The translations under genes and the position numbers were made by a program. The notes under the pieces are model-generated. The model searched no databases and was not told where the DNA came from. It worked only from the letters and a program-made list of their open reading frames with translations. DNA of 63,392 nt, counting the filler, from Rhizaria sp. SCN 62-66 (Eukaryota): assembly GCA_001724265.1 (NCBI GenBank). It is 3 parts of 3 records of this genome, joined end to end, with 100 filler letters (N's around TTAATTAATTAA, not from the genome) between each part and the next. Parts side by side here need not be neighbours in the genome. Positions count along the whole stretch, not along the records: positions 1 to 27,182 come from MEDY01000662.1; 2 more parts are not named here. One strand, given 5' to 3'. How positions within the stretch are numbered: the stretch's first letter is position 1; every line of letters begins with the position of its first letter. Below, in pieces: positions 1 through 63,392 of the stretch.

Positions 1-3000
1 AGAGGCGGGGAAAACACCGCCCGTGGCCGCGGAGAGCGTGTCGATGGCGGCGATGATGCCCGCGGTCGGGGAGGTGTTCGAGGCCACGTTCTCGTCGTCG
101 TCATCGTCGTCCGCAGCGCCAGTGTCGTCGTTGTCGCTCGCGCTAGCAGCGTCGGCGACTGCATCAGTGCTTGCGCTGGCGGCGGGCACGGACTGGCCGA
201 ACGAGATGGGCTTGGACTCGGCAGATTCAGCAGTATCGGCAGCAGCAGGCGCAGACTCAGTCTTGGCAGCAGTCTCAGCGTCAGCGTCAGCGTCAGCGTC
301 AGCCTCAGTCTCAGGCTTGGTGGCATCAACAACAGGCTCGGCCTCGGCCTCGGTCTCAGCAGTAGCCTTCTCCGTAGCCTCAGCCTCAGCAGCAACAGCA
401 TCAGCAGCAGCAGCAGCCTCAGCGGCGGCGGAGGCCTCAGCGGCAGCGGCGGCCTCGGCGGCCTTCTTGGCCTGGCGCGCCTCGCGGCGTGCGTCGCGGG
501 CACTCACGCGCGCGGCCTCGGCCTTCTCAGCCTTCCCAGCGGCCTCGGCGGCCTCGGCGGCGTCCTTGGCCGCCTTGGCCTCGAGCGCAGCGGCGCGGGC
601 GCGGCGGCGCGCAGCCCACAGCGCGGCGCGCGCGCGGACCGCGTCGGCGGCCACGGCGGCGGCGGCGGCCGAGAGCGCCGCGGAAAGCGCGACGGTGGAC
701 AGTGGCACGCCCGGGTCGGCCTCGGCCTCCGCGTCGGCCGCAGCTGCGGCGGCGGCAGTGGCGGCGGCAGCGGCCTTGCGGGCCCTCTTGCTGACGTGGT
801 TCTTGCTCGGCTCAGCCGCAGTCGCTGCAGCGGCGACGGGGGCGGGGGCGGGGGCGGGCGGCGCGGGGAGGTTCGGGAAGACGGCCGCGTCGGCCTCAGT
901 AGCCGTGGCGCCGACGCGGACGGCGACGGCGACGAGCGAGGGCGTCAGCGAGGCCGCGGCGCGGTGGCGCAGCCCGGCCGCCGTGAGCGCCACGCGGTCG
1001 CGGGCCGCCAGCGCGCGCGCGCCCGTGACGCCCGCGGCCGAGAGCGCGACGAAGGGGGCGAAGAGCGCGGTCACCGCGGGCGCCAGCAGCAGGGCCAGCT
1101 CGCCCGCCGCGCCAGTCGCGGCGCCGGCAGCGGCGGCCGCGGAGGCAGGCGTGACCGGGGCGCGCGTGGCGAAGCCGGCGCGGGCGAAGAGGCTCGCCAG
1201 TGCGGCCAGGGCCTCGTGCGCGGGTGTCACGGCGACAGGGACCTCTGCGGCGACAGGGGCCACAGGGGTAACAGAGGCGGCGTCCTCAGAGGCGGCAGCG
1301 ACGGTGGCTGCAGACTCCTCAGCAGCGGCGACAGACACTGGGGTCGCGTCGGTGGCAGCGGCAGCGGTGGGCTTGGCGGCGACGGAGTCCTCTTCGGACT
1401 CAGCACTGTCACTCTCGCTCTCGCTGTCACTCTCCGCCTCGGCCTCAGGCTCGGCCTCGGTCTCGGCGGCAGCGGCCGCGGGCTCGGACTTGATGGGGGC
1501 CGTGCTGTTGGCGGCGGCGGCGGGCGTGATGAACTCGACCACTTCCTCGCGGCTCTTCTTCGCGGCGGCCGCGGCGGCGGCGCGCGCGCGGCGGCCGGCG
1601 CGGCCGGTCAGGCTCTCGGCGCCCGGGAAAGCGCTGTAGTAGGCAACACCGCCGCGGCGGCGACGGCCCTTGGCGGCGGGCTCGGGTGCGAGCGCGTCCG
1701 AGACGGCCTTGAGCGCGCGGGCCCAGCCGCGGCGGCCGAGCCCGTCGCCGTGCTGTGTGAGCACAAACTCGGTGTACTCGCGGGCCCAGTCCTCCTCGCT
1801 CCCGGTCAGCGCGGCAGCGTCCTTGGCGCTGGCGCTGCTCGAGCTGCGGAGGGCGGGGGCCATGGCGCGCGCGGCGGCGTACGTGGCCAGGATCGAGGCC
1901 AGCGCGACCGCGGCGGCGTACGTCGCGGGCAGCGGGGCCGCCAGCGTCGACGCGAGCGCCTCGCCCTTGGCCGCCGCGGCGACCGCGGCCTCGGCGGCGG
2001 CGGCGCGCCACAGCGTGATGACGCGCGTGTACGTCGCGGCGTAGGCGGTCGCGAAGGTGGCGGCGGCCGCGGCGTCGGCGGCGGAGGCCTGCACGGGGCC
2101 CGTCGACACGCCCGCGGCAGGGGCGGCGGCCGCGGCGGCGAGCGCGCGCGCGTCGATGCGGTCCTGGAGCGCGACAACGTAGGCGAAGGCCAGCGCGGCG
2201 GCCGGGGACGCGAAGGCGGCCGCGGTGGACACGCTCACGGTCGCGCCAGTCGGCTGCGCGGCGCCCGGGACGGTCAGAGAGGCCGCGACGGCGATGGCGC
2301 CGGTGGCGTCGGAGGACGGCGCGGCGGCGAGCGGGGACACAGAGGCGGGCACGGCGGTGTCGGCATGGCAGTAAAGCGCGGTCACGTCCACGGGTGCGAA
2401 CGAGAATGCACTTGAGATGCCGCAGCGAGCGAGCAGCGCGGTCTCCGCGTCGTCAGCCGCGGCGTGGACGTTGGTCTCGTCGTCGTCCTCGGCGACCGCG
2501 GCGAGCCCCGTGGTGGTGATGTTGGTCTGCGTGAGCCCGGCGCCCGTGGCGGTGACGCTGAGCGCGCTCGTGTTGGCCGCGGCCTCGGAGGCTGCGGCGG
2601 AGGTGTCGCCCGCGCCGCCGTACTGGAAGTGCGCCGACACAGACGCCGTCGACGCGGTCGAGTCGTCAAGCGCAGAGGCGTTCGAGTCAACCGCAGTACC
2701 AGCGGAGCTTGCCTCAGCATCCGCGTCAGCAGGAGCAGCGTTGGCGAGGGAATCGTTGAGGCCGAGGCCGTCCTCCGTCTGAGACATGTCAAGGAAGTTG
2801 TCCGTCTCAAGCGCAGTCCCAGCCGCAGTCTCAGCCTGAGCCTCAGCGGCAGCGGCAGGGGCAGCGGCAGCGACAGGGACAGGGACGCCAGCGGCCTGCG
2901 CGATCATGGCGGCAGTGGCGGCCTCGATGCGGCGGCGCACGACGGCCTCAGCGGCGGCGCGGTCCTCCGCGCCGGCGCCGGAGCCCGCGATGGCGGCCGC

Positions 3001-6000
3001 GGCGGCGCGCGCGGGGGCGGCGGGGTCGACCCAGCGCACGCCCCACATCTCCAGTCCGCTCACAGTCGCAGCCGGCGCAGAGACAGAAGCAGCGGCGCTG
3101 ACTGTGGAGCTAGAGCTGGGGCTGGCGGGCACGGCGGTGGCGGCGGCGACGTCAGGGGCAACGAGCAGGGGCAGGAAGCCCTCGGCGAGGCAGCGCGACA
3201 CCTGCACGCGCGTCGACAGCGCCAGCGTGGCGGCCACGGCGGCGCCCTCCACGCCGGCCTCCGCGGCCACGGGCGCAGCGACGGGGACGGCGCCGAGTAC
3301 GGCGGCAGCAGCAGCGGAGGCAGCGGCGAGCGTGACGGCGCCGAGGTGGCCGGGCCTCGTGCCGGGCGTGGCCGCGGCGGGCGCGGCGACGGCGGGCGGC
3401 AGCGAGACGAGCGTCTTGACCTCGCCGCTGCTGTGCACGAAAAGCGTCACGGCCACCACGGGGCGCGACGCGGCGGTCGCGGCCGCGGTCGTCGCGGCGC
3501 GTGCGGCCGCGGTGGCGGCAGCCGCGGCGTCGTCGTCGTCCTCGGCGTCGTCGCCCGCGGCCGTCACGGCGGGCGCGTCGACAAAGGCGTAGCCGTAGCG
3601 GCCGTTGCCGACGCCGCTGCTCGCGGACGCGCTCGCGGCCGCCGCGGCGGTGCGCGCGGCGAAAGAGAGCACGAGAGCGCGCTCTTTGTCTTCATCGCCC
3701 ACTGTCGCCGCATCAGAAGCGGAGACGAGGCGGGCGTACTCAGCGCTAACCGTGGCGAGCATAGTGGGCGCGGGCGTGGCCACGGGCAGCCAGCTGCCGC
3801 GCACGGCGAGGCGCGCCGCCTCGGGGCTCGCGGGGTCCACGGCGGCCGTCGCGGCGGCGGCAGCGGCGGCGGTGGCGCCCACGGCGGCAGACAGCATGCT
3901 CGCGGCGGCGGCGGCGGCCGGGGCGGGGAAGACCGGCACGGGCGCGGCGCGGCGGCGCGGCGCGGCGGGCTTGTTGGCGGACGTAGCAGCGGCAGCGGCA
4001 GCGGCGGCAGCGGCGGAGGCGGAGCCAGGGCCAGCCGAGGTGGTCGCGAGCTTGTTCTTGGACGGACCGGCCATGAGCTCAGCCAGCGACACGTTGCGCT
4101 TGGCGCCCTCGCCCGCGGCGGCCACGGCGGCCATCGTGGCGCGCGCCTCGGCCGCGGCGCGGGCGGCAGCGGAGCCAGGGGCCAGACTGCCGGCGCTTGT
4201 GCTACCGAGGATGAGGTCCTCCGCGCTCACCGCGGCCGCAGCAGCAGCGGCAGCGGCGGGAGAGACAGCGGCGGCGACGGCGGGCGCGGCCGGGAGCGCG
4301 GCGGCGGCGGCGGCGAGCGCGGCGCGCGGCGCGACGAGGCGCCACTGGCCGTGCGCCAGCAGCCCGGCGCCGCGCGCGACGGCCAGGGCCACCGAGGCGG
4401 GGTCGGCCGCGGCGGCCAGCGGGGACAGGAGCAGGCCCGACGCCGCGGGCGCGGCCAGGGCCGCCACAAGCAGGCGCGCGGCCGCCGTAGCGGTCTCGGC
4501 GTCGACATCGTCGGCGGCGGCGGCGCCTGCACTCTTGTCGCTGACAGAGGGCGAGAGGAGGGCAACCGCGCGGGCCAGCACGGGCGCCGCGGAGGCGGCC
4601 ACAGCGTCAGCCGCGGCCTGTGCCTGCGACTTCGTCTCAGCAGCAGCAGCAGCAGCAGCGGGAGCGGGAGTGGCAGCGGCAGCGGCAGACTGGGGGGTCT
4701 TGAGCGAGCGAGCGATGGCGACGAGCGCGGTGGCGGCGCGCTCCTGCTCCACGGCGCGCGCGCGGGCCGCGGCGACGGCGGCCGAGGGCGCGTTGGGCGC
4801 CGCAGTGGCTGCCACGCGCACGCGCGCGCGCACCGAGAGGTCCGCTGTGAGGTAGCACACCAGGCAGTCGACGCGGTCGCGCGCGGAGAAGGCGCCCGCG
4901 GCGGCGGCGCGCTGCCAGGCCGAGAGCGTGACCCAGTGGCGGGCGGCGCGCGCGCGCAGCCACGCGGCGACGGGCAGCGCGACGGGCAGCGCGGCGGCCC
5001 CGGTGGCGCCGGCCGCGGGCTGCGAGACGCGGAAGCAGTCGGCCGCGGCGAAAGCGGCGAGGTACGGCGCGTCGGCGCGCACGGGGACCGCGGCGGCGGA
5101 GCCAGACGCGGCGGTGGCGACGGCGAGCGCGGCGGCGGCGCGGGCCGTGACGTAACCCGCGGGCACGGGCGACGCCAGCGGCAGCGGCGGGGTGACCGTG
5201 AGCGCGCGCGCCCACGCGGGGACCGAGCACTTCGCGTCAGTCCCGCTCTTGTCCTTGCCCTCAGCGGCGGTGGCAGCGGCGAGCGATGTCTCGAGGATCT
5301 TGGCGAAGACGGCGACCAGCAGCGCCTCTTGGCCCAGCGCCTCGCGCTCCGCGCCCGCGGCCGCGGGGGCCACGGTCGCGGCGGGCAGCGGGTGCCGCAG
5401 CCGGTACGCCGCCGTCGCCAAGGCCGCCGCGACTGCGGCGCCGGTGTAGGCCTCGCGGTCGGCCCCAGCCACGTCGGCGGCGGCCAGGGGCGCGGCCAGC
5501 GCGGCGGCGACGCGGGCGAAGAAGCGCGCGTGCGCGGCCGCGGCGGCGGTGATGCCGGCGTCGGCGTCGCCCAGGGGCGTCTCGCCCGCGCCGGCAGCCG
5601 TCGCCGCAGCCGCAGTTGCAGTAGCAGCGGCAGGGAGGTCCTCGAGGGGCTCGCCCGCAGCGGCAGCGGCGTCAGCGGCGGCGGTGGCGGCGGCGCGCGC
5701 CTTGTCCGCAGCCTCCTTGGCGTGCGTGCGCGCCTCCTCGGCGACCTCAACGTCGATGAGCGCCAGCAGCACCGAGTTGTCACGGTTCACCCCCGCCAGC
5801 ACGGCGGCGCGCGCGCGGAACGCGGCCGCGGTCGCCACAGTCGCGAGGACACGGGGCAGCGCGGCAAGCGCAGGGGACACCGCGAGAGCGGCAGCAGTGT
5901 TGGCAGCGAGGACGGCGAGGGCCGCGGCGAGCGCGGCGGCCACGGCGGCGCGGTCGGTGCTGCCGACCAGGGCCAGTAGCGCCTGCGCGCGCGCCGCGGG

Positions 6001-9000
6001 GGCCACGACGGCGGGCGGCACCGACACCATCTTGAGGGCGACGACGCTGTCATCGCCCGTAGCGGGGCCGACGGTGAGGGTGAGCAGCACCGCGTCGCGG
6101 GCGGCCGCGGCGGCGGCGAGCGCGGGCGGCAGCGGGGCGGGCGCGGGCACCGTGAGCAACTGCGCGGCGGCGACGAGCAGCGCCCAGTCGGCGTCGGCGC
6201 TCTCGGCCTGCACGGCCGCGGCAGACACGCGCACGGGGCGCACCGAGGCCAGCGCGGCCGCGAAGGCCGACTCGGCCGCAGCGGCCTTGGCCCTGGCCTC
6301 GGTCTCAGCCTCGGTCTCCGTCTTCGTCTCGGCGTCGGACGCGACAGGAGTCTCGGCCGCGGCGTCGGGAGCAGACTCCGTAGCGCCGGCAGCGCCGGCA
6401 GCGCCGGCAGAAATGAGGGACTTGGCCCAGCTCTTGATGGTGCTGGTGTCGGCGAGCGTGCCCGCGGCGGCGCCGGCGACGGTGACGTTGCCCTCGGCCG
6501 AGGCGGCCACAGCGCCATCGGCGTCGGCGCAGGCGCCCGTGAGCGAATAGAAAAGCGCGACCTCGTCCTTGTCCTCTGTGTCCACGACAGCCTCGGCCTC
6601 GACCTCAGCCTCGGGCTCGGGCGCGTCGACGTCCTCGGACACGGCCTCACTCTTCGCAGCGTCAGCCTCGGGCTTCGCCACGGGATCGGCCTCGGACTTG
6701 TCCGCGTCGGGCTTGGCATCGGCCTCAGCAACAGGGGCAGGAGCAGGAGCAGCGACGGGAGTGGGGACGGGGACGGGCTCAGGGAGGATACCGCCCCGGC
6801 CGCAGGCGACGACGTGGCGCGCCATCACAAGCACTTCGGGCACCGTAGCCGCAGCATCGACCTTAGTCTCAGCCTTTGCATCCGTCTTGCTCTCGCTCTT
6901 GTCCTCAGACTCGGCCTCCGCGGCAGCCACCTTGGCCTCAGCAGCCTTGGCCTCAGCAGCAGCGGCGGCCGCGGCGGCGCGGCGGTCCTGCTCCTTCTTG
7001 AGTGCGGCGACGGCCTCGGCGGGCGCGCGCGTCGCGGCAGCGGCCCACTGGCGCTTGCGGGCCGTGGCGCGCGCGGCGTCAACGAACTCCTGGTTCTTCT
7101 TCAAACTCGCCTCGGCGCGCGCCAACCGGGCCTCGGCGCGGATCGCGGCACGGCGGGCCGCGAAGGCGCGCGCGTGCTGCGCGGCCGCGGCGGCCACGGT
7201 CAGCACGGCCGCGGCGCCCGCGCGCACGGTGGCGGCCGCGGCGGCGAGCTGCGCCGACTCGGTGCCGCCCATCGCGGCCGCGGCGGCCGTCGCCGCGGCG
7301 GTCACCGCAGCGTTCTCGTCGTCGCCTGCGTTGGCGGGGGTCGGGGCGGCGTCGGGGTGCGCGAGGCGGATGTGCGCCAGAGAGCGCGTGCGGTGCAGCG
7401 CCGCGACGCCGCGCACGGCCGCGGTGAGCAGCGCGGCGGGCGACTCGGCGGCCACGGCGGCGGATGCCTCCTCGGCAGCCAGGAAGGTCGACAGCGCGGC
7501 GGCGGCCTTGGCCACAGCCTCCTCGTGCTTGGCCTTCTCCCGGGCCTCCTTGGCCTCGGCACTCTCGCCCGCGGCGCTAGTGGCGGCGGCGGCGTCGTCC
7601 TTCTTCTCCTCCTCCGCGGCGGCAGCAGGAGCGGCCGCGGCGGCGGCGGGAGCGATGGGCGTGGTGAGGCCGAGCGCGGCGAGCATGCGGACGGCGGCGC
7701 GCGTGGCCGCGGCGTCGGCGACAGCGCGGCCGACACCCGCCGCGGTCGCCATCGCCAGCGCCGAGGCCTCGTTGGCGAACTCGGGGCCCTGCAGGCGGGC
7801 CTCCCAGTCAATCACCTCCTTGGCGGCGGGCGCGGGGGCAGCGGCAGCCTCAGGCTTCGCTTCGGGCTCGGGTTTGGATTCAGACTCAGCCTCAGGCTTA
7901 GCCTCAGGGTCAGCATCGGCGTCGGCATCAGCGGGCTTGTCATCAGAAGCCTCAGTAGCATCTGCATCAGCCTTAGCCTCAGCCTCAGCAGCGGCCTTGT
8001 CGGCAGCCTCCTTCTCAGCCTTCGCCTTCTCTTCCGCAGCGGCCTTGGCAGCCTCAGCGGCCTTGGCAGCGGCCATGTCGACGGCGAGCGCGTCCGCGGC
8101 CGCGATGGCGGCGGCGCGGGCGGCGGCGGCGGCGACGCGGGCCGGCGCGGCGGCGAGCAGCGGCAGCGCGGCTGTGGCCCAGGCGTCGGTCACGGCCGAG
8201 GGCCGCAGCAGGCGCAGCGCCACCGCGCGCGGCGTGAACAGACGGCCCCACGCGGACGCCGCGGGCGCGGGCGCGGGCGCGTTGGCCTCGGCGGCAGCCG
8301 CGGCGGCCTCGAGCGCAGCCACGGACGCGGACGTCGCGGCGCCGGCGGCGGGGGCCGCGGGAACGGCGAAGAAAAGCGCCAGCACGTCGGCGCCGGTCAC
8401 GCCCTTGCCGATCGCGGCCTCGAGTGCGGCCGCAGAAGACGCGGCAGCGCACGCAGCGGATGCGGTCGCGTTCGCGGGCGCGGCGAGGAAGGCAGACTTA
8501 AAGGCGCGGGCCGCGGCGACGCGCGCGAGAGCCTGCGCGCGGCGGCGCAGGCGCTGGGCGCGGGCCGCAGGGGCGCGCGCCTCGGTGGCTGACAGCGACG
8601 CCAGCGCGGCCGCAAGCGCGCGACGGTGGTACGTCAGGCGGCGCAGTGGCGCGAGGGCCGGGAGCGCGGCCGCGGAGGGCTCGCAGTGGGCTGCGAAGGC
8701 GGCCGCGGGGGAGAGAGGCGCCGCGACAAGAGCGACAGAGGACTCGGTCTCGGTCTTCGTCTCGGTCTCAGTCTTAACAGCAGCAGTCTCGGGTTCAGCG
8801 CCAGCCTCAGCAACGACCTCAGCCTTCTCGGCCTCGGTCGCAGTCTCGGCCTCGTCCTTGGCATCAGCCTCAGCAGCAGCATCAGCCTCAGTCTCAGGCT
8901 CAGCATCTGCCTCAGCCTCGGCCTTGCCCACAGGCTCAGCCTCAGCGACAGCCTCGGGCTCGGGCTCAGCGACGACGGGGATGAAGACCGCCTCGGGGAA

Positions 9001-12000
9001 GGGAACCAACGCGACGTACACAGTCTCCAGCCCAGCGGCGACAACCTCCTCGGCCGTGGCCTGCGCGGCGGACGCCGTGAGCCCGCCGCGGCGGCCCGTC
9101 TCGGCGGCCTCCAGCGCGGCCAGCAGCAGCGCGCCGGCGTCACAGTCATCAACGCTGTCCGCGCTGCCGCTGGCGCTGGTCTCGCTCTTGCTCTTGCTCT
9201 TGCTCTTCTTGGTGAGGCGGGCGCGCGCGGCGGCGACGCTGCTGCGGAGCGCCTGTGCGTTGCCCGAGGCCGCGGCCCAAGCGGCGTACACTTCCAGCGC
9301 GCGGCGCACGGCGGCGGCCGCGGCGGACAGACAGGCGGCCTTGGCCTCAGCGTCCGCCTCAGCGTCCGCCTCGGCATCAGCGGCGTCGGCAGCGTCGCTG
9401 GCGACGGGCTTGGGCTTGCTGTTGCCGGCGAGCCAGCGGGTGAGGCGCGCGATGTGACGCGAGGTCAGCACGCCCTCGATCTCGTCCTCCTCCTCGTCGT
9501 CGTCGTTGGCGCCGGTGCCAGAAGACTTGGCGCCGGATACGGAGTTGCTGCTGCTGGGGAAGGCGAACGTCGCGACGCCGGCGGCGCGCGCGGCGGTCGC
9601 GGCCTCGGTCGCGGCAACCCACGCGGCGCGTGCGGCAACCCAAAGCCCGGGCGCGGCGGCGCGGGCCGCGGCGGCCTCGCTCACGGCGGCCGCAGAGGCC
9701 GCGGCGGCGCAAAGAGGCGCCGGCACGGCGGCGGTGTCGAGCGCCAAGACCGGCGCGGGCGCGGCGGCCAGGGCGGCGGCGAGCTGCGGCAGCGACAGCG
9801 GCGCGCTGGTGTCGACGGCAGTAGCAGCAGCGACTGCAGCGGCCTCCTTGCCGGCGTCGGCGTCGGTCTTGGACTCGGCACCGTCGGCGGGCTTGTTGGC
9901 GTTGGCGATGAGAGCATAGAGGTCGGCAACGGTGAGGTCGCGCAGCAGCGGGTGCGCCCCGAGGGCGGCCTCCACGGTCTCGGCCAGACTGGGGTCAGCG
10001 ACCACGGGCTCAGTCACGACAGGCTCGGTGACAGCAGGCTCCTCGGTAGCAGCGGACTCAGCGGCGGGCTCGGTCAACTCAGCAGCAGGGGCAGCGGCAT
10101 CAGTCGACTCCGCCTCAACGTCAGCATCAGCCTTGACAGCCTCGGACTCGGCTTCAGTGTCAGCCTTAGCGGACTCAGCCTCAGTGGTCTCCTCAGCATC
10201 GGCCTTGCAAGTCTCAGCCTCAGCCTCAGTAGCCTCAGCAGCAGCCTCAGCTTCAGCCTCAGTAGCCTCAGCAGCGACGGGCACAGCGATCGGGACGGCC
10301 TCAGCAGCGATGCGCGCGCGCACGAGAGCGCGGGCCGCGTTAACCCTGTCGACGAGCGCCTGCGCCTGCGCCGCGCTCACCGTCTCGGTCGTGCGCTGCG
10401 CCCTGGCCTTCGCCGTCGCGATGATGGGCGCCGCGTCGGCCTCCCACTCCTCCTGCTCGTCGTCCTCCTCGGCCTCAGCCTCAGCAACAGCGTCGGCGTC
10501 GGCCTCAGCAGAGGCCTTGATGGCGTTGGTGTCGTCAATTACCTTCTCAGCACCGCCGACAGTGGTGCTAGAACTGGCCTGTGCGCTGGCGGGCTTGGCG
10601 CGCGGGTCGACGCCGCAGAGGTCGTCGAGGTCGTCCTCGGCCACCACCGCGGGCTCGTCGTCGTCGGCAGCACTGCGCTTGCTGTGGGCGAGCGCGGCTG
10701 TGGCCGAAGTGCACACCTGGTCCTCGTCCTGCTCCGAGTCGGACCAGCCGCCCGCGAGCGCTGCGGGGCAGGCCTCAGCCGCCAGCGCGCGGGCCAGCTC
10801 GCCCTCAATCGCGCTCGCCACGCGGTCGAACGGACTCGCCTCGCTCGAGTCGGTACTCGCAGTCGTAGCAGTGAACGAAGCAGAGCTCGCGGCGGTGCTG
10901 TTGATGATGTTCGTGGCGGCGGTGGTGCGGAGCTTGGCGAAGGCGCGGTCGTGCGCGATGCGCCCCGCCACGGCCGCCGTCACCACGGCCTCGACCTCGC
11001 CCCACGCGGCTGCGCTCTCGGCCGCGGTCTGGCCCTGCGCGGCGGAGCGCGCCTGGAGCAGCTCGCGGACCGCGGCCACGCCCTGCTGCAGCGCGTCGGC
11101 CGTCGCGGGCCGCTGCGGCGCGCCGGGCAGCAGCTCCGCGCGCGCTGCGACGTAGCCCTCGGACCGCGTGCCAGCCACCCAGGCGGGGTTCTGCGCGCGG
11201 CCGTACGCCTGCGCGGCCACAGCCTCGGGGGGGACGACCTAGAGTAGATCACAAAAAAAGACAAGAAAACGAAGGCAGTTGTGAGGGTTGATATATCATA
11301 AAAAGCACTTGGATGGAAAACTATGAACGACGTTTGAATAATGGAAATGATGTTTTTGAACGAGTATAATAACCAGTTTAAACGCAATCGACATGGACGC
11401 ACCTGGTACGGCTCCTGGCCGTCGACAACGGTCGCGGGCCCCCACTCGCGGGGGTCGAAGTGCGAAGCGAGCCGCAGCAGCAGCCGCACGTCGCCGACCC
11501 CGGCCGCGAGCACGCTGCCCGCGGTCGCGCCACCGTCGGTGTGGGCCGCGGCGTCGGCGGCGGCGGCGGCGAGCGCCTCGAGCGCCTCCGGCTCGGCGGC
11601 GGCGACGGCGCGGCCGAGCACGCGCACCGCGGGCCACACGCCCAGGTATGCGGCGTAAGGCAGCAGCGCGAGCTGCGTCGCGGTCGGCAGCGCCAGCGCG
11701 TGGAACGGCAACTGGTAGGCGGCCCAAAAGGCCTCGACCGCCTGGCGCGGGTCCTGCAGCAGGTACGCCGCATCGAGCCGCGCCAGCGCCAGCGCGCGCA
11801 TCGCGGCCGCGCTCGCGGCCAGAGCGGCAGCGTCGGTCTCGGCGCTCGAGGAAGACGCGGAGGACAGGGCAGAGGCGGACGTGGCGGTGAGGGCGGCAAC
11901 CTGCGCGGCCGAGAGGTCGAGCACGCGCCACACGCGCAGCAGGTGCGCCCGGGCCGCCTCCTCGCCCGTGGCCGCAGAGGCCGCAGTAGCGGCGGCAGCG

Positions 12001-14362
12001 GCGGCGTCGGCGGGGGCTGTGTGGAGCACGCAGCGGGCGGCGGCGAGGCGCTGCGCGGCCGGGAGCGCATCGAGCGCGTCGTCAGTCGCGAACAGCACCG
12101 CCGAGGCCACGGCCGCGGGCAGTGGCACGGCGCGCATGGCCGACGCCCCGGTGGCGGCGAGTGCGGCCGCGGCGGCGGGCGCGGCCAACTCGGCGGGCAG
12201 GTCGCAGGCGCGCGTGCCGTGCAGTGCAGCCGCGGCGGCGACCACGGACGCCGCCGTAGGCGCGAACGCGACGACCGCGGCGGCCTCGTGCGCGCGCCGC
12301 CACTGAGGGCCGTCAGCCTTGCTCGGCGCTGCGGCCGCAGGCGCAGGCGCAGGTGCAGGTGCAGTCGCGGGGGCAGAGCCGGGGCCGGCAGCGGGCGCAG
12401 GGACAGGGACCACCGTGGCAGCAGCAGTGGAGGCGGCGGTAGCGGCATTAGCGGCGGCGTCCTTGGCCTCGAGCTCGGCGGCGGCGGCGGCGGCGCGGCG
12501 GGCACGGTAGAGCGCGCGCTGGTCCAGGGAGAGCGCCGCGTAGTCGGTCAGCGAGAGGTCCGCGTCGGCCTCGGCGCCGGCGGGCACCAGTGCAGTGCTG
12601 CTGCTGGTGGTGGTGCTCTCAGTTGCGGCGGGGGCGGGGGCGCCGAGGTCGGTGAGGTAGTCGTCGAGCGACTTGGGTCCGCTGGCCGCCGTCTTCTGCG
12701 GCGCGGAGTCGGCGCTGACCGCCTTGACTCTCGCGCCAGAGCTCGCAGCGGGGGCAGGCGTGTTGGGGATCTCGTACTCCTCGCGGAGCATCTGCTGGAT
12801 GGCCTCGTTGGGGTGCGACGTCACGTCGCGGCGGTAGTCCTCGACCGTGTAGGGCGCGAGCTGCTGGCGGCGGAGCTCGCCCGCGGTCCGGAGCTGCGTG
12901 CGCACGGCCTCGGCCACGTCAGCGGCCGTCACCGCGGGCAGCGGCCGGCGCTGCACGAAGACGCGCTGCATCTTGGCGGCCACGAAGTCGATCTCCTCCT
13001 TGGTGGGGCCCTTCCAGCCCGAGGGGCCGCCGCGGCGCAGCGTCGCGGGCGCGGGCGTCACACCGCCCGCCGCGCGCACGGCCGTGGCCAGCGCGGCGGC
13101 CTGCTCCTCGGTGTCGCGGCGCAGGTCGTTGCCCAGCAGCAGCGTCGCCAGCTCCTCCTCCTCAGCCTCGGCCAGCGCCACCTCCTCGGGGCCGCGGACA
13201 GGCTTCGGCGCCGGCGGCTGCGGCTGGCCCTGCGCGGCGGCCATCTGCGCCTGTTGCTTCGCCTGCTGCTTCGCCGCGCGCTCGCCCTCGAGCACGATGC
13301 GCTCGACCTGCGGCGACATGAGGTAGTCAAGCCCGGCCAGCGCCTCGGCGTCGGCCGCCATGTCGGCGACGCGCGCGCGGCGCAGGCGGCGGGCCGCCGT
13401 CACGCGCGCGCGGCGCGCGGCCTGCGCGCGCACCAGTGCCGCAATCTCGCCCGCGTCCTCGGCCGCGGAGGCCGGCAGCGCGGCGGCCGCGGCGAAGGCG
13501 GCCGCGGAGGCCGCGGCGGCGGCCTCAGCGTCTGCGCCGGCGACCGAGGCCGAGGCGGCGGCGGACACGGCGGCAGCCTCGGGCGCGGGGATGTTGTCCA
13601 GTGCAACGGCCGTGGCGCGCGCAATGTGCTCGCGGGCGCTGGGCACGGCGGCACGGATGCGGGCCGCCACGGCCACCGCGGCCGCAGCGGCGGCGTCAGC
13701 GGCCTTGGCCTCGGCCGCAGCGGCGTCGGCGGCGGCAGCGTCGGCGGCGGCGGCGGCAGTGTCCGCCATGTCCAGCGTGGACGTCGCGGGGTTCGCAGAG
13801 GCCTGCGCGGCGGCGGTCATGTCGTCGGCGGCAGCGGCGGCGGCCACGAGGAGGTGCGCCGCGGTGGCGTGGTTGGCGTGGGTGAGCGCACGACGGCGCT
13901 CGGCGGCGCGCAGCAGTTGGCGCGCCTTGAGCGCCTGCAGCTCGCGGGCGTCAATGGCGTCGAGCTCGGCCTTGTCCTTGTCCGAAAACGTCTTCCAGAA
14001 CGTACGGGGAAGTTCAAGGGCGTCGAGCGCAGACTGTGAGGCCCAGGAGCGGAGGTCTTTGGGGTCGGCGAACTCCTCGATGCGTTCCGCTGCAGCGGCG
14101 CGGGTGGCATCTTTGAAGCGCAGAACGCGCACAAGGCTGGCTACAACTGCTGCAACGGCAAAGCTAAGATGGGGCAAAAGGCGAACAATGTGCGAGCATA
14201 AGCAGAAGGTATCAGGAATACGCACAGAACGTGGCTCGGACATCCGACAGTGGTATCAGGTCAGTTAGAAAAAGGTCAGGTTGGAAAGATATAAAAACAG
14301 AGGTATGCTTATTGATTGAAAACGTACCCGCCAGCGGTCAAAGCTACCTCTCCACTTTGCAT
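1..14362 (-). CDS. Giant Ala/Glu/Asp-rich hypothetical protein (>=4,678 aa, 3' end beyond window) with N-terminal hydrophobic anchor; exons 14362-14328, 14163-11403, 11238-<1
   Basis: ATG at 14362 and two phase-compatible GT-AG introns give MQSGEVALTAGG/FAVAAVVASLVRVLRFKD...EPYQ/VVPPEAVAAQAYG... The last exon translates without a stop from 11238 to base 1 (...GIIAAIDTLSAATGGVFPAS), and the ORF track lists no stop-terminated ORF in that frame. Codons end mostly in G/C. No domain recognised. Confidence 0.85.
11239..11402 (-). other. Spliceosomal intron, GT-AG, 164 nt, phase 0
   Basis: AT-rich island within GC-rich coding DNA; minus strand reads CAG|GTGCGT...TTTTCTTGTCTTTTTTTGTGATCTACTCTAG|GTC. 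Removing it joins two long open frames. Confidence 0.92.
14164..14327 (-). other. Spliceosomal intron, GT-AG, 164 nt, phase 2
   Basis: Minus strand reads GGCGG|GTACGT...CCTTTTGCCCCATCTTAG|CTTT; it links a 35-nt ATG exon in frame to the 10980-14243 ORF frame. Confidence 0.75.
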
Positions 14363-14958
14363 CGTGTCAATTCGTCAAAGTACTTATTAACAGACGGAAT
14401 GGGGTGAATGCAACCTTTGATTCGTGCCGCACCACCCTCATCAGTTCGGTCGATGCGCGGTGCGGCCCACCACCACCGCTGGCCTCGGTTCGTAAAAAAT
14501 GTTCCTCTTGCCCAGCACGAAAGATCGTCTTTTCGACCTCCTCTAGTGTCATGCCTTGACCGTCAGTTAACATTCTGCGGGTGTATTGCGATAAAACCTG
14601 TTGTATTTGCTTTATTCGTCTTTTAATTTTCCTTGCAGCGCAAGTCTTTGACATCAAGTGCGAGGGTTTTCCAGCCCCACCACACGTCTCTTGAACCTCA
14701 TCTTATCACTTACGATTGCTCTGCACTGCCCTCTACAACGACTTCGCATTCAAATGCTGTTCTGATATCTTGTTTATATGTTTGTTTTATATTATTACGC
14801 CACGTGCTATCTGTTATATCTTGCGCTTCACAGAGAACAGCGCTCCTGTAAGGTGTACTCGAACTGTTACTCGCTCGCAATCAGCGTAACACTCTACCAC
14901 CAAGCACCCCTAGCGCGCCCGTACGGGCTACACCGCGCACAGCGCCAACTCGGCACTT
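14363..14958. promoter_or_regulatory. Divergent (head-to-head) intergenic region, probable bidirectional promoter/5' UTRs
   Basis: About 600 nt of AT-richer spacer between the predicted ATGs at 14362 (-) and 14959 (+). No specific element identified. Confidence 0.4.
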
Positions 14959-17900
14959 ATGAGCCAGTCTGCGCAAGCCTATATCCAGGCACTGGAGCAG
15001 CGCAATCGCTTGCTTCGCCGCGCCAAGGCACGTTTTATCATGCCTCATGTTTGCCTCTTGTTCACCTCATGTTCACATTACTGTCCCGCTGTTCACTCAC
15101 ACGAGCACAACGCTCTACCCTGACACTACCTATTTTGTCACGTTTTTTGCGCAGGAGCATGAGGAGAACGCGCGCATCAAGGAGCGCGAGGCGGGCTTCA
15201 GCGTGTACCTGAGCGGCGCCAACACCAACCCCGCCACAGCCTCTATCGGCTCCTCCACCGCGGCCGCCGCCAACCCCTCCGCCGCGCCGGGGCCTTACTC
15301 GCACGCCTCCGTCGCGCAGCGCTTGCGCACCCCGCAGCTGCAGCAGCAACAACAGCAGCCGCCGCCGATTGTATCGCCGTCCAAGGGCGGCCGGCCGCAG
15401 ACCTCGGTGGCCGGCGTCCCTCTCTCTGCAGCGCACGGCCATTCGCAATCCGACGCGGCGACCGCTGCTGCCGCCGCTGGCGCTGGCGGTGGCAGTGGCG
15501 CGCACGGCGGCGCGCGGCCGCACCGGCAGACGTGGGCGTCTGCCTCCCCGGCGCGGCCTAGCTTAAAGCAGGCGGGCGAGTTCGATGGCGACATGAGGGC
15601 CGTGATCGCCGCGGCTACGGCGGCGGCGGCCGCGGCGGCCGCGGCCGACGGCAGCGAGGGCGGGACTGTGGCGGGGACGGGGCTGGCGAGTCTGATCGCA
15701 GACATGTACGGCAACAACAACAGCAACGACGAAGATGACCAAGACAATGATGACGTTGATGATAACCAGGATGACGATGATCGCGATGTCAACAGCCACA
15801 ATGACGGTTACAAGTCGCCTCCGGTGAACGGCGACGCGCTTCAGTTTACGACCGTGTCTTTTGCCGACGCCGACGCCGCTTCCCCCCGCAGTCCGGGCGC
15901 TTTCGCTGTTGCGGCTGCTGCCGCTGCGAACGCCTCTGCCGCCGATGCTGAAGCGAGCCTCTCCGGCCGCGGCAGGACCAGGGACCGCGGGGCGCGCCCG
16001 CCGCGGCCGCTCACCGGCAAAGCGGCCGGCGCTGGAGCTACGCACAGTCACGACGACTGCACTATCGACGCAAACAATAACTCGGGGGCATCCATGACGG
16101 CAGACACTGCTGCTGCCGCGACAGCCCTGATGACGAAGTCGCAGAGCAAGGCGGCCAATGATGGGAGTTACGCTGGCGCTCACACGGGCGCTGACACGGG
16201 GACTTACACGGGTACTTACACCGGCGCGCTGGCTGGCGATCGTGAGCGCGGGCCTGAGCGCGACCCGAGTTTGAGCACCAGCGGCAGCTTCGCGCAGTAC
16301 TTAGACCCCAAGCACTTAGCCGAGGCCAGCAGCGCGACTGTGAGCAGCGTGCTCGCGACGGCGAAGAAGGCCAATGTAAGTGTGGGCGCGCCGGTAAGCA
16401 CCTCCGGTGTAAGGGGGCTGCGGCCCGGCGTGAGCACTGTGGCCACGGCCGGAAGCAGCAGTATTGCGCGGTCTACCCACGCCGGCGCTGCTGGTCCAGA
16501 CGACGATGGCGACGAAGACCTCTCGGCGGACTCGATGGACGATGCTGAGGATGACGACAACGACGCGGACGCCAACGATAGCTACGTTCACAATGGCGAT
16601 GCTAAGTCAGGCCGCAAGGGTGCAACCTCATCAAGCAGCAGTAACCTGAAGATCCAGCCATCTGCTCCAGGGACGAACGAAGCTGCTGCCACGGGTGCAA
16701 ATGCACAGCAGCAGCAAGCACGCGTGCAGCAAGCCTCAACTGCAGTGGCAGCGCGCGCTGCCCGCATCGCGGCGGCCGCAGCCTCTGCGTCCGCCGCCGC
16801 TGCCGCCGCTGCGGTGGCCCGGGCCAAGGTTCGGACCAGCACGACCTGGGATCCTCCCGTTAACGCCCCTATTAACGCCGCTGCCGTCTCTAACTTGCAT
16901 GCCGACGTGAATGCTAAAGGCGGTCGAAGCTCTGCAAGCGGCGCACCGCTGGATTCATCCGTTTTGTCTGCGTTTGTTTCCGCCAAGAACAAGGCTGATG
17001 GCAGCAGCAACAACACTGAGGACGGGGATGGCGACGACAAAGACAAGGCAAAGACCGGTGAGACCCTGAACGACGACGACGCAGCTATTGTGGCCGAGGC
17101 CGCGGCCGAGGCCGCGGCCGAGGCAGCAGCAGCAAAGGCAGCTGCAGCAGCAGCAGCGCCCTCAGGGGCAGTGGCGCCGGCTGGCGAGGCGTGGCGTGCA
17201 TCGCTGCTGCTGGGTGACGCGTCGTCGCTAGCGGCGGCGCTGGCAGCGATGCAGACGGGCCGGCAGTCCAAGTCGCAGTCGCAACAGAGTGGAGAGAAGC
17301 CAGAGAAGGCGGAGAAGCCGGCCCCTGTTGTGAAGCGCGCGGCACAGTCGCAGTCGCGCACGCGGCCGCGGCCGCAGTGGTGCGCAGACACCAGCACAAG
17401 CACGAGCTCAAACGCTAACACTAATAATGGCACCAGCGCGGATGCAAGCTTGGTTGAGGCCACCAGCAATGGTGCTGAAGTAAGCCCTGCTGCTGTAAGC
17501 CCTCCTCTCCCTGTCAACGCTCTTACCACCGCGAATACTCGCTCCAGCTCTAGCGCCGCCCTTGGTGCTGCGAGCGCTGATGGTGATGTGACTATGCTGC
17601 TCGACCCGTGGGAGGCCGCCCTCATCTCGCGCATCCGTGCTCTCCGCACCAAGGCCAACAGCGTCCCCGCCCCCGCCCCCGACTCTGACTCAGGCTCCGG
17701 CGCGACTGCAAGCACGGCCGTGGGCCAGAACAGTGTTGTGGAGCGGACGATGGACGCGGTGCTGTCGCGGCTTGAGACGCGCGTTGAGGCGCGGCTGCTC
17801 ATTAACACTCCGAGAACAGCTGCGGGACTGCTTGCTACGACAACTACTGCACCGGTGGCAACTTCGCAATCGAACCTTCGTAGCGCTGGTGCCGACGGCC

Positions 17901-18574
17901 ACACTGCGGCTGCCACTGCGACGACAACGACTGCCACGGCTGCTGCTGCTGCTGCTTCCCTCGCTGGGCACGTCGACTATGACTCGGGCCGGTCGCCCCC
18001 CGCGCCGGCGCCGGCGCGCGTGCCCTCCCGCGTTCGGCCCGTCGCCGCAGACGCCCATGTCGCCGCCAACACGGATGCCCACACTGACGCGGGTCCGAAC
18101 CCTGCCCATAGCCAGTCGCTGTCGCAGCTTTTTGACGTCAGCGCAACTGTGCGTGCGCACCACAACGCTACCGCGGCGGCACACAGTACCGGCGGCAACA
18201 ACGTGAGCGCGGCGAGCAACGGCAACGGCAACGGCAGAGGCAGCTTCGGTCAGAACACCAGCGAGTCAGTCACGTTTAGGAGCGGCGGCAGCGGCTTCTA
18301 TGTACCCCTGAACCCGCCTGTCGCCGACTCTCGCGATAACACTGGGAATGCGACCTCTGGTGTGGTGGCGAGCAATGCGGGCGCGAGCGCTGAGCCAGCC
18401 GGGGAGCACTACGGCGACATGAATCGAGCCACCACCGGTGTTGACGGCTCTGGTATCGCCGCTGCTGCAGCTAATGCTGCTGAGGTCGGCGGGCCGGGGT
18501 GGGGACGCGCCAAGATGGCGGCTTATATTCGAGACAAGGACTTGAAGCGCTCGCAGCAGCATGTGCCGCAGCCT

Positions 18575-18613
<39 letters not shown>

Positions 18614-19552
18614 AAACAGCAACAGGTGTACCCATTTCCGTTGCAACAGCAGCAACAGCAGCCAGTCAACATGAGCTCACCTCAGCAGCAGCAGCAGCAG
18701 AAGCCCAGGCAGCAGCAGTCGTCGGCGTCGCTGCCGCCATTCGCTTGGCTTGAGCCCGAGCCCGCTCCCCCCGCTGCCCACGGTCAACATCAACATCATC
18801 AACATCAGCAACAGCAGCAACAACAAGGTGGGTACTTTAGCGACGCCATCGCTGCGACACCTGTGGCAGGCTACAACAACAGCAGCAACGCTAATGCTGC
18901 GTTTCACTCGAATCCCCCGTACGCGCAGCACACGTTGCCCCAGTACCCGCAGCCGCAGCAACAGCAGCAACACCTCGGCGCCCACCACCAGCAGCAACAG
19001 CAGCAACAGGTGTTGCAGCATTACCTGCAGCAGCAGCTCCTTCTTTCGCACGGCGCGCCCGCACCGAACGCCAACGCGGTCAACAACACGAATCTGACCG
19101 CGAGCTCGGATCACGCGGGCGCGAACCTGAACAACAACAGCAGTGCTGGTGGGGGTGTACACGCGAGCGCGAGTGCAGGTGACGCTGGCGCAGGCGTGCT
19201 GCCAGTGCGCCTGCGCCGTCCCCCCAGCGCGGGCCGCCGCGCGGCCCCCAACGCGGCGCCCGCGCCAGTGCACGCCGACAGCGCGGGCAACGAAAACCCC
19301 AACACAAGCTTCAACAGTGGCCTTGAATCCGGTGCACTTGCGGCGACTGTGGCCGCGCCCGCGAATGGCGCACCGCCCGTGGTCGCAGCGTCTGCACCGG
19401 GGGCGGCGGGTCGGTCCAAGTGGGGCCGGCCGCGCGCGCTGCCGGTCGTCGCAGGCAGCGGCAACGGCGGCAACAGCGGCAATGGCAGTGCTGGAGGGGA
19501 GTCGGCTGGTATCAGCGACAGTAACACTGGAGGAGGTACGGGCTTTATGTAA
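14959..19552 (+). CDS. Low-complexity protein (~1,488 aa) with KATNIP/KIAA0556-like N-terminal motif; exons 14959-15027, 15155-19552
   Basis: Spliced N-terminus MSQSAQAYIQALEQRNRLLRRAK/EHEENARIKEREAGFSVYLSGAN resembles the KATNIP N-terminal motif as I recall it (Y..LLQQRNRIL...LEQGFSVYVNGAN). The rest is Ala/Ser/Asn/Gln-rich and looks disordered. Ends in TAA, followed by an AT-rich spacer. Confidence 0.8.
15028..15154 (+). other. Non-canonical GC-AG intron, 127 nt, phase 0
   Basis: AAG|GCACGTTTT...TATTTTGTCACGTTTTTTGCGCAG|GAG. The donor matches the GTACGTTTT donor at 14327 except at +2, and this junction makes the conserved motif contiguous. Confidence 0.7.
18575..19040 (+). repeat. Clustered CAG/CAA repeats encoding polyglutamine tracts
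   Basis: A Q13 run at 18575-18613 plus several shorter Q/H runs inside the CDS. Confidence 0.9.
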
Positions 19553-19823
19553 GCTCTGGCATGTCCCCAATCAGAATATATTGATGTAAATAGCACGTGA
19601 TTATTTAGTTTCTCGATATAAATTGAATACAACTCATGATTAGATTCAACAGCAACTCATAATGCTCATTAGTCGCTCAAAGTAAAATGGAATTGTTGTA
19701 ACATGACTTAGTCGAAAAATTGCGTGAAAAAGCTAGATAATCAGTGTATATCGTTTGGATTCAAATCGAATTTCATCGTCCAATTGTTACTCAAAGCCCC
19801 AGGAGTTGTGTTGATTGTCGCAT

Positions 19824-21977
19824 TCAGTCGTCGTCGCTCAGTAGCGCCATGCCGTCCCACTGCTGCTGCAGCGCGTCCATTGAGGCGTCAAGGTCCTCCG
19901 TGCCCGCCAGCCCCCTGAAGCTGCCCGCTGCGCCCGCAGCGTGCCCCGCGCCGCCGCGGCCTGATGTGGGCACTCTAGGCGAAGGGCCGAACCGGTCGCC
20001 GGGTCGCGGGCCGTAGCGCGGAGTGAAGCCAGATCCAGAGCCAGAGCCGAAGCCGGGACCTGCGAGCCCGGGGCCGGCGCTGGCGCCGCTGGCCGGGAGC
20101 GACTGCAACACCGATGCGGCCTCGGCGAACAGGCGCGCAGTGCCGGGCCTGTCGTCGCTATCGTCCGCACCGCCTTTAGTAACGGCAGAAGCCACGCTGG
20201 AGTTGAACTGTGGCCGGGCCTGGGATAAGTTAAGCCGGGGCACGCCGCGGTTGCTGGCGCGATGCGTCGACGAAGACACGCCGGTGAGCACAAGCAACGG
20301 CAACTGCAGCCCGGCGACGCTGCTGCTGCTGCTCGCGGCCGTCGCGACGCTGTTGCCTCTTGCGCTCGCAGGGGCGGCGTTCACGTTGCGCTCGCTAGCA
20401 GTGATGTTGTTGCTGTTGTTGCGCGTGAAACCGCTGTGGTTGTTACTGGTACTGCGGTTGCGCATGCTCAAAGTGTCTGCGGTGCGGCCAGTTGACCGGG
20501 CAGAGAGGGATCCCGCGTCGTTACTGGCGTCGCTCCCGTCAAAGCTGCGTGAGGTGTCATCGCCCAGTGAACTAGCACTCGCGCTCGCTGCAGGGTGAAG
20601 GCCGCTGTGCTGCCTGCTTGACAGGGCGGTCGGAGCCTGCGCCACAGCTCTGCCGCCGGGGCGCCCACTGGGCGGGATCGCGGCGGCGGCGGCAGCCACA
20701 GCGGCGGCGGCAGTGACGGCGGCGACGGATTGCTGCACCAGAGCGTCTGCGTCGATCTCGAGCGCATCCCCTGACCCGCGGCCCTGCTCCGCCGCGTGGC
20801 CCCCGCCGCCGTCGCCGTAGTGACGAGGCAGGGGATTCGAAAGCATAGACGACGACTGCGGCATGGCGCGGAAGCGCGTCCTAGCGGCGCGCAGCGGGTC
20901 GAGCGAGAACGTGCCTTTGCCAGCACTCGGCAGTACGGTGCCCTGCTGCTGTAGCTGCTGTTGTTGCAGCGACTGCTGCTGTTGCTGTTGCTGCTGTTGC
21001 TGTGATGGCGGATCAAACTGAGACTCTAATCGCGACTCCCGCAAACCGCGCTGGTGTTGCTGCTCCAGCCCTGGTTGGGGCTGCGCGGGCGGCCCTTGTA
21101 GCTGTGCCCGCGACTGTGACTCCGCTAATTGTGGCCGCGACGGCGACTGCTCTAGCGCCCACACCCGCCGCATGCGCTCCACGCGGTCCCGCCTCGCCTT
21201 GGCCATCACAGCCGGGTCCGCAACCACGAACGCGGCGCGCAGCTGCTCGCGGTCCTTGAGCGACAGCGGCCGCGGCGCCGGCGCCGGCTTGGGCACTTGC
21301 AGCGCCGCAGCGAGCGCCGCAGGCGGCAGCGCGATCAGGTTCGTCAGCGGCGCAGGGACGGCGGCCACCGCGGCACCGGCGCTCACGACGCCGGCATCGC
21401 TGCCGTCGGTGTCGCGGCTACTGCTTGGGTTAGTGGCCGCATTGTTGTTGTTCAGTGTGTTGTTGAAGTTGGTGCTGCTGCTGTTGTTTCGCGCCGCGTC
21501 TGCGACCTGGTGGAGCCGCCAGTCTTGCCACGCGCCCAAATACTGCCTGCGGGGCGCGCGCGCGGGAACAAGGATAAACGGTCGCACCGTCGCTGGCGGC
21601 TGCTGCTGTTGCTGCTGCTGGGCCTCGCTCTGCAGCGCGGCAGTGCCGTTGTACGCACTGTTACCATTGTACGAGGCCGAGTTCACGTGTGACTGTGACT
21701 GTGCTGGGTGGGCGCGGGCAAGCTGGGCCGCGGACTGCGCGGGCGTAAGCTGTTGCGGGCCGTAGGGAGACGCCCCTGGTGCGCGGCTGTGCGCCGACGG
21801 GAGCGCGGGGAGGCGCGGGACCGACGGCGACGGCGACAACTGCAAGTGTGACACCGGCGCGGGCGCAGGGCCCGTGGGGGCAGAGAGAGTGGCCTCGCTC
21901 GCACCGTGCGAGTGCCGGCGCAGGGCTGGAAGACGCTCAAAGCTCGAGGTGCTGGAAGTCAGTGGAGAGCTTAGCAT
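19824..21977 (-). CDS. Hypothetical low-complexity protein (~717 aa) with polyQ tracts
   Basis: Long GC-rich ORF bounded by AT-rich DNA. First in-frame ATG is at 21977 (the track start at 22016 is GTG); stop TGA at 19826-19824. PolyQ near 20943-21002. An upstream exon cannot be excluded. Confidence 0.75.
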   Translation of the reverse strand: MLSSPLTSSTSSFERLPALRRHSHGASEATLSAPTGPAPAPVSHLQLSPSPSVPRLPALPSAHSRAPGASPYGPQQLTPAQSAAQLARAHPAQSQSHVNSASYNGNSAYNGTAALQSEAQQQQQQQPPATVRPFILVPARAPRRQYLGAWQDWRLHQVADAARNNSSSTNFNNTLNNNNAATNPSSSRDTDGSDAGVVSAGAAVAAVPAPLTNLIALPPAALAAALQVPKPAPAPRPLSLKDREQLRAAFVVADPAVMAKARRDRVERMRRVWALEQSPSRPQLAESQSRAQLQGPPAQPQPGLEQQHQRGLRESRLESQFDPPSQQQQQQQQQQSLQQQQLQQQGTVLPSAGKGTFSLDPLRAARTRFRAMPQSSSMLSNPLPRHYGDGGGGHAAEQGRGSGDALEIDADALVQQSVAAVTAAAAVAAAAAAIPPSGRPGGRAVAQAPTALSSRQHSGLHPAASASASSLGDDTSRSFDGSDASNDAGSLSARSTGRTADTLSMRNRSTSNNHSGFTRNNSNNITASERNVNAAPASARGNSVATAASSSSSVAGLQLPLLVLTGVSSSTHRASNRGVPRLNLSQARPQFNSSVASAVTKGGADDSDDRPGTARLFAEAASVLQSLPASGASAGPGLAGPGFGSGSGSGFTPRYGPRPGDRFGPSPRVPTSGRGGAGHAAGAAGSFRGLAGTEDLDASMDALQQQWDGMALLSDDD

Positions 21978-22557
21978 CGAGTGTGGCAGGTGCTCAAGAG
22001 GGTGTGATGCATACACTGGAGCCGTTATTGGAAAGAGTGAAGTTCAGGAGGTGTGTACAGAGGTGAGATCACGCTTCTGGAAGTAATAATTAAAGGGCAT
22101 ATAAAACAAAGAGGTTGTAACTAGTGGGTTGTCTCATCTAGTTGCTGACGGAAATCTCATGCTACTGCTGGGTGTTTTTTTAATGCAAAGTCGAAGAGTC
22201 TGGAACTAGACGGACCGAAAAAATCTTGGACGCAGATAGCCGAACCGCTGAGCCCGAGGCTGTCTTTCCTTCGGCTGCACGACCTCAACTCAACGTGAAT
22301 AGCAATCAAAGTGTAGTTTGGTAGTATTATATCTTTTAAAATAACATATTGTAAAACTGAATGTAAAACTAAGGTCATACTGACCATGTATCATGCACTG
22401 TTGTGCACCTGGTCGGACCGGCAGATCGCTAACACAACTTCCCGCTGCCTTCCTTGCTCTGTCTCGCTCCCGTAAAGTTTAGCGCAAAGCAAACTCCGTC
22501 AAGAACTTTCTCCCTTGACAAATCACTTGCTTATAGCTTTATACTTACGCGCTCGCG
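21978..22557. promoter_or_regulatory. Divergent intergenic region, probable bidirectional promoter/5' UTRs
   Basis: About 580 nt of AT-rich spacer between head-to-head genes. Confidence 0.4.
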
Positions 22558-25500
22558 ATGTTGGCCAAGACTGGCTCCCGCGCAGCCGCCGCTGCCCTGC
22601 GCGCCTGTAGCCAGACGGCTGCTAAGGCCGCCGCCGCTGCTGTGCCCACTGCTGCCGTCTCCTCTCGTCTCACGTCCTCAGCCGTGCCCCGAGCCAGCGC
22701 CCGCTCGCTCGCGGCCGCTGCTTTGCGCCCTCAGCCCGCCCGCCGCGCCGCGGCCGCGCTCGTCTCGGTGCCCCGCGCCGCCTGCACTGCCGCTGCTGCG
22801 AACAACTCTCACAAGTCATCTGCCTCCGCCTTTGCTGCCTCGGACTCCCGCGCCCGCGCTGTTGTCGCCACCCCGCTTGCGACGGTGACGGGCCCACAGC
22901 TGCACGCGCGCTGGTTGCTCTTCGCGCTGGCCACCGCGACCGCGGCGCTCTCCGCCATCCGCGACGCCAACAACTCCGGCGCCACTGACGGCAGCGACGC
23001 GTTCCCCCCGGGCACGGTGTTCCTGTGCGCGCGCACGGGCGCCGTGCTCGACGCCGCCGATGCGCTCCGCCTGCGCAGCGCCGACGCCGCCGCGGTGGTG
23101 GCCGTGCCGCCCGCCGCGCTGCAGCCGCTGCGCGCGCTCTCCGCCTCGCACGCCGCCGCCGCGCGCCTGCTGCCCGCGCGCGCCGCCGCCCACGACGACA
23201 GCAACAGCGACGGCCAGAGCGCGAGCGGCCGCGGCTGGACGCTGCCCGAGCTGCGCCTGCCCACGCTGCTCCTCACCGCGCTCGCCGCCTCCGCCGACGA
23301 CGCCGACAACAACATCAGCAACAGCAGCAGTGCCGCTGGGGCGAACGACGCCCTGTCGCGCGCGCTGCCCGCGGGCGTGTCGTGGGGGCAGCTCGTGGCG
23401 CTCTCGCGCGCCACCCCCGAGTCCGCCGCCGCCATGACGGCCGCGCTCGCCGCCCTCCCGCGCGACAACAGCGCGGTCAGTGGCGGCGACGTCGACGCCG
23501 ATGTCGACAGCGCCGAGGCGGCGGCGTTTGCGGACCCTCTGCACCCCGTGTACGACGACGAGGGCTTCTGGCGCTTCTACGCGGCACTGTCCCGCGAAGA
23601 CCCCGCGCTGGCGGCGGTGCCCGAGGTCATCCTGGAGTACCGCGCGCAGTGGGCCGAGCAGGCCGCGGCCGCCGCCGAGCTCCGGGCCGCGCGCGACCGC
23701 GCCGCCGAGCAGCTCCGCGCGCTCAAGGCCTCCGCAGCCAGCGCCGTCGGCGCGGTCGCCGACCTGACGCCCGCTGCCGCCGCCGCCGCCGCTGCCGCCG
23801 CCGCCACCGCCGCTGCGGCGGTCGTCACCGTCGTGGACGTCGCCACCTCGGCGCAGCAGTCCTCTCAGTCGCCTGTGCAGGCCCAGTCGCAGCCTCTGTC
23901 GGTGGCGCGCCCCGTGGGGTACCACAAGCAGCTGCCGCCGGCCGAGGAGACGGTCCGCGCCGCCCTAGCGCGCGCCTCGGCCGCCGCGGCCGCCTCGGTC
24001 AACGCCGGCAACGCCGCCCCGCACGCGGCCGCCAACGGCTCCTCCGCGTCCTGGAGCGCGTGGCTTGGCCTGGACTGGCTGCTGGGCGTTGCCCCCGCGC
24101 CCCCCGCGGCCAACATCTCGGCCGCCGCGGTCGTCGCGCCGACGCCCGAGGCCGCGGCGGCGGCCGCCGTGGCCGCCGACGCCGCGGCGGCGTGTCGCGC
24201 GCTGGGCGTGGACCCCGCGGCCGACGCCGACGCGCTGGCTTTCGTCACCGACGGCGCGGGCGTCTCGCGCCTCGCGCCGCACACGGCGATCCAGCGCAAA
24301 GCGCTCGCCCTGTCGGAGCTGCCTCCTGCCGTCGCCGCGCGGCTCGACGACCTGAGCTTTCTGCAGTCGCGCGCCGCGCTGCTGCGCGCGCAGGCCACCG
24401 CGGCGGCGCGCGCGCTCGACCCCGCTGCGACCGCGGCCGCGAGCGTCGGCGGCGGCGGCCGCGGTGCCTTCTCTGCGGCCGCGGGTGGCGCGGGCGGCGA
24501 GGAGCGCGCGGGCGGCATCGTGGGTGCGCTGGTCAAGGCGCTCTCGGCGCAGGCCGCGGCGCTCAAGAACCTCCGCGTGCCCGGCCACGAGGGCCCCGTC
24601 GACGTGGCGAGCCTCAACAAGGAGGAGCGGCGCTACGCGGCGGCCATGATCGCCAGCAACGCCGCCGACACGCTGCTTGGCGGCGGTGGCCTGCAGGCGA
24701 CGGCCACGGCCGACACGCCCGTGGGCTCGCGCGCGGCCCCGGGGCTGCGGACCGGCACGGGCGCCGTTGCCATCCCGGCGCGCGCTCGGATGGGCACCGA
24801 CGAGACGCAGTACGCGGGCGTGACGCAGCCCAAGGACGCGTTCCTGGAGGACCCCGTGGACGAGGACGACTTCGCGACGGACCCCAGCACGCGGCCGCTG
24901 ACGATCGTGGTGCACGTCGACACGGTGTCGGTGGGCGTGGCGCGCGACCGCGAGACAGGCGAGTGGCACACATACGAGCGCCCCGGCTGGGTGGGCTGGA
25001 TGCGCGCGCTGGACCGCATTCCGGGCGCCGAGGTGATCGTCTGGGACGGGCCCGACCTGCTGGCCGCGGGCGTCGCCAACGCGCAGGAGCTGCGCACTAA
25101 GCGCGACATCTCGGGCGGCGCGTTTGTGCTGACGGAGCGCGTCGAGACGAAGCAGGGGCCCGACGCGCTGGCCGAGGCGGGCGTGCTGATGCCCGTGACG
25201 GACCGGGAAACGACCGAGCGCGGCGAGTTCCGCCGCGACCTGCTGCAGCGCGACACTGGGCTGCCCGAGTTCGACGCGCTGGCCGACGCCGAAGAGCACT
25301 GGCGCGGCGACATGAAGACGTGGTGGGCCGCGCAGCCGCGCGAGACGGTGGTGCAGGACGTCAAGCTGGAGCGCTGGGGCACGGGCGTGCGGCCCGACGT
25401 CGCCGCGGGCGGCAAGTTCAGCCACGCCAGCGAGCGCGGCACGGTGCGCATCTTCGGCGTCGACGTCAAGACGGACTGGGGCTCGTGGCTCAACCGCCTG

Positions 25501-26640
25501 ACGTACGTCGACCGCGACGACCTGTACATGCCCTACGGCGCGGAGCACTTTGACTGGCAGCAGTACCGCCGCGTCGATGGCGAGCTGGTGCGCGATATCC
25601 GCTCGCTGCGCCGCGACATGCGCCGCGTCATCCTTATCGACAACGACTCGACGCAGCGCCGGCTGTGGCCCGAGAACTCGCTCAAGGCCTTCGACGACGA
25701 CCACGACGACGGGTCTTCGCTGCCGCGGCCCGTGGACGCGGCGACGCTGCCGCTGCGCCCCGTGCCCAAGGACAAGGAGGTCCGCGACCGGCGCGAGTTC
25801 TTGCAGCTGCATCACCTGCTCATGGGGCTGCAGATGACGCGCTGCCCCGACGTCAAGGAGCCCATCCTGGGCTGGAACCTCGCCGCCGCGGGCGTCTCCT
25901 CGGGGCTCGGCGCCTACGGCCCGCAGGTCGGCGTGCTGCGCAACCCGGTGACGGGCGAGGCGCACATGGACCGCCTGTCGTCAGCCATGCTGTCGACGCT
26001 GCACGAGTACAAGACTGCGCAGTCGCAGCTTGGGCTGTCGGACGAGCCCGCGCTGCCCAAGGGCCGCAAGTCGCTCGCGCCACCGCCGCCCAACGCGTAC
26101 CAGCGCGTGCTGGCTGCGCAGACGGACGACCTCATCGCCGCCGTCACGCACGAGAGCGCCGCGCTCGTCGACTCGGCGCGCAACGCCGTCGCCGCCGTCG
26201 CAGGGCTGGGCGAGCGCGTCGACGGGCTCACCTCCGCGCTCGCCGCCGCCGCGCCCGCCGCCGCGCAGGGCTGGGCCTCGTGGGCCCTGTCCCCGCTGCA
26301 GGGCCTGTTCGGCTCCGGCTCGGCCGCGAGCGCGGGCGACAATGACAGCCGCACTGCGAGCCCGCTGGCCATGGACCCCGCGACGGCGGCGGCGCTGCTG
26401 GCCGCGGCCGCGCAGGCGCCGCTGACGCCGGGCGAGGAGGCTGTTCTGGCCGCCGTGGGCCCCGCGTACGCGCCCACCGTCGCCGGGCTTGCCCGCCGCG
26501 CGCGCGTTGGCGTGGCCGAGGAGGCGCTGCTCGCGGGTGCCGACGCTGAGACCGTGGCCGCCTCCGCGGGCGCCGCGCTGCTGTCCCCCGAGGACCTTGC
26601 GGGCGTCGCCACCGTCAACGGCGAGATGCGCGTGGGCTAG
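22558..26640 (+). CDS. TIM50: Tim50-like mitochondrial import protein (FCP1/NIF-like domain), 1,360 aa to TAG; possibly 1,452 aa to TAA at 26916
   Basis: Arg/Ala/Ser-rich, acid-poor N-terminus (presequence-like) and a hydrophobic stretch WLLFALATATAALSAI. NIF/Tim50 motifs at ~24890-25880: PLTIVVHVDT, GEWHTYERPG, DGELVRDIRSLRRDMRRVILIDND, WPENSL, DVKEPIL. The DxDxT catalytic motif is degenerate, as in several Tim50s. Confidence 0.75.
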   Translation: MLAKTGSRAAAAALRACSQTAAKAAAAAVPTAAVSSRLTSSAVPRASARSLAAAALRPQPARRAAAALVSVPRAACTAAAANNSHKSSASAFAASDSRARAVVATPLATVTGPQLHARWLLFALATATAALSAIRDANNSGATDGSDAFPPGTVFLCARTGAVLDAADALRLRSADAAAVVAVPPAALQPLRALSASHAAAARLLPARAAAHDDSNSDGQSASGRGWTLPELRLPTLLLTALAASADDADNNISNSSSAAGANDALSRALPAGVSWGQLVALSRATPESAAAMTAALAALPRDNSAVSGGDVDADVDSAEAAAFADPLHPVYDDEGFWRFYAALSREDPALAAVPEVILEYRAQWAEQAAAAAELRAARDRAAEQLRALKASAASAVGAVADLTPAAAAAAAAAAATAAAAVVTVVDVATSAQQSSQSPVQAQSQPLSVARPVGYHKQLPPAEETVRAALARASAAAAASVNAGNAAPHAAANGSSASWSAWLGLDWLLGVAPAPPAANISAAAVVAPTPEAAAAAAVAADAAAACRALGVDPAADADALAFVTDGAGVSRLAPHTAIQRKALALSELPPAVAARLDDLSFLQSRAALLRAQATAAARALDPAATAAASVGGGGRGAFSAAAGGAGGEERAGGIVGALVKALSAQAAALKNLRVPGHEGPVDVASLNKEERRYAAAMIASNAADTLLGGGGLQATATADTPVGSRAAPGLRTGTGAVAIPARARMGTDETQYAGVTQPKDAFLEDPVDEDDFATDPSTRPLTIVVHVDTVSVGVARDRETGEWHTYERPGWVGWMRALDRIPGAEVIVWDGPDLLAAGVANAQELRTKRDISGGAFVLTERVETKQGPDALAEAGVLMPVTDRETTERGEFRRDLLQRDTGLPEFDALADAEEHWRGDMKTWWAAQPRETVVQDVKLERWGTGVRPDVAAGGKFSHASERGTVRIFGVDVKTDWGSWLNRLTYVDRDDLYMPYGAEHFDWQQYRRVDGELVRDIRSLRRDMRRVILIDNDSTQRRLWPENSLKAFDDDHDDGSSLPRPVDAATLPLRPVPKDKEVRDRREFLQLHHLLMGLQMTRCPDVKEPILGWNLAAAGVSSGLGAYGPQVGVLRNPVTGEAHMDRLSSAMLSTLHEYKTAQSQLGLSDEPALPKGRKSLAPPPPNAYQRVLAAQTDDLIAAVTHESAALVDSARNAVAAVAGLGERVDGLTSALAAAAPAAAQGWASWALSPLQGLFGSGSAASAGDNDSRTASPLAMDPATAAALLAAAAQAPLTPGEEAVLAAVGPAYAPTVAGLARRARVGVAEEALLAGADAETVAASAGAALLSPEDLAGVATVNGEMRVG

Positions 26641-27182
26641 GGCGAGGGTGCGCGGTCGAGTGGGCGCGGATACGGCCGCACGACGCGCGCGCTGCGCGAG
26701 GCCGAGGCCGTGCTCTCCGGCGCGGCTGTGGCGCAGGACCTGGCCGCTGCGGACCGCATGTGGGAGCTGGGCGTGGTGAGCGAGGCTGATTACGACGCGG
26801 TGACGCGGCCGCTGGAGCAGGCGCAGGACGCGCTGGCCAAGGGTCACGTCAGCGGCGACGACGCCTTCAGGAAGCTCGGCGTGCCGCTGCTCTCCGACCG
26901 GCCCACCCGGCGTTAAGCGAAGCGCGCTTAGCGAAGCATACGCTGGACGCACAGCACTGATAGTGTGTATGGTGTGATGGAAAACAATATTTAACACTCA
27001 GTTTTATAAAAGCTTTTGTGTGTGAAATATATGAGAGATATTAATTGTATTTTATTTGTAGAGTCAGTAATAGAAAAGGCGGGTTTCAAGACACCGTTTT
27101 ACAACACAAAAACCCCTCACCAACCCATCGATTTCAATAGCCTCATGCACCTTTTTCAAAAGCCGCCCATTTCTCTCTTCTC

Positions 27183-27282
27183 NNNNNNNNNNNNNNNNNN
27201 NNNNNNNNNNNNNNNNNNNNNNNNNNTTAATTAATTAANNNNNNNNNNNNNNNNNNNNNNNNNNNNNNNNNNNNNNNNNNNN
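27183..27282. other. Artificial contig linker (N44 + TTAATTAATTAA + N44)
   Basis: Exactly 100 nt with a central palindrome placing TAA in all six frames; identical to the linker at 56681. Confidence 0.97.
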
Positions 27283-28042
27283 ATAAACCACGTAGTTTGA
27301 TAACTTCTACGAAAGTGCGCCAAAGTCGCAAAAAAAGCGCGAAATCGCGTTTTTTAGTTGACGCTACATAGGGGTTACACACTAAGGACCGAACAGAGAT
27401 TAACCACTCACGCATCGAATCAGAACTTCAAAAGTCAGACATCCCAACAATCGTAATTGTTTGCGTGATATAGCCGCAAAATATGGAAACAATAATCGCC
27501 GAGACATTATATTATTTATGATTTCACTCAATACACTTGTGACTCCAGTCATAGCAACGTTTTGGCTTCGTATCTTTATGAGGCTCAGTTCCGAAAAAAA
27601 ACGATTTCTGCCAATGGTTGCTTGCTTACCACGTTAGGTGGGATGCCTCTCGAATAGTTTTTGAGTCGAGGAGCTTTTTTGGGGGTCTAGCGTCGTTGAA
27701 TTCGCTTGGCGCATATCATTTTTTCATCTTGGCTTTTCTACAACAAATGTATAATACTGGGCATTCTTCATACTCATTATTTAGTCTTAAAAGTCTCCTT
27801 CTATGAGCCAGCTTGCCTGCTTTGGGATGGGCTCAAGAAAATCCAGTTTTGTCCTTTTGCTCACGGTAAAACTCACTATTCCCACTATCTTATTGTAAAC
27901 ACCCGTTAACAGCACTTGCAATAAGTTGTGGATTCTACGCATTCGCCTGGGCCGTTTTGTAACACCCCTAAGCCCGGCTTGAACAAAGACTCGACTCCAA
28001 CCGACTGGGCCGACCACCGGATTTCTTTCTTCACGTGGCCCC

Positions 28043-31000
28043 ATGAGCCCCTCGCCGCACATGTTGTGCGCACCCAGCGCAAGGAAACTTCCGAGCCCAG
28101 GTCGTTCCTATTTTTTACACGTTAGTTGGGCGCTAATATTGGTTTTAAGTCTGCTGCAGCTCGTCATCGCCGCGTCCCATACATCTTTCACAACCGTGAT
28201 CACGGGCACACCGACGCGCAGCTTCTTGACATCAAAAATCGTCACTGTTTCTGCTACTTTCACTCCCACGGCTGTCACACTCCCTGCTGCGGACGTCGCC
28301 GCCGCAAAGTTTGTCTTTGTGTGCTCCCATGCCAGTATCGTGACCATCGCGGCCGTGACGGTGCCGAGCAGCCCCACCGTCACGACTCTCACCGCGAACA
28401 CGACGATGAAGTACGGCTTCACCTCGACACTCGCCGCAGCCTACGCCAGCGCATTCTCTTTTGCGTTCACGTTGGATCTTTTTGCAGTTGCGCCCGCAAA
28501 CAGTGACTCTGCCGCCAGCGCCTTCTCGCTCCCCGCCGGGCTGTGCACGAGCACGTACTACAATCTGGCCAACGAGGCGGACATTGTTGCGACTCCGAGC
28601 AAGGCCTTCCCCAGTGTGCCCACATGGTCTCCTGCCGCGCCCATACTTTCGCATGCATTTGCACACTTGTCTACAAAACCACTGGTTCTCTCCGGTGACG
28701 CTGCCACTTGCAGCTTCAGTTTCACGACAAACCACCCATATCCTGTCTACAGCGGCAAGCTCAACATGCTCTCGGCGTGCGGCTCGTCATCGTTCTCATT
28801 GGCTACAGCGATCCGTGGAGTGTCGACCAATGACGCATCGCTTCTGTATTCAATTGCCGACAGTCGTACGAGCACCTCACTGCCATTTTCATTCGACACG
28901 ACGGGCTCAGCGACTCCTGCAGTGGGCCCTACGACGATCACGTTTGATAACGTCAACATCAATGTCACCTCTTCGGTCAACACGACTCACATTTTTAGCT
29001 GCTTTAGCATCGAACTTTCTGGCATATCAAGCTCGTCACTTTTTACAGCGACCACGATGCCTGCGTTGTCAATCACAGGCATCGGTGCGCCGACCATGTA
29101 CATTGCTACTGCTCGTTCCGAAATTATGGGCTCGGTGTATTGGGTCGATGCATATCTGTTGGCCAGTACGGCGGCGTACAGCACTGCAATCACGTTGAAG
29201 TCTGATCAGGCCTCATGTTCGCAGGCGTTTCGCAGACCCACAGGCTCGGACACTGGTTTCGTGTCGACTCCGCTGCTGGTGAAACGGGCTTTTGTGCGCG
29301 ATTATGCAGACAGTATTGGATGCTCAGTCTTCACCGACGCTAGCACGACAGGTAGTCCGTCATGGTCGCGCACCACGTTCACTAACACACGTTTCTTTAT
29401 TAACTGCACTTCAGTGTCCAACATGGCAAGCATGTCCACCGGCGCATGGATCCGCGTCCGCCTCGCGAGCGTCATGACCGAGGCGACGTCCATCCCCAAG
29501 GAGTGCTGGACAGTGGAGACGACGACTGCGCTTGACTCTCTCGCCTCCGTGGTGAAGACAATGGAGACTGCCTGGGACATTACGCAGGCTGTGCCGTACG
29601 CTATGACTGTGACTCCAGGAACAAGTGCGACTACTTTCAAATGGGCTACAGGAAGTACAACCACAACAAGCACTGCTGTTCAGTTGCATGTTCTTTCGTA
29701 TCCTAGTTATTGTCCTTCCGGAGTTGTGTTTGCGAGCTCTGTTGCTGTGACGTCCTCGACGTTTTCTACAACTGCATCTTTATCAGCTGACTATCGCACT
29801 CTTACACTTCCAACATCTCTTGCCAATTCGACAGATGCACAGTTTTCACTTGCGAAGACAGCGTTTTCTTCAACCTTCTACACTATCCCGGGCGCATATG
29901 CGAACATGCGCCCGGAATGTTTCCAGATCACGATGATTCACAACAGTGTCATACCGCTTCAAGTTGCCCAGCTGCCTAAGGCAGGCATGATTACCCCTGA
30001 TGTAGCAGGAGGAACCGATACCTATACGAATCTAACGCTCAATCTTCAACACACCGCGATTAAGTCCATCAACGTGGACCAGCCCGAGTTGTCTCAGCAC
30101 GCTATGATGGTCGACCAACCTGTCGACCTCGCCGCAAGCACGACTTCATCGAGTAACCGAACGTGGGTACTTGAGGTTTCACCAGAGTTCAGTCGTGACT
30201 GGGCGTTGGTTGTTCCTTCATCTGCACCATCAGGGGCCACATGTTCATTCAACGCAACTAACTTGGCAAACTCTCACAAAGATCGTGTGACGATGTTTTG
30301 CAGCACCACCACGAATGGCAGGCAGAACCAAGTGTCTATTAACGCAGTTTACACGGCGCCACACAACTCATACTATCCTCCCTTACCGTCGTTATATTCA
30401 TATACTATCGTCGCCGTACTTTCTACCACCAGTTCTAATTACTACATTAATACTCCCAGCGCTTTCTCCACCTTCAGCGACTCTGTCGGCTTCACTGTGG
30501 CCCTTAAGCACACAAGTTACTTCCTCTCCACGTTCCAATCAGCAAACGTGTTTTACGTGCGCACAGGCGTTGTGATATTTGCGACAAAAACCCGTACAGC
30601 ATCGATTAGTATTACAATTCCGAGCGACAGCAAGTGGCGCAACCCAAGCAATACCTACACGTCGATCTCGGTCAGCGATGTTGCGCACTGGGGACGCGCT
30701 ACACAATCGGCTGCGGCGTGTGCGACCTCAGGGTCTTCAGACACGGTCAGGGCGGCGTCATGCACTCTACCTGTAGTCACTGGCAGCACGATTCCACCTC
30801 CATTGGGTTTTGTTCTCGACAGTTTCAACACGCCACGTACGACTTTTGCTTCTGCTGCTCTGCCGTCGACATTCTTTGCTATCACCGGCACTGGCGCAAC
30901 CTACACACAGGCTGCGCTGTCACTGAACCCTTCGCAGCCGCTTGTCTTTGACCACGGCGCCGAGTACCTTAGCGCCTTCACCAAAGTAGACACCGGCTTG

Positions 31001-34000
31001 ACCGTGGTGACTGTCTCGCTTAAGTTCCAGCTTTACAACGCTGTCAAGACGCCTGGCACGTCGACGGTGATCTACAAATGGGGCATCTCGCCCGCGTGCG
31101 CCGCCACCATCACAGGTGTTGTTGGCGGCACGGTTACTGGTGGCTCCACGTGCACCGTCACTTCAGTCTCCGGCCTCAACGCCACGATCAGCTGTCCTGT
31201 CGCCTCCAGTAGTGTGATTCCCTACGCACTTGCCACGGCCGGCGTCCATATCTACTACAGCACCACTGCAGTGAACGACATGCCCGCGGAGACGTGTCTC
31301 TCCGCGCGCGTAACGCTTGCCACCAGCGGCGTCACCGATGTGCAGTCTCCGTGGCAGGCCCCGCTGACGGCGTGGGTTAACAGCGTCGCGAGCATCTCCA
31401 CACGTCGCTTCTACTTCACCGTGGCCGCGACGAGAGCTGACATGTTTGCGTACGACGCTTCGTTGGGCACGTTTTCAGTCAACATGCGGTACAAGTACAC
31501 CTTGTCATCGTACCGCGACACCAACGGTGCAGCGGCTGGATACCTCATCACGCCTTGTTCAAGCGAGACCGCGTTCACAATTGTGCAAAGCGGAGTTACA
31601 CCAGCGCCTGTGCTGTCGGGCTCCGGCGTCACAACTGGCACCACCGACGGGTTCACGTGCTCATCTTCGCTCAGCTGGAGTGGCTCAACAGCGCCAAAGG
31701 GGCTTTATGTCTCGGGTTGCACTGCCGAGTCGATTGCGTTGGTGACGTCTAAGTTCGGGCAGGTGCGCCAGCACTACTTTGAGGTCGATGGCGTGCTGGT
31801 AGGGAACAAGGCCGCAACTTCCGCGTGCGTCCGTATCAACGCAGGCACGGCGACAACTGACACTCAGCCTGACGGAATCACGACCATCAGCTTCACACAG
31901 AGCGCAAACGCGATGCAGTACCACTTGACGACGCTTGCACGTTCTGTCGTGCCATCGACTGTGGACGAGTTTGTGTCGTCGCCACGCATCTTCTACCACA
32001 TGCGCATGAGTCTGTACATCCTCGTGCCGATTCCCACCGAGCAAACGTACGTGTACTTTACTATCTACGTCGACACCGCTGCGTGCCCGCTGTTGATGGT
32101 CGGCAGCACGACAATCTCGTCGCGTGCGTTTTCCTCCGCCTGGGGCCCCTCGCTGACCAACGGGTTGTGCGCCGACCTCGGCTACTCCAACGACAACAGG
32201 CGCACGATCCGGTGCCCGAACCCCGGCGTGACGAGCATTAATCACAGGATCTACACGTTCGACATCCCAACTCTGTTCGAGGCCCAGGCTTCCGCGACCA
32301 CCGCCGCTGTGAGCTGCTTCAAGGCAACGATGACCGACTACACACTCGCATCGCCGTATCCGCTCGAGGCTGTGCCGCTTTCGCCTCAATTCTCGCTCGG
32401 CCAAAGCCCTTCCGTGGACCTCGTGCTGCGCATGCACCAGAAGCGCATCGACGACAGCTGGGATATCTCCGATAGCATAAGCACAGTCTCCGGCGGCAGC
32501 AGCCCGTGGGTTGTGGGTGTGACGTCCTCCCTTGCAGTCATTCTGCACAGCGCGATTGGCAGCGGACAGACGCTCGCGGTCGAGTTGAGCTACGTGACCT
32601 CGGCTTCGTGTCCTGCAGGCTCTTTTGAGTTCTTGCCCAGCAACTTCAATCTGCAGGGCTTTAACGCTTCCGCTACAATTGGATCCGATTACACGCTTGC
32701 CACTTCTCTCACGTGCTCTCCATCGACGACGATGACAGCCACTAGGTTCAATCTTTCGTGCGTCGCAGGTACAGCCCTTGGCATTGACAAAATCCACTTG
32801 TTTCAACTGGACACCGCGTTCCGCTACCGCTACGCCGTTGCAGGATTTTACCCACAGATCCCACAAGGCTGTTTTGTTGTGACGTCGCATCCGACATTAT
32901 TGACGACGACAGTCGGCCCGCTTACCGAACCTTTTAACGTTAACTACTATCTTTCAGCCTTACATCCTGAGCTCGCGATTCGCGTCTACCACTTTTCTAA
33001 GCGACTGCAGGCCGCGGATCCTTCAGCTTCACCAGCCAACTATCCAGAGCACAACACGTTCGAGCTCCAGATTTATGTTTACACTGCCGCTGCGTTTGTT
33101 AACCTGACTAACACGCTCTCGATTGAGTACGACATGATGCTCACCTCTTCGCTGGGTATTGTGCCGCTTGAGTTTGCTCTCGTCGCGCTCTCACCCGTGC
33201 TAAGCTGGAGCTGCACTTTGGGTACACATCCGAATGGCATCTATTCCGGGCTTCTTACGTGCCCTCAGTACGTGCTTCCTGGCGTCAGTGACAACTCGAC
33301 CCCAATGCGCTTGCGTTTTACGGGTCTGGAGACCAACTACGGTGCGATATGGCCGCAGCTACACCAGTCTGTGGTGCTTGTCAACCAGAACTACAGTACG
33401 AGTGTCCTCGGTATGCGCATGACCAAGTCTCAGCATCCGCTTGATATTGCCTACAGCATCAACAATGCTTACGTCACACACTCTTGGTCGGGGCTAAGTG
33501 TGATTGTCGATGTCAACCTCCGTATCTTTGCGCACACGTATTTTCCCATCAAATCACTTACGCTTACGCTGGACAAGAGCTGCGCACCTCGATTCTCTCT
33601 TCCCATGGGCATACCTTCCTTTGACAGCAATCATGCTATGATGTGTGATGGCATGACTAACAACGACCAGTTCTTCATGTCGTCTTTGTCTTGTTCTATG
33701 TCCACCCCTGACGCTTACGGTGCGCTTGCGAGCGACACGTCTTCTGCGCCTGTGACAGGGTGGATCGAAAGCAACGTCCTCTCAATGATGAACGCATACG
33801 TATCTAGCATCAGCGAGCTCATCGTGCCTAAGTCGTGTTTTATCTTCACCGCGACTGATCAGTATAACAGAGTATATTCGTGGACCTCTGCAGTTGAGGA
33901 TGTCAATTTTGTGCCTGGTACCATTGGCCCTGTGTACGACGCCATCTACGATGTCAGCGCAGATATAATCGGCCACACCATGACATCAGCCAATACGTTT

Positions 34001-37000
34001 ATGAGTGTTCTCGACGTGTTTGTCATTCCCCGTCGCGACATCTCGGACCTCACGTTCTTCACGCTCGAGCTCACCGAGCAGTGCCTCGGTGCAGTCACGT
34101 TCATGTCCTCCGTCACGGTCTCCGCAATCTCCACGGGTGAGCTTTCGGGCAACGAAGAGGTCGGATCATGGACCCTGACTGCCAGCTCCACCAGTTCGCT
34201 GACGATCGGTTGCACTGGTGCGTGCTTCACACCCACGTCGACTGCGCGCCGCATACGCGTGAGCGGCATTCTCTTTGACGTGCTGACCCTGGGCGGCCAG
34301 TCGCTGGCCTCACTCCCCGGCGTCTGCGTCCAGGTGGGCACTACTCACCTGGGCGTCCACTACAAGCGCCCGTCGATCACGCCGTTGCCACTGCCTACAG
34401 CCGGGACAGTGCGCCACGTCGTGCAGTCCGCCACCGCGCCCGCCGCGAGTTTAATCGGTCCAGTTACTGCGGGCGACTTTGCGTTGTTCACCTTCACGCG
34501 GCTTGCCGTGAAGAACGCCTACGTCGCGCGCATCTCTTTTGCGGACACAAACGGCGCCGTGGCGGCGGTCGCCACGGGCAACGCGACGTGGCCGATTGTT
34601 TCTCGCATCTACAAGAATAGCGGCGTTTCGGGCTGCGTGTTGGCCTGCGCCAGTCCTTGCAGTCTCACTTCGCCCGTGTTCGGCGTCGAGTGCACGCCCA
34701 CGTCGACCGTGCTGACTTGCACGCCGGCTGCGCCGTGCCACGTGTACGTGCCCATCGCCGTCAGCAGCACGCTTTACAAGCGTCCGCGCAGGTCGGCCTA
34801 TCTCATCGGTGTCTCGCTCACGCCTACGGCGTACACCGGCGTTCTCGCACGCACGGTACTTTCGCTGCCCTTCACGGAGCGCGTGGACAACGTGCCCGAT
34901 CTCACCCTCACTGACGTGAGCGTGAACACATCGTCGTTAAACAACGACCCGTATGCCTATGGCATCACGGTTTCGTTCAAGATTCCGTCCTACACCGTCG
35001 CTGCTGGCTACACCCGTGTGGCTTTTGTGGTGACCTTCACGGACAACATTCAGCCCACGCCTACGTTCTTTACATCGGGGCTGGCTTGCAGCATTTCGTG
35101 CGTGATGATCTCGGTCCTCGGCAACAGGATCACCTTTGCACCCGCTACTGCCGCGCTCGCCGGCTCGTCTTTGTCGGTCACTCTAGCGGACCTCACGTTC
35201 GCCGACTCCAAGTGCGTCAACACAATCACCGGCATCGCCACGGCCGGCGTGTGCGCCGCGTCCAGCTTCACGGTGGACATTATCACCGACTTCCAGGTGC
35301 TCAATGCGCTGATCGCGTCAGCGGCGACGCCGGCGCTGCTGGCCGAGGCTGCCGCAGGCCGAAGCGTCAACGACGGCGCCATTGTGGCGCGCACGCGCAG
35401 TCCCGTGCTGATTTACCCCGCGCCGCCGACAGAGCACGCCTGGACCGTGCTATCGTACACGGAGACCGTTGACCCCGGTGTGCAGTACGCCTACAGCGTG
35501 GTGCTGACGCCGACCTACGACATGATCTTTGACATGGCCCCCGGCGCAAACTATCTCGTGCACATCGACCCCACGACCACCACGGCGTTCGCGAGTCTTG
35601 CTGTTTCGCGCGTGTCGCTCGCCTTCGCGGGCGCAGATGGGGCCAATCAGGATCTGGTGCTCAACGGCACGACCCCTGGACTCTGGTCCATGACTGTAGC
35701 CAGCCTTTCGCCTTTTCTGATTATGGACATTGTTTCCACCAACGACATCTCGCTCACGATCACGTTCACATCCAATACGATGCTGCTCGTGCCGATTCCG
35801 GGCTACACGCGCTTTGGCCCCGCGACTACGAGCTACTCGCGCCTGTCCGAGGGCTCCTTTGTCATTCCTGCCGCAAAGGCCCTCGCGCCCGGCACCGCTG
35901 CCGCGCGCCCGCTGGACCCCGTCAACGCGCCGTGGCTGCGCAACAGTGTGGCCAACTCGCTGTATCTTGAGACGTCCGTGTTGCCGCCGCTGACAACAGT
36001 CAGCTCCCTGGCGCTGTACACGCTCGTGTTCACTGTTCAGCGCGGCTCGATCCAGCCGTGCGCCGGACAGGTGTTCATTCTGAGGCAGCACGTGGTCACC
36101 ACGAGTAATCTCGGTGCTGACGCACAAGTGCTGCCGTGTGCTTACGACACGTCGACATCGAGGCTTGAGTGCCCGCTGACGTCGAAGGCCGTAATCTCTG
36201 CGCAGACGTTGAAGCTGCGCTTCCAGTTCATGGACTGTGTTACGGCGCCCTCGAGCTCACGCGTCACTGCCTCAGGCACCATGCAGCTGCGGCTCACTAC
36301 CGTCGCCAGCGGTGGCGCGCCGAACGCCGTCAACTATCGCGGCTCCGAGGTGCTTGCCTCCGCGTCGTTTGTGTTGCCGCGCGTGGCTCCGTGGACAAGC
36401 ACCCAGCTGATCACGGCGACGGCGAGTCTGGTGACTCCGGCGCAGAACAAGCACGACATCACATTCCCGCTGCCTTCGGTCACGGGCCTGTGTCCGTACA
36501 AGCAGCCGACCTACGGCGCGCTCCGCCTCATCATTCCTCGCGCCGCGCGCACGTCCTATGTGCTCGACCAGCTCCCGACGTCGGCGGCTGGCCTGACGTA
36601 CTTCCGCGATCCGATGAACATGGGCTACATTGCGTTGAACCCTTCCGGCTTCTCCGTGTGCACTGGCTCTACCGCGAACGCTTTGTCTGTCAAGGGCGTG
36701 TTCCTGCATCCTTTGACGTCACCGACGAGCAACTACATGCTCCAGTTTGGCGAGATGCACGACGCCACGGACCAGTTTGTGCCCGACATCACGCTCAGCA
36801 ACGTGCAGGTTACGTGGCCCGCGATCTCGGGCAACGGCTTTCTGCAGTCGTCTTACTTCTCTGTCGACAGCGCGACCTTCGTGCAGGGCACGGCGGAGAG
36901 CTCAGTCACCGCCAACGCCGCCATCACTGCGATCACATCCTGGGCATCGTTCGCCAAGATGGATGTGCGCGTCGAGCTCTCCGCGGGCTGCGCTTTTGAT

Positions 37001-40000
37001 TCCGCGATGGCGTCGCGCGTGCCCATGGCCGTGCTGTCCTCGGCCTCGGATCCTCAATTCGCGAAAAAAGTCGACCTTTGGACCGACCCGACCACGCCCA
37101 TGGTCGGGTACCTGCGTGTCACCGCGATCACAGGCTCTGTGGTTCCGACCAAATACCAGATCAAGCTTTCCGGATTCATCTGCGTTCCGGGCGCGGCCAC
37201 CATTAAGTTCTCTCTCGCTGACCCAATCACCCACGTCGTCCTCAGCAACCAGATCACGTCGAGCGCGCTCACTGTCACCGCGCCTCCCACCGCAACCGAC
37301 AGCACGGAGAGCGCCTCCGCGCCGCGCCTGATATGTCACGTTGTTGCCACGGCGACCCCACCGCGCTCGTTCGAAGTCCCGCCTGCGATGCGCGACGCCT
37401 CCATCATGGTCGGCAACGTCTACGACATCTTCTGCACTGTCACGCTGCGCCGCACGTGGCTGCCCGGCCAGCTGCTATTCCTGCCCCCCGGCTCTGGCTG
37501 GAACAGCGCCGCGAGTCGCGCGATTCAGGTGCAGGGCAGCGTCACAGGCCCCGCAAGTGACGCATCCAACGTGTTCACATGGAGCACCACTGTTGCTGTG
37601 CCGCCCGAGAAAAGGATTGGCGTCTGGTACTATAGCGCAACTGCGCCATCGACTGATGACGCCAGCACAATCACGGCATTCTCAACGCAGAATGGCGCCA
37701 TCGTGTACAAGAATTCATACTCACAAGGTTCAAACATTGCGCCGTCACAGAACTTGAGCCTGACTTTTTCGTGGTATGACCGTGCGTCGCTCCCTTCGAC
37801 GCCGAATAACATTCCATATAGCATCAGCTGTTTGTCACTGCCATCCTACAAGGCCACGGCGACTTACAACAACAAACAAGCATATTTTCTTTTCTCCACA
37901 CCAACAGTGCTTCCTGTGTTATCGTTCCTTCAGAACTCAGCCACAAGTGAGAACGCAAAGACAAATTTTGGAGCCTTTGCCACGATGACCGTCAATGGCG
38001 TTTCGAAAACGCCGGATGACAAATCGAACATTGTTTCGTCCTCTACTTTAGGCGGGACCCTGATTCGCTTTGTTGTAGACACCAAAATCAACAATAATAA
38101 CATCCTCAGCTTCAAATTTTGCGTATTTCCGTTCACTAACGCAGCGGACTTAACAAAATTTAAGACTACGACGCCGGTTCCGATAACAGCAACAACGGGC
38201 TGGCGTTTTGGCATCTGGAATACTGGAATGACAACTGAGTCAGTTGGACAGGCGCTGCGCATTGGTGGTACGCTCCCGCAATACCTGGAGCAGTCCGATG
38301 TGCCCCCGCAGTTCACGGTGCGCCCCCATCCGCTCACAGGCGTGATTGGTTACCAGCCGCTGCCGCACTCGTCCACCGCACCGCCCGCGTCCGCATCGAT
38401 GTCCATCCGTTTTGCGTACACGACTGAGGCTGGTGTTCCGTCAACAGGCGCAACGATGCAACGTGTGGGGTTCTTCCTCCCTCAGTATATCGTAACGTCA
38501 ACGCGCGGCCTTACAGTTACGCTGCTGCCCGGAGGTCAGACTGTCACTTACACTGCCGACGGTGACAGCGCCGACTGCACGTCGACTGGAGTTGAGAATA
38601 TGATGAGCTCAATTCAGCCACGCAGCAACAACTTTGCTACAACGCTCGCCAACGCTGTTTCAACATACCAACTGGCGACGACGACCGGTACAACTACTTG
38701 CTTTCGTGCAGCACTTCCAACATTAAACGCCACGATTGTTACTGGTGGCGAGGCTGACGTGACATTCTTCAATCTTGTCCAAAGCACCACCGCGCCGCCG
38801 CGTGAGGGCGCCTTCTCGATGGTGTCATTTATGAGCAGCACGTCTGTCTATACGTCCAAGCCCCTCGCCTCGACCACGTGGCCGCGGTCTTTCCCGATCC
38901 AGCCCATGCCGCGCGACGCCACCGCCTCGGTGACCGTCCAGGCCGCTGGCAGCTCGCCGATCATCGATGTTATGCGCAACGCGGCCACCACGCGTGTGTA
39001 TCGCCTCCACGCGAGCGGCGTGATTACCGTTTGCCCGCTTACCACCGCAGAGACGATTAATCTACAGGGCACGTACACGGAGAGCACCCCGTGCTCGACG
39101 TACGTGGACCTGATGGCATACGCGCGTTTGTACGATGTGAGCGAAACTGTCACGCAGAAGTACCAAGGCCTGCGTGGCGCGATGACGCTGTCGCCAGATG
39201 AGATGATTCTGCTCGTCAACTTTAACAACAAGGTTTTAATCGCTATTCGCCGCGACTTGATCACGGGCGAGCTCATTCGCGACAGCGTCAGCACCGAGGC
39301 GTTCGACCTCAGCGCCTACTTGGAGCCAACTGCGTTCACATATAGTGGGCCCGCGGCGCGCGCCGCGTCGCAGTCTGTGGCGCCGTTCATCATGCACGAC
39401 TATACTTCGTCGTACGGTCTGCGCTTCTACGTCACCGTTGTTGTCGGCCCGCAGATTCTTTCGTTCAACATGATTTACGGCTCGGCAACGCTGTGGTCGC
39501 TGGTTGGCACGACCACCTTTTCCCACAGCAGCGTGACGAGCGCCATGCTGAAGCAGGAGCAGCCGTCGCAGCTTCAGGCGCGCAACACCAACTCCTTCGT
39601 GCTTTGCCAGCGCATTTATTGCATCCTGTACGACCGCAACATCTCTGCAGAGTACGTCATCACGAAGCGCATCGAGTTCACGCTTTCGAGCGCGCTTGCC
39701 ACGACCGTGCCAACTGCTGGATCTGAGGGCGTGACGCGCCCCGGCGCCGTGGCCATCGGCCGCGCACTGCCGTGGGTCACCGCGCTCGACTACAAGGTCG
39801 GCGAGTACATGGCCGACGACGAGCTCTACTACGCCTACTGTGTCGGCACGCAGCGCGTTGCGCTTGCCCGCGTCTCGGGACTGCGCGGACTGACCGCGAT
39901 CACGGACAACCGCGTGCTGTCGATTGTCGACACGGTTGCGTTGCTCGGCACAAGCACCGAGGTTCTTGGCGTCATCAGCGTCGTCCCCACGGGCGACGGC

Positions 40001-43000
40001 TCTGCCGTGGTTGACGTCATGACCAAGTCGTCGGGGTATACCACAGCGAACCCAATTGGCGACGTGCACCGCATGTTCTTCACCTACGCGGACTCGACCT
40101 ACAACACTGCCAACACGGACCTGCCGCTCGTGTCGATTCCGGACAAGAACATTCTCACCAGCGTTCCTGTGCCGCAGACCGAGTACGAGTGGCGCCGTCT
40201 GCGCCCCTCAGTTTCTCAGGACGGCCGCATCTACACCACGATGTCCCCCGCTGCACCGCTGGCGACGCCCCTGAGCTCCGCGCCGGGCCCTTTGGTGCGC
40301 GTGTACAGTCTGCGCCTTGCCTACGCCAAGCCGGCGACGACAGTAACGCCGTCTCTGTACATGCACAGGGCCAACGCGGCCGCCGACAGTCTGACCGTGG
40401 ACGTTCGTCACCCGCGCAAGTTCATGACGACGTCCGCGACCACGCACGCCGCGCTCGACTGGGCCGTCTGGCACTCGCTGCCCTCGTCGGGTTTGCCCTC
40501 CGGCAGCATCTCTTGCGGCGGCGTGTCCACCACGCTGAGCGGTCTGCCGGCGACCAGTGGCGTGGGCAACTCCAGCTCCGACGCCTGGGCCCCTGTCGCT
40601 ACTGGTGGCGTCTATGATGCCGCTGTTCAGTGCACACTAACGGTGAAGTCACAGTGCTACGATGTCCGGCCTGGGTTCCACCAGTACCCGTCCATCTTCA
40701 TCGCAAGCACGTCCGACGCGAGCGCAGTTTTATTCCAGCGCCCCATTGAGCGTGGCATGCAGATCGAGGCGTACGCGTCCTCGCTTGTCGCCATTGTTGC
40801 GCGCAACTGCGTTCCGCTCGCTGGCAACGACTGCGACATGACTCTGATCCTGAACACGCTGACGTCAACAGATGTCACGCAGTTGATCTTCCTGCCCCGC
40901 ATCATTGCGTTTGTCAACGGTGCTACGCCCACGCTGCAGTATACCACTGAGTCGGCCACTGTGGGCAACCTTGCCTGCACTGCCACCTCTACGGTCCAAC
41001 TGCGGTGCGATTTCTCGGGCGCACGCGCTAATGGCGTTACGCTCTGGGTCTCCCTCGGTACCTACAAGCTCATCTCCAGTGCGCTTTCCGACGTGCTTTC
41101 GGACACGATTGCGCCGCATGTGCGTTTCAGCGCCGGAGTGCGCTTCATGCGCGCGATTGCGACAACCACAGCGGCGACGCTGCCCGTGACCGGCGTGCTA
41201 AGCGGCTACACTGCCATCGGCACAACCGCGGTCGCGGCAACGAGCACGCGCGTGATGCGCTTTGCTTCGATCACGCCCGACTGGCGTGAGGGCGCGATGT
41301 GCGTCTCCGTGTGGGGTGCCAACGCCACGCGCTGCGTCAAGGCCGCGTTCACCACCAACGGCGTGAACCTGCAGTCGCCGGTCGAGCTCACGCTAGACCT
41401 CCCCACGCCGCCCGCGGACGTGCAGCGCGTGTTCTTGCCCTCCGGCGACTCGTTCGGTTGGAGCCAGGCCGAGCACAAGCTGTACTTCTGGCGCTACTGC
41501 GAAGAGTGCGCGGCCTCTGGCGCCACCAGTCTGTACAACCCGCTCACCAGCACTGTGCCCGAGCGCGTGCGGTCCCTTCTCAACACGCGGCAGTTCACGC
41601 AGCCCGCGCCGCTGTTTACCGAGGGCGGGCTCATCCAGCGCTTGCACGTGATCCGCTCCACGCACCCCGCGCGCGGTGCGTTCGTGCTCGCGGTGGACCA
41701 GACCGGCGAGACGATCCCGCTGCGCATCGACCCGCGCGGCAACGGCTTTTCGTTGCGCACAGGCAAGGCTGGCACCTCAGGGTGGACGCCGCTGGCCACA
41801 GGCAGCGGTCACTGGGACGTGTCTAAGACCAAGATCGGCTCAGCTAAGACTGGCTACGACATCACAGCCATGGTTGACTGGACGGATCTCGCCAAGCGCA
41901 GCGCGAGCGTGCTCACATCGATTCTTGTCGCGTTCGAGTCGGGCGCGCTCGTGCACTACTCAGCGCCCGTGCTCGCGCGCACGATGACGGCGACCGGCTA
42001 CGAGAACCCGACAATGGCGGACCTGGCGCTGCCGCTGACGGAGCGTGTGGTGCGCAAGCCTACGGGCACGAGCCCGCTGCGGGCGATTGTTGTCTCGCAC
42101 GAGTGGGGTCTGTTCTTCACTGCTGGTGACGCTGGCATTGTGTACTATGGCTTTTTCCCGCGCGGTGACTCGGCGCTCGACACGGCCAGCTTTGGCGACA
42201 TCTCGCTCACGCGCGCGACGGACCTGCAGTTCCCTTGCAGCGTCACTAGTCTCGCACTGAACCCCCTCGCCACTGTGCTTGTCGCTGGCTGCTCCAGCGG
42301 CTACATCTACTCCGCACGCGTAACTCTCACCGCGTCATCGCTCACGCCGACCACGCCGGTGACTGTGGCGATGGCGTTCATCCCGCGTGACCCGACAAAA
42401 AAGTATATAAGCACGGTCCCGACGTTCTTGACGCCGTACATGACGCGGTGGTACAACACCCTACTGGTGAACAGTTACGACCAGGCGTACTTTGACAGCG
42501 TATACACGGACCGCTTCTCGATCAAGACGCCCTGGGCCGCGGTGCACGACGTTGCTTTCCACCCGTACGGCTCGCACGTGATTGTGCTTGGCTCCAACCC
42601 GACCGTGTCCTCTGTCAACGGTGCCTGGTCGGTCGCGGCGTACCACGTCTCGCACCCGATCACTGGTCTGAACGTGACCGTGCCTGACAACACGCTCGGC
42701 AAGGTGACGAACTGGACATTGACCGCCACAATGCCATCCATCGCCTACCACACGGCGACGCCGCTCATGTGCAGGCTCGATTTCCCGCCCACGACGACGT
42801 TCCCTGCAGTGACAGTCAGCACGAACTGGGCCAGCACCACGGTCGCCAACGCGACCGCTGTCGCCGCTGCCAGCACGACCACACGCTCGCAGCTGCAGTT
42901 CTCGCTCACTGTCACCTCCAACGCGGTGATGACGTCGCCGCTCACGGTCACGATTGTGGGTGTTAAGAATCCGACTCAGCTGTATGACAACCTCTCCGAC

Positions 43001-46000
43001 ATTACGTTTATGTGCCGTGTTGACAGCGCTACCATGACCGCAAGCGACGGAATTTTGACGCGCTATAACAATGGCTACGAGGTTGCGCGCGGGAGCAACG
43101 GCTACCTCGCCGGCATGCTACTCAGCGCGACGATGAAGAAGGGCGGACAGAACGTCGAATCGCTTCCTTCGTTCATCGTCGGCAGCACGACAACGCTGCA
43201 AGTCGTTCTGTCTACGAAGGCGACGTCGGACCCCATCGTGGTTCAGATTACTGCGTACGACCACGCCACCGACGCAGCGTCCACGCGCTGCTCTTTGTCT
43301 TCAACATCGGACACATATGACGCCGCCGCGTACGGCACGCAGATTGACGTCACTGTGCTTGTTGGCAACGATGTTGCGCTGTTTTACATGCACTGCTACT
43401 CGTCAACTCCTGTCGTGAGCTCAGACGGTGTCCGGCTGCGTCTGACGTCCAACTCCGCGGTCGCGCACATTGCGACGGTCGACACGGGTGTGTTCGACGT
43501 CCTGCCCTCCGTCTCGCGCTCAATCGAGTACCGGCTGCCGTCGCCGAGCACCGAGGTGCGCTACAACCCCGTGAGCTTCCCTGCGTCGGCCGACATTACG
43601 GTGATGCTGCGCTGGGACGCGCCTGTGTACGACAACAACGTACTGATCCGTCTTACGACTAACGCGCTGTCTGAGTGCACGTTCAGGGATCTGTACAACA
43701 CGGCGCTTCCCGCCGCGGCCACGTTCGACATCGACATTGGCATCACGAACTCGCACCTCACGACCAGCGCCCGAAGCTACGACGGCGTCGTGGTGACGTG
43801 CGTGCAGATCAACCCATCTGTGGTCATATTCACCTCGCACACGCAGGCGCTGGTGAACCTGCTCAGCACTGTTACGCAGCCGTTCAACGTGTACGGCTCG
43901 TCGTACATGGAAGAAGCCGACGGGTTCACCATTCCCATTAACGTCGTGCGCCCGTTCACGGTCAACATCCGCCCGCGTGCGCAGACGATGTCGACGATGT
44001 CTGTGCAGCTGTTGCGCAATAGTATCTCGATGACCAACTCGCCGTGTCGTCTCCGCACCACGTCAACGGGCAGTGACGCCGTCACCATCAGCGTAACCAT
44101 TGCCGCAAATCAGAGCAACGTGACGGCCTACATCATCTGCACGCAGTCTTTCTTCCTGCGCGAGTCGATTGACGTTTCCCTCTCGTACAGCAACAACGCC
44201 ACTGCGGGTTTCGAGATTGTCCCCACGGCACACATCATCGCTTACAATCCAAACACGGCGAGCAGCTATTACAGGCTGGATGGGACACTTATGACGCTCA
44301 CAGCTAACTCAACAACTTACCGTATTTCGTCCGGCACCGCATTCGACGTCTTCAGCGTGTTTAAATACCCTATCAGTCGCGCTAGTATCATGGTTGTCAT
44401 CGCTCCCGTGACTGCGGGCTGCCGCTTCTCCAAGTCTTCAATTGTCTATTCGTCAATGACAGCGGAGTCGGTGCCCGGCTTCACCACAACGACGAGCGGT
44501 GCGGCCGCTACTGGCATATACTACAGCCTCGAAACGGGCGCGACGAACGACCACTTCTTTGCCGCGTGCACGAACACGTCGGGCACGCTGACCTTCGAGA
44601 GGCAGATCCTTTCTGGCGACAACATCCAGTGGACCACACTGCCGGGCATCCGCATCCGCGCCGAGCTGCTGGTGCGCACCACGTCCGTGGGCAACATGTA
44701 CAACTACCTCTACTCTGGCCTGCAGGCGCTCGTACTGCACCCTCTCACGCTCGTCATCAATCCGGCCTGGGCTGGCACCGCCAACGTCGAAGTTGTCGTC
44801 ACAGGACCGACGTCGTGTCTCTTTGCCGAAGGTACTGATTTCATCAACACAATTCCGACCGAAGGCCAGCTCAATACGATTGCGCTCACGTCCACTTTCC
44901 ATAAGTTTATTGCCCCGGGCACTTCGTCCATCTCGCTGCGCATGCGCTGCCCGCTGACCAGTATCGGCGGCGTCGTCACCCTGACCTTCGCCGTGCCCGA
45001 CGCGTCGGCCAACGAATCTGCCGCGGACAAGACGCTGCGCGAGTCCTACACCGCGTACACGTCGCTGCCGATCAACGTCAACGGCTTTTATGACTTGACC
45101 TGGCGCAAAGTCACCACGTCTGGCACCGTCAACGTCGCCATCTCCAGTTCGTCCGCGGCCACGGTTCCCATCACCGCCGGCCAGGTCTTTGCCGACGCTG
45201 TGGTGCAGATCTTGGTCTCGATGCGTCCGCTGCCCGTCGTTAATAACGACCTCGTTGTCACGGTGTCACTGGTCGATGACGACGCCTCGGCGTGCCAGGT
45301 GTCGTTCAGCGAGAACCCTTCGAGCATCTGGCTCACGCAGCTCTACACCAGCACCAATGCGACGTACAGCGTGTACTTGTGGTGCAAGTCGCCCACGTCC
45401 AAGCCCATCGCGGTGCGGCTCAAGGTGACCGGCACCACGTACGGTACGTCATATCCTGCGTTCGACTCGACTCGTCTGCAGCCGCAGGGCTCGTTCGAGC
45501 TCTTGGGGCTGCCGACGAACTTCGTGACTGCCTCGCCGATCATTGGCTCGATCATGCTCTCGATCAACCCGAACGTACCTCAGGACATCCGCATCGAGCG
45601 CACAGACTCGTCCGCCGACTGCCGCTTCACGTCGGCAGCCAAGATCGCCGACACGTCGAGCTACACGGCGACGGCGATTGTGTCGCAGACGCAGGCGCAG
45701 TTCAACAACGCTAGCACTCGCATGGGCCCGATTCAGTTTGCCATCTACTGCCGCCGCACGCACGTCAAGGGTCCGATGATCCGTCTTGTCTCACCAGTCG
45801 GCAGTTACGTCACGGAAACCTTCGGCCCGTACCAGGTGCAGGGCCGCATGTCGCTGTCGTTCCTACACCCGACAACGAGCGTGGCGCAGAACATCACCGA
45901 TACGGACGCGTACTCGACCAACGACGGTACGGAAATGAACAGTGGTGCCAACGTCCTTGTCATGCCTGACCCGTACTTCCTGCGCGCGCCCAAGACGGAT

Positions 46001-49000
46001 CTGCGCAACTTTGTGCTGCAGATGGCGCCCGCGCTGTCGGCGCAGACCATCGTGCGCGTGTCGTTGTCCACCATCCGCGGCTCATGCGGCTTTGTGGCCA
46101 CCGACTCGGCTTCTTCCGGGAGCAGCAACAGCACCGCGGATCTGTCAACGACGTTCCAGGTGCTCTTCTATCTCGGTGACTCGCGCGTCAACTTTGCCGT
46201 CGCGTGCCGTGAGGCCACGACCGAGCGCCCGCACTTAATTGTCACTGCGATTGCCGGTGAGCGGTACATCACTGCACTGTCGCGGCCAATGCGCGTGCGC
46301 GGCCACCTGGAGTATTCCGATATCACTGCGCTCACATCGCCCATGACGTCGTTTACTACGAAGTCGATCTCAATTCGTCCCGTCCCTCTGCCGACTGAGG
46401 AGACCGTGATCCAGATCTCCGATGCGACCGCAGCTGGGTCGACCACGAACTGCGTGTTCCGCCTTTACGGCGCAACGACCGCGTATGGGGCTTCGCCGTT
46501 CACCTTTACGTACACGTCAACGATGGCGACGCAAGAAATCTCGTTCTACTGTCGCCGTGTTGACGCCTCGCTCGTCACTCCGTCGACGTACTTCACGATT
46601 ACCGCGCTTAATGACATCTACTTGTCCGCAGTTTCGCCCGGCGTTGCGCTGCGCGGCGCCTTGTGGATCGAAGACGCGGTGGCCCACGACGTCCTGACTG
46701 TGGCGCCTGTGCCGCTGCTGCCCATGGTGACCGTGCGCACGATGAAGCCGCACAAGCTGCGTCTGCGGATCCGTCCCGGAGTCAACTCCACCACGCTGTT
46801 TACGATCTTGTCGTCGCAGACCAAGTGTCTCGTGGGGCTGACCACCGAGCCCGCGGCCATGTCGGTCACGGTCACCGCAAACCCCGGAGTGGAGACGCTC
46901 GAGGCTTATCTCGTGTGCTCGCAGACGCAGGGCGACTCGCAGTCGGTCACGCTCACACTGCGCCCGCAGGCCGGCACCACGCCGTACGTGTCCTACACCT
47001 CGGCCGCGTTTACCGTTATGAGCACGTACGTTGTTACGCTGCCGTCGGGCGCCGCGTTCACGGAGTTCCACATCCGCGAGCCCTCGCGCCTGAAGCTATC
47101 TTTTGAGCCCACGACGGGTCTGCCGTATTTGACCACGTCGCGCGTGACCGTCCCAGCCGTGCTCGTGGGCGAATGTGTGCTCACGCCCGATGTCACCGGC
47201 ACCACGGCCCCTGCGGACACCGCTGTGTGGGCGAAGACGCTGACACTTACGGCGGCGGCCGGGAGCAAGGAGGTCTATTTCTGGATCCGCTGCAACGACT
47301 ACACGCGCGGCCGCTCTGTGGCTGCTGCCAGCATGCCGCGTCTCGAGATCACGCGCGAGAGCGGCGAGCTTTTCTGGCCGCTCACCACAGCGACGTTTGA
47401 GACGTACTACACCACGTGCGCCGTGTACGCTGACGTTAGCAACGGCGTCATCACGTCCACGCCGGCCGAGTTTGGCGTGCGCGGCTACGGCAGCGTGCTG
47501 ACGTATTCGTGCAACACGGGCTACAACCTTAACACCACGCTGTCCAACGCCGCCGTCGCCGCCGAGTGCAGCACGTCGACCAACGCGTACGGCCTGCCGG
47601 AGACGACGTGCACGCAGCAGGTGCGCTGCGCCTGGGACGGCTGGGCCGCCACGACCATGCCCGTCTGCTCGCTGCACCTGTGCCCGGTGATCCAGGCACC
47701 CACGTCCGGCTCCATCACGCGCACGCTCGGCTATAGCTCCGGCGAGTCGACCTACAACGCGTCGGCCACCTTCTCGTGCTCCGTGGGCTACTACGTCGAG
47801 GGCGCGACGGGCATCAAGTGCACGCGTGGCGGGTGGAGCGCGGCTGTGCCGCAGTGTCTCGGTGTTGTTTGCCCCACGCTCGAGTCGCGTGAAGGCGTCG
47901 ATGTGGAGTCGGTGTCCTTTAGCACGAATCCGCCGCGGTACACGTCCACGGCCACTTACGTCTGTCCCAGCGGCTACCGCGCCGTACTCAACAACACGCG
48001 CCGCTGTCTGGCGGACGGCACGTGGGACGGCGAGCCCGGTGTATGCACCACCAGCGAATGCACGCCGCTGCTGTACGACACGGAGCGCATGCAGCCGTTG
48101 ACGTACCGCAACGCCGCTGGTGTGACGCTGCCGTCGCGCACCAAGTACGACATGACGACGACGGTGACGTACGCGTGCAAGGCCGGCTACGAGTTCCAGA
48201 TCACCTCGGCCACGCACACGTCGGTGCGCACGTGCACAGACAACACGTGGATGCCGATCTACGTGCCGGTCTGCACGTACAAGACGTGCCCGTCACTCAC
48301 GCGCCAGTACGGCACGATTGTGCAAACCCCGGCGTCGCTGGCCAACAAGTTCTCCGTGAACCTGACAATGGCCTGCGCGTACGGCACGCTGCCCAACGCG
48401 CCGGACCTCACTTCAATCTGGTGCAACGAGACCGGCCAGTGGAGCGCGAACCTGACAACGTGCGATCCCAAGTACTGCGGCGCTCCGTCGACCAGCTCGT
48501 CCATGACTGTCGAAGTGGCGGACGGCGTTGCAAAGCAGGGCATTAACTACAACTCGTCGACCGCGGTCTACCGCTGCTCCGACGGCTACGACCTGTCGTA
48601 CGCCGGGTACGCGGTCAACGACGGCACGGGCGTTGTGGCGTACCGCGCAAGCTCGCTACAGCTGCGCGCAACGCGCACGTGCTTGCCCGACGGCTGGGTG
48701 CCCGCCGGCACGCCACAGTGCTCGCTGCACGTGTGCGCCGCGCTCACGGTGCCGACCAACGGCAAGGATGTGTTGTACACCTCACCCACTGGGGTTAGCA
48801 CGAACAGCTCGACGACGAACGCCGTGCGTGTGTACGGCAGTACGGCGCAGTACCGCTGCAACGCCGGCTACGAGCCTCGTAATGCGCAGGACACGTCGCA
48901 GGCGCATTCCGCGATGCGTTCGTGTGGCAACATTGACGTCGGATGGAACAACACGGAGCCTGCCTGTATCCCGTACAACTGCGGTCCTGCGCACACGATC

Positions 49001-52000
49001 CCGTATCTGGGCAACATCACCTACGAGTACGACCCGATCGTGACCCCGACGCCCACGAGTTACCTGTCTACCGCCGTCTACACCTGCGCCGATGGCTTCA
49101 TGATGCAGTCTGGTGGCGCGACCGCCACGCGCCAGTGTCTCGGCGCCGAGCTGGGCTGGAGTCCCACCCCGCCGGTGTGCGTTGACGTCAACGAATGCGA
49201 CGCCTCCGGTGCGTACTTCTTTGACTGCGCTGCCGCGTACGGCGCGAGCTCGCGCTGCATCAACACCTTCGGCTCGTTTGTCTGCACACCCTATGTGACG
49301 AGCTCGCCGGCGCTCGAGGCCGTTGTGACGGAGCAGCAGTACACGTCGTACATGCTCAACCCCAGTCTATACCCGCTACCAGCCACAGTCGACGCTTCGA
49401 CGCGCACGATTAACCCGGCTGACGCCTCCGGCGGCCAGCCCGTCGCATTCGCTGTTGCCCGCGGCCGTAACCTTGCTGCGCCATATGTCAAGGCAGTGAT
49501 GTTCTCGAACCCCAGCATCAGCGCGTTCCCCGGCTTGCTTAACTACGACTGCTACAACGTGAATGTGACTGACCATCCGACGTTCGCGGCAACGATGCTG
49601 CGCGTGCAGTGTCTGCTCTCGCCCGGCCAAGGCATGGACCTGTACCTGCGTGTTCAGTTCTGCTATGCGGAGAGTATCGAGATCGGCGCCAAGATCAACT
49701 GCGACCGCTGGAATTGGAACTGGGACGGCGCGACGGTGAACCACCCGGACATGGCCGTCAACAGCAACTACAAGCTGCGTTACCCGGCGCCGTCGTTTGT
49801 TGCGTCATCGCTTTTCTCTGTCACCTACGACTCCGGTCGTACCGACGACTACGTCATGCCCAGCGTAATGGGCGAGCAGATCGGCTTCGACGTGAGCAAT
49901 CTGTATTTTGACCGACCAAAGCTGCTGGCAATGCACATGGGCGAAGGATCGACGACAGATGACTTCCCGTACGACTGTGAGGTAAATATTAAGAAATCGC
50001 TTGAGCTTTCGACGGTCAACCGCACGATTGTGTGCCGCGTGCCTGACATGGTCAACAAGGCGAATCTTCTCTTTAAGCTTACACTTGCTGGCCATAGTGC
50101 CTACAGTAAGGACCAACTTTCGTACCCGCAAATCCCTCGCGTAGACTCCGTCACTGGATGCGCCCAGTCTTCAGCCAACTCGACTACCGGTGTCATCACC
50201 ACCAATGGCTGTTCTACTGAAGGCAGTGACTATTTGCACGTTACGGGCAACGCATTTATCGAACCGCTCACTGCGTTCGTGCACGGTCGTCGGTGTGTGA
50301 TTGAGCAGTACATCGACTCGACCAACTTTTACTGCCGCGTTCCAGTCGGCACGGGCTCAAGCTTGACGTTCATCGTCAAAGCCTCGACGCAGACTGTGCA
50401 GGTTGACAACTTGCTCAGCTACGCCGCACCTGTGATCGAATCCATTGACGGCTGCGCTTCGACTCAGTCGGGCGTAAACATGGTCGTTAACTGCGCTCGC
50501 CAGGGTGGCAACGTGCTTCTTATCCGCGGCCGCAACTTTGGTTACGACGGCGCCACAGTTACTATCGGTGGCATCTCGTGTCTCTACTCGCTGCCGCACC
50601 GCGTCGTGCGCTGCCACTTGCCGCCTGGCACTGGGCTGAACCAGCGCATTGTGCTCTCGCAGCGCTACGGCGCGGCGTCCACGCAGAATTTCTTCCTGTC
50701 TTACGTGCAGTGCACGGTGGGCACGTTCGAGCGCGGCTACTCGTGCCAGGCGTGCTACCCCGGTGAGTACAACAACCGCACGGGCTCACAGGCGCAGTGC
50801 ATTCAGTGCCCGTCCGGCACGCACGCGTCCGGCTACGGCTCCACGCAGTGTCTGTCCTGCCCCGCCGGCTCGTACTCGCCACTGGGCTCTGCGAGCTGCA
50901 TCCTGTGTCCGCGCGGCACGTTCTCGGGTGCCAAGGCGGACCGCTGCGCGCAGTGCGTGCCGGGCACGTACGCGTCGCGCGAGGGCAGCACGGCCTGCGC
51001 CAAGTGCGGCGAGAACGCAGAGCAGACGACCGACTACGCGTACTGCCAGTGCAAGGCGGGGTACTACCAGGCGCTCACGGGCGTGTGCACGGCCTGCGCC
51101 CACGGCGGCGACTGCAGCCTGGGCGGCACCACGGCGTACAGCATCGTGTCGCTCGAGTCGTACTCACCGTCCGCGATCCAGGACGACGTCGTAAAGGCCG
51201 TGCGCATGTCGATCGACCTGCACATGTCTGCCGTTACCGCCGCCGAGCAGGCCGCTGTTCGCGCGCTGGTGACCAAGGTGCTTTTCGACGACAACACACT
51301 GCCGCAGGAGCGCGTCGTGGTCTCCTCTATTACGCCGCAGATGATTGAGTCCGGAAGCTACTACGGCGCGCGCGTCGTGCTGCTGATCACGCCTTCGTAC
51401 AGCCAGAACGGCCTCGTTGCGCACACTGACACCGCAACAAAGTCCATGAGCCGCTACGCCAGTCTTATCAACAGCGAGATGTACGGCAGCAACAGCGCCA
51501 CTGATCTTACTGCTGTCAGTTCGGCTAACTTTGCGATTGCACAGTGGTCGACGCGCAATGCCACCGTTGCGCCCGAGATTGCGTCGCTGCTCGACATCAT
51601 CATGGCTCTTTTCCGCCGCGACAACACCACATCTGGCGGCTCCAACAACACTCTTTCTGTCGCGGAGAGCATTCTCGGCAGCGCATATGTGAGCGAGCCC
51701 TCGCTGGACATCGCGTTTGCGCGCCGCCCCGTGTCATCGTTCCAGGAGTGTTTCCACGAGGCGTGCATGTCCGGCAGCAACTGCAAGGCGGGCCACGGCG
51801 GCAACCTCTGCACGGTCTGTGAGCCCGGCTACGGCCGCCAGTCGACCTTTACGTGCCGCCAGTGCTTCAGCGCGCCTGTTCAGGCCCTGTACCTAACGGC
51901 CTCGATCCTGGCTGCGATCCTGATCTGCGCCGTGCTGGCGTGGAAGCAGATCGTCGACGGTCGTAAGTCGACCAACGAGCTGCCCGCGCCCGCCGTGCCG

Positions 52001-55000
52001 CTGTTGTTTAAGATCGCTGTCTCAGGCATCCAGATCTTCGCCATCGCTGCGCGCTACGACGTCTACTGGCCCGGCATTCTGCGTCCATTCTTTGACGCCA
52101 TGGACGTTATCGGCGGCCTCGGTACTACGATCGCCACACTCGACTGCTTCCTGCCGTACAACTTGTCGATCCGCCCGTTCTGGGTCTCATCCATTGCCAT
52201 CATGTTGCTGCCCCTGGTCGGCATTCTCCTGCCGCTGGCCGTGCTGTTGCCGAGCTACCTCTTGAACCGCCGTAACTACCACGATCAGGTCAAGCTTGCG
52301 CTCAAAGACCAGCGCAAGCACTTGGTAATCATGGCCGAGGAGTACCTCGAGTACACACAGGCGATGCGCCGCCGCCGCGCCGCCGAGGTTGCCTTGCAAG
52401 AGGAAAACAACATCGACAAGCCCGACGCAAAGCTGGGCCACGTCAAGCCCATCTGGGACTCAGTCGACGAATCAGGCGAGCTCGGTGTTGCCGGTCACAA
52501 TGCGTCACAGCTCGCTGCTTTGGCAACGATGCATGAAACCGCGATGCTTAAGGATGGCCGCAAGGTTTTTAGTGACATTCAGGTGCACGAGCGCGAGGAC
52601 CGTCGGACGCGTTTGCGCAGCAACTCAGACGAAGAAGAAGAGCACACTGCACGCATTGCAGGCAAATCGATGTCCGCGAGCGCAAGTGCGCAGAAGGCGG
52701 GACGCAGTGGCCCGCTGCCGCCCCCGCCCACACCCGCGACTCCTGCTGGCCCCGGATCAGCCTCTGCGTTGTCTGGTGCGGTCCTCGGAACTGCCGCCCG
52801 GGGCCGTGTTGTGCGTCGCCGCGTTGTCAAACGCACTCATGTTGCTGCTGCCAATAACTCGTCCGCGGGCGATGATTATGCCTCAGGCTCGGGTGCCAGT
52901 TCGAAGACCCGTCGCTCAACCCATGGAAGCGCCGCAGACACGGACAGCCAGCCTCGGTCTATCGCTGACACACTTGCGCTCTCGCCCGCACTATCACCGG
53001 CGCTGACCCCGGCGCTGTCGAGCATGGGCGCTGAAGTGCCTGCGTACATGACCGTGCATGCCGACGAAAGTACGCAGCTCGAGATGACGATGTTGCCGAA
53101 CACCATTGCGACCCATGCTGGCAACGCTGGTGCTGAGGATAATGACGCCGACAGCTTGTTCATGCACGCCGACGAGCTCGACTTCGTGCCTGTAGCAGTG
53201 CTGCCCAACGCGCACGCGCACGCCGCCTCGATCGCGCGCAAATCGCGCCCCGATCAGCGCCAGAACGACCCGCTGGCCAAGTACCGCGCCATGCAAGAGA
53301 AGCTTGAGCACGAGGCCGCCGCGGCCGTTGCCGAAGCCGCCGCGCTGCGCGCCGGTCGCGCGACTGCGATCGAGTCACCCTTCGTGCTTCCACAGGCCGC
53401 TGGCAGCATCAACACGGCTGGCGGCGTTGTCAGGGCCGGCAAACACAACGAGCTCGACATGCTGCACCTTGACAGCAACGCTAACGCCAGGGACCGCAAC
53501 GCGGGCGACATGTTCAACCTTGTCGAGACAGACAACCTGCCCGCCGACGCTGGCGCCGACTGCGGTGCGCGCGCGCTGGCTTCGGGCGCTCTCGCGGTGA
53601 ACGCGGACGTGTTCAACGACGTGTACATTGACGAGGAGGGTAACGAGTTCGACTTGCGCCAGGAGTACAGCGTGCAGAACGACGGCTTCAACAAGGACGA
53701 GGACTTTGAAGTCAGCTTCCTGCGCGAAGACAGCTTCAACATCAACGAGAACGTGCACAACCAGCACGCGGCGATGATGCTTGATGTTGCGCCCATTGCC
53801 GCCGACGAACATGCCACGCACGAACAGTTCGCCGCCATGATGGCGCGCTACATGCCGTTCCGGAAGGACCCGACTGCTGACGCCGCCGCTGCTGCCGCTG
53901 CTGGTGCTGGCGGCAACACCGCCGGTAGTGCAAAGCAGACCGACGAAGAGAAGCAGCAGCTGCGCCGCAGCCTGCTCGATAGTGTGGGCGGCGACGCTGT
54001 TGACGCTGCCGACGCCGCCAACATCAACTACCTGGCGACGGCCGAGTTCGAGCTGCTCTACGAGTCCGAGCTTTACCGTGTGCGTGCAGTGCGCAAGGAG
54101 CGTGCGATCGCCCGCGTGCGCGCACGTTCCCGGCGCGACTGGTATCTGAAGACATACGGCAAGGTGGCTGGCAAGAAAATGCTTCATGAGCTTGAGATTG
54201 CTGACGGCAACAAACGCCCCACTGCGGCCGAGTTGCGACACAATATTGATGTGACCGAGTCACGCTACTTGTTCGCACCAGCTGAACTGATCGGCTTCAT
54301 CGTCACGTCGATCACTGTCGTCATGTTCGTTATGCACCCCAACATCGCCAAGCAGTTTTTCACCTTTGTGTCGTGCCACGAAATCGGCGGCACGGACTGG
54401 GTCGGCGCCAGCTACTTCCTGGGTGACATGACTGTGCCCTGCTGGGGCAGCGACCACACGATGTTCTTCCTCGCGCTAGGTCTGCCAATGGGCCTGATCT
54501 GGGTTTTCGGCCTGCCGATGTTCGCGTGCTGGTACCTGTACAGCAACCGCGGGTTGATCCAGATGCACCACTCCGGCGTGTCGTCGGTGATGCGCAAGCG
54601 CAAGCTCGCGTTCGAGTCACGCATGGCCTTCCTGTACCGCGGCTACCGCACCACGCGCTACTACTGGTTCCTGGCCGAGCTCTTCCGCAAGGTCGTGCTC
54701 GTGGCGATCCCCGTCTTCTTCCCCGGCGCGCTGCACACGCAGCTCATCCTCGCCGCGCTCGTCGTGTTCCTCTTTATCGCCGCCCAGGTTTCTGCACGTC
54801 CCTTCGAGAACAAGATCACCGAGTTCGTCGAGTACTTCTCGCTCTTCAGCTCGTTCATGATCTTCTTCCTGGCCAACTTCCTCTTCATCGAGTCCGTAAA
54901 TAGCACCGTCAAGGACTCGGTGAAGTGGGTCATTGTCTTCATCCTCATCTTCTTCATCCTCGCTGTCGTCGTCGCCTTCATCCTGCTGGCGCGCGAGGAG

Positions 55001-55699
55001 CTCGAGATGGGTCCGCTGCGCCGACGCATCTACGAGGCGCACGCGGCCGGCAACGACGTCCAGGTCGTTATTCGTCAGTGGCGCATCGCGCGCCTGCAGC
55101 GCCGCCGCGAGAAGTCCGGTGAAGCCGACCTCAAGGAGCGCGCCAAGCAGGAAAAGCGCGCTGCGCGCCGTCAGTTGGCCGGCGACGCCAACACCGTGCG
55201 CGTTGTCACCGTTGACGAGACCAAGGACAAACGCTCCGCGTTCGCCCATATGTTCAGCGAAGTCAACCAGGCGCAGGCGCAACCGATTGGCCTCGAAGGC
55301 CCCGCCGACGTTCAGAACGGGCTCTCTGGTGACAACGTCAAGGCGCTTGACCGCGCTACTGCTGTTGCGGCGTATACACACACTGTGGCCAACATGGTCA
55401 ACAGCGGTGTCGACGTCGGCAACGATGCCATGACCAGCTACCTACAGTCCGCGCGCGCGATGGCGGGGCAAGACAAGGAGTTCAATGTGAACCTTGCAGC
55501 AGACTCTGAGTCTGAGAGTGACACTGACGGACGTGGCGGCGTGCTGGTTCCGAACATCGTGCTTGAGGGCGAGGACAGCGACGACGACATGTTCGCAAGC
55601 ACCCACATTGCGATTCGTGCTGGCGCGAGGACCGTGACCTCTGCGGATGGGACTTCCACTCCAAAGGGTACAGTGCGGATTAGTTACAGAGCCAAGTAA
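28043..55699 (+). CDS. Giant intronless multi-domain cell-surface protein, 9,218 aa (signal peptide, beta-rich repeats, Sushi x8, EGF-Ca, IPT/TIG, GCC2/GCC3-type Cys repeats, ~9 TM)
   Basis: Uninterrupted 27.6-kb ORF from ATG to TAA. Signal-like WALILVLSLLQLVIAA, Thr/Ser-rich ectodomain with many NxS/T sequons, and a C-terminal multi-pass region with FLYRGY...YYW...ELFRK and RPF motifs typical of protist GPCR-related/TRP-C-like membrane proteins. Confidence 0.93.
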   Translation: MSPSPHMLCAPSARKLPSPGRSYFLHVSWALILVLSLLQLVIAASHTSFTTVITGTPTRSFLTSKIVTVSATFTPTAVTLPAADVAAAKFVFVCSHASIVTIAAVTVPSSPTVTTLTANTTMKYGFTSTLAAAYASAFSFAFTLDLFAVAPANSDSAASAFSLPAGLCTSTYYNLANEADIVATPSKAFPSVPTWSPAAPILSHAFAHLSTKPLVLSGDAATCSFSFTTNHPYPVYSGKLNMLSACGSSSFSLATAIRGVSTNDASLLYSIADSRTSTSLPFSFDTTGSATPAVGPTTITFDNVNINVTSSVNTTHIFSCFSIELSGISSSSLFTATTMPALSITGIGAPTMYIATARSEIMGSVYWVDAYLLASTAAYSTAITLKSDQASCSQAFRRPTGSDTGFVSTPLLVKRAFVRDYADSIGCSVFTDASTTGSPSWSRTTFTNTRFFINCTSVSNMASMSTGAWIRVRLASVMTEATSIPKECWTVETTTALDSLASVVKTMETAWDITQAVPYAMTVTPGTSATTFKWATGSTTTTSTAVQLHVLSYPSYCPSGVVFASSVAVTSSTFSTTASLSADYRTLTLPTSLANSTDAQFSLAKTAFSSTFYTIPGAYANMRPECFQITMIHNSVIPLQVAQLPKAGMITPDVAGGTDTYTNLTLNLQHTAIKSINVDQPELSQHAMMVDQPVDLAASTTSSSNRTWVLEVSPEFSRDWALVVPSSAPSGATCSFNATNLANSHKDRVTMFCSTTTNGRQNQVSINAVYTAPHNSYYPPLPSLYSYTIVAVLSTTSSNYYINTPSAFSTFSDSVGFTVALKHTSYFLSTFQSANVFYVRTGVVIFATKTRTASISITIPSDSKWRNPSNTYTSISVSDVAHWGRATQSAAACATSGSSDTVRAASCTLPVVTGSTIPPPLGFVLDSFNTPRTTFASAALPSTFFAITGTGATYTQAALSLNPSQPLVFDHGAEYLSAFTKVDTGLTVVTVSLKFQLYNAVKTPGTSTVIYKWGISPACAATITGVVGGTVTGGSTCTVTSVSGLNATISCPVASSSVIPYALATAGVHIYYSTTAVNDMPAETCLSARVTLATSGVTDVQSPWQAPLTAWVNSVASISTRRFYFTVAATRADMFAYDASLGTFSVNMRYKYTLSSYRDTNGAAAGYLITPCSSETAFTIVQSGVTPAPVLSGSGVTTGTTDGFTCSSSLSWSGSTAPKGLYVSGCTAESIALVTSKFGQVRQHYFEVDGVLVGNKAATSACVRINAGTATTDTQPDGITTISFTQSANAMQYHLTTLARSVVPSTVDEFVSSPRIFYHMRMSLYILVPIPTEQTYVYFTIYVDTAACPLLMVGSTTISSRAFSSAWGPSLTNGLCADLGYSNDNRRTIRCPNPGVTSINHRIYTFDIPTLFEAQASATTAAVSCFKATMTDYTLASPYPLEAVPLSPQFSLGQSPSVDLVLRMHQKRIDDSWDISDSISTVSGGSSPWVVGVTSSLAVILHSAIGSGQTLAVELSYVTSASCPAGSFEFLPSNFNLQGFNASATIGSDYTLATSLTCSPSTTMTATRFNLSCVAGTALGIDKIHLFQLDTAFRYRYAVAGFYPQIPQGCFVVTSHPTLLTTTVGPLTEPFNVNYYLSALHPELAIRVYHFSKRLQAADPSASPANYPEHNTFELQIYVYTAAAFVNLTNTLSIEYDMMLTSSLGIVPLEFALVALSPVLSWSCTLGTHPNGIYSGLLTCPQYVLPGVSDNSTPMRLRFTGLETNYGAIWPQLHQSVVLVNQNYSTSVLGMRMTKSQHPLDIAYSINNAYVTHSWSGLSVIVDVNLRIFAHTYFPIKSLTLTLDKSCAPRFSLPMGIPSFDSNHAMMCDGMTNNDQFFMSSLSCSMSTPDAYGALASDTSSAPVTGWIESNVLSMMNAYVSSISELIVPKSCFIFTATDQYNRVYSWTSAVEDVNFVPGTIGPVYDAIYDVSADIIGHTMTSANTFMSVLDVFVIPRRDISDLTFFTLELTEQCLGAVTFMSSVTVSAISTGELSGNEEVGSWTLTASSTSSLTIGCTGACFTPTSTARRIRVSGILFDVLTLGGQSLASLPGVCVQVGTTHLGVHYKRPSITPLPLPTAGTVRHVVQSATAPAASLIGPVTAGDFALFTFTRLAVKNAYVARISFADTNGAVAAVATGNATWPIVSRIYKNSGVSGCVLACASPCSLTSPVFGVECTPTSTVLTCTPAAPCHVYVPIAVSSTLYKRPRRSAYLIGVSLTPTAYTGVLARTVLSLPFTERVDNVPDLTLTDVSVNTSSLNNDPYAYGITVSFKIPSYTVAAGYTRVAFVVTFTDNIQPTPTFFTSGLACSISCVMISVLGNRITFAPATAALAGSSLSVTLADLTFADSKCVNTITGIATAGVCAASSFTVDIITDFQVLNALIASAATPALLAEAAAGRSVNDGAIVARTRSPVLIYPAPPTEHAWTVLSYTETVDPGVQYAYSVVLTPTYDMIFDMAPGANYLVHIDPTTTTAFASLAVSRVSLAFAGADGANQDLVLNGTTPGLWSMTVASLSPFLIMDIVSTNDISLTITFTSNTMLLVPIPGYTRFGPATTSYSRLSEGSFVIPAAKALAPGTAAARPLDPVNAPWLRNSVANSLYLETSVLPPLTTVSSLALYTLVFTVQRGSIQPCAGQVFILRQHVVTTSNLGADAQVLPCAYDTSTSRLECPLTSKAVISAQTLKLRFQFMDCVTAPSSSRVTASGTMQLRLTTVASGGAPNAVNYRGSEVLASASFVLPRVAPWTSTQLITATASLVTPAQNKHDITFPLPSVTGLCPYKQPTYGALRLIIPRAARTSYVLDQLPTSAAGLTYFRDPMNMGYIALNPSGFSVCTGSTANALSVKGVFLHPLTSPTSNYMLQFGEMHDATDQFVPDITLSNVQVTWPAISGNGFLQSSYFSVDSATFVQGTAESSVTANAAITAITSWASFAKMDVRVELSAGCAFDSAMASRVPMAVLSSASDPQFAKKVDLWTDPTTPMVGYLRVTAITGSVVPTKYQIKLSGFICVPGAATIKFSLADPITHVVLSNQITSSALTVTAPPTATDSTESASAPRLICHVVATATPPRSFEVPPAMRDASIMVGNVYDIFCTVTLRRTWLPGQLLFLPPGSGWNSAASRAIQVQGSVTGPASDASNVFTWSTTVAVPPEKRIGVWYYSATAPSTDDASTITAFSTQNGAIVYKNSYSQGSNIAPSQNLSLTFSWYDRASLPSTPNNIPYSISCLSLPSYKATATYNNKQAYFLFSTPTVLPVLSFLQNSATSENAKTNFGAFATMTVNGVSKTPDDKSNIVSSSTLGGTLIRFVVDTKINNNNILSFKFCVFPFTNAADLTKFKTTTPVPITATTGWRFGIWNTGMTTESVGQALRIGGTLPQYLEQSDVPPQFTVRPHPLTGVIGYQPLPHSSTAPPASASMSIRFAYTTEAGVPSTGATMQRVGFFLPQYIVTSTRGLTVTLLPGGQTVTYTADGDSADCTSTGVENMMSSIQPRSNNFATTLANAVSTYQLATTTGTTTCFRAALPTLNATIVTGGEADVTFFNLVQSTTAPPREGAFSMVSFMSSTSVYTSKPLASTTWPRSFPIQPMPRDATASVTVQAAGSSPIIDVMRNAATTRVYRLHASGVITVCPLTTAETINLQGTYTESTPCSTYVDLMAYARLYDVSETVTQKYQGLRGAMTLSPDEMILLVNFNNKVLIAIRRDLITGELIRDSVSTEAFDLSAYLEPTAFTYSGPAARAASQSVAPFIMHDYTSSYGLRFYVTVVVGPQILSFNMIYGSATLWSLVGTTTFSHSSVTSAMLKQEQPSQLQARNTNSFVLCQRIYCILYDRNISAEYVITKRIEFTLSSALATTVPTAGSEGVTRPGAVAIGRALPWVTALDYKVGEYMADDELYYAYCVGTQRVALARVSGLRGLTAITDNRVLSIVDTVALLGTSTEVLGVISVVPTGDGSAVVDVMTKSSGYTTANPIGDVHRMFFTYADSTYNTANTDLPLVSIPDKNILTSVPVPQTEYEWRRLRPSVSQDGRIYTTMSPAAPLATPLSSAPGPLVRVYSLRLAYAKPATTVTPSLYMHRANAAADSLTVDVRHPRKFMTTSATTHAALDWAVWHSLPSSGLPSGSISCGGVSTTLSGLPATSGVGNSSSDAWAPVATGGVYDAAVQCTLTVKSQCYDVRPGFHQYPSIFIASTSDASAVLFQRPIERGMQIEAYASSLVAIVARNCVPLAGNDCDMTLILNTLTSTDVTQLIFLPRIIAFVNGATPTLQYTTESATVGNLACTATSTVQLRCDFSGARANGVTLWVSLGTYKLISSALSDVLSDTIAPHVRFSAGVRFMRAIATTTAATLPVTGVLSGYTAIGTTAVAATSTRVMRFASITPDWREGAMCVSVWGANATRCVKAAFTTNGVNLQSPVELTLDLPTPPADVQRVFLPSGDSFGWSQAEHKLYFWRYCEECAASGATSLYNPLTSTVPERVRSLLNTRQFTQPAPLFTEGGLIQRLHVIRSTHPARGAFVLAVDQTGETIPLRIDPRGNGFSLRTGKAGTSGWTPLATGSGHWDVSKTKIGSAKTGYDITAMVDWTDLAKRSASVLTSILVAFESGALVHYSAPVLARTMTATGYENPTMADLALPLTERVVRKPTGTSPLRAIVVSHEWGLFFTAGDAGIVYYGFFPRGDSALDTASFGDISLTRATDLQFPCSVTSLALNPLATVLVAGCSSGYIYSARVTLTASSLTPTTPVTVAMAFIPRDPTKKYISTVPTFLTPYMTRWYNTLLVNSYDQAYFDSVYTDRFSIKTPWAAVHDVAFHPYGSHVIVLGSNPTVSSVNGAWSVAAYHVSHPITGLNVTVPDNTLGKVTNWTLTATMPSIAYHTATPLMCRLDFPPTTTFPAVTVSTNWASTTVANATAVAAASTTTRSQLQFSLTVTSNAVMTSPLTVTIVGVKNPTQLYDNLSDITFMCRVDSATMTASDGILTRYNNGYEVARGSNGYLAGMLLSATMKKGGQNVESLPSFIVGSTTTLQVVLSTKATSDPIVVQITAYDHATDAASTRCSLSSTSDTYDAAAYGTQIDVTVLVGNDVALFYMHCYSSTPVVSSDGVRLRLTSNSAVAHIATVDTGVFDVLPSVSRSIEYRLPSPSTEVRYNPVSFPASADITVMLRWDAPVYDNNVLIRLTTNALSECTFRDLYNTALPAAATFDIDIGITNSHLTTSARSYDGVVVTCVQINPSVVIFTSHTQALVNLLSTVTQPFNVYGSSYMEEADGFTIPINVVRPFTVNIRPRAQTMSTMSVQLLRNSISMTNSPCRLRTTSTGSDAVTISVTIAANQSNVTAYIICTQSFFLRESIDVSLSYSNNATAGFEIVPTAHIIAYNPNTASSYYRLDGTLMTLTANSTTYRISSGTAFDVFSVFKYPISRASIMVVIAPVTAGCRFSKSSIVYSSMTAESVPGFTTTTSGAAATGIYYSLETGATNDHFFAACTNTSGTLTFERQILSGDNIQWTTLPGIRIRAELLVRTTSVGNMYNYLYSGLQALVLHPLTLVINPAWAGTANVEVVVTGPTSCLFAEGTDFINTIPTEGQLNTIALTSTFHKFIAPGTSSISLRMRCPLTSIGGVVTLTFAVPDASANESAADKTLRESYTAYTSLPINVNGFYDLTWRKVTTSGTVNVAISSSSAATVPITAGQVFADAVVQILVSMRPLPVVNNDLVVTVSLVDDDASACQVSFSENPSSIWLTQLYTSTNATYSVYLWCKSPTSKPIAVRLKVTGTTYGTSYPAFDSTRLQPQGSFELLGLPTNFVTASPIIGSIMLSINPNVPQDIRIERTDSSADCRFTSAAKIADTSSYTATAIVSQTQAQFNNASTRMGPIQFAIYCRRTHVKGPMIRLVSPVGSYVTETFGPYQVQGRMSLSFLHPTTSVAQNITDTDAYSTNDGTEMNSGANVLVMPDPYFLRAPKTDLRNFVLQMAPALSAQTIVRVSLSTIRGSCGFVATDSASSGSSNSTADLSTTFQVLFYLGDSRVNFAVACREATTERPHLIVTAIAGERYITALSRPMRVRGHLEYSDITALTSPMTSFTTKSISIRPVPLPTEETVIQISDATAAGSTTNCVFRLYGATTAYGASPFTFTYTSTMATQEISFYCRRVDASLVTPSTYFTITALNDIYLSAVSPGVALRGALWIEDAVAHDVLTVAPVPLLPMVTVRTMKPHKLRLRIRPGVNSTTLFTILSSQTKCLVGLTTEPAAMSVTVTANPGVETLEAYLVCSQTQGDSQSVTLTLRPQAGTTPYVSYTSAAFTVMSTYVVTLPSGAAFTEFHIREPSRLKLSFEPTTGLPYLTTSRVTVPAVLVGECVLTPDVTGTTAPADTAVWAKTLTLTAAAGSKEVYFWIRCNDYTRGRSVAAASMPRLEITRESGELFWPLTTATFETYYTTCAVYADVSNGVITSTPAEFGVRGYGSVLTYSCNTGYNLNTTLSNAAVAAECSTSTNAYGLPETTCTQQVRCAWDGWAATTMPVCSLHLCPVIQAPTSGSITRTLGYSSGESTYNASATFSCSVGYYVEGATGIKCTRGGWSAAVPQCLGVVCPTLESREGVDVESVSFSTNPPRYTSTATYVCPSGYRAVLNNTRRCLADGTWDGEPGVCTTSECTPLLYDTERMQPLTYRNAAGVTLPSRTKYDMTTTVTYACKAGYEFQITSATHTSVRTCTDNTWMPIYVPVCTYKTCPSLTRQYGTIVQTPASLANKFSVNLTMACAYGTLPNAPDLTSIWCNETGQWSANLTTCDPKYCGAPSTSSSMTVEVADGVAKQGINYNSSTAVYRCSDGYDLSYAGYAVNDGTGVVAYRASSLQLRATRTCLPDGWVPAGTPQCSLHVCAALTVPTNGKDVLYTSPTGVSTNSSTTNAVRVYGSTAQYRCNAGYEPRNAQDTSQAHSAMRSCGNIDVGWNNTEPACIPYNCGPAHTIPYLGNITYEYDPIVTPTPTSYLSTAVYTCADGFMMQSGGATATRQCLGAELGWSPTPPVCVDVNECDASGAYFFDCAAAYGASSRCINTFGSFVCTPYVTSSPALEAVVTEQQYTSYMLNPSLYPLPATVDASTRTINPADASGGQPVAFAVARGRNLAAPYVKAVMFSNPSISAFPGLLNYDCYNVNVTDHPTFAATMLRVQCLLSPGQGMDLYLRVQFCYAESIEIGAKINCDRWNWNWDGATVNHPDMAVNSNYKLRYPAPSFVASSLFSVTYDSGRTDDYVMPSVMGEQIGFDVSNLYFDRPKLLAMHMGEGSTTDDFPYDCEVNIKKSLELSTVNRTIVCRVPDMVNKANLLFKLTLAGHSAYSKDQLSYPQIPRVDSVTGCAQSSANSTTGVITTNGCSTEGSDYLHVTGNAFIEPLTAFVHGRRCVIEQYIDSTNFYCRVPVGTGSSLTFIVKASTQTVQVDNLLSYAAPVIESIDGCASTQSGVNMVVNCARQGGNVLLIRGRNFGYDGATVTIGGISCLYSLPHRVVRCHLPPGTGLNQRIVLSQRYGAASTQNFFLSYVQCTVGTFERGYSCQACYPGEYNNRTGSQAQCIQCPSGTHASGYGSTQCLSCPAGSYSPLGSASCILCPRGTFSGAKADRCAQCVPGTYASREGSTACAKCGENAEQTTDYAYCQCKAGYYQALTGVCTACAHGGDCSLGGTTAYSIVSLESYSPSAIQDDVVKAVRMSIDLHMSAVTAAEQAAVRALVTKVLFDDNTLPQERVVVSSITPQMIESGSYYGARVVLLITPSYSQNGLVAHTDTATKSMSRYASLINSEMYGSNSATDLTAVSSANFAIAQWSTRNATVAPEIASLLDIIMALFRRDNTTSGGSNNTLSVAESILGSAYVSEPSLDIAFARRPVSSFQECFHEACMSGSNCKAGHGGNLCTVCEPGYGRQSTFTCRQCFSAPVQALYLTASILAAILICAVLAWKQIVDGRKSTNELPAPAVPLLFKIAVSGIQIFAIAARYDVYWPGILRPFFDAMDVIGGLGTTIATLDCFLPYNLSIRPFWVSSIAIMLLPLVGILLPLAVLLPSYLLNRRNYHDQVKLALKDQRKHLVIMAEEYLEYTQAMRRRRAAEVALQEENNIDKPDAKLGHVKPIWDSVDESGELGVAGHNASQLAALATMHETAMLKDGRKVFSDIQVHEREDRRTRLRSNSDEEEEHTARIAGKSMSASASAQKAGRSGPLPPPPTPATPAGPGSASALSGAVLGTAARGRVVRRRVVKRTHVAAANNSSAGDDYASGSGASSKTRRSTHGSAADTDSQPRSIADTLALSPALSPALTPALSSMGAEVPAYMTVHADESTQLEMTMLPNTIATHAGNAGAEDNDADSLFMHADELDFVPVAVLPNAHAHAASIARKSRPDQRQNDPLAKYRAMQEKLEHEAAAAVAEAAALRAGRATAIESPFVLPQAAGSINTAGGVVRAGKHNELDMLHLDSNANARDRNAGDMFNLVETDNLPADAGADCGARALASGALAVNADVFNDVYIDEEGNEFDLRQEYSVQNDGFNKDEDFEVSFLREDSFNINENVHNQHAAMMLDVAPIAADEHATHEQFAAMMARYMPFRKDPTADAAAAAAAGAGGNTAGSAKQTDEEKQQLRRSLLDSVGGDAVDAADAANINYLATAEFELLYESELYRVRAVRKERAIARVRARSRRDWYLKTYGKVAGKKMLHELEIADGNKRPTAAELRHNIDVTESRYLFAPAELIGFIVTSITVVMFVMHPNIAKQFFTFVSCHEIGGTDWVGASYFLGDMTVPCWGSDHTMFFLALGLPMGLIWVFGLPMFACWYLYSNRGLIQMHHSGVSSVMRKRKLAFESRMAFLYRGYRTTRYYWFLAELFRKVVLVAIPVFFPGALHTQLILAALVVFLFIAAQVSARPFENKITEFVEYFSLFSSFMIFFLANFLFIESVNSTVKDSVKWVIVFILIFFILAVVVAFILLAREELEMGPLRRRIYEAHAAGNDVQVVIRQWRIARLQRRREKSGEADLKERAKQEKRAARRQLAGDANTVRVVTVDETKDKRSAFAHMFSEVNQAQAQPIGLEGPADVQNGLSGDNVKALDRATAVAAYTHTVANMVNSGVDVGNDAMTSYLQSARAMAGQDKEFNVNLAADSESESDTDGRGGVLVPNIVLEGEDSDDDMFASTHIAIRAGARTVTSADGTSTPKGTVRISYRAK
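47416..49180 (+). repeat. Eight tandem Sushi/CCP-like domains within the giant CDS
   Basis: Eight units of C...(Y/F)xCxxG(Y/F)...C...W...C, e.g. ATYVCPSGY...RRCLADGTWDGEPGVC; the fifth unit is more diverged. Confidence 0.85.
49181..51130 (+). other. Calcium-binding EGF-like motif, IPT/TIG-like domains and GCC2/GCC3 (ephrin-receptor-like) Cys repeats within the giant CDS
   Basis: VDVNEC...CINTFGSFVC; PVIESIDGC...GGNVLLIRGRNFG...CHLPPGTG; repeated CxxCPxGT(Y/F/H). Confidence 0.8.
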
Positions 55700-56586
55700 G
55701 ATAATGAAGTGTCATGGGCACTTCATGGAGCATCATCTAAGAGGTATGATGTTCAGTTTTTAACCGTTAGTTAAGTTAACTGCTTCTTTAATAATTTTTT
55801 TTATTCGTTAACCGCTATCAATCAATTTATTAAATATTCCCAATTTGATATTCCGTTTAAATTGTCAGGCAATGCCTGTGTTCCCATGTAGATCCGATGT
55901 TGCTTTGCAACGTCGCTTTTCTGCTATCATACCGGTGTTGAAAGTCAATTGCGGTAAGATAAGTTTAATGTGTTCAAATTTAGTCAACTGCGACGAAATT
56001 ATTTGTGCGCCTCGGGGTTATATTTTGTATGTACAGCAATTGTCCCCTGCGTCTTATACGTTTGTGGACTTAGCCTTCGTTCTTGTTTCTTTCAGGAGCC
56101 GTGCTGCTGTTCTTTGTTGTTTGATCTTGTTCTTGTTCGGGCGAATTCGTCGAGAATTTCCGCTGTCATAGTGTGCCTTTGCTTTGTTTTTTGTCTGTTG
56201 TGTATTTTCTACGGTATCATTATCCCTCGCTTAGTTAACCCTGAGTGTCCTCGTATAATTTCTTTGCTAGTATCTTTGAAACCGTGCGAATCTGGTTTTA
56301 GTTTATGCGTGCGCTCTTTGTTTGCTGCTCTCGCTGTTGCTGCTTTGATGCACACAGCTATCGTAGTGATACATGAAGCGACGTGTTCACACAACCATCG
56401 ATGTGCGTACGCTCGGAATCAAAGCAATGGATGTGTCTTGTAACGCATCACCCCATACGCCATGGGGATCGCGTGGATCGTGTGTGCATTCGCAATTCGA
56501 TCCCGGTCGCTGATTACTTTGTTATTCGAATTCTATCGATTCAGAATCAAAACTCATATCATTTGCAGTGTTCCGTTTTAGAGTAT

Positions 56587-56680
56587 TTTGTTTGTTTGTT
56601 TGTTTGTTTGTTTGTTTGTTTGTTTGTTTGTTTGTTTGTTTGTTTGTTTGTTTGTTTGTTTGTTTGTTTGTTTGTTTGTT
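56587..56680 (+). repeat. (TTTG)n tetranucleotide microsatellite, ~23 units, at contig end
   Basis: Perfect TTTG array running into the linker. Confidence 0.95.
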
Positions 56681-56780
56681 NNNNNNNNNNNNNNNNNNNN
56701 NNNNNNNNNNNNNNNNNNNNNNNNTTAATTAATTAANNNNNNNNNNNNNNNNNNNNNNNNNNNNNNNNNNNNNNNNNNNN
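56681..56780. other. Artificial contig linker (N44 + TTAATTAATTAA + N44)
   Basis: Same 100-nt structure as at 27183. The right-hand contig begins inside a CDS. Confidence 0.97.
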
Positions 56781-59700
56781 CCGCCGTGCGCGCGCTGCTC
56801 GCGCGCGCGGACCCGGCTTTCGCTGCGCTGTCCGCGGCGGCTGTGGCTGCAGCAGCGGCCTCGCGCGCGGGCGCGCTGTCCGCGGCGTCGCGCGCGGCCG
56901 CGCTGGCCCGCTGGCGCTGCGCCTTCTGCACCGCGCATCCCGGCTCGTGGGCGCGCGGCGCGTACCGGCCCTTCCTCCGCGCCGCGCGCGCGGGCACGCT
57001 GCACGACCCCGAGCCCGACGCAGCCGACTCGGACGCAGACTCAGACGCTGACGCTGACGCCGACGCGGACGCCGACGCTGGCGCTGGCGCTGGCGCTGGC
57101 GCGGACAACAAAGCTCTGTACGCCGCCAATGGCGGCGACGACGACGACGACGATGACTTCTTGGCGGCGTTCGACGTGGACGCCGACGACGACTACGACG
57201 CCGAGGGCGACGGTGACGGCTGCGGCGGCGGCGGCGCGGTCAAGAGCGAGGCGCGCGTCAAGCGCGAGCGTGAGCGCGAGTCGGCCGTCGCGACGGGCGG
57301 CAAGGTGCTCTCGGCGCGGCGTGCGGCGGCGCGGGCCACGGCCGCCTTGGCGACATACGACCCCAAGGAGGATAGAGACCTAGACGGCTCATCCTCATCC
57401 TCCTGTGACGCCAGTCCGGACCGCAAGGGCGGCGATAGCGCGGGGCCCGCAGACGCGGACAAACAGAGCCACCGCAGACTGCCACGCGGGCCCCTGGCCG
57501 CGTTCCTCACGCCGCCGACGACGCACGCCCACACACGAAATCTCAACAACAACAGCGGCGGTCCAAGCTCCCGCGATCGCACTGCCCCCACGCTGTCGTC
57601 CGTACCCGTCGTGAATACCGCACGCAGTGTCCAGCATGTGTCGCGCGCCGCGGCGCTGCTGGCGGCGGTGCCCGAGCGTCGCTGCGCGCTGTGTCCCAAC
57701 GTGGTGGACCGCGCGCTGCGCCCCGCGGCCCCCGGCGAGCTGCCCCCCGGCGTCGTCAGCGCCGCGCAGAAGGCCGCCAGTAGCAAGGCCTTGTCTGCGC
57801 GCGCCGCCAAGGCCGAACCCGCGTCCGCGAACGGCAAAAACAGCGACATCGGTGACGGCGGCACTGGCAGCGCGCAGCTGTGGGTGCACCCGTCGTGTGC
57901 GCTGTGGCACGCCGAGGTTGTGCTCGACGACCCGAACCACTTTGCGCGCGCGCGCAACTTCGCCGGCTTCCCCGTGGGCCGCCTCAAGCTCGCGTGCACG
58001 GGCTGCGGCCAGCGCGCGCGCGGCCCCGCGCTGCAGTGCGTGTACCCGCGCTGTAGCGAGTCCTACCACCCCTCGTGCGCCGCGCGCGCCGGCGGGGCGC
58101 GGCTGCAGCTGCGCGAGCCAGAGCGCCGCGAGCGCCGCGCGCCGGCCCGCAGCCACAAGCGCGAGCGCAAGGCGACCGGCGCGAAGGCGAGTGCCGCGAA
58201 GGCTGGCGCCAGGGCGAGGTCTGCGCGCGGACGAAGCCGCAGCCGCAGTCGGGGTCATGGCGGGGCTGCTGATGAGGACGACGACGGCGATGGCTATGAC
58301 CGCAAGGGCGGCGTCGACGTCGACGCGGACGACTATGACGACGGCGAGGTCGAGGCTGAGGAGGACGAGGACGACGAGTACGACGTGTTCTTCCACAGCT
58401 ACTGCCCGCGGCACTGGGCGCTGCGCGGCTTCGTGCTGTCGGACAACTCCGGCAAGGCCAAAGGCCGCCAGCAGCGCGAGCAGCAGCGCGCGCAGCTCAC
58501 CGCCAGCCACGCGCGCGCGCTCGCCGCGCCGCTGCAGCCCTCCTCGGCCTCAACCTCTGCGGCCTCCTCTGCCGCACCAGCGTCCGCGGCGGCGGCGGCG
58601 GCGGAGACGGCGGGCTCGGCTGCGCAGCGCCGGCCCAAGCGTCACAGCGGCGACCTCCTGGCCCCCGCCTCTGCCGCGGCCGGGGGCGCCACGCCGGCGT
58701 TTCGCGCCCGCGGGCCGGCGCGCGCGAACCCCGCCACGGCCACTGCTAGCGTCAGCGCGAGCGCGAGCGCGAGTGCTAGCGAGGACGATAGCGACGGCGG
58801 CGCGGCCGCCGCGGGGCCCCGCACCAAGCGCGCCGCCGCTGCGACCGCTGCCACTGCGTCTGCGACTGCCGCGCGCGGGGGGCGGGGCGCGCGCGCGCCC
58901 CAGCCCCGCGGCCGCGCCAGCGCCGGCGCCGACTCCGGCGCCGCAACCGCCTCGAGCGCGGCGATCGAGCTCGGCGGCGGCGAGGAAGATGAGGCTGCCG
59001 CGGTGGCCGCCGAACTGGCCGCCGCGCAGCAATGGCGCTGGGCCCCGGGCGCCGCCGCCGCGCTTGGCCTCACGGGCGATGACGCGGACGCAAACGGAGG
59101 CGCGAACAGGCGCGGCAGTCTCGGCGGGCTGGGAATGTCCGTCACGCTGACCTCTTCATCCTCGTCGTCGTCGTCGTCGTCGTCCTCAGCTGCTTTGTCG
59201 TCGCCCTCGTCGGAGGCTTTCGTCTCGGCGCTCGCGTCAGCACAGGTGCAGGCGCAGGCGCAGGCGTCGGAGCCGGTGCGCCTGCTGGCGACCAAGCTGA
59301 GCGACGCGCAGCTGTCCGCGCTCTCGGCGCTGGCGGCGCTGCTGCCGTCAGTCATAGTCGACTCGGGCGCCGCGCCCACGGCCGCTGCCGCCGCCGCCGC
59401 TGCCCCGATGCGCGCGTGGCCGTGCAACGAGGGCCCCGCGGTATTTTCGCCGGCCATCACGCACGTCGTCAGCGGCGCGCTCTCCCCGCTCACTGCCGTG
59501 CCCTCATCAGCAGCAGCCGCCGCCGGTGTGCGGGGCTCGCGCGGCCGCGGCCCGGGCGCCTCGCCGTCCTTCACCTCGCCCGCGACCGCCGCCGCGTCCG
59601 CCGCCGCTGCCGCGCGCGCCGGCGCGGGCGTGGGCGCGGGCGTGGTCGCAGAGCGCACGGTCAAGTACTTCTTCGGGCTCGCCGCGGGGCTGCCTGTGCT

Positions 59701-60523
59701 GTGCTTCGACTGGGTGCCCGCCAGCCTTGCCGCGCGCGCGCCGGCGGCCTGCGCGCCCTTCGCGACACGCGGCGACGCCATGTGCGCCGCGCGCGAGGCG
59801 GACCGCGCCGCGGGGCCCGCCGCCGCCGCGCTGCGCGAGTTCGTCCGCGCGCGCGACGATAACCACGGCGACAGGGACAGTGAAAAGGACTACGCCGCAG
59901 GCGACGATGAGGACACCGCTGCCGCTGCCGCTGCACCTGCGGGCGCGCTGCCATGTCTGCTGCCACTGACGCACCCTTCGCGCGTCTACATCAGCCACCT
60001 TGCAGGGTCTACTGCGCACCAGCGCAACGCGTCGCCGCAGGGCCTGTTCGCGGGCGAGACGGTGTGGGTGCTGCCGCTGCCTGCGTTTGGCCCCACGCCG
60101 CTGGAGACCGCCGCCGGCTTTACCGCCGGCGCGGCGGCGGGCGGCGCGGAGCCCGACGGGCTGGCCGCCGAGGCTGCCGAGCTGCTGCGTTGGGCCGGCG
60201 CGCGCGTGGTCCCGCTGCACGACGCCCGCTGGGCCGCGCGCGCGCTGCGCTGGCACAAGACGCAGCAGCTCCTTAACAACAGTAGCAACAGCAACAGTGG
60301 CAGTGGCAGTGCGGATGCGGGGCTGCGGTTCCCTGCGCCGACGCTGGTGCTGACGCCGCAGGTGCCGTCGAGCGGGCAGTGGGACCTGGCCGTGGCGGCC
60401 GCGCAGCTGGGCGGCTTGGGTCGCGCCGAGCGACAGGCCGCGGCGGCCGCGCGCGGGGTCACTGTGCGTTGGGTCTTCGACTCGCTCTCGCACGGCAAGC
60501 TGCTGCAGCCGGGAGACAAGTGA
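56781..60523 (+). CDS. PHD/extended-PHD zinc finger + tandem BRCT protein (BRCA1/BARD1-like C-terminus), 5'-truncated
   Basis: WRCAFC (end of a PHD); CALCP...WVHPSCALW...CTGC...LQCVYPRCSESYHPSCA...YCPRH (ePHD, zf-HC5HC2H type); BRCT1 with THVV...ERTVKYFFGLAAGLPVLCFDWV; BRCT2 with GLFAGETV...LLRWAGARVV...WVFDSLS. Stop TGA followed by an AT-rich spacer. Confidence 0.85.
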
Positions 60524-61087
60524 GCTGGACGGGGGAGATGTGAACAATGAGTTATTTAATGGAAACACATGTTATTTAGTGCATGTCGTGAGACGGATAC
60601 ATATTACACGCATTTTTTCAACTTAAACACAGCGAGAACAACGTGACATCTTATGTGAAATTCGACGGTATCTCCCTAATGATAAGCTCAATCAAGTTAG
60701 AGACCACAATCTTTATCAAGTTTGTTTTGACAACATGACTATTCTAACATTTTTAATGAGGGGATACTTCAGATGCGACAGATATTCGACTCATTTTTTC
60801 ACAAATGGACAGATTTTTCGGCCTGCTCTCGCGACTACAGCGACCAGTCGACGTCGTTGGATTCGCTTCAACTTTAATAGCAGGCACTGACCGCTATTGT
60901 CCGATAGCAGTTTCAAAAACAAACTATGCCATATAAAACGCTCAAAAGTATCAATTCATCTTGTCACATTGCTATACCACGAACTATACTTTCTCATCAC
61001 GCTCGTTGTTTTGTTTCCTTTGCCACATGTCTCTCCAGTCCAACCGAGCTTTCTTTATTGGGATTGACGTAGGCGTCATACGTCACG

Positions 61088-63392
61088 ATGTCTGATCCTG
61101 CTGCCACCAAGCCTTCTAAGCCGGAGGTGGCCGCACCCGGCGCTGCTTCTAGTGGCGATAAACCCTCCATGTCGCGCAAGCAGTCGGTCGTGGTCGGGGC
61201 ACCCGGCTCTGCCGGCCTTGCGTCCCCTGGCGCCCCCGGCGGCCCCGACGGCGATGGTGCCGAGCCGCCCTTGCCCCGCGAGCTCGCTGGCGCTACGGGC
61301 TTTCCCTGGCGCCTTCGCACACTGAACATCTCCGCCCCTGCGGCCCGCGCCGGTGCGGACGCCCCCGTCACGTTCACCAGCCTCGACGCTGCCCCTCCTT
61401 GCTCACCCGCCGCTGCCGCCGCTGCGACCGCGGGCCCGCGCGTGCTGCTGGGCACGAGCGACGGCCGCGTCTTCCTCTACACCACCGCGTCTATCAGTGC
61501 TGCGTCTGCGGACGCTGCGTCGCCCGCCTCGGCCGCTGCGGCCGCCGCGGCCGCCGACGCCGCGACCCAGGTCGAGGCTGAGGCCGACGTCGCGGCGCTG
61601 CTGCCTGCGGCCGCGCTCTCCGGGATCTCTGCCTCCGCCGCGGGGGCCGTCAGCCACGTCAAGGCGCTCATGTTCGGACCCGCGCCGCCGCCCGCGGGCC
61701 CGAATGCGAGTGCGAGTCCAACTGCGAGCGCCGCGAGTGCGAGTTCGAGTGCCACCGACTCCGCGGTGACCGTGGCCGCGGTGACCGAGGGCGCGCGCGC
61801 GGTGGCCGTGCTGGCGCTGGGCGCTGCGGGCCGCGGCGCGCGCCTGCTCGCCTGGCACCGCGCGCACGCGCTCAGCGCCGTCGTGCTCCCGCCCGCCTCC
61901 GACAGCAACAGCGGTGCGACTGTCACCGCGACGGTCACCGCGCTCTGCTGGGGCGCCCCACCGCCTCCGACCGCGACCGCCGCCGCCGATGCCAACGCTG
62001 ACGCCAGGGCCGGGGCAGACGTGGCGTGGGTGATTTCGGGCGACTCGGCCGGCTGCGTGCGGCTGCTCTCTGTGCCCCTGTCAAGCGCCAGCGCCAGCGC
62101 CAGTAGTGATAACGTGCGCGAGGGCGAGGCGGTGCTGCTGTTCCAAGACGACTCGGCGATTGTGCAGCTCGCGTGCGAGGCGGGCGTTGTCCTCGTCTCC
62201 TCGCTCACCAAAACCACCGCGCTGCGCCTCTCCGCAGCACCGGCGACGCCGCCCGCCGCCGACAAGGGCGCCCCCAACGTGGCCCCTGCCGTGGCCGTGC
62301 GGCCCATCGGCTCGCAGTCGCGCTTCGGCGCGTTCGGCGCGTGCTTCCTGCCGCCGCCGCCCACGGCCGCGCCCGGCTCGCTGGTGCTGGCCGCGCGCAA
62401 GGGCCGCCGCCTGTGGGTCGCGGACTCGGGCTCGGGCCAGGTCCTCACCACGCTGCGGCTGCGGCTGCCCGTCTACGCAGAATTCGCGCATGCCGCCGCC
62501 GCGCTCGCGTTGACGTCTCCCGAGGCCGCGGCGGCGCGCGCGGCGCCCGCAGCGCTGCTCCCCGCGCCCGCGGTGGCGCACTGGCCGCCCGCGCCCGCGC
62601 CCGCGCTGGCGGCCGCGCAGTCGCTCGAGCGCCTGCTGCCCTTTGCCGACGGCGCGCTGCTGCTGGGCCTTGCGCCCGCCGTGCCGCTGCCGCTCCCGCC
62701 GCAGCCCGCGCCCCCCGCGCCGGCCGCCGGGGCCGCGCACGCCGCTGGGGCCGCCACGCTCTCGACTCCGGGGTGTTACGGCGGGGACCCGTGGGCGCGC
62801 GCGCTGCTGGCGCCCGGCGCGCCGACGACGCTGACGGTGACTGATCCGGCCGCGGGAGCTACTGTTGCGTGGACCGCCTCGCTGGGCTGGGTCGCCGCCG
62901 CCGCCGCCGCGCCCGCGGGCGCGCTCGTCCTGCTCCATGCCCCACTTGCAGTCAATAGCACCAAGGGCACCGCCGAGACGGTGACAGGCAAGGCGCTGCT
63001 GGCGAGCGCCAGCGTGGCGCGCGGCGGCTGGGGCTCCGCGACGGAGGCCGCGGCGCTGACCGCTGCGGGCGCGGGCGCTCTGGTTATCTCCGTCGCCGCG
63101 CCCACACACCCGCTCGACCTCGCCGTCGAGCTCGCCGCCGACCCGCAGCGCCTTTACGTCGCCGCCGCCGACAAGCGCGATAAGAGCGACAAGAGTGAGA
63201 CGCTGCTGCGGCTGCGCGCGCTGCCGTGGCCGCCCGCGACGCACCCGCTGGAGCGCGCGCTGGCGCTGGCGCGCGCCGCGCTGTCGGGCACGCCCGCGGC
63301 CGCGCGCGCGCTGGCCAAGGCGCGCTCGCAGCAGCCCAACGCGGCGCCCGTGCTCAAGTCGCTGGTGCCCGCTGCGGCGCTGCGCACGCGCC
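61088..63392 (+). CDS. HPS5/TECPR2-like WD40 beta-propeller protein, 3'-truncated (>=768 aa)
   Basis: ATG at 61088 at the AT-to-GC transition, with the frame open to the window end (hence absent from the ORF track). Motifs VLLGTSDGRVFLY, VTALCW, ISGDSAGCV, DSAIVQL...LVSSLT, IGSQSRFGAFGACF and AARKGRRLWVAD...GQVLTT follow the HPS5/TECPR2 N-terminal propeller pattern. Confidence 0.8.
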   Translation, partial: MSDPAATKPSKPEVAAPGAASSGDKPSMSRKQSVVVGAPGSAGLASPGAPGGPDGDGAEPPLPRELAGATGFPWRLRTLNISAPAARAGADAPVTFTSLDAAPPCSPAAAAAATAGPRVLLGTSDGRVFLYTTASISAASADAASPASAAAAAAAADAATQVEAEADVAALLPAAALSGISASAAGAVSHVKALMFGPAPPPAGPNASASPTASAASASSSATDSAVTVAAVTEGARAVAVLALGAAGRGARLLAWHRAHALSAVVLPPASDSNSGATVTATVTALCWGAPPPPTATAAADANADARAGADVAWVISGDSAGCVRLLSVPLSSASASASSDNVREGEAVLLFQDDSAIVQLACEAGVVLVSSLTKTTALRLSAAPATPPAADKGAPNVAPAVAVRPIGSQSRFGAFGACFLPPPPTAAPGSLVLAARKGRRLWVADSGSGQVLTTLRLRLPVYAEFAHAAAALALTSPEAAAARAAPAALLPAPAVAHWPPAPAPALAAAQSLERLLPFADGALLLGLAPAVPLPLPPQPAPPAPAAGAAHAAGAATLSTPGCYGGDPWARALLAPGAPTTLTVTDPAAGATVAWTASLGWVAAAAAAPAGALVLLHAPLAVNSTKGTAETVTGKALLASASVARGGWGSATEAAALTAAGAGALVISVAAPTHPLDLAVELAADPQRLYVAAADKRDKSDKSETLLRLRALPWPPATHPLERALALARAALSGTPAAARALAKARSQQPNAAPVLKSLVPAAALRTR

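Follow-up and report, generated by a model that had tools for sequence, protein, structure and literature searches.

An in-frame TAG in a Tim50/NIF-like gene of an uncultured protist is probably a strain-specific nonsense allele

Gene content and sequence context of the TAG

The window (i.e., the whole stretch of DNA analyzed here, 63,392 nucleotides with filler) is a metagenome assembly of three stitched contigs, filed under Rhizaria sp. SCN 62-66 (GCA_001724265.1). Toward the end of the first contig (MEDY01000662.1) lies a gene for a large, alanine-rich protein in which an in-frame TAG precedes the final TAA (Table 1). A protein ending at the TAG has 1360 residues, and one reaching the TAA has 1452 residues, with long alanine-rich insertions. 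The TAG falls within the final 6% of the ORF and is the sole internal stop in the 19,612 codons of the window's seven-gene set, as the original prediction had noted for roughly that number; in-frame TAG is otherwise absent.

TABLE 1 Features of the interrupted gene, in positions of the window
Feature	Position	Strand	Remarks
Main ORF	22558..26637	+	ATG through the last codon ahead of the TAG, 1360 codons in all; GC3 0.93
NIF/FCP1-like (Tim50-type) HAD motif region	25570..25689	+	Residues 1005-1044; sole segment with a family match
In-frame TAG	26638..26640	+	Codon 1361; first base T in the window's strain, whereas sister haplotypes have C there (CAG, Gln)
Tail	26641..26913	+	91 codons in the frame of the main ORF; GC1/2/3 0.80/0.56/0.90; homology to P0002
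Best-conserved tail block	26728..26904	+	VAQDLAAADR ... PLLSDRP; BLASTP against P0002; predicted helices
TAA	26914..26916	+	Read as the ancestral terminator of the gene; GC drop and strain indels start just 3'
AT-rich 3' flank	26917..27182	+	3' UTR or intergenic; extends to where the first contig ends, followed by the N linker

The original prediction, made from the sequence alone, held that coding sequence continues past the TAG, and its counts were reproduced: 91 in-frame sense codons separate the TAG from the TAA, and 82 of them end in G or C. The fall in GC content indeed occurs only 3' of the TAA (0.43, then 0.33, then 0.30). The first 100 nt 3' of the five undisputed stops in the window have GC contents of 0.33 to 0.43, versus 0.80 3' of the TAG. 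Codon-position GC contents (first/second/third) are 0.80/0.56/0.90 in the tail versus 0.77/0.59/0.93 in the 1360 upstream codons, and the tail's two other frames contain 2 and 1 stops. An open run of 91 codons by itself is within chance in this gene, where 10 of 22 off-frame gaps between stops are at least as long. What goes beyond chance is the in-phase codon periodicity of the tail together with its homology, described below. The five undisputed stops comprise three TAA and two TGA; besides the TAA of this gene, the four gene ends are TAA, TGA, TAA, and TGA, none of them TAG, as first reported.

A large Tim50/NIF-like protein

The protein had been called Tim50-like. Three lines of evidence point to the NIF/Tim50 (FCP1-like HAD) family. 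The Pfam model NIF (PF03031) matched with 22.1 bits against a cutoff of 21.8 (E = 1.4e-4), a borderline match over 40 residues only; a profile (A1) compared with the PDB gave Tim50 structures (4qqf and 3qle) as top matches (E = 0.0027); and 28 of 30 Atlas feature matches were to NIF-family clusters, including NIF/TIM50. The matches that carry the Tim50-like assignment are borderline. Further likenesses to Tim50 are an N terminus with no acidic residues (no D or E among the first 95 residues), which may resemble a presequence, and a hydrophobic segment that follows at about residues 119 to 134. The protein differs from this family in its length of 1452 residues with long alanine-rich insertions, and the family model fits only about 40 residues.

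The SHOCT-like motif proposed for the tail was not borne out, as no Pfam SHOCT match was obtained at E values of ≤1. The only Pfam matches of the tail at this threshold were GvpG (E = 0.015) and DUF6611 (E = 0.086), both under their cutoffs. Structure prediction covered the C-terminal 163 residues and used a two-sequence alignment. Because the resulting mean pLDDT (60.7) was too weak for a fold search, the model was used for helix and disorder calls only. Mean pLDDT in ten-residue blocks was 77 to 88 over fragment residues 101 to 140, and the best-conserved block of the tail was predicted to be helical. The TAG codon itself lies in a segment with a pLDDT of <50 and inside a 12-residue stretch missing from the relative described below. 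The site is probably a variable, disordered linker and, judged from the alignment and the model, would be tolerant of change.

Homologues and conservation of the tail

A single relative was found. This protein (P0002) has 841 aa, is 46 to 47% identical, and is encoded by one unbroken ORF; its alignment to the main ORF begins at residue 730. With phmmer, the alignment extended to query residue 720 of 723 and to residue 838 of 841 in P0002. BLASTP of the tail alone matched P0002 residues 781 to 838 of 841, with 28 of 59 residues identical (E = 5e-12). At 47% identity, the tail is conserved to the same degree as the remainder of the protein. The tail is homologous to the C terminus of the relative, and the proposal that the sequence after the TAG is a genuine coding part of the same Tim50/NIF-like protein was thus upheld. 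On this comparison, the segment appears to be a conserved C-terminal tail, i.e., ancestral coding sequence that the TAG would cut off in the window's strain.

An exhaustive phmmer search of 1.84 billion cluster representatives returned only P0002 and a second entry, P0003, which is the window's own 68-residue ORF inside the tail and hence not a second relative. P0003 is on record from 6 contigs, of up to 108,477 nt, and P0002 comes from a contig of 5,659 nt. Three homologous-protein searches gave the same two proteins among the matches listed, with candidate numbers swollen by alanine-rich words. A search for related loci yielded no relatives in metagenome_contigs (147 pattern matches), genome_contigs (126), or viral_contigs (47). 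A degenerate DNA pattern of the conserved C-terminal motif had no matches in metagenome_contigs and one in genome_contigs (L001). The latter was discarded as a chance match, antisense to a gene that reads, by translation, like a cyanobacterial glutamyl-tRNA reductase.

Strain comparison in public sequencing runs

The TAG site was compared across public sequencing runs, among them X1, X3, X6, and X7, by means of assembled contigs. X1 is the likely source run of the window, and a further run, X2, comes from the same study as X1. X3 may be X2 filed twice (455 versus 456 million letters, with the same share of words), and both T-bearing samples may therefore come from one campaign. A contig of X1 made by an independent assembler (3304 nt; depth, 26.4) and a contig of X3 (646 nt; depth, 6) carried T at 26638, each without a single difference from the window. 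The T at 26638 is real. Its presence without differences in both samples excludes a random base-call error, which had earlier been considered equally possible. The TAG haplotype was the only one observed in these two samples; contigs drop rare variants, and a minor CAG allele may therefore exist there.

Sister haplotypes have CAG at this codon. A DNA contig of X6 (264 nt, 8 differences from the window) and a polyA-RNA contig of X7 (630 nt, 13 differences), from two other studies, represent a haplotype about 97 to 98% identical to that of the window and have eight linked differences in common, C at 26638 included. The X7 contig, which comes from the sole RNA run over the site and has the CAG haplotype, is colinear with the window from 26473 to 27115. 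Its colinearity through the codon eliminates splicing over the TAG; the one intron recognized in the window is AT-rich, unlike the TAG region. RNA editing is likewise eliminated, as the C and its linked variants recur in the DNA run X6.

Between the strains, the tail shows seven substitutions (three synonymous) and no indels, and five differences (three synonymous) lie upstream, numbers too small to separate the readings considered below. A gap in P0002 at the site prevents polarization of the differences. Indels between the strains start just 3' of the TAA: CAT is inserted behind 26936, 14 nt are deleted at 26941, and a single nucleotide is inserted at 27073. Many short joints and contig overhangs at about 26234 to 26560 were disregarded, as they stem from unrelated GC-rich organisms that match low-complexity runs of alanine codons. 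Other letters at 26508, 26547, and 26563 were also disregarded; X1 and X3 have them only within 7 to 16 letters of contig ends.

A recent nonsense allele as the preferred reading

We consider the TAG to be, probably, a recent, strain-specific CAG-to-TAG nonsense allele. This had been listed among the possibilities in the original prediction and is now the best-supported of them, given the CAG of sister haplotypes in two studies. According to this reading, a C-to-T transition would have turned CAG (Gln) into TAG in one strain of an uncultured, GC-rich wastewater protist with introns and standard stop codons. Translation in that strain would mostly stop at codon 1361 and give a 1360-residue Tim50/NIF-like protein without the conserved, putatively helical 91-residue C-terminal tail. 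The tail would still look like coding sequence because the mutation is young. Full-length protein would arise only by basal, unprogrammed near-cognate decoding of UAG, probably by tRNA-Gln(CUG). The direction of the change (i.e., CAG to TAG), termination at the TAG, and tolerance of the truncated protein are what we infer from these comparisons.

The locus resembles natural nonsense polymorphisms at 3' ends in several ways: the change is a single C to T, the sense codon persists in other strains, the frame past the stop is intact and codon-biased, and the site lies near the end of the ORF in a variable linker. Nonsense polymorphisms are most frequent near the 3' ends of genes, and exon-junction-dependent mRNA decay misses premature stops that lie in the last exon. 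The locus differs from them in that the segment removed is better conserved than any other part of the protein's C-terminal third and in that TAG is absent as a terminator among the five undisputed stops. As the tail is conserved like the rest of the protein, its loss should carry a cost, and yet both T-bearing samples show the TAG haplotype alone, which counts against a nonsense allele. The tail of the TAG strain has no further disabling changes and retains a GC3 of 0.90, which fits a very young mutation and also continued translation.

Alternative explanations

One alternative is that the UAG is read through efficiently and put to use, giving 1360- and 1452-residue isoforms with the aid of a 3' G and a GC-rich hairpin 9 to 10 nt downstream. 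We regard this as unlikely. The tail is conserved and intact and evolves as protein-coding sequence, as readthrough would have it (GC3 of 0.90, E = 5e-12 to P0002, and no strain indels). Conservation of the stop, however, is the usual hallmark of programmed readthrough, and here the codon is CAG in the sister haplotypes X6 and X7, and P0002 has no stop. The hairpin (about 26650 to 26688) has a predicted energy of -21.5 kcal/mol, and the 60 nt directly 3' of the stop rank at the 2.5th percentile among segments of equal length across the gene. The hairpin, on the other hand, reaches only the 7th percentile of the gene background, a value below 5% is obtained with only 1 of 12 window and spacer settings (no correction for multiple testing), and a sister-strain change at 26656 disrupts one of its pairs. 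A G also follows four of the five undisputed stops.

A related comparison is the retroviral gag-pol type, i.e., programmed UAG readthrough with insertion of Gln. Its likenesses here are a UAG followed by G, a GC-rich stem about 9 nt downstream, and Gln as the residue likely to be inserted; it differs in that the stop at this locus is not conserved and the structure is unexceptional for a GC-rich gene. Decoding of UAG by tRNA-Gln as a near-cognate is possible under the canonical code, according to PMC13192750. The same source describes a Q-x-Q context as promoting Gln insertion at UAG, but the flanking residues here are V-G and G-E. Because the stop is not conserved and neither a clearly leaky context nor a clearly exceptional downstream structure was found at the site, conserved programmed readthrough is unlikely, and the recoding suggested at the outset was not sustained.

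It is similarly improbable that the lineage reads UAG as glutamine, through a nascent or little-used reassignment or a suppressor tRNA-Gln(CUA), with TAA and TGA as sole terminators and TAG and CAG synonymous. CAG at precisely this codon in the sister haplotypes is an exact prediction of this reading as well. It adds only a small factor, however, because CAG to TAG is among the commonest routes to a nonsense codon. The intact, conserved tail also agrees with glutamine decoding, as does the lack of TAG among the five undisputed stops, but the latter has a probability of about 0.33 if TAG makes up 20% of stops. Against it stands the count of 1 TAG versus 590 glutamine codons (513 CAG and 77 CAA) in 19,612 codons, where an equilibrium by analogy with TTG and CTG (127/658) would give about 99 TAGs. 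The single TAG, moreover, lies in a stretch missing from the distant homologue P0002, and in-frame UAGs at conserved Gln positions were not seen in number in the window. The 841-codon ORF of P0002 was called with standard stops. No tRNA gene was found in the window by ARAGORN, and no family was found there by Rfam; the gene for eRF1 lies outside it.

UAG-only reassignment to Gln has a precedent in Iotanema spirale, for which PMC5304391 gives 204 in-frame UAGs, spread over 126 genes and making up about 8% of Gln codons, with UAA kept as a stop. The present locus shares with it an in-frame UAG at a position where Gln is encoded in a close relative, and TAA and TGA as the sole terminators seen; it differs in having 1 TAG in seven genes and 19,612 codons, i.e., 0.17% of Gln-type codons. 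At TAG shares of 1%, 2%, and 8% (the value for I. spirale) of Gln codons, the probability of finding at most one TAG is 0.018, 7.7e-5, and 2.7e-21, respectively. With one TAG against 590 CAG and CAA codons and these probabilities at shares of 1% or more, an established TAG=Gln code is unlikely, in agreement with the earlier doubt about genome-wide reassignment. A specific version is more doubtful still: an undescribed, GC-rich wastewater protist early in the capture of UAG for Gln, with TAA and TGA as sole terminators, a tRNA-Gln that reads UAG, and TAGs drifting in at tolerant CAG sites, such that the strains' TAG and CAG would form a synonymous polymorphism at the onset of a code change.

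Finally, it is very improbable that the TAG is an artifact of the source data, whether an error of sequencing or assembly or a minor variant raised to consensus. Such an artifact would be favored by the window being a stitch of metagenome contigs that was compared with other contigs, by X1 being probably its own source, and by the possible double filing of X3 and X2, the latter from the study of X1. Against it, the contigs of X1 and X3 both carry T, the change is a simple substitution in nonrepetitive sequence, and a random error would not repeat in two libraries.

Implications

As things stand, the TAG looks like an ordinary nonsense allele of recent origin, carried by one strain of an uncultured protist, and not like a new genetic code. 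If UAG were instead a barely used Gln codon, it would represent the first step of stop-codon reassignment, a stage that is inferred and seldom observed. The more general lesson is that a stop followed by coding-like sequence in a metagenome assembly need not signal an error or recoding and that strain-level comparison can separate a nonsense allele from these. The gene has some interest of its own, as it encodes a 1452-residue Tim50/NIF-like protein with a conserved, predicted helical C-terminal tail. At 7 of the 13 listed differences (the stop codon itself excluded), a G or C of the other strain is matched by A or T in that of the window, which, given the GC3 of 0.93, would fit GC-to-AT mutations accruing on the window's lineage.

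Strain variation at the in-frame TAG

Twelve public sequencing runs matched part of the stretch, and we compared four of them (X1, X3, X6, and X7), all as contigs. The contig from X1, the probable source of the window, spans 3304 nt at a depth of 26.4, and that from X3, filed under another sample and study code, spans 646 nt (26298-26943) at a depth of 6. Both carry T at 26638 and show 0 differences from the window. The contigs from X6 (DNA, a separate study; 264 nt, 8 differences) and X7 (polyA-selected metatranscriptome, a further study; 630 nt, 26473-27115, 13 differences) carry C at this position, which gives CAG (glutamine), together with a set of linked variants common to both. Because the C is present in a DNA run too, it represents strain variation, and RNA editing is ruled out. 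Splicing across the TAG is likewise ruled out, since the X7 RNA contig is colinear over 26638-26640. A minor C allele may exist in X1 or X3, because contigs drop rare variants.

Between strains, the 91-codon tail that follows the TAG differs by 7 substitutions (3 synonymous and 4 nonsynonymous) and no indels. Indels begin directly past the TAA (26914-26916), where constraint stops. X6 has CAT inserted behind 26936; X7 lacks 14 nt at 26941 and carries 1 extra nt at 27073. With X6 and X7 thus differing from each other in this 3' flank (26936-27073), at least three haplotypes of the locus circulate in engineered-water samples.

Runs X2 and X3 contain 456 and 455 million letters, respectively, and both share 0.93 of words; X4 and X5 both contain 399 million letters and share 0.23. 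X3 may be the same data as X2 filed twice, in which case both T-bearing samples come from one campaign, and X4 and X5 likewise look like one data set under two study codes. Such twin filings would lower the number of truly independent samples.

Coding character and homology of the tail

A recount confirmed what had been reported for the TAG, its 91-codon tail, the codons ending in G or C (82/91), and the GC drop at gene ends. GC content at the three codon positions was 0.80/0.56/0.90 in the tail versus 0.77/0.59/0.93 in the gene upstream, and stops numbered 2 and 1 in the two alternative frames of this segment. Over the next 100 nt, GC content was 0.33 to 0.43 after the five undisputed stops versus 0.80 after the TAG. 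Since 10 of the 22 off-frame gaps between stops in the same gene reach at least 91 codons, the openness of the tail alone is not remarkable in such GC-rich DNA. What goes beyond chance is its in-phase periodicity and its homology.

An exhaustive phmmer search of 1.84 billion cluster representatives yielded 2 proteins. One (P0003; 68 residues) is an ORF of the window itself, within the tail. The other, P0002, a hypothetical protein of 841 residues that comes from a JGI metagenome, shows 46-47% identity, is encoded by one unbroken ORF, and was the sole relative across all protein searches. The alignment ends at query residue 720 of 723 and P0002 residue 838 of 841. The tail alone matched the C-terminal end of P0002 at 28/59 identical positions (E=5e-12), with the motif PLLSDRP common to both ends. 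The 91 codons past the TAG thus genuinely encode part of this protein. The TAG codon lies inside a 12-residue stretch missing from P0002. When the last 163 residues were modeled with AlphaFold from a two-sequence alignment (mean pLDDT, 60.7), the TAG position fell in a segment with pLDDT<50, and the conserved tail block was predicted to form helices (ten-residue block means of 77-88).

Origin of the stop codon

The TAG probably arose recently in one strain by a nonsense mutation of CAG. It lies at a tolerant position in a linker and would cost the protein its conserved C-terminal tail. A nonsense allele, one of the possibilities listed in the original prediction, has become the best account, given the CAG of the sister haplotypes and the T in contigs from two samples. 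The tail would still look coding solely because so little time has passed since the change. Leaving the stop codon itself aside, the window's strain has A/T where the other has G/C in 7 of the 13 differences listed. With GC3 at 93% in this gene, such a bias fits mutations gathered on the window's lineage, a polarity that we infer because the outgroup P0002 has a gap at the site.

Decoding of UAG as glutamine, in a nascent or low-usage form, is unlikely. The seven genes of the window (19,612 codons) contain 513 CAG, 77 CAA, and one in-frame TAG. In Iotanema spirale, TAG is given an 8% share of glutamine codons by PMC5304391, whereas here one TAG stands beside 590 CAG and CAA codons. At that share, ~51 TAGs would be expected (P(<=1)=2.7e-21); P(<=1) is 7.7e-5 at a 2% share and 0.018 at 1%. 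By analogy with TTG/CTG (127/658), ~99 would be expected versus the one seen. Established reassignment is therefore rejected for these genes, which bears out the earlier doubt about a genome-wide change; very young or very rare use would fit the counts. Among the undisputed terminators, 3 are TAA, 2 are TGA, and 0 are TAG, but with only five stops this carries no information (P ~0.33 if TAG makes up a fifth of stops). No tRNA genes or Rfam families were found within the window.

Efficient site-specific readthrough of the TAG, a programmed form of which had been suggested, is also improbable. A stop conserved among orthologues defines programmed readthrough, but this codon reads CAG in the sister haplotypes, and the P0002 ORF contains no stop. 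The context, G-UAG-G, resembles that of real stops (G or A follows in 5/5 undisputed cases). PMC13192750 reports that a Q-x-Q context favors glutamine insertion at stops, whereas the residues flanking this TAG are V-G and G-E. Compared with windows of equal length in this GC-rich gene, a hairpin that starts 9-10 nt past the TAG (-21.5 kcal/mol) reaches only the 7th percentile; one of 12 length/spacer settings fell below 5% (2.5%, uncorrected), and a sister-strain change at 26656 disrupts one of its pairs. Nothing in these features clearly points to a dedicated readthrough signal.

An artefact is very improbable as the source of the T: found in the X1 and X3 contigs without differences, in two samples (possibly of one campaign), it is not the random base-call error once considered.

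Gene product and genomic context

The label "Tim50-like" for the TAG-bearing gene appears reasonable but weakly founded. The Pfam NIF match is borderline (22.1 bits versus a cutoff of 21.8; residues 1005-1044), a profile of the two homologues matched the yeast Tim50 structures 4qqf and 3qle (E=0.0027), and 28/30 Atlas feature neighbors are NIF-family clusters, with a TIM50 cluster at rank 2. The first 95 residues include no acidic ones and a hydrophobic stretch lies near residues 119-134, an N terminus that would fit a presequence and membrane anchor. The SHOCT-like motif proposed for the tail was unsupported in the Pfam scan.

The N runs 27183-27226 and 27239-27282 flank the twelve letters TTAATTAATTAA, as do 56681-56724 and 56737-56780. 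TTAATTAATTAA is a six-frame stop linker; therefore, the window is three concatenated contigs, not one molecule. Gene neighborhood across 27183-27282 and 56681-56780 is thus artificial, and the three parts may be nonadjacent in the genome. The TAG is situated at the 3' end of the first contig.

Coordinates of genes and of an intron in the window
Feature	Coordinates	Strand	Remarks
Intron, 164 nt, AT-rich, GT-AG, phase 0	11402-11239	-	Joins ORF 14243-11403 to ORF 11238-1
ORF, 1501 codons	15047-19552	+	GC3 0.71; 26 CAA versus 75 CAG; no Pfam match
ORF, 1360 codons	ATG 22558 to TAG 26638-26640	+	Frame goes on for 91 sense codons to TAA 26914-26916
ORF, 9218 codons, single and uninterrupted	28043-55699	+	GC3 0.76, below that of the TAG-bearing gene
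PHD-like zinc-finger protein (zf-HC5HC2H)	56786-60523	+	Third contig
HPS5-type beta-propeller protein	61088-63391	+	Third contig

The two long minus-strand ORFs form one gene, which after splicing has 4693 codons without a stop (full gene, >4693 codons) and no Pfam match. Table-11 listings close the upstream ORF at a TGA (10980), which is no true gene end. The second half of the 9218-codon ORF encodes Sushi repeats, a TIG domain, an ephrin-receptor-like domain, and a weak TRP-channel-like C-terminal region. The two third-contig proteins are eukaryotic hallmarks, and the Sushi, TIG, PHD-finger, and HPS5 beta-propeller domains, the intron, and the polyA-RNA contig identify the organism as a eukaryote. 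Its sample types are bioreactor, wastewater, and sludge. Codon periodicity in the 1501-codon ORF is weaker than in its same-contig neighbors.
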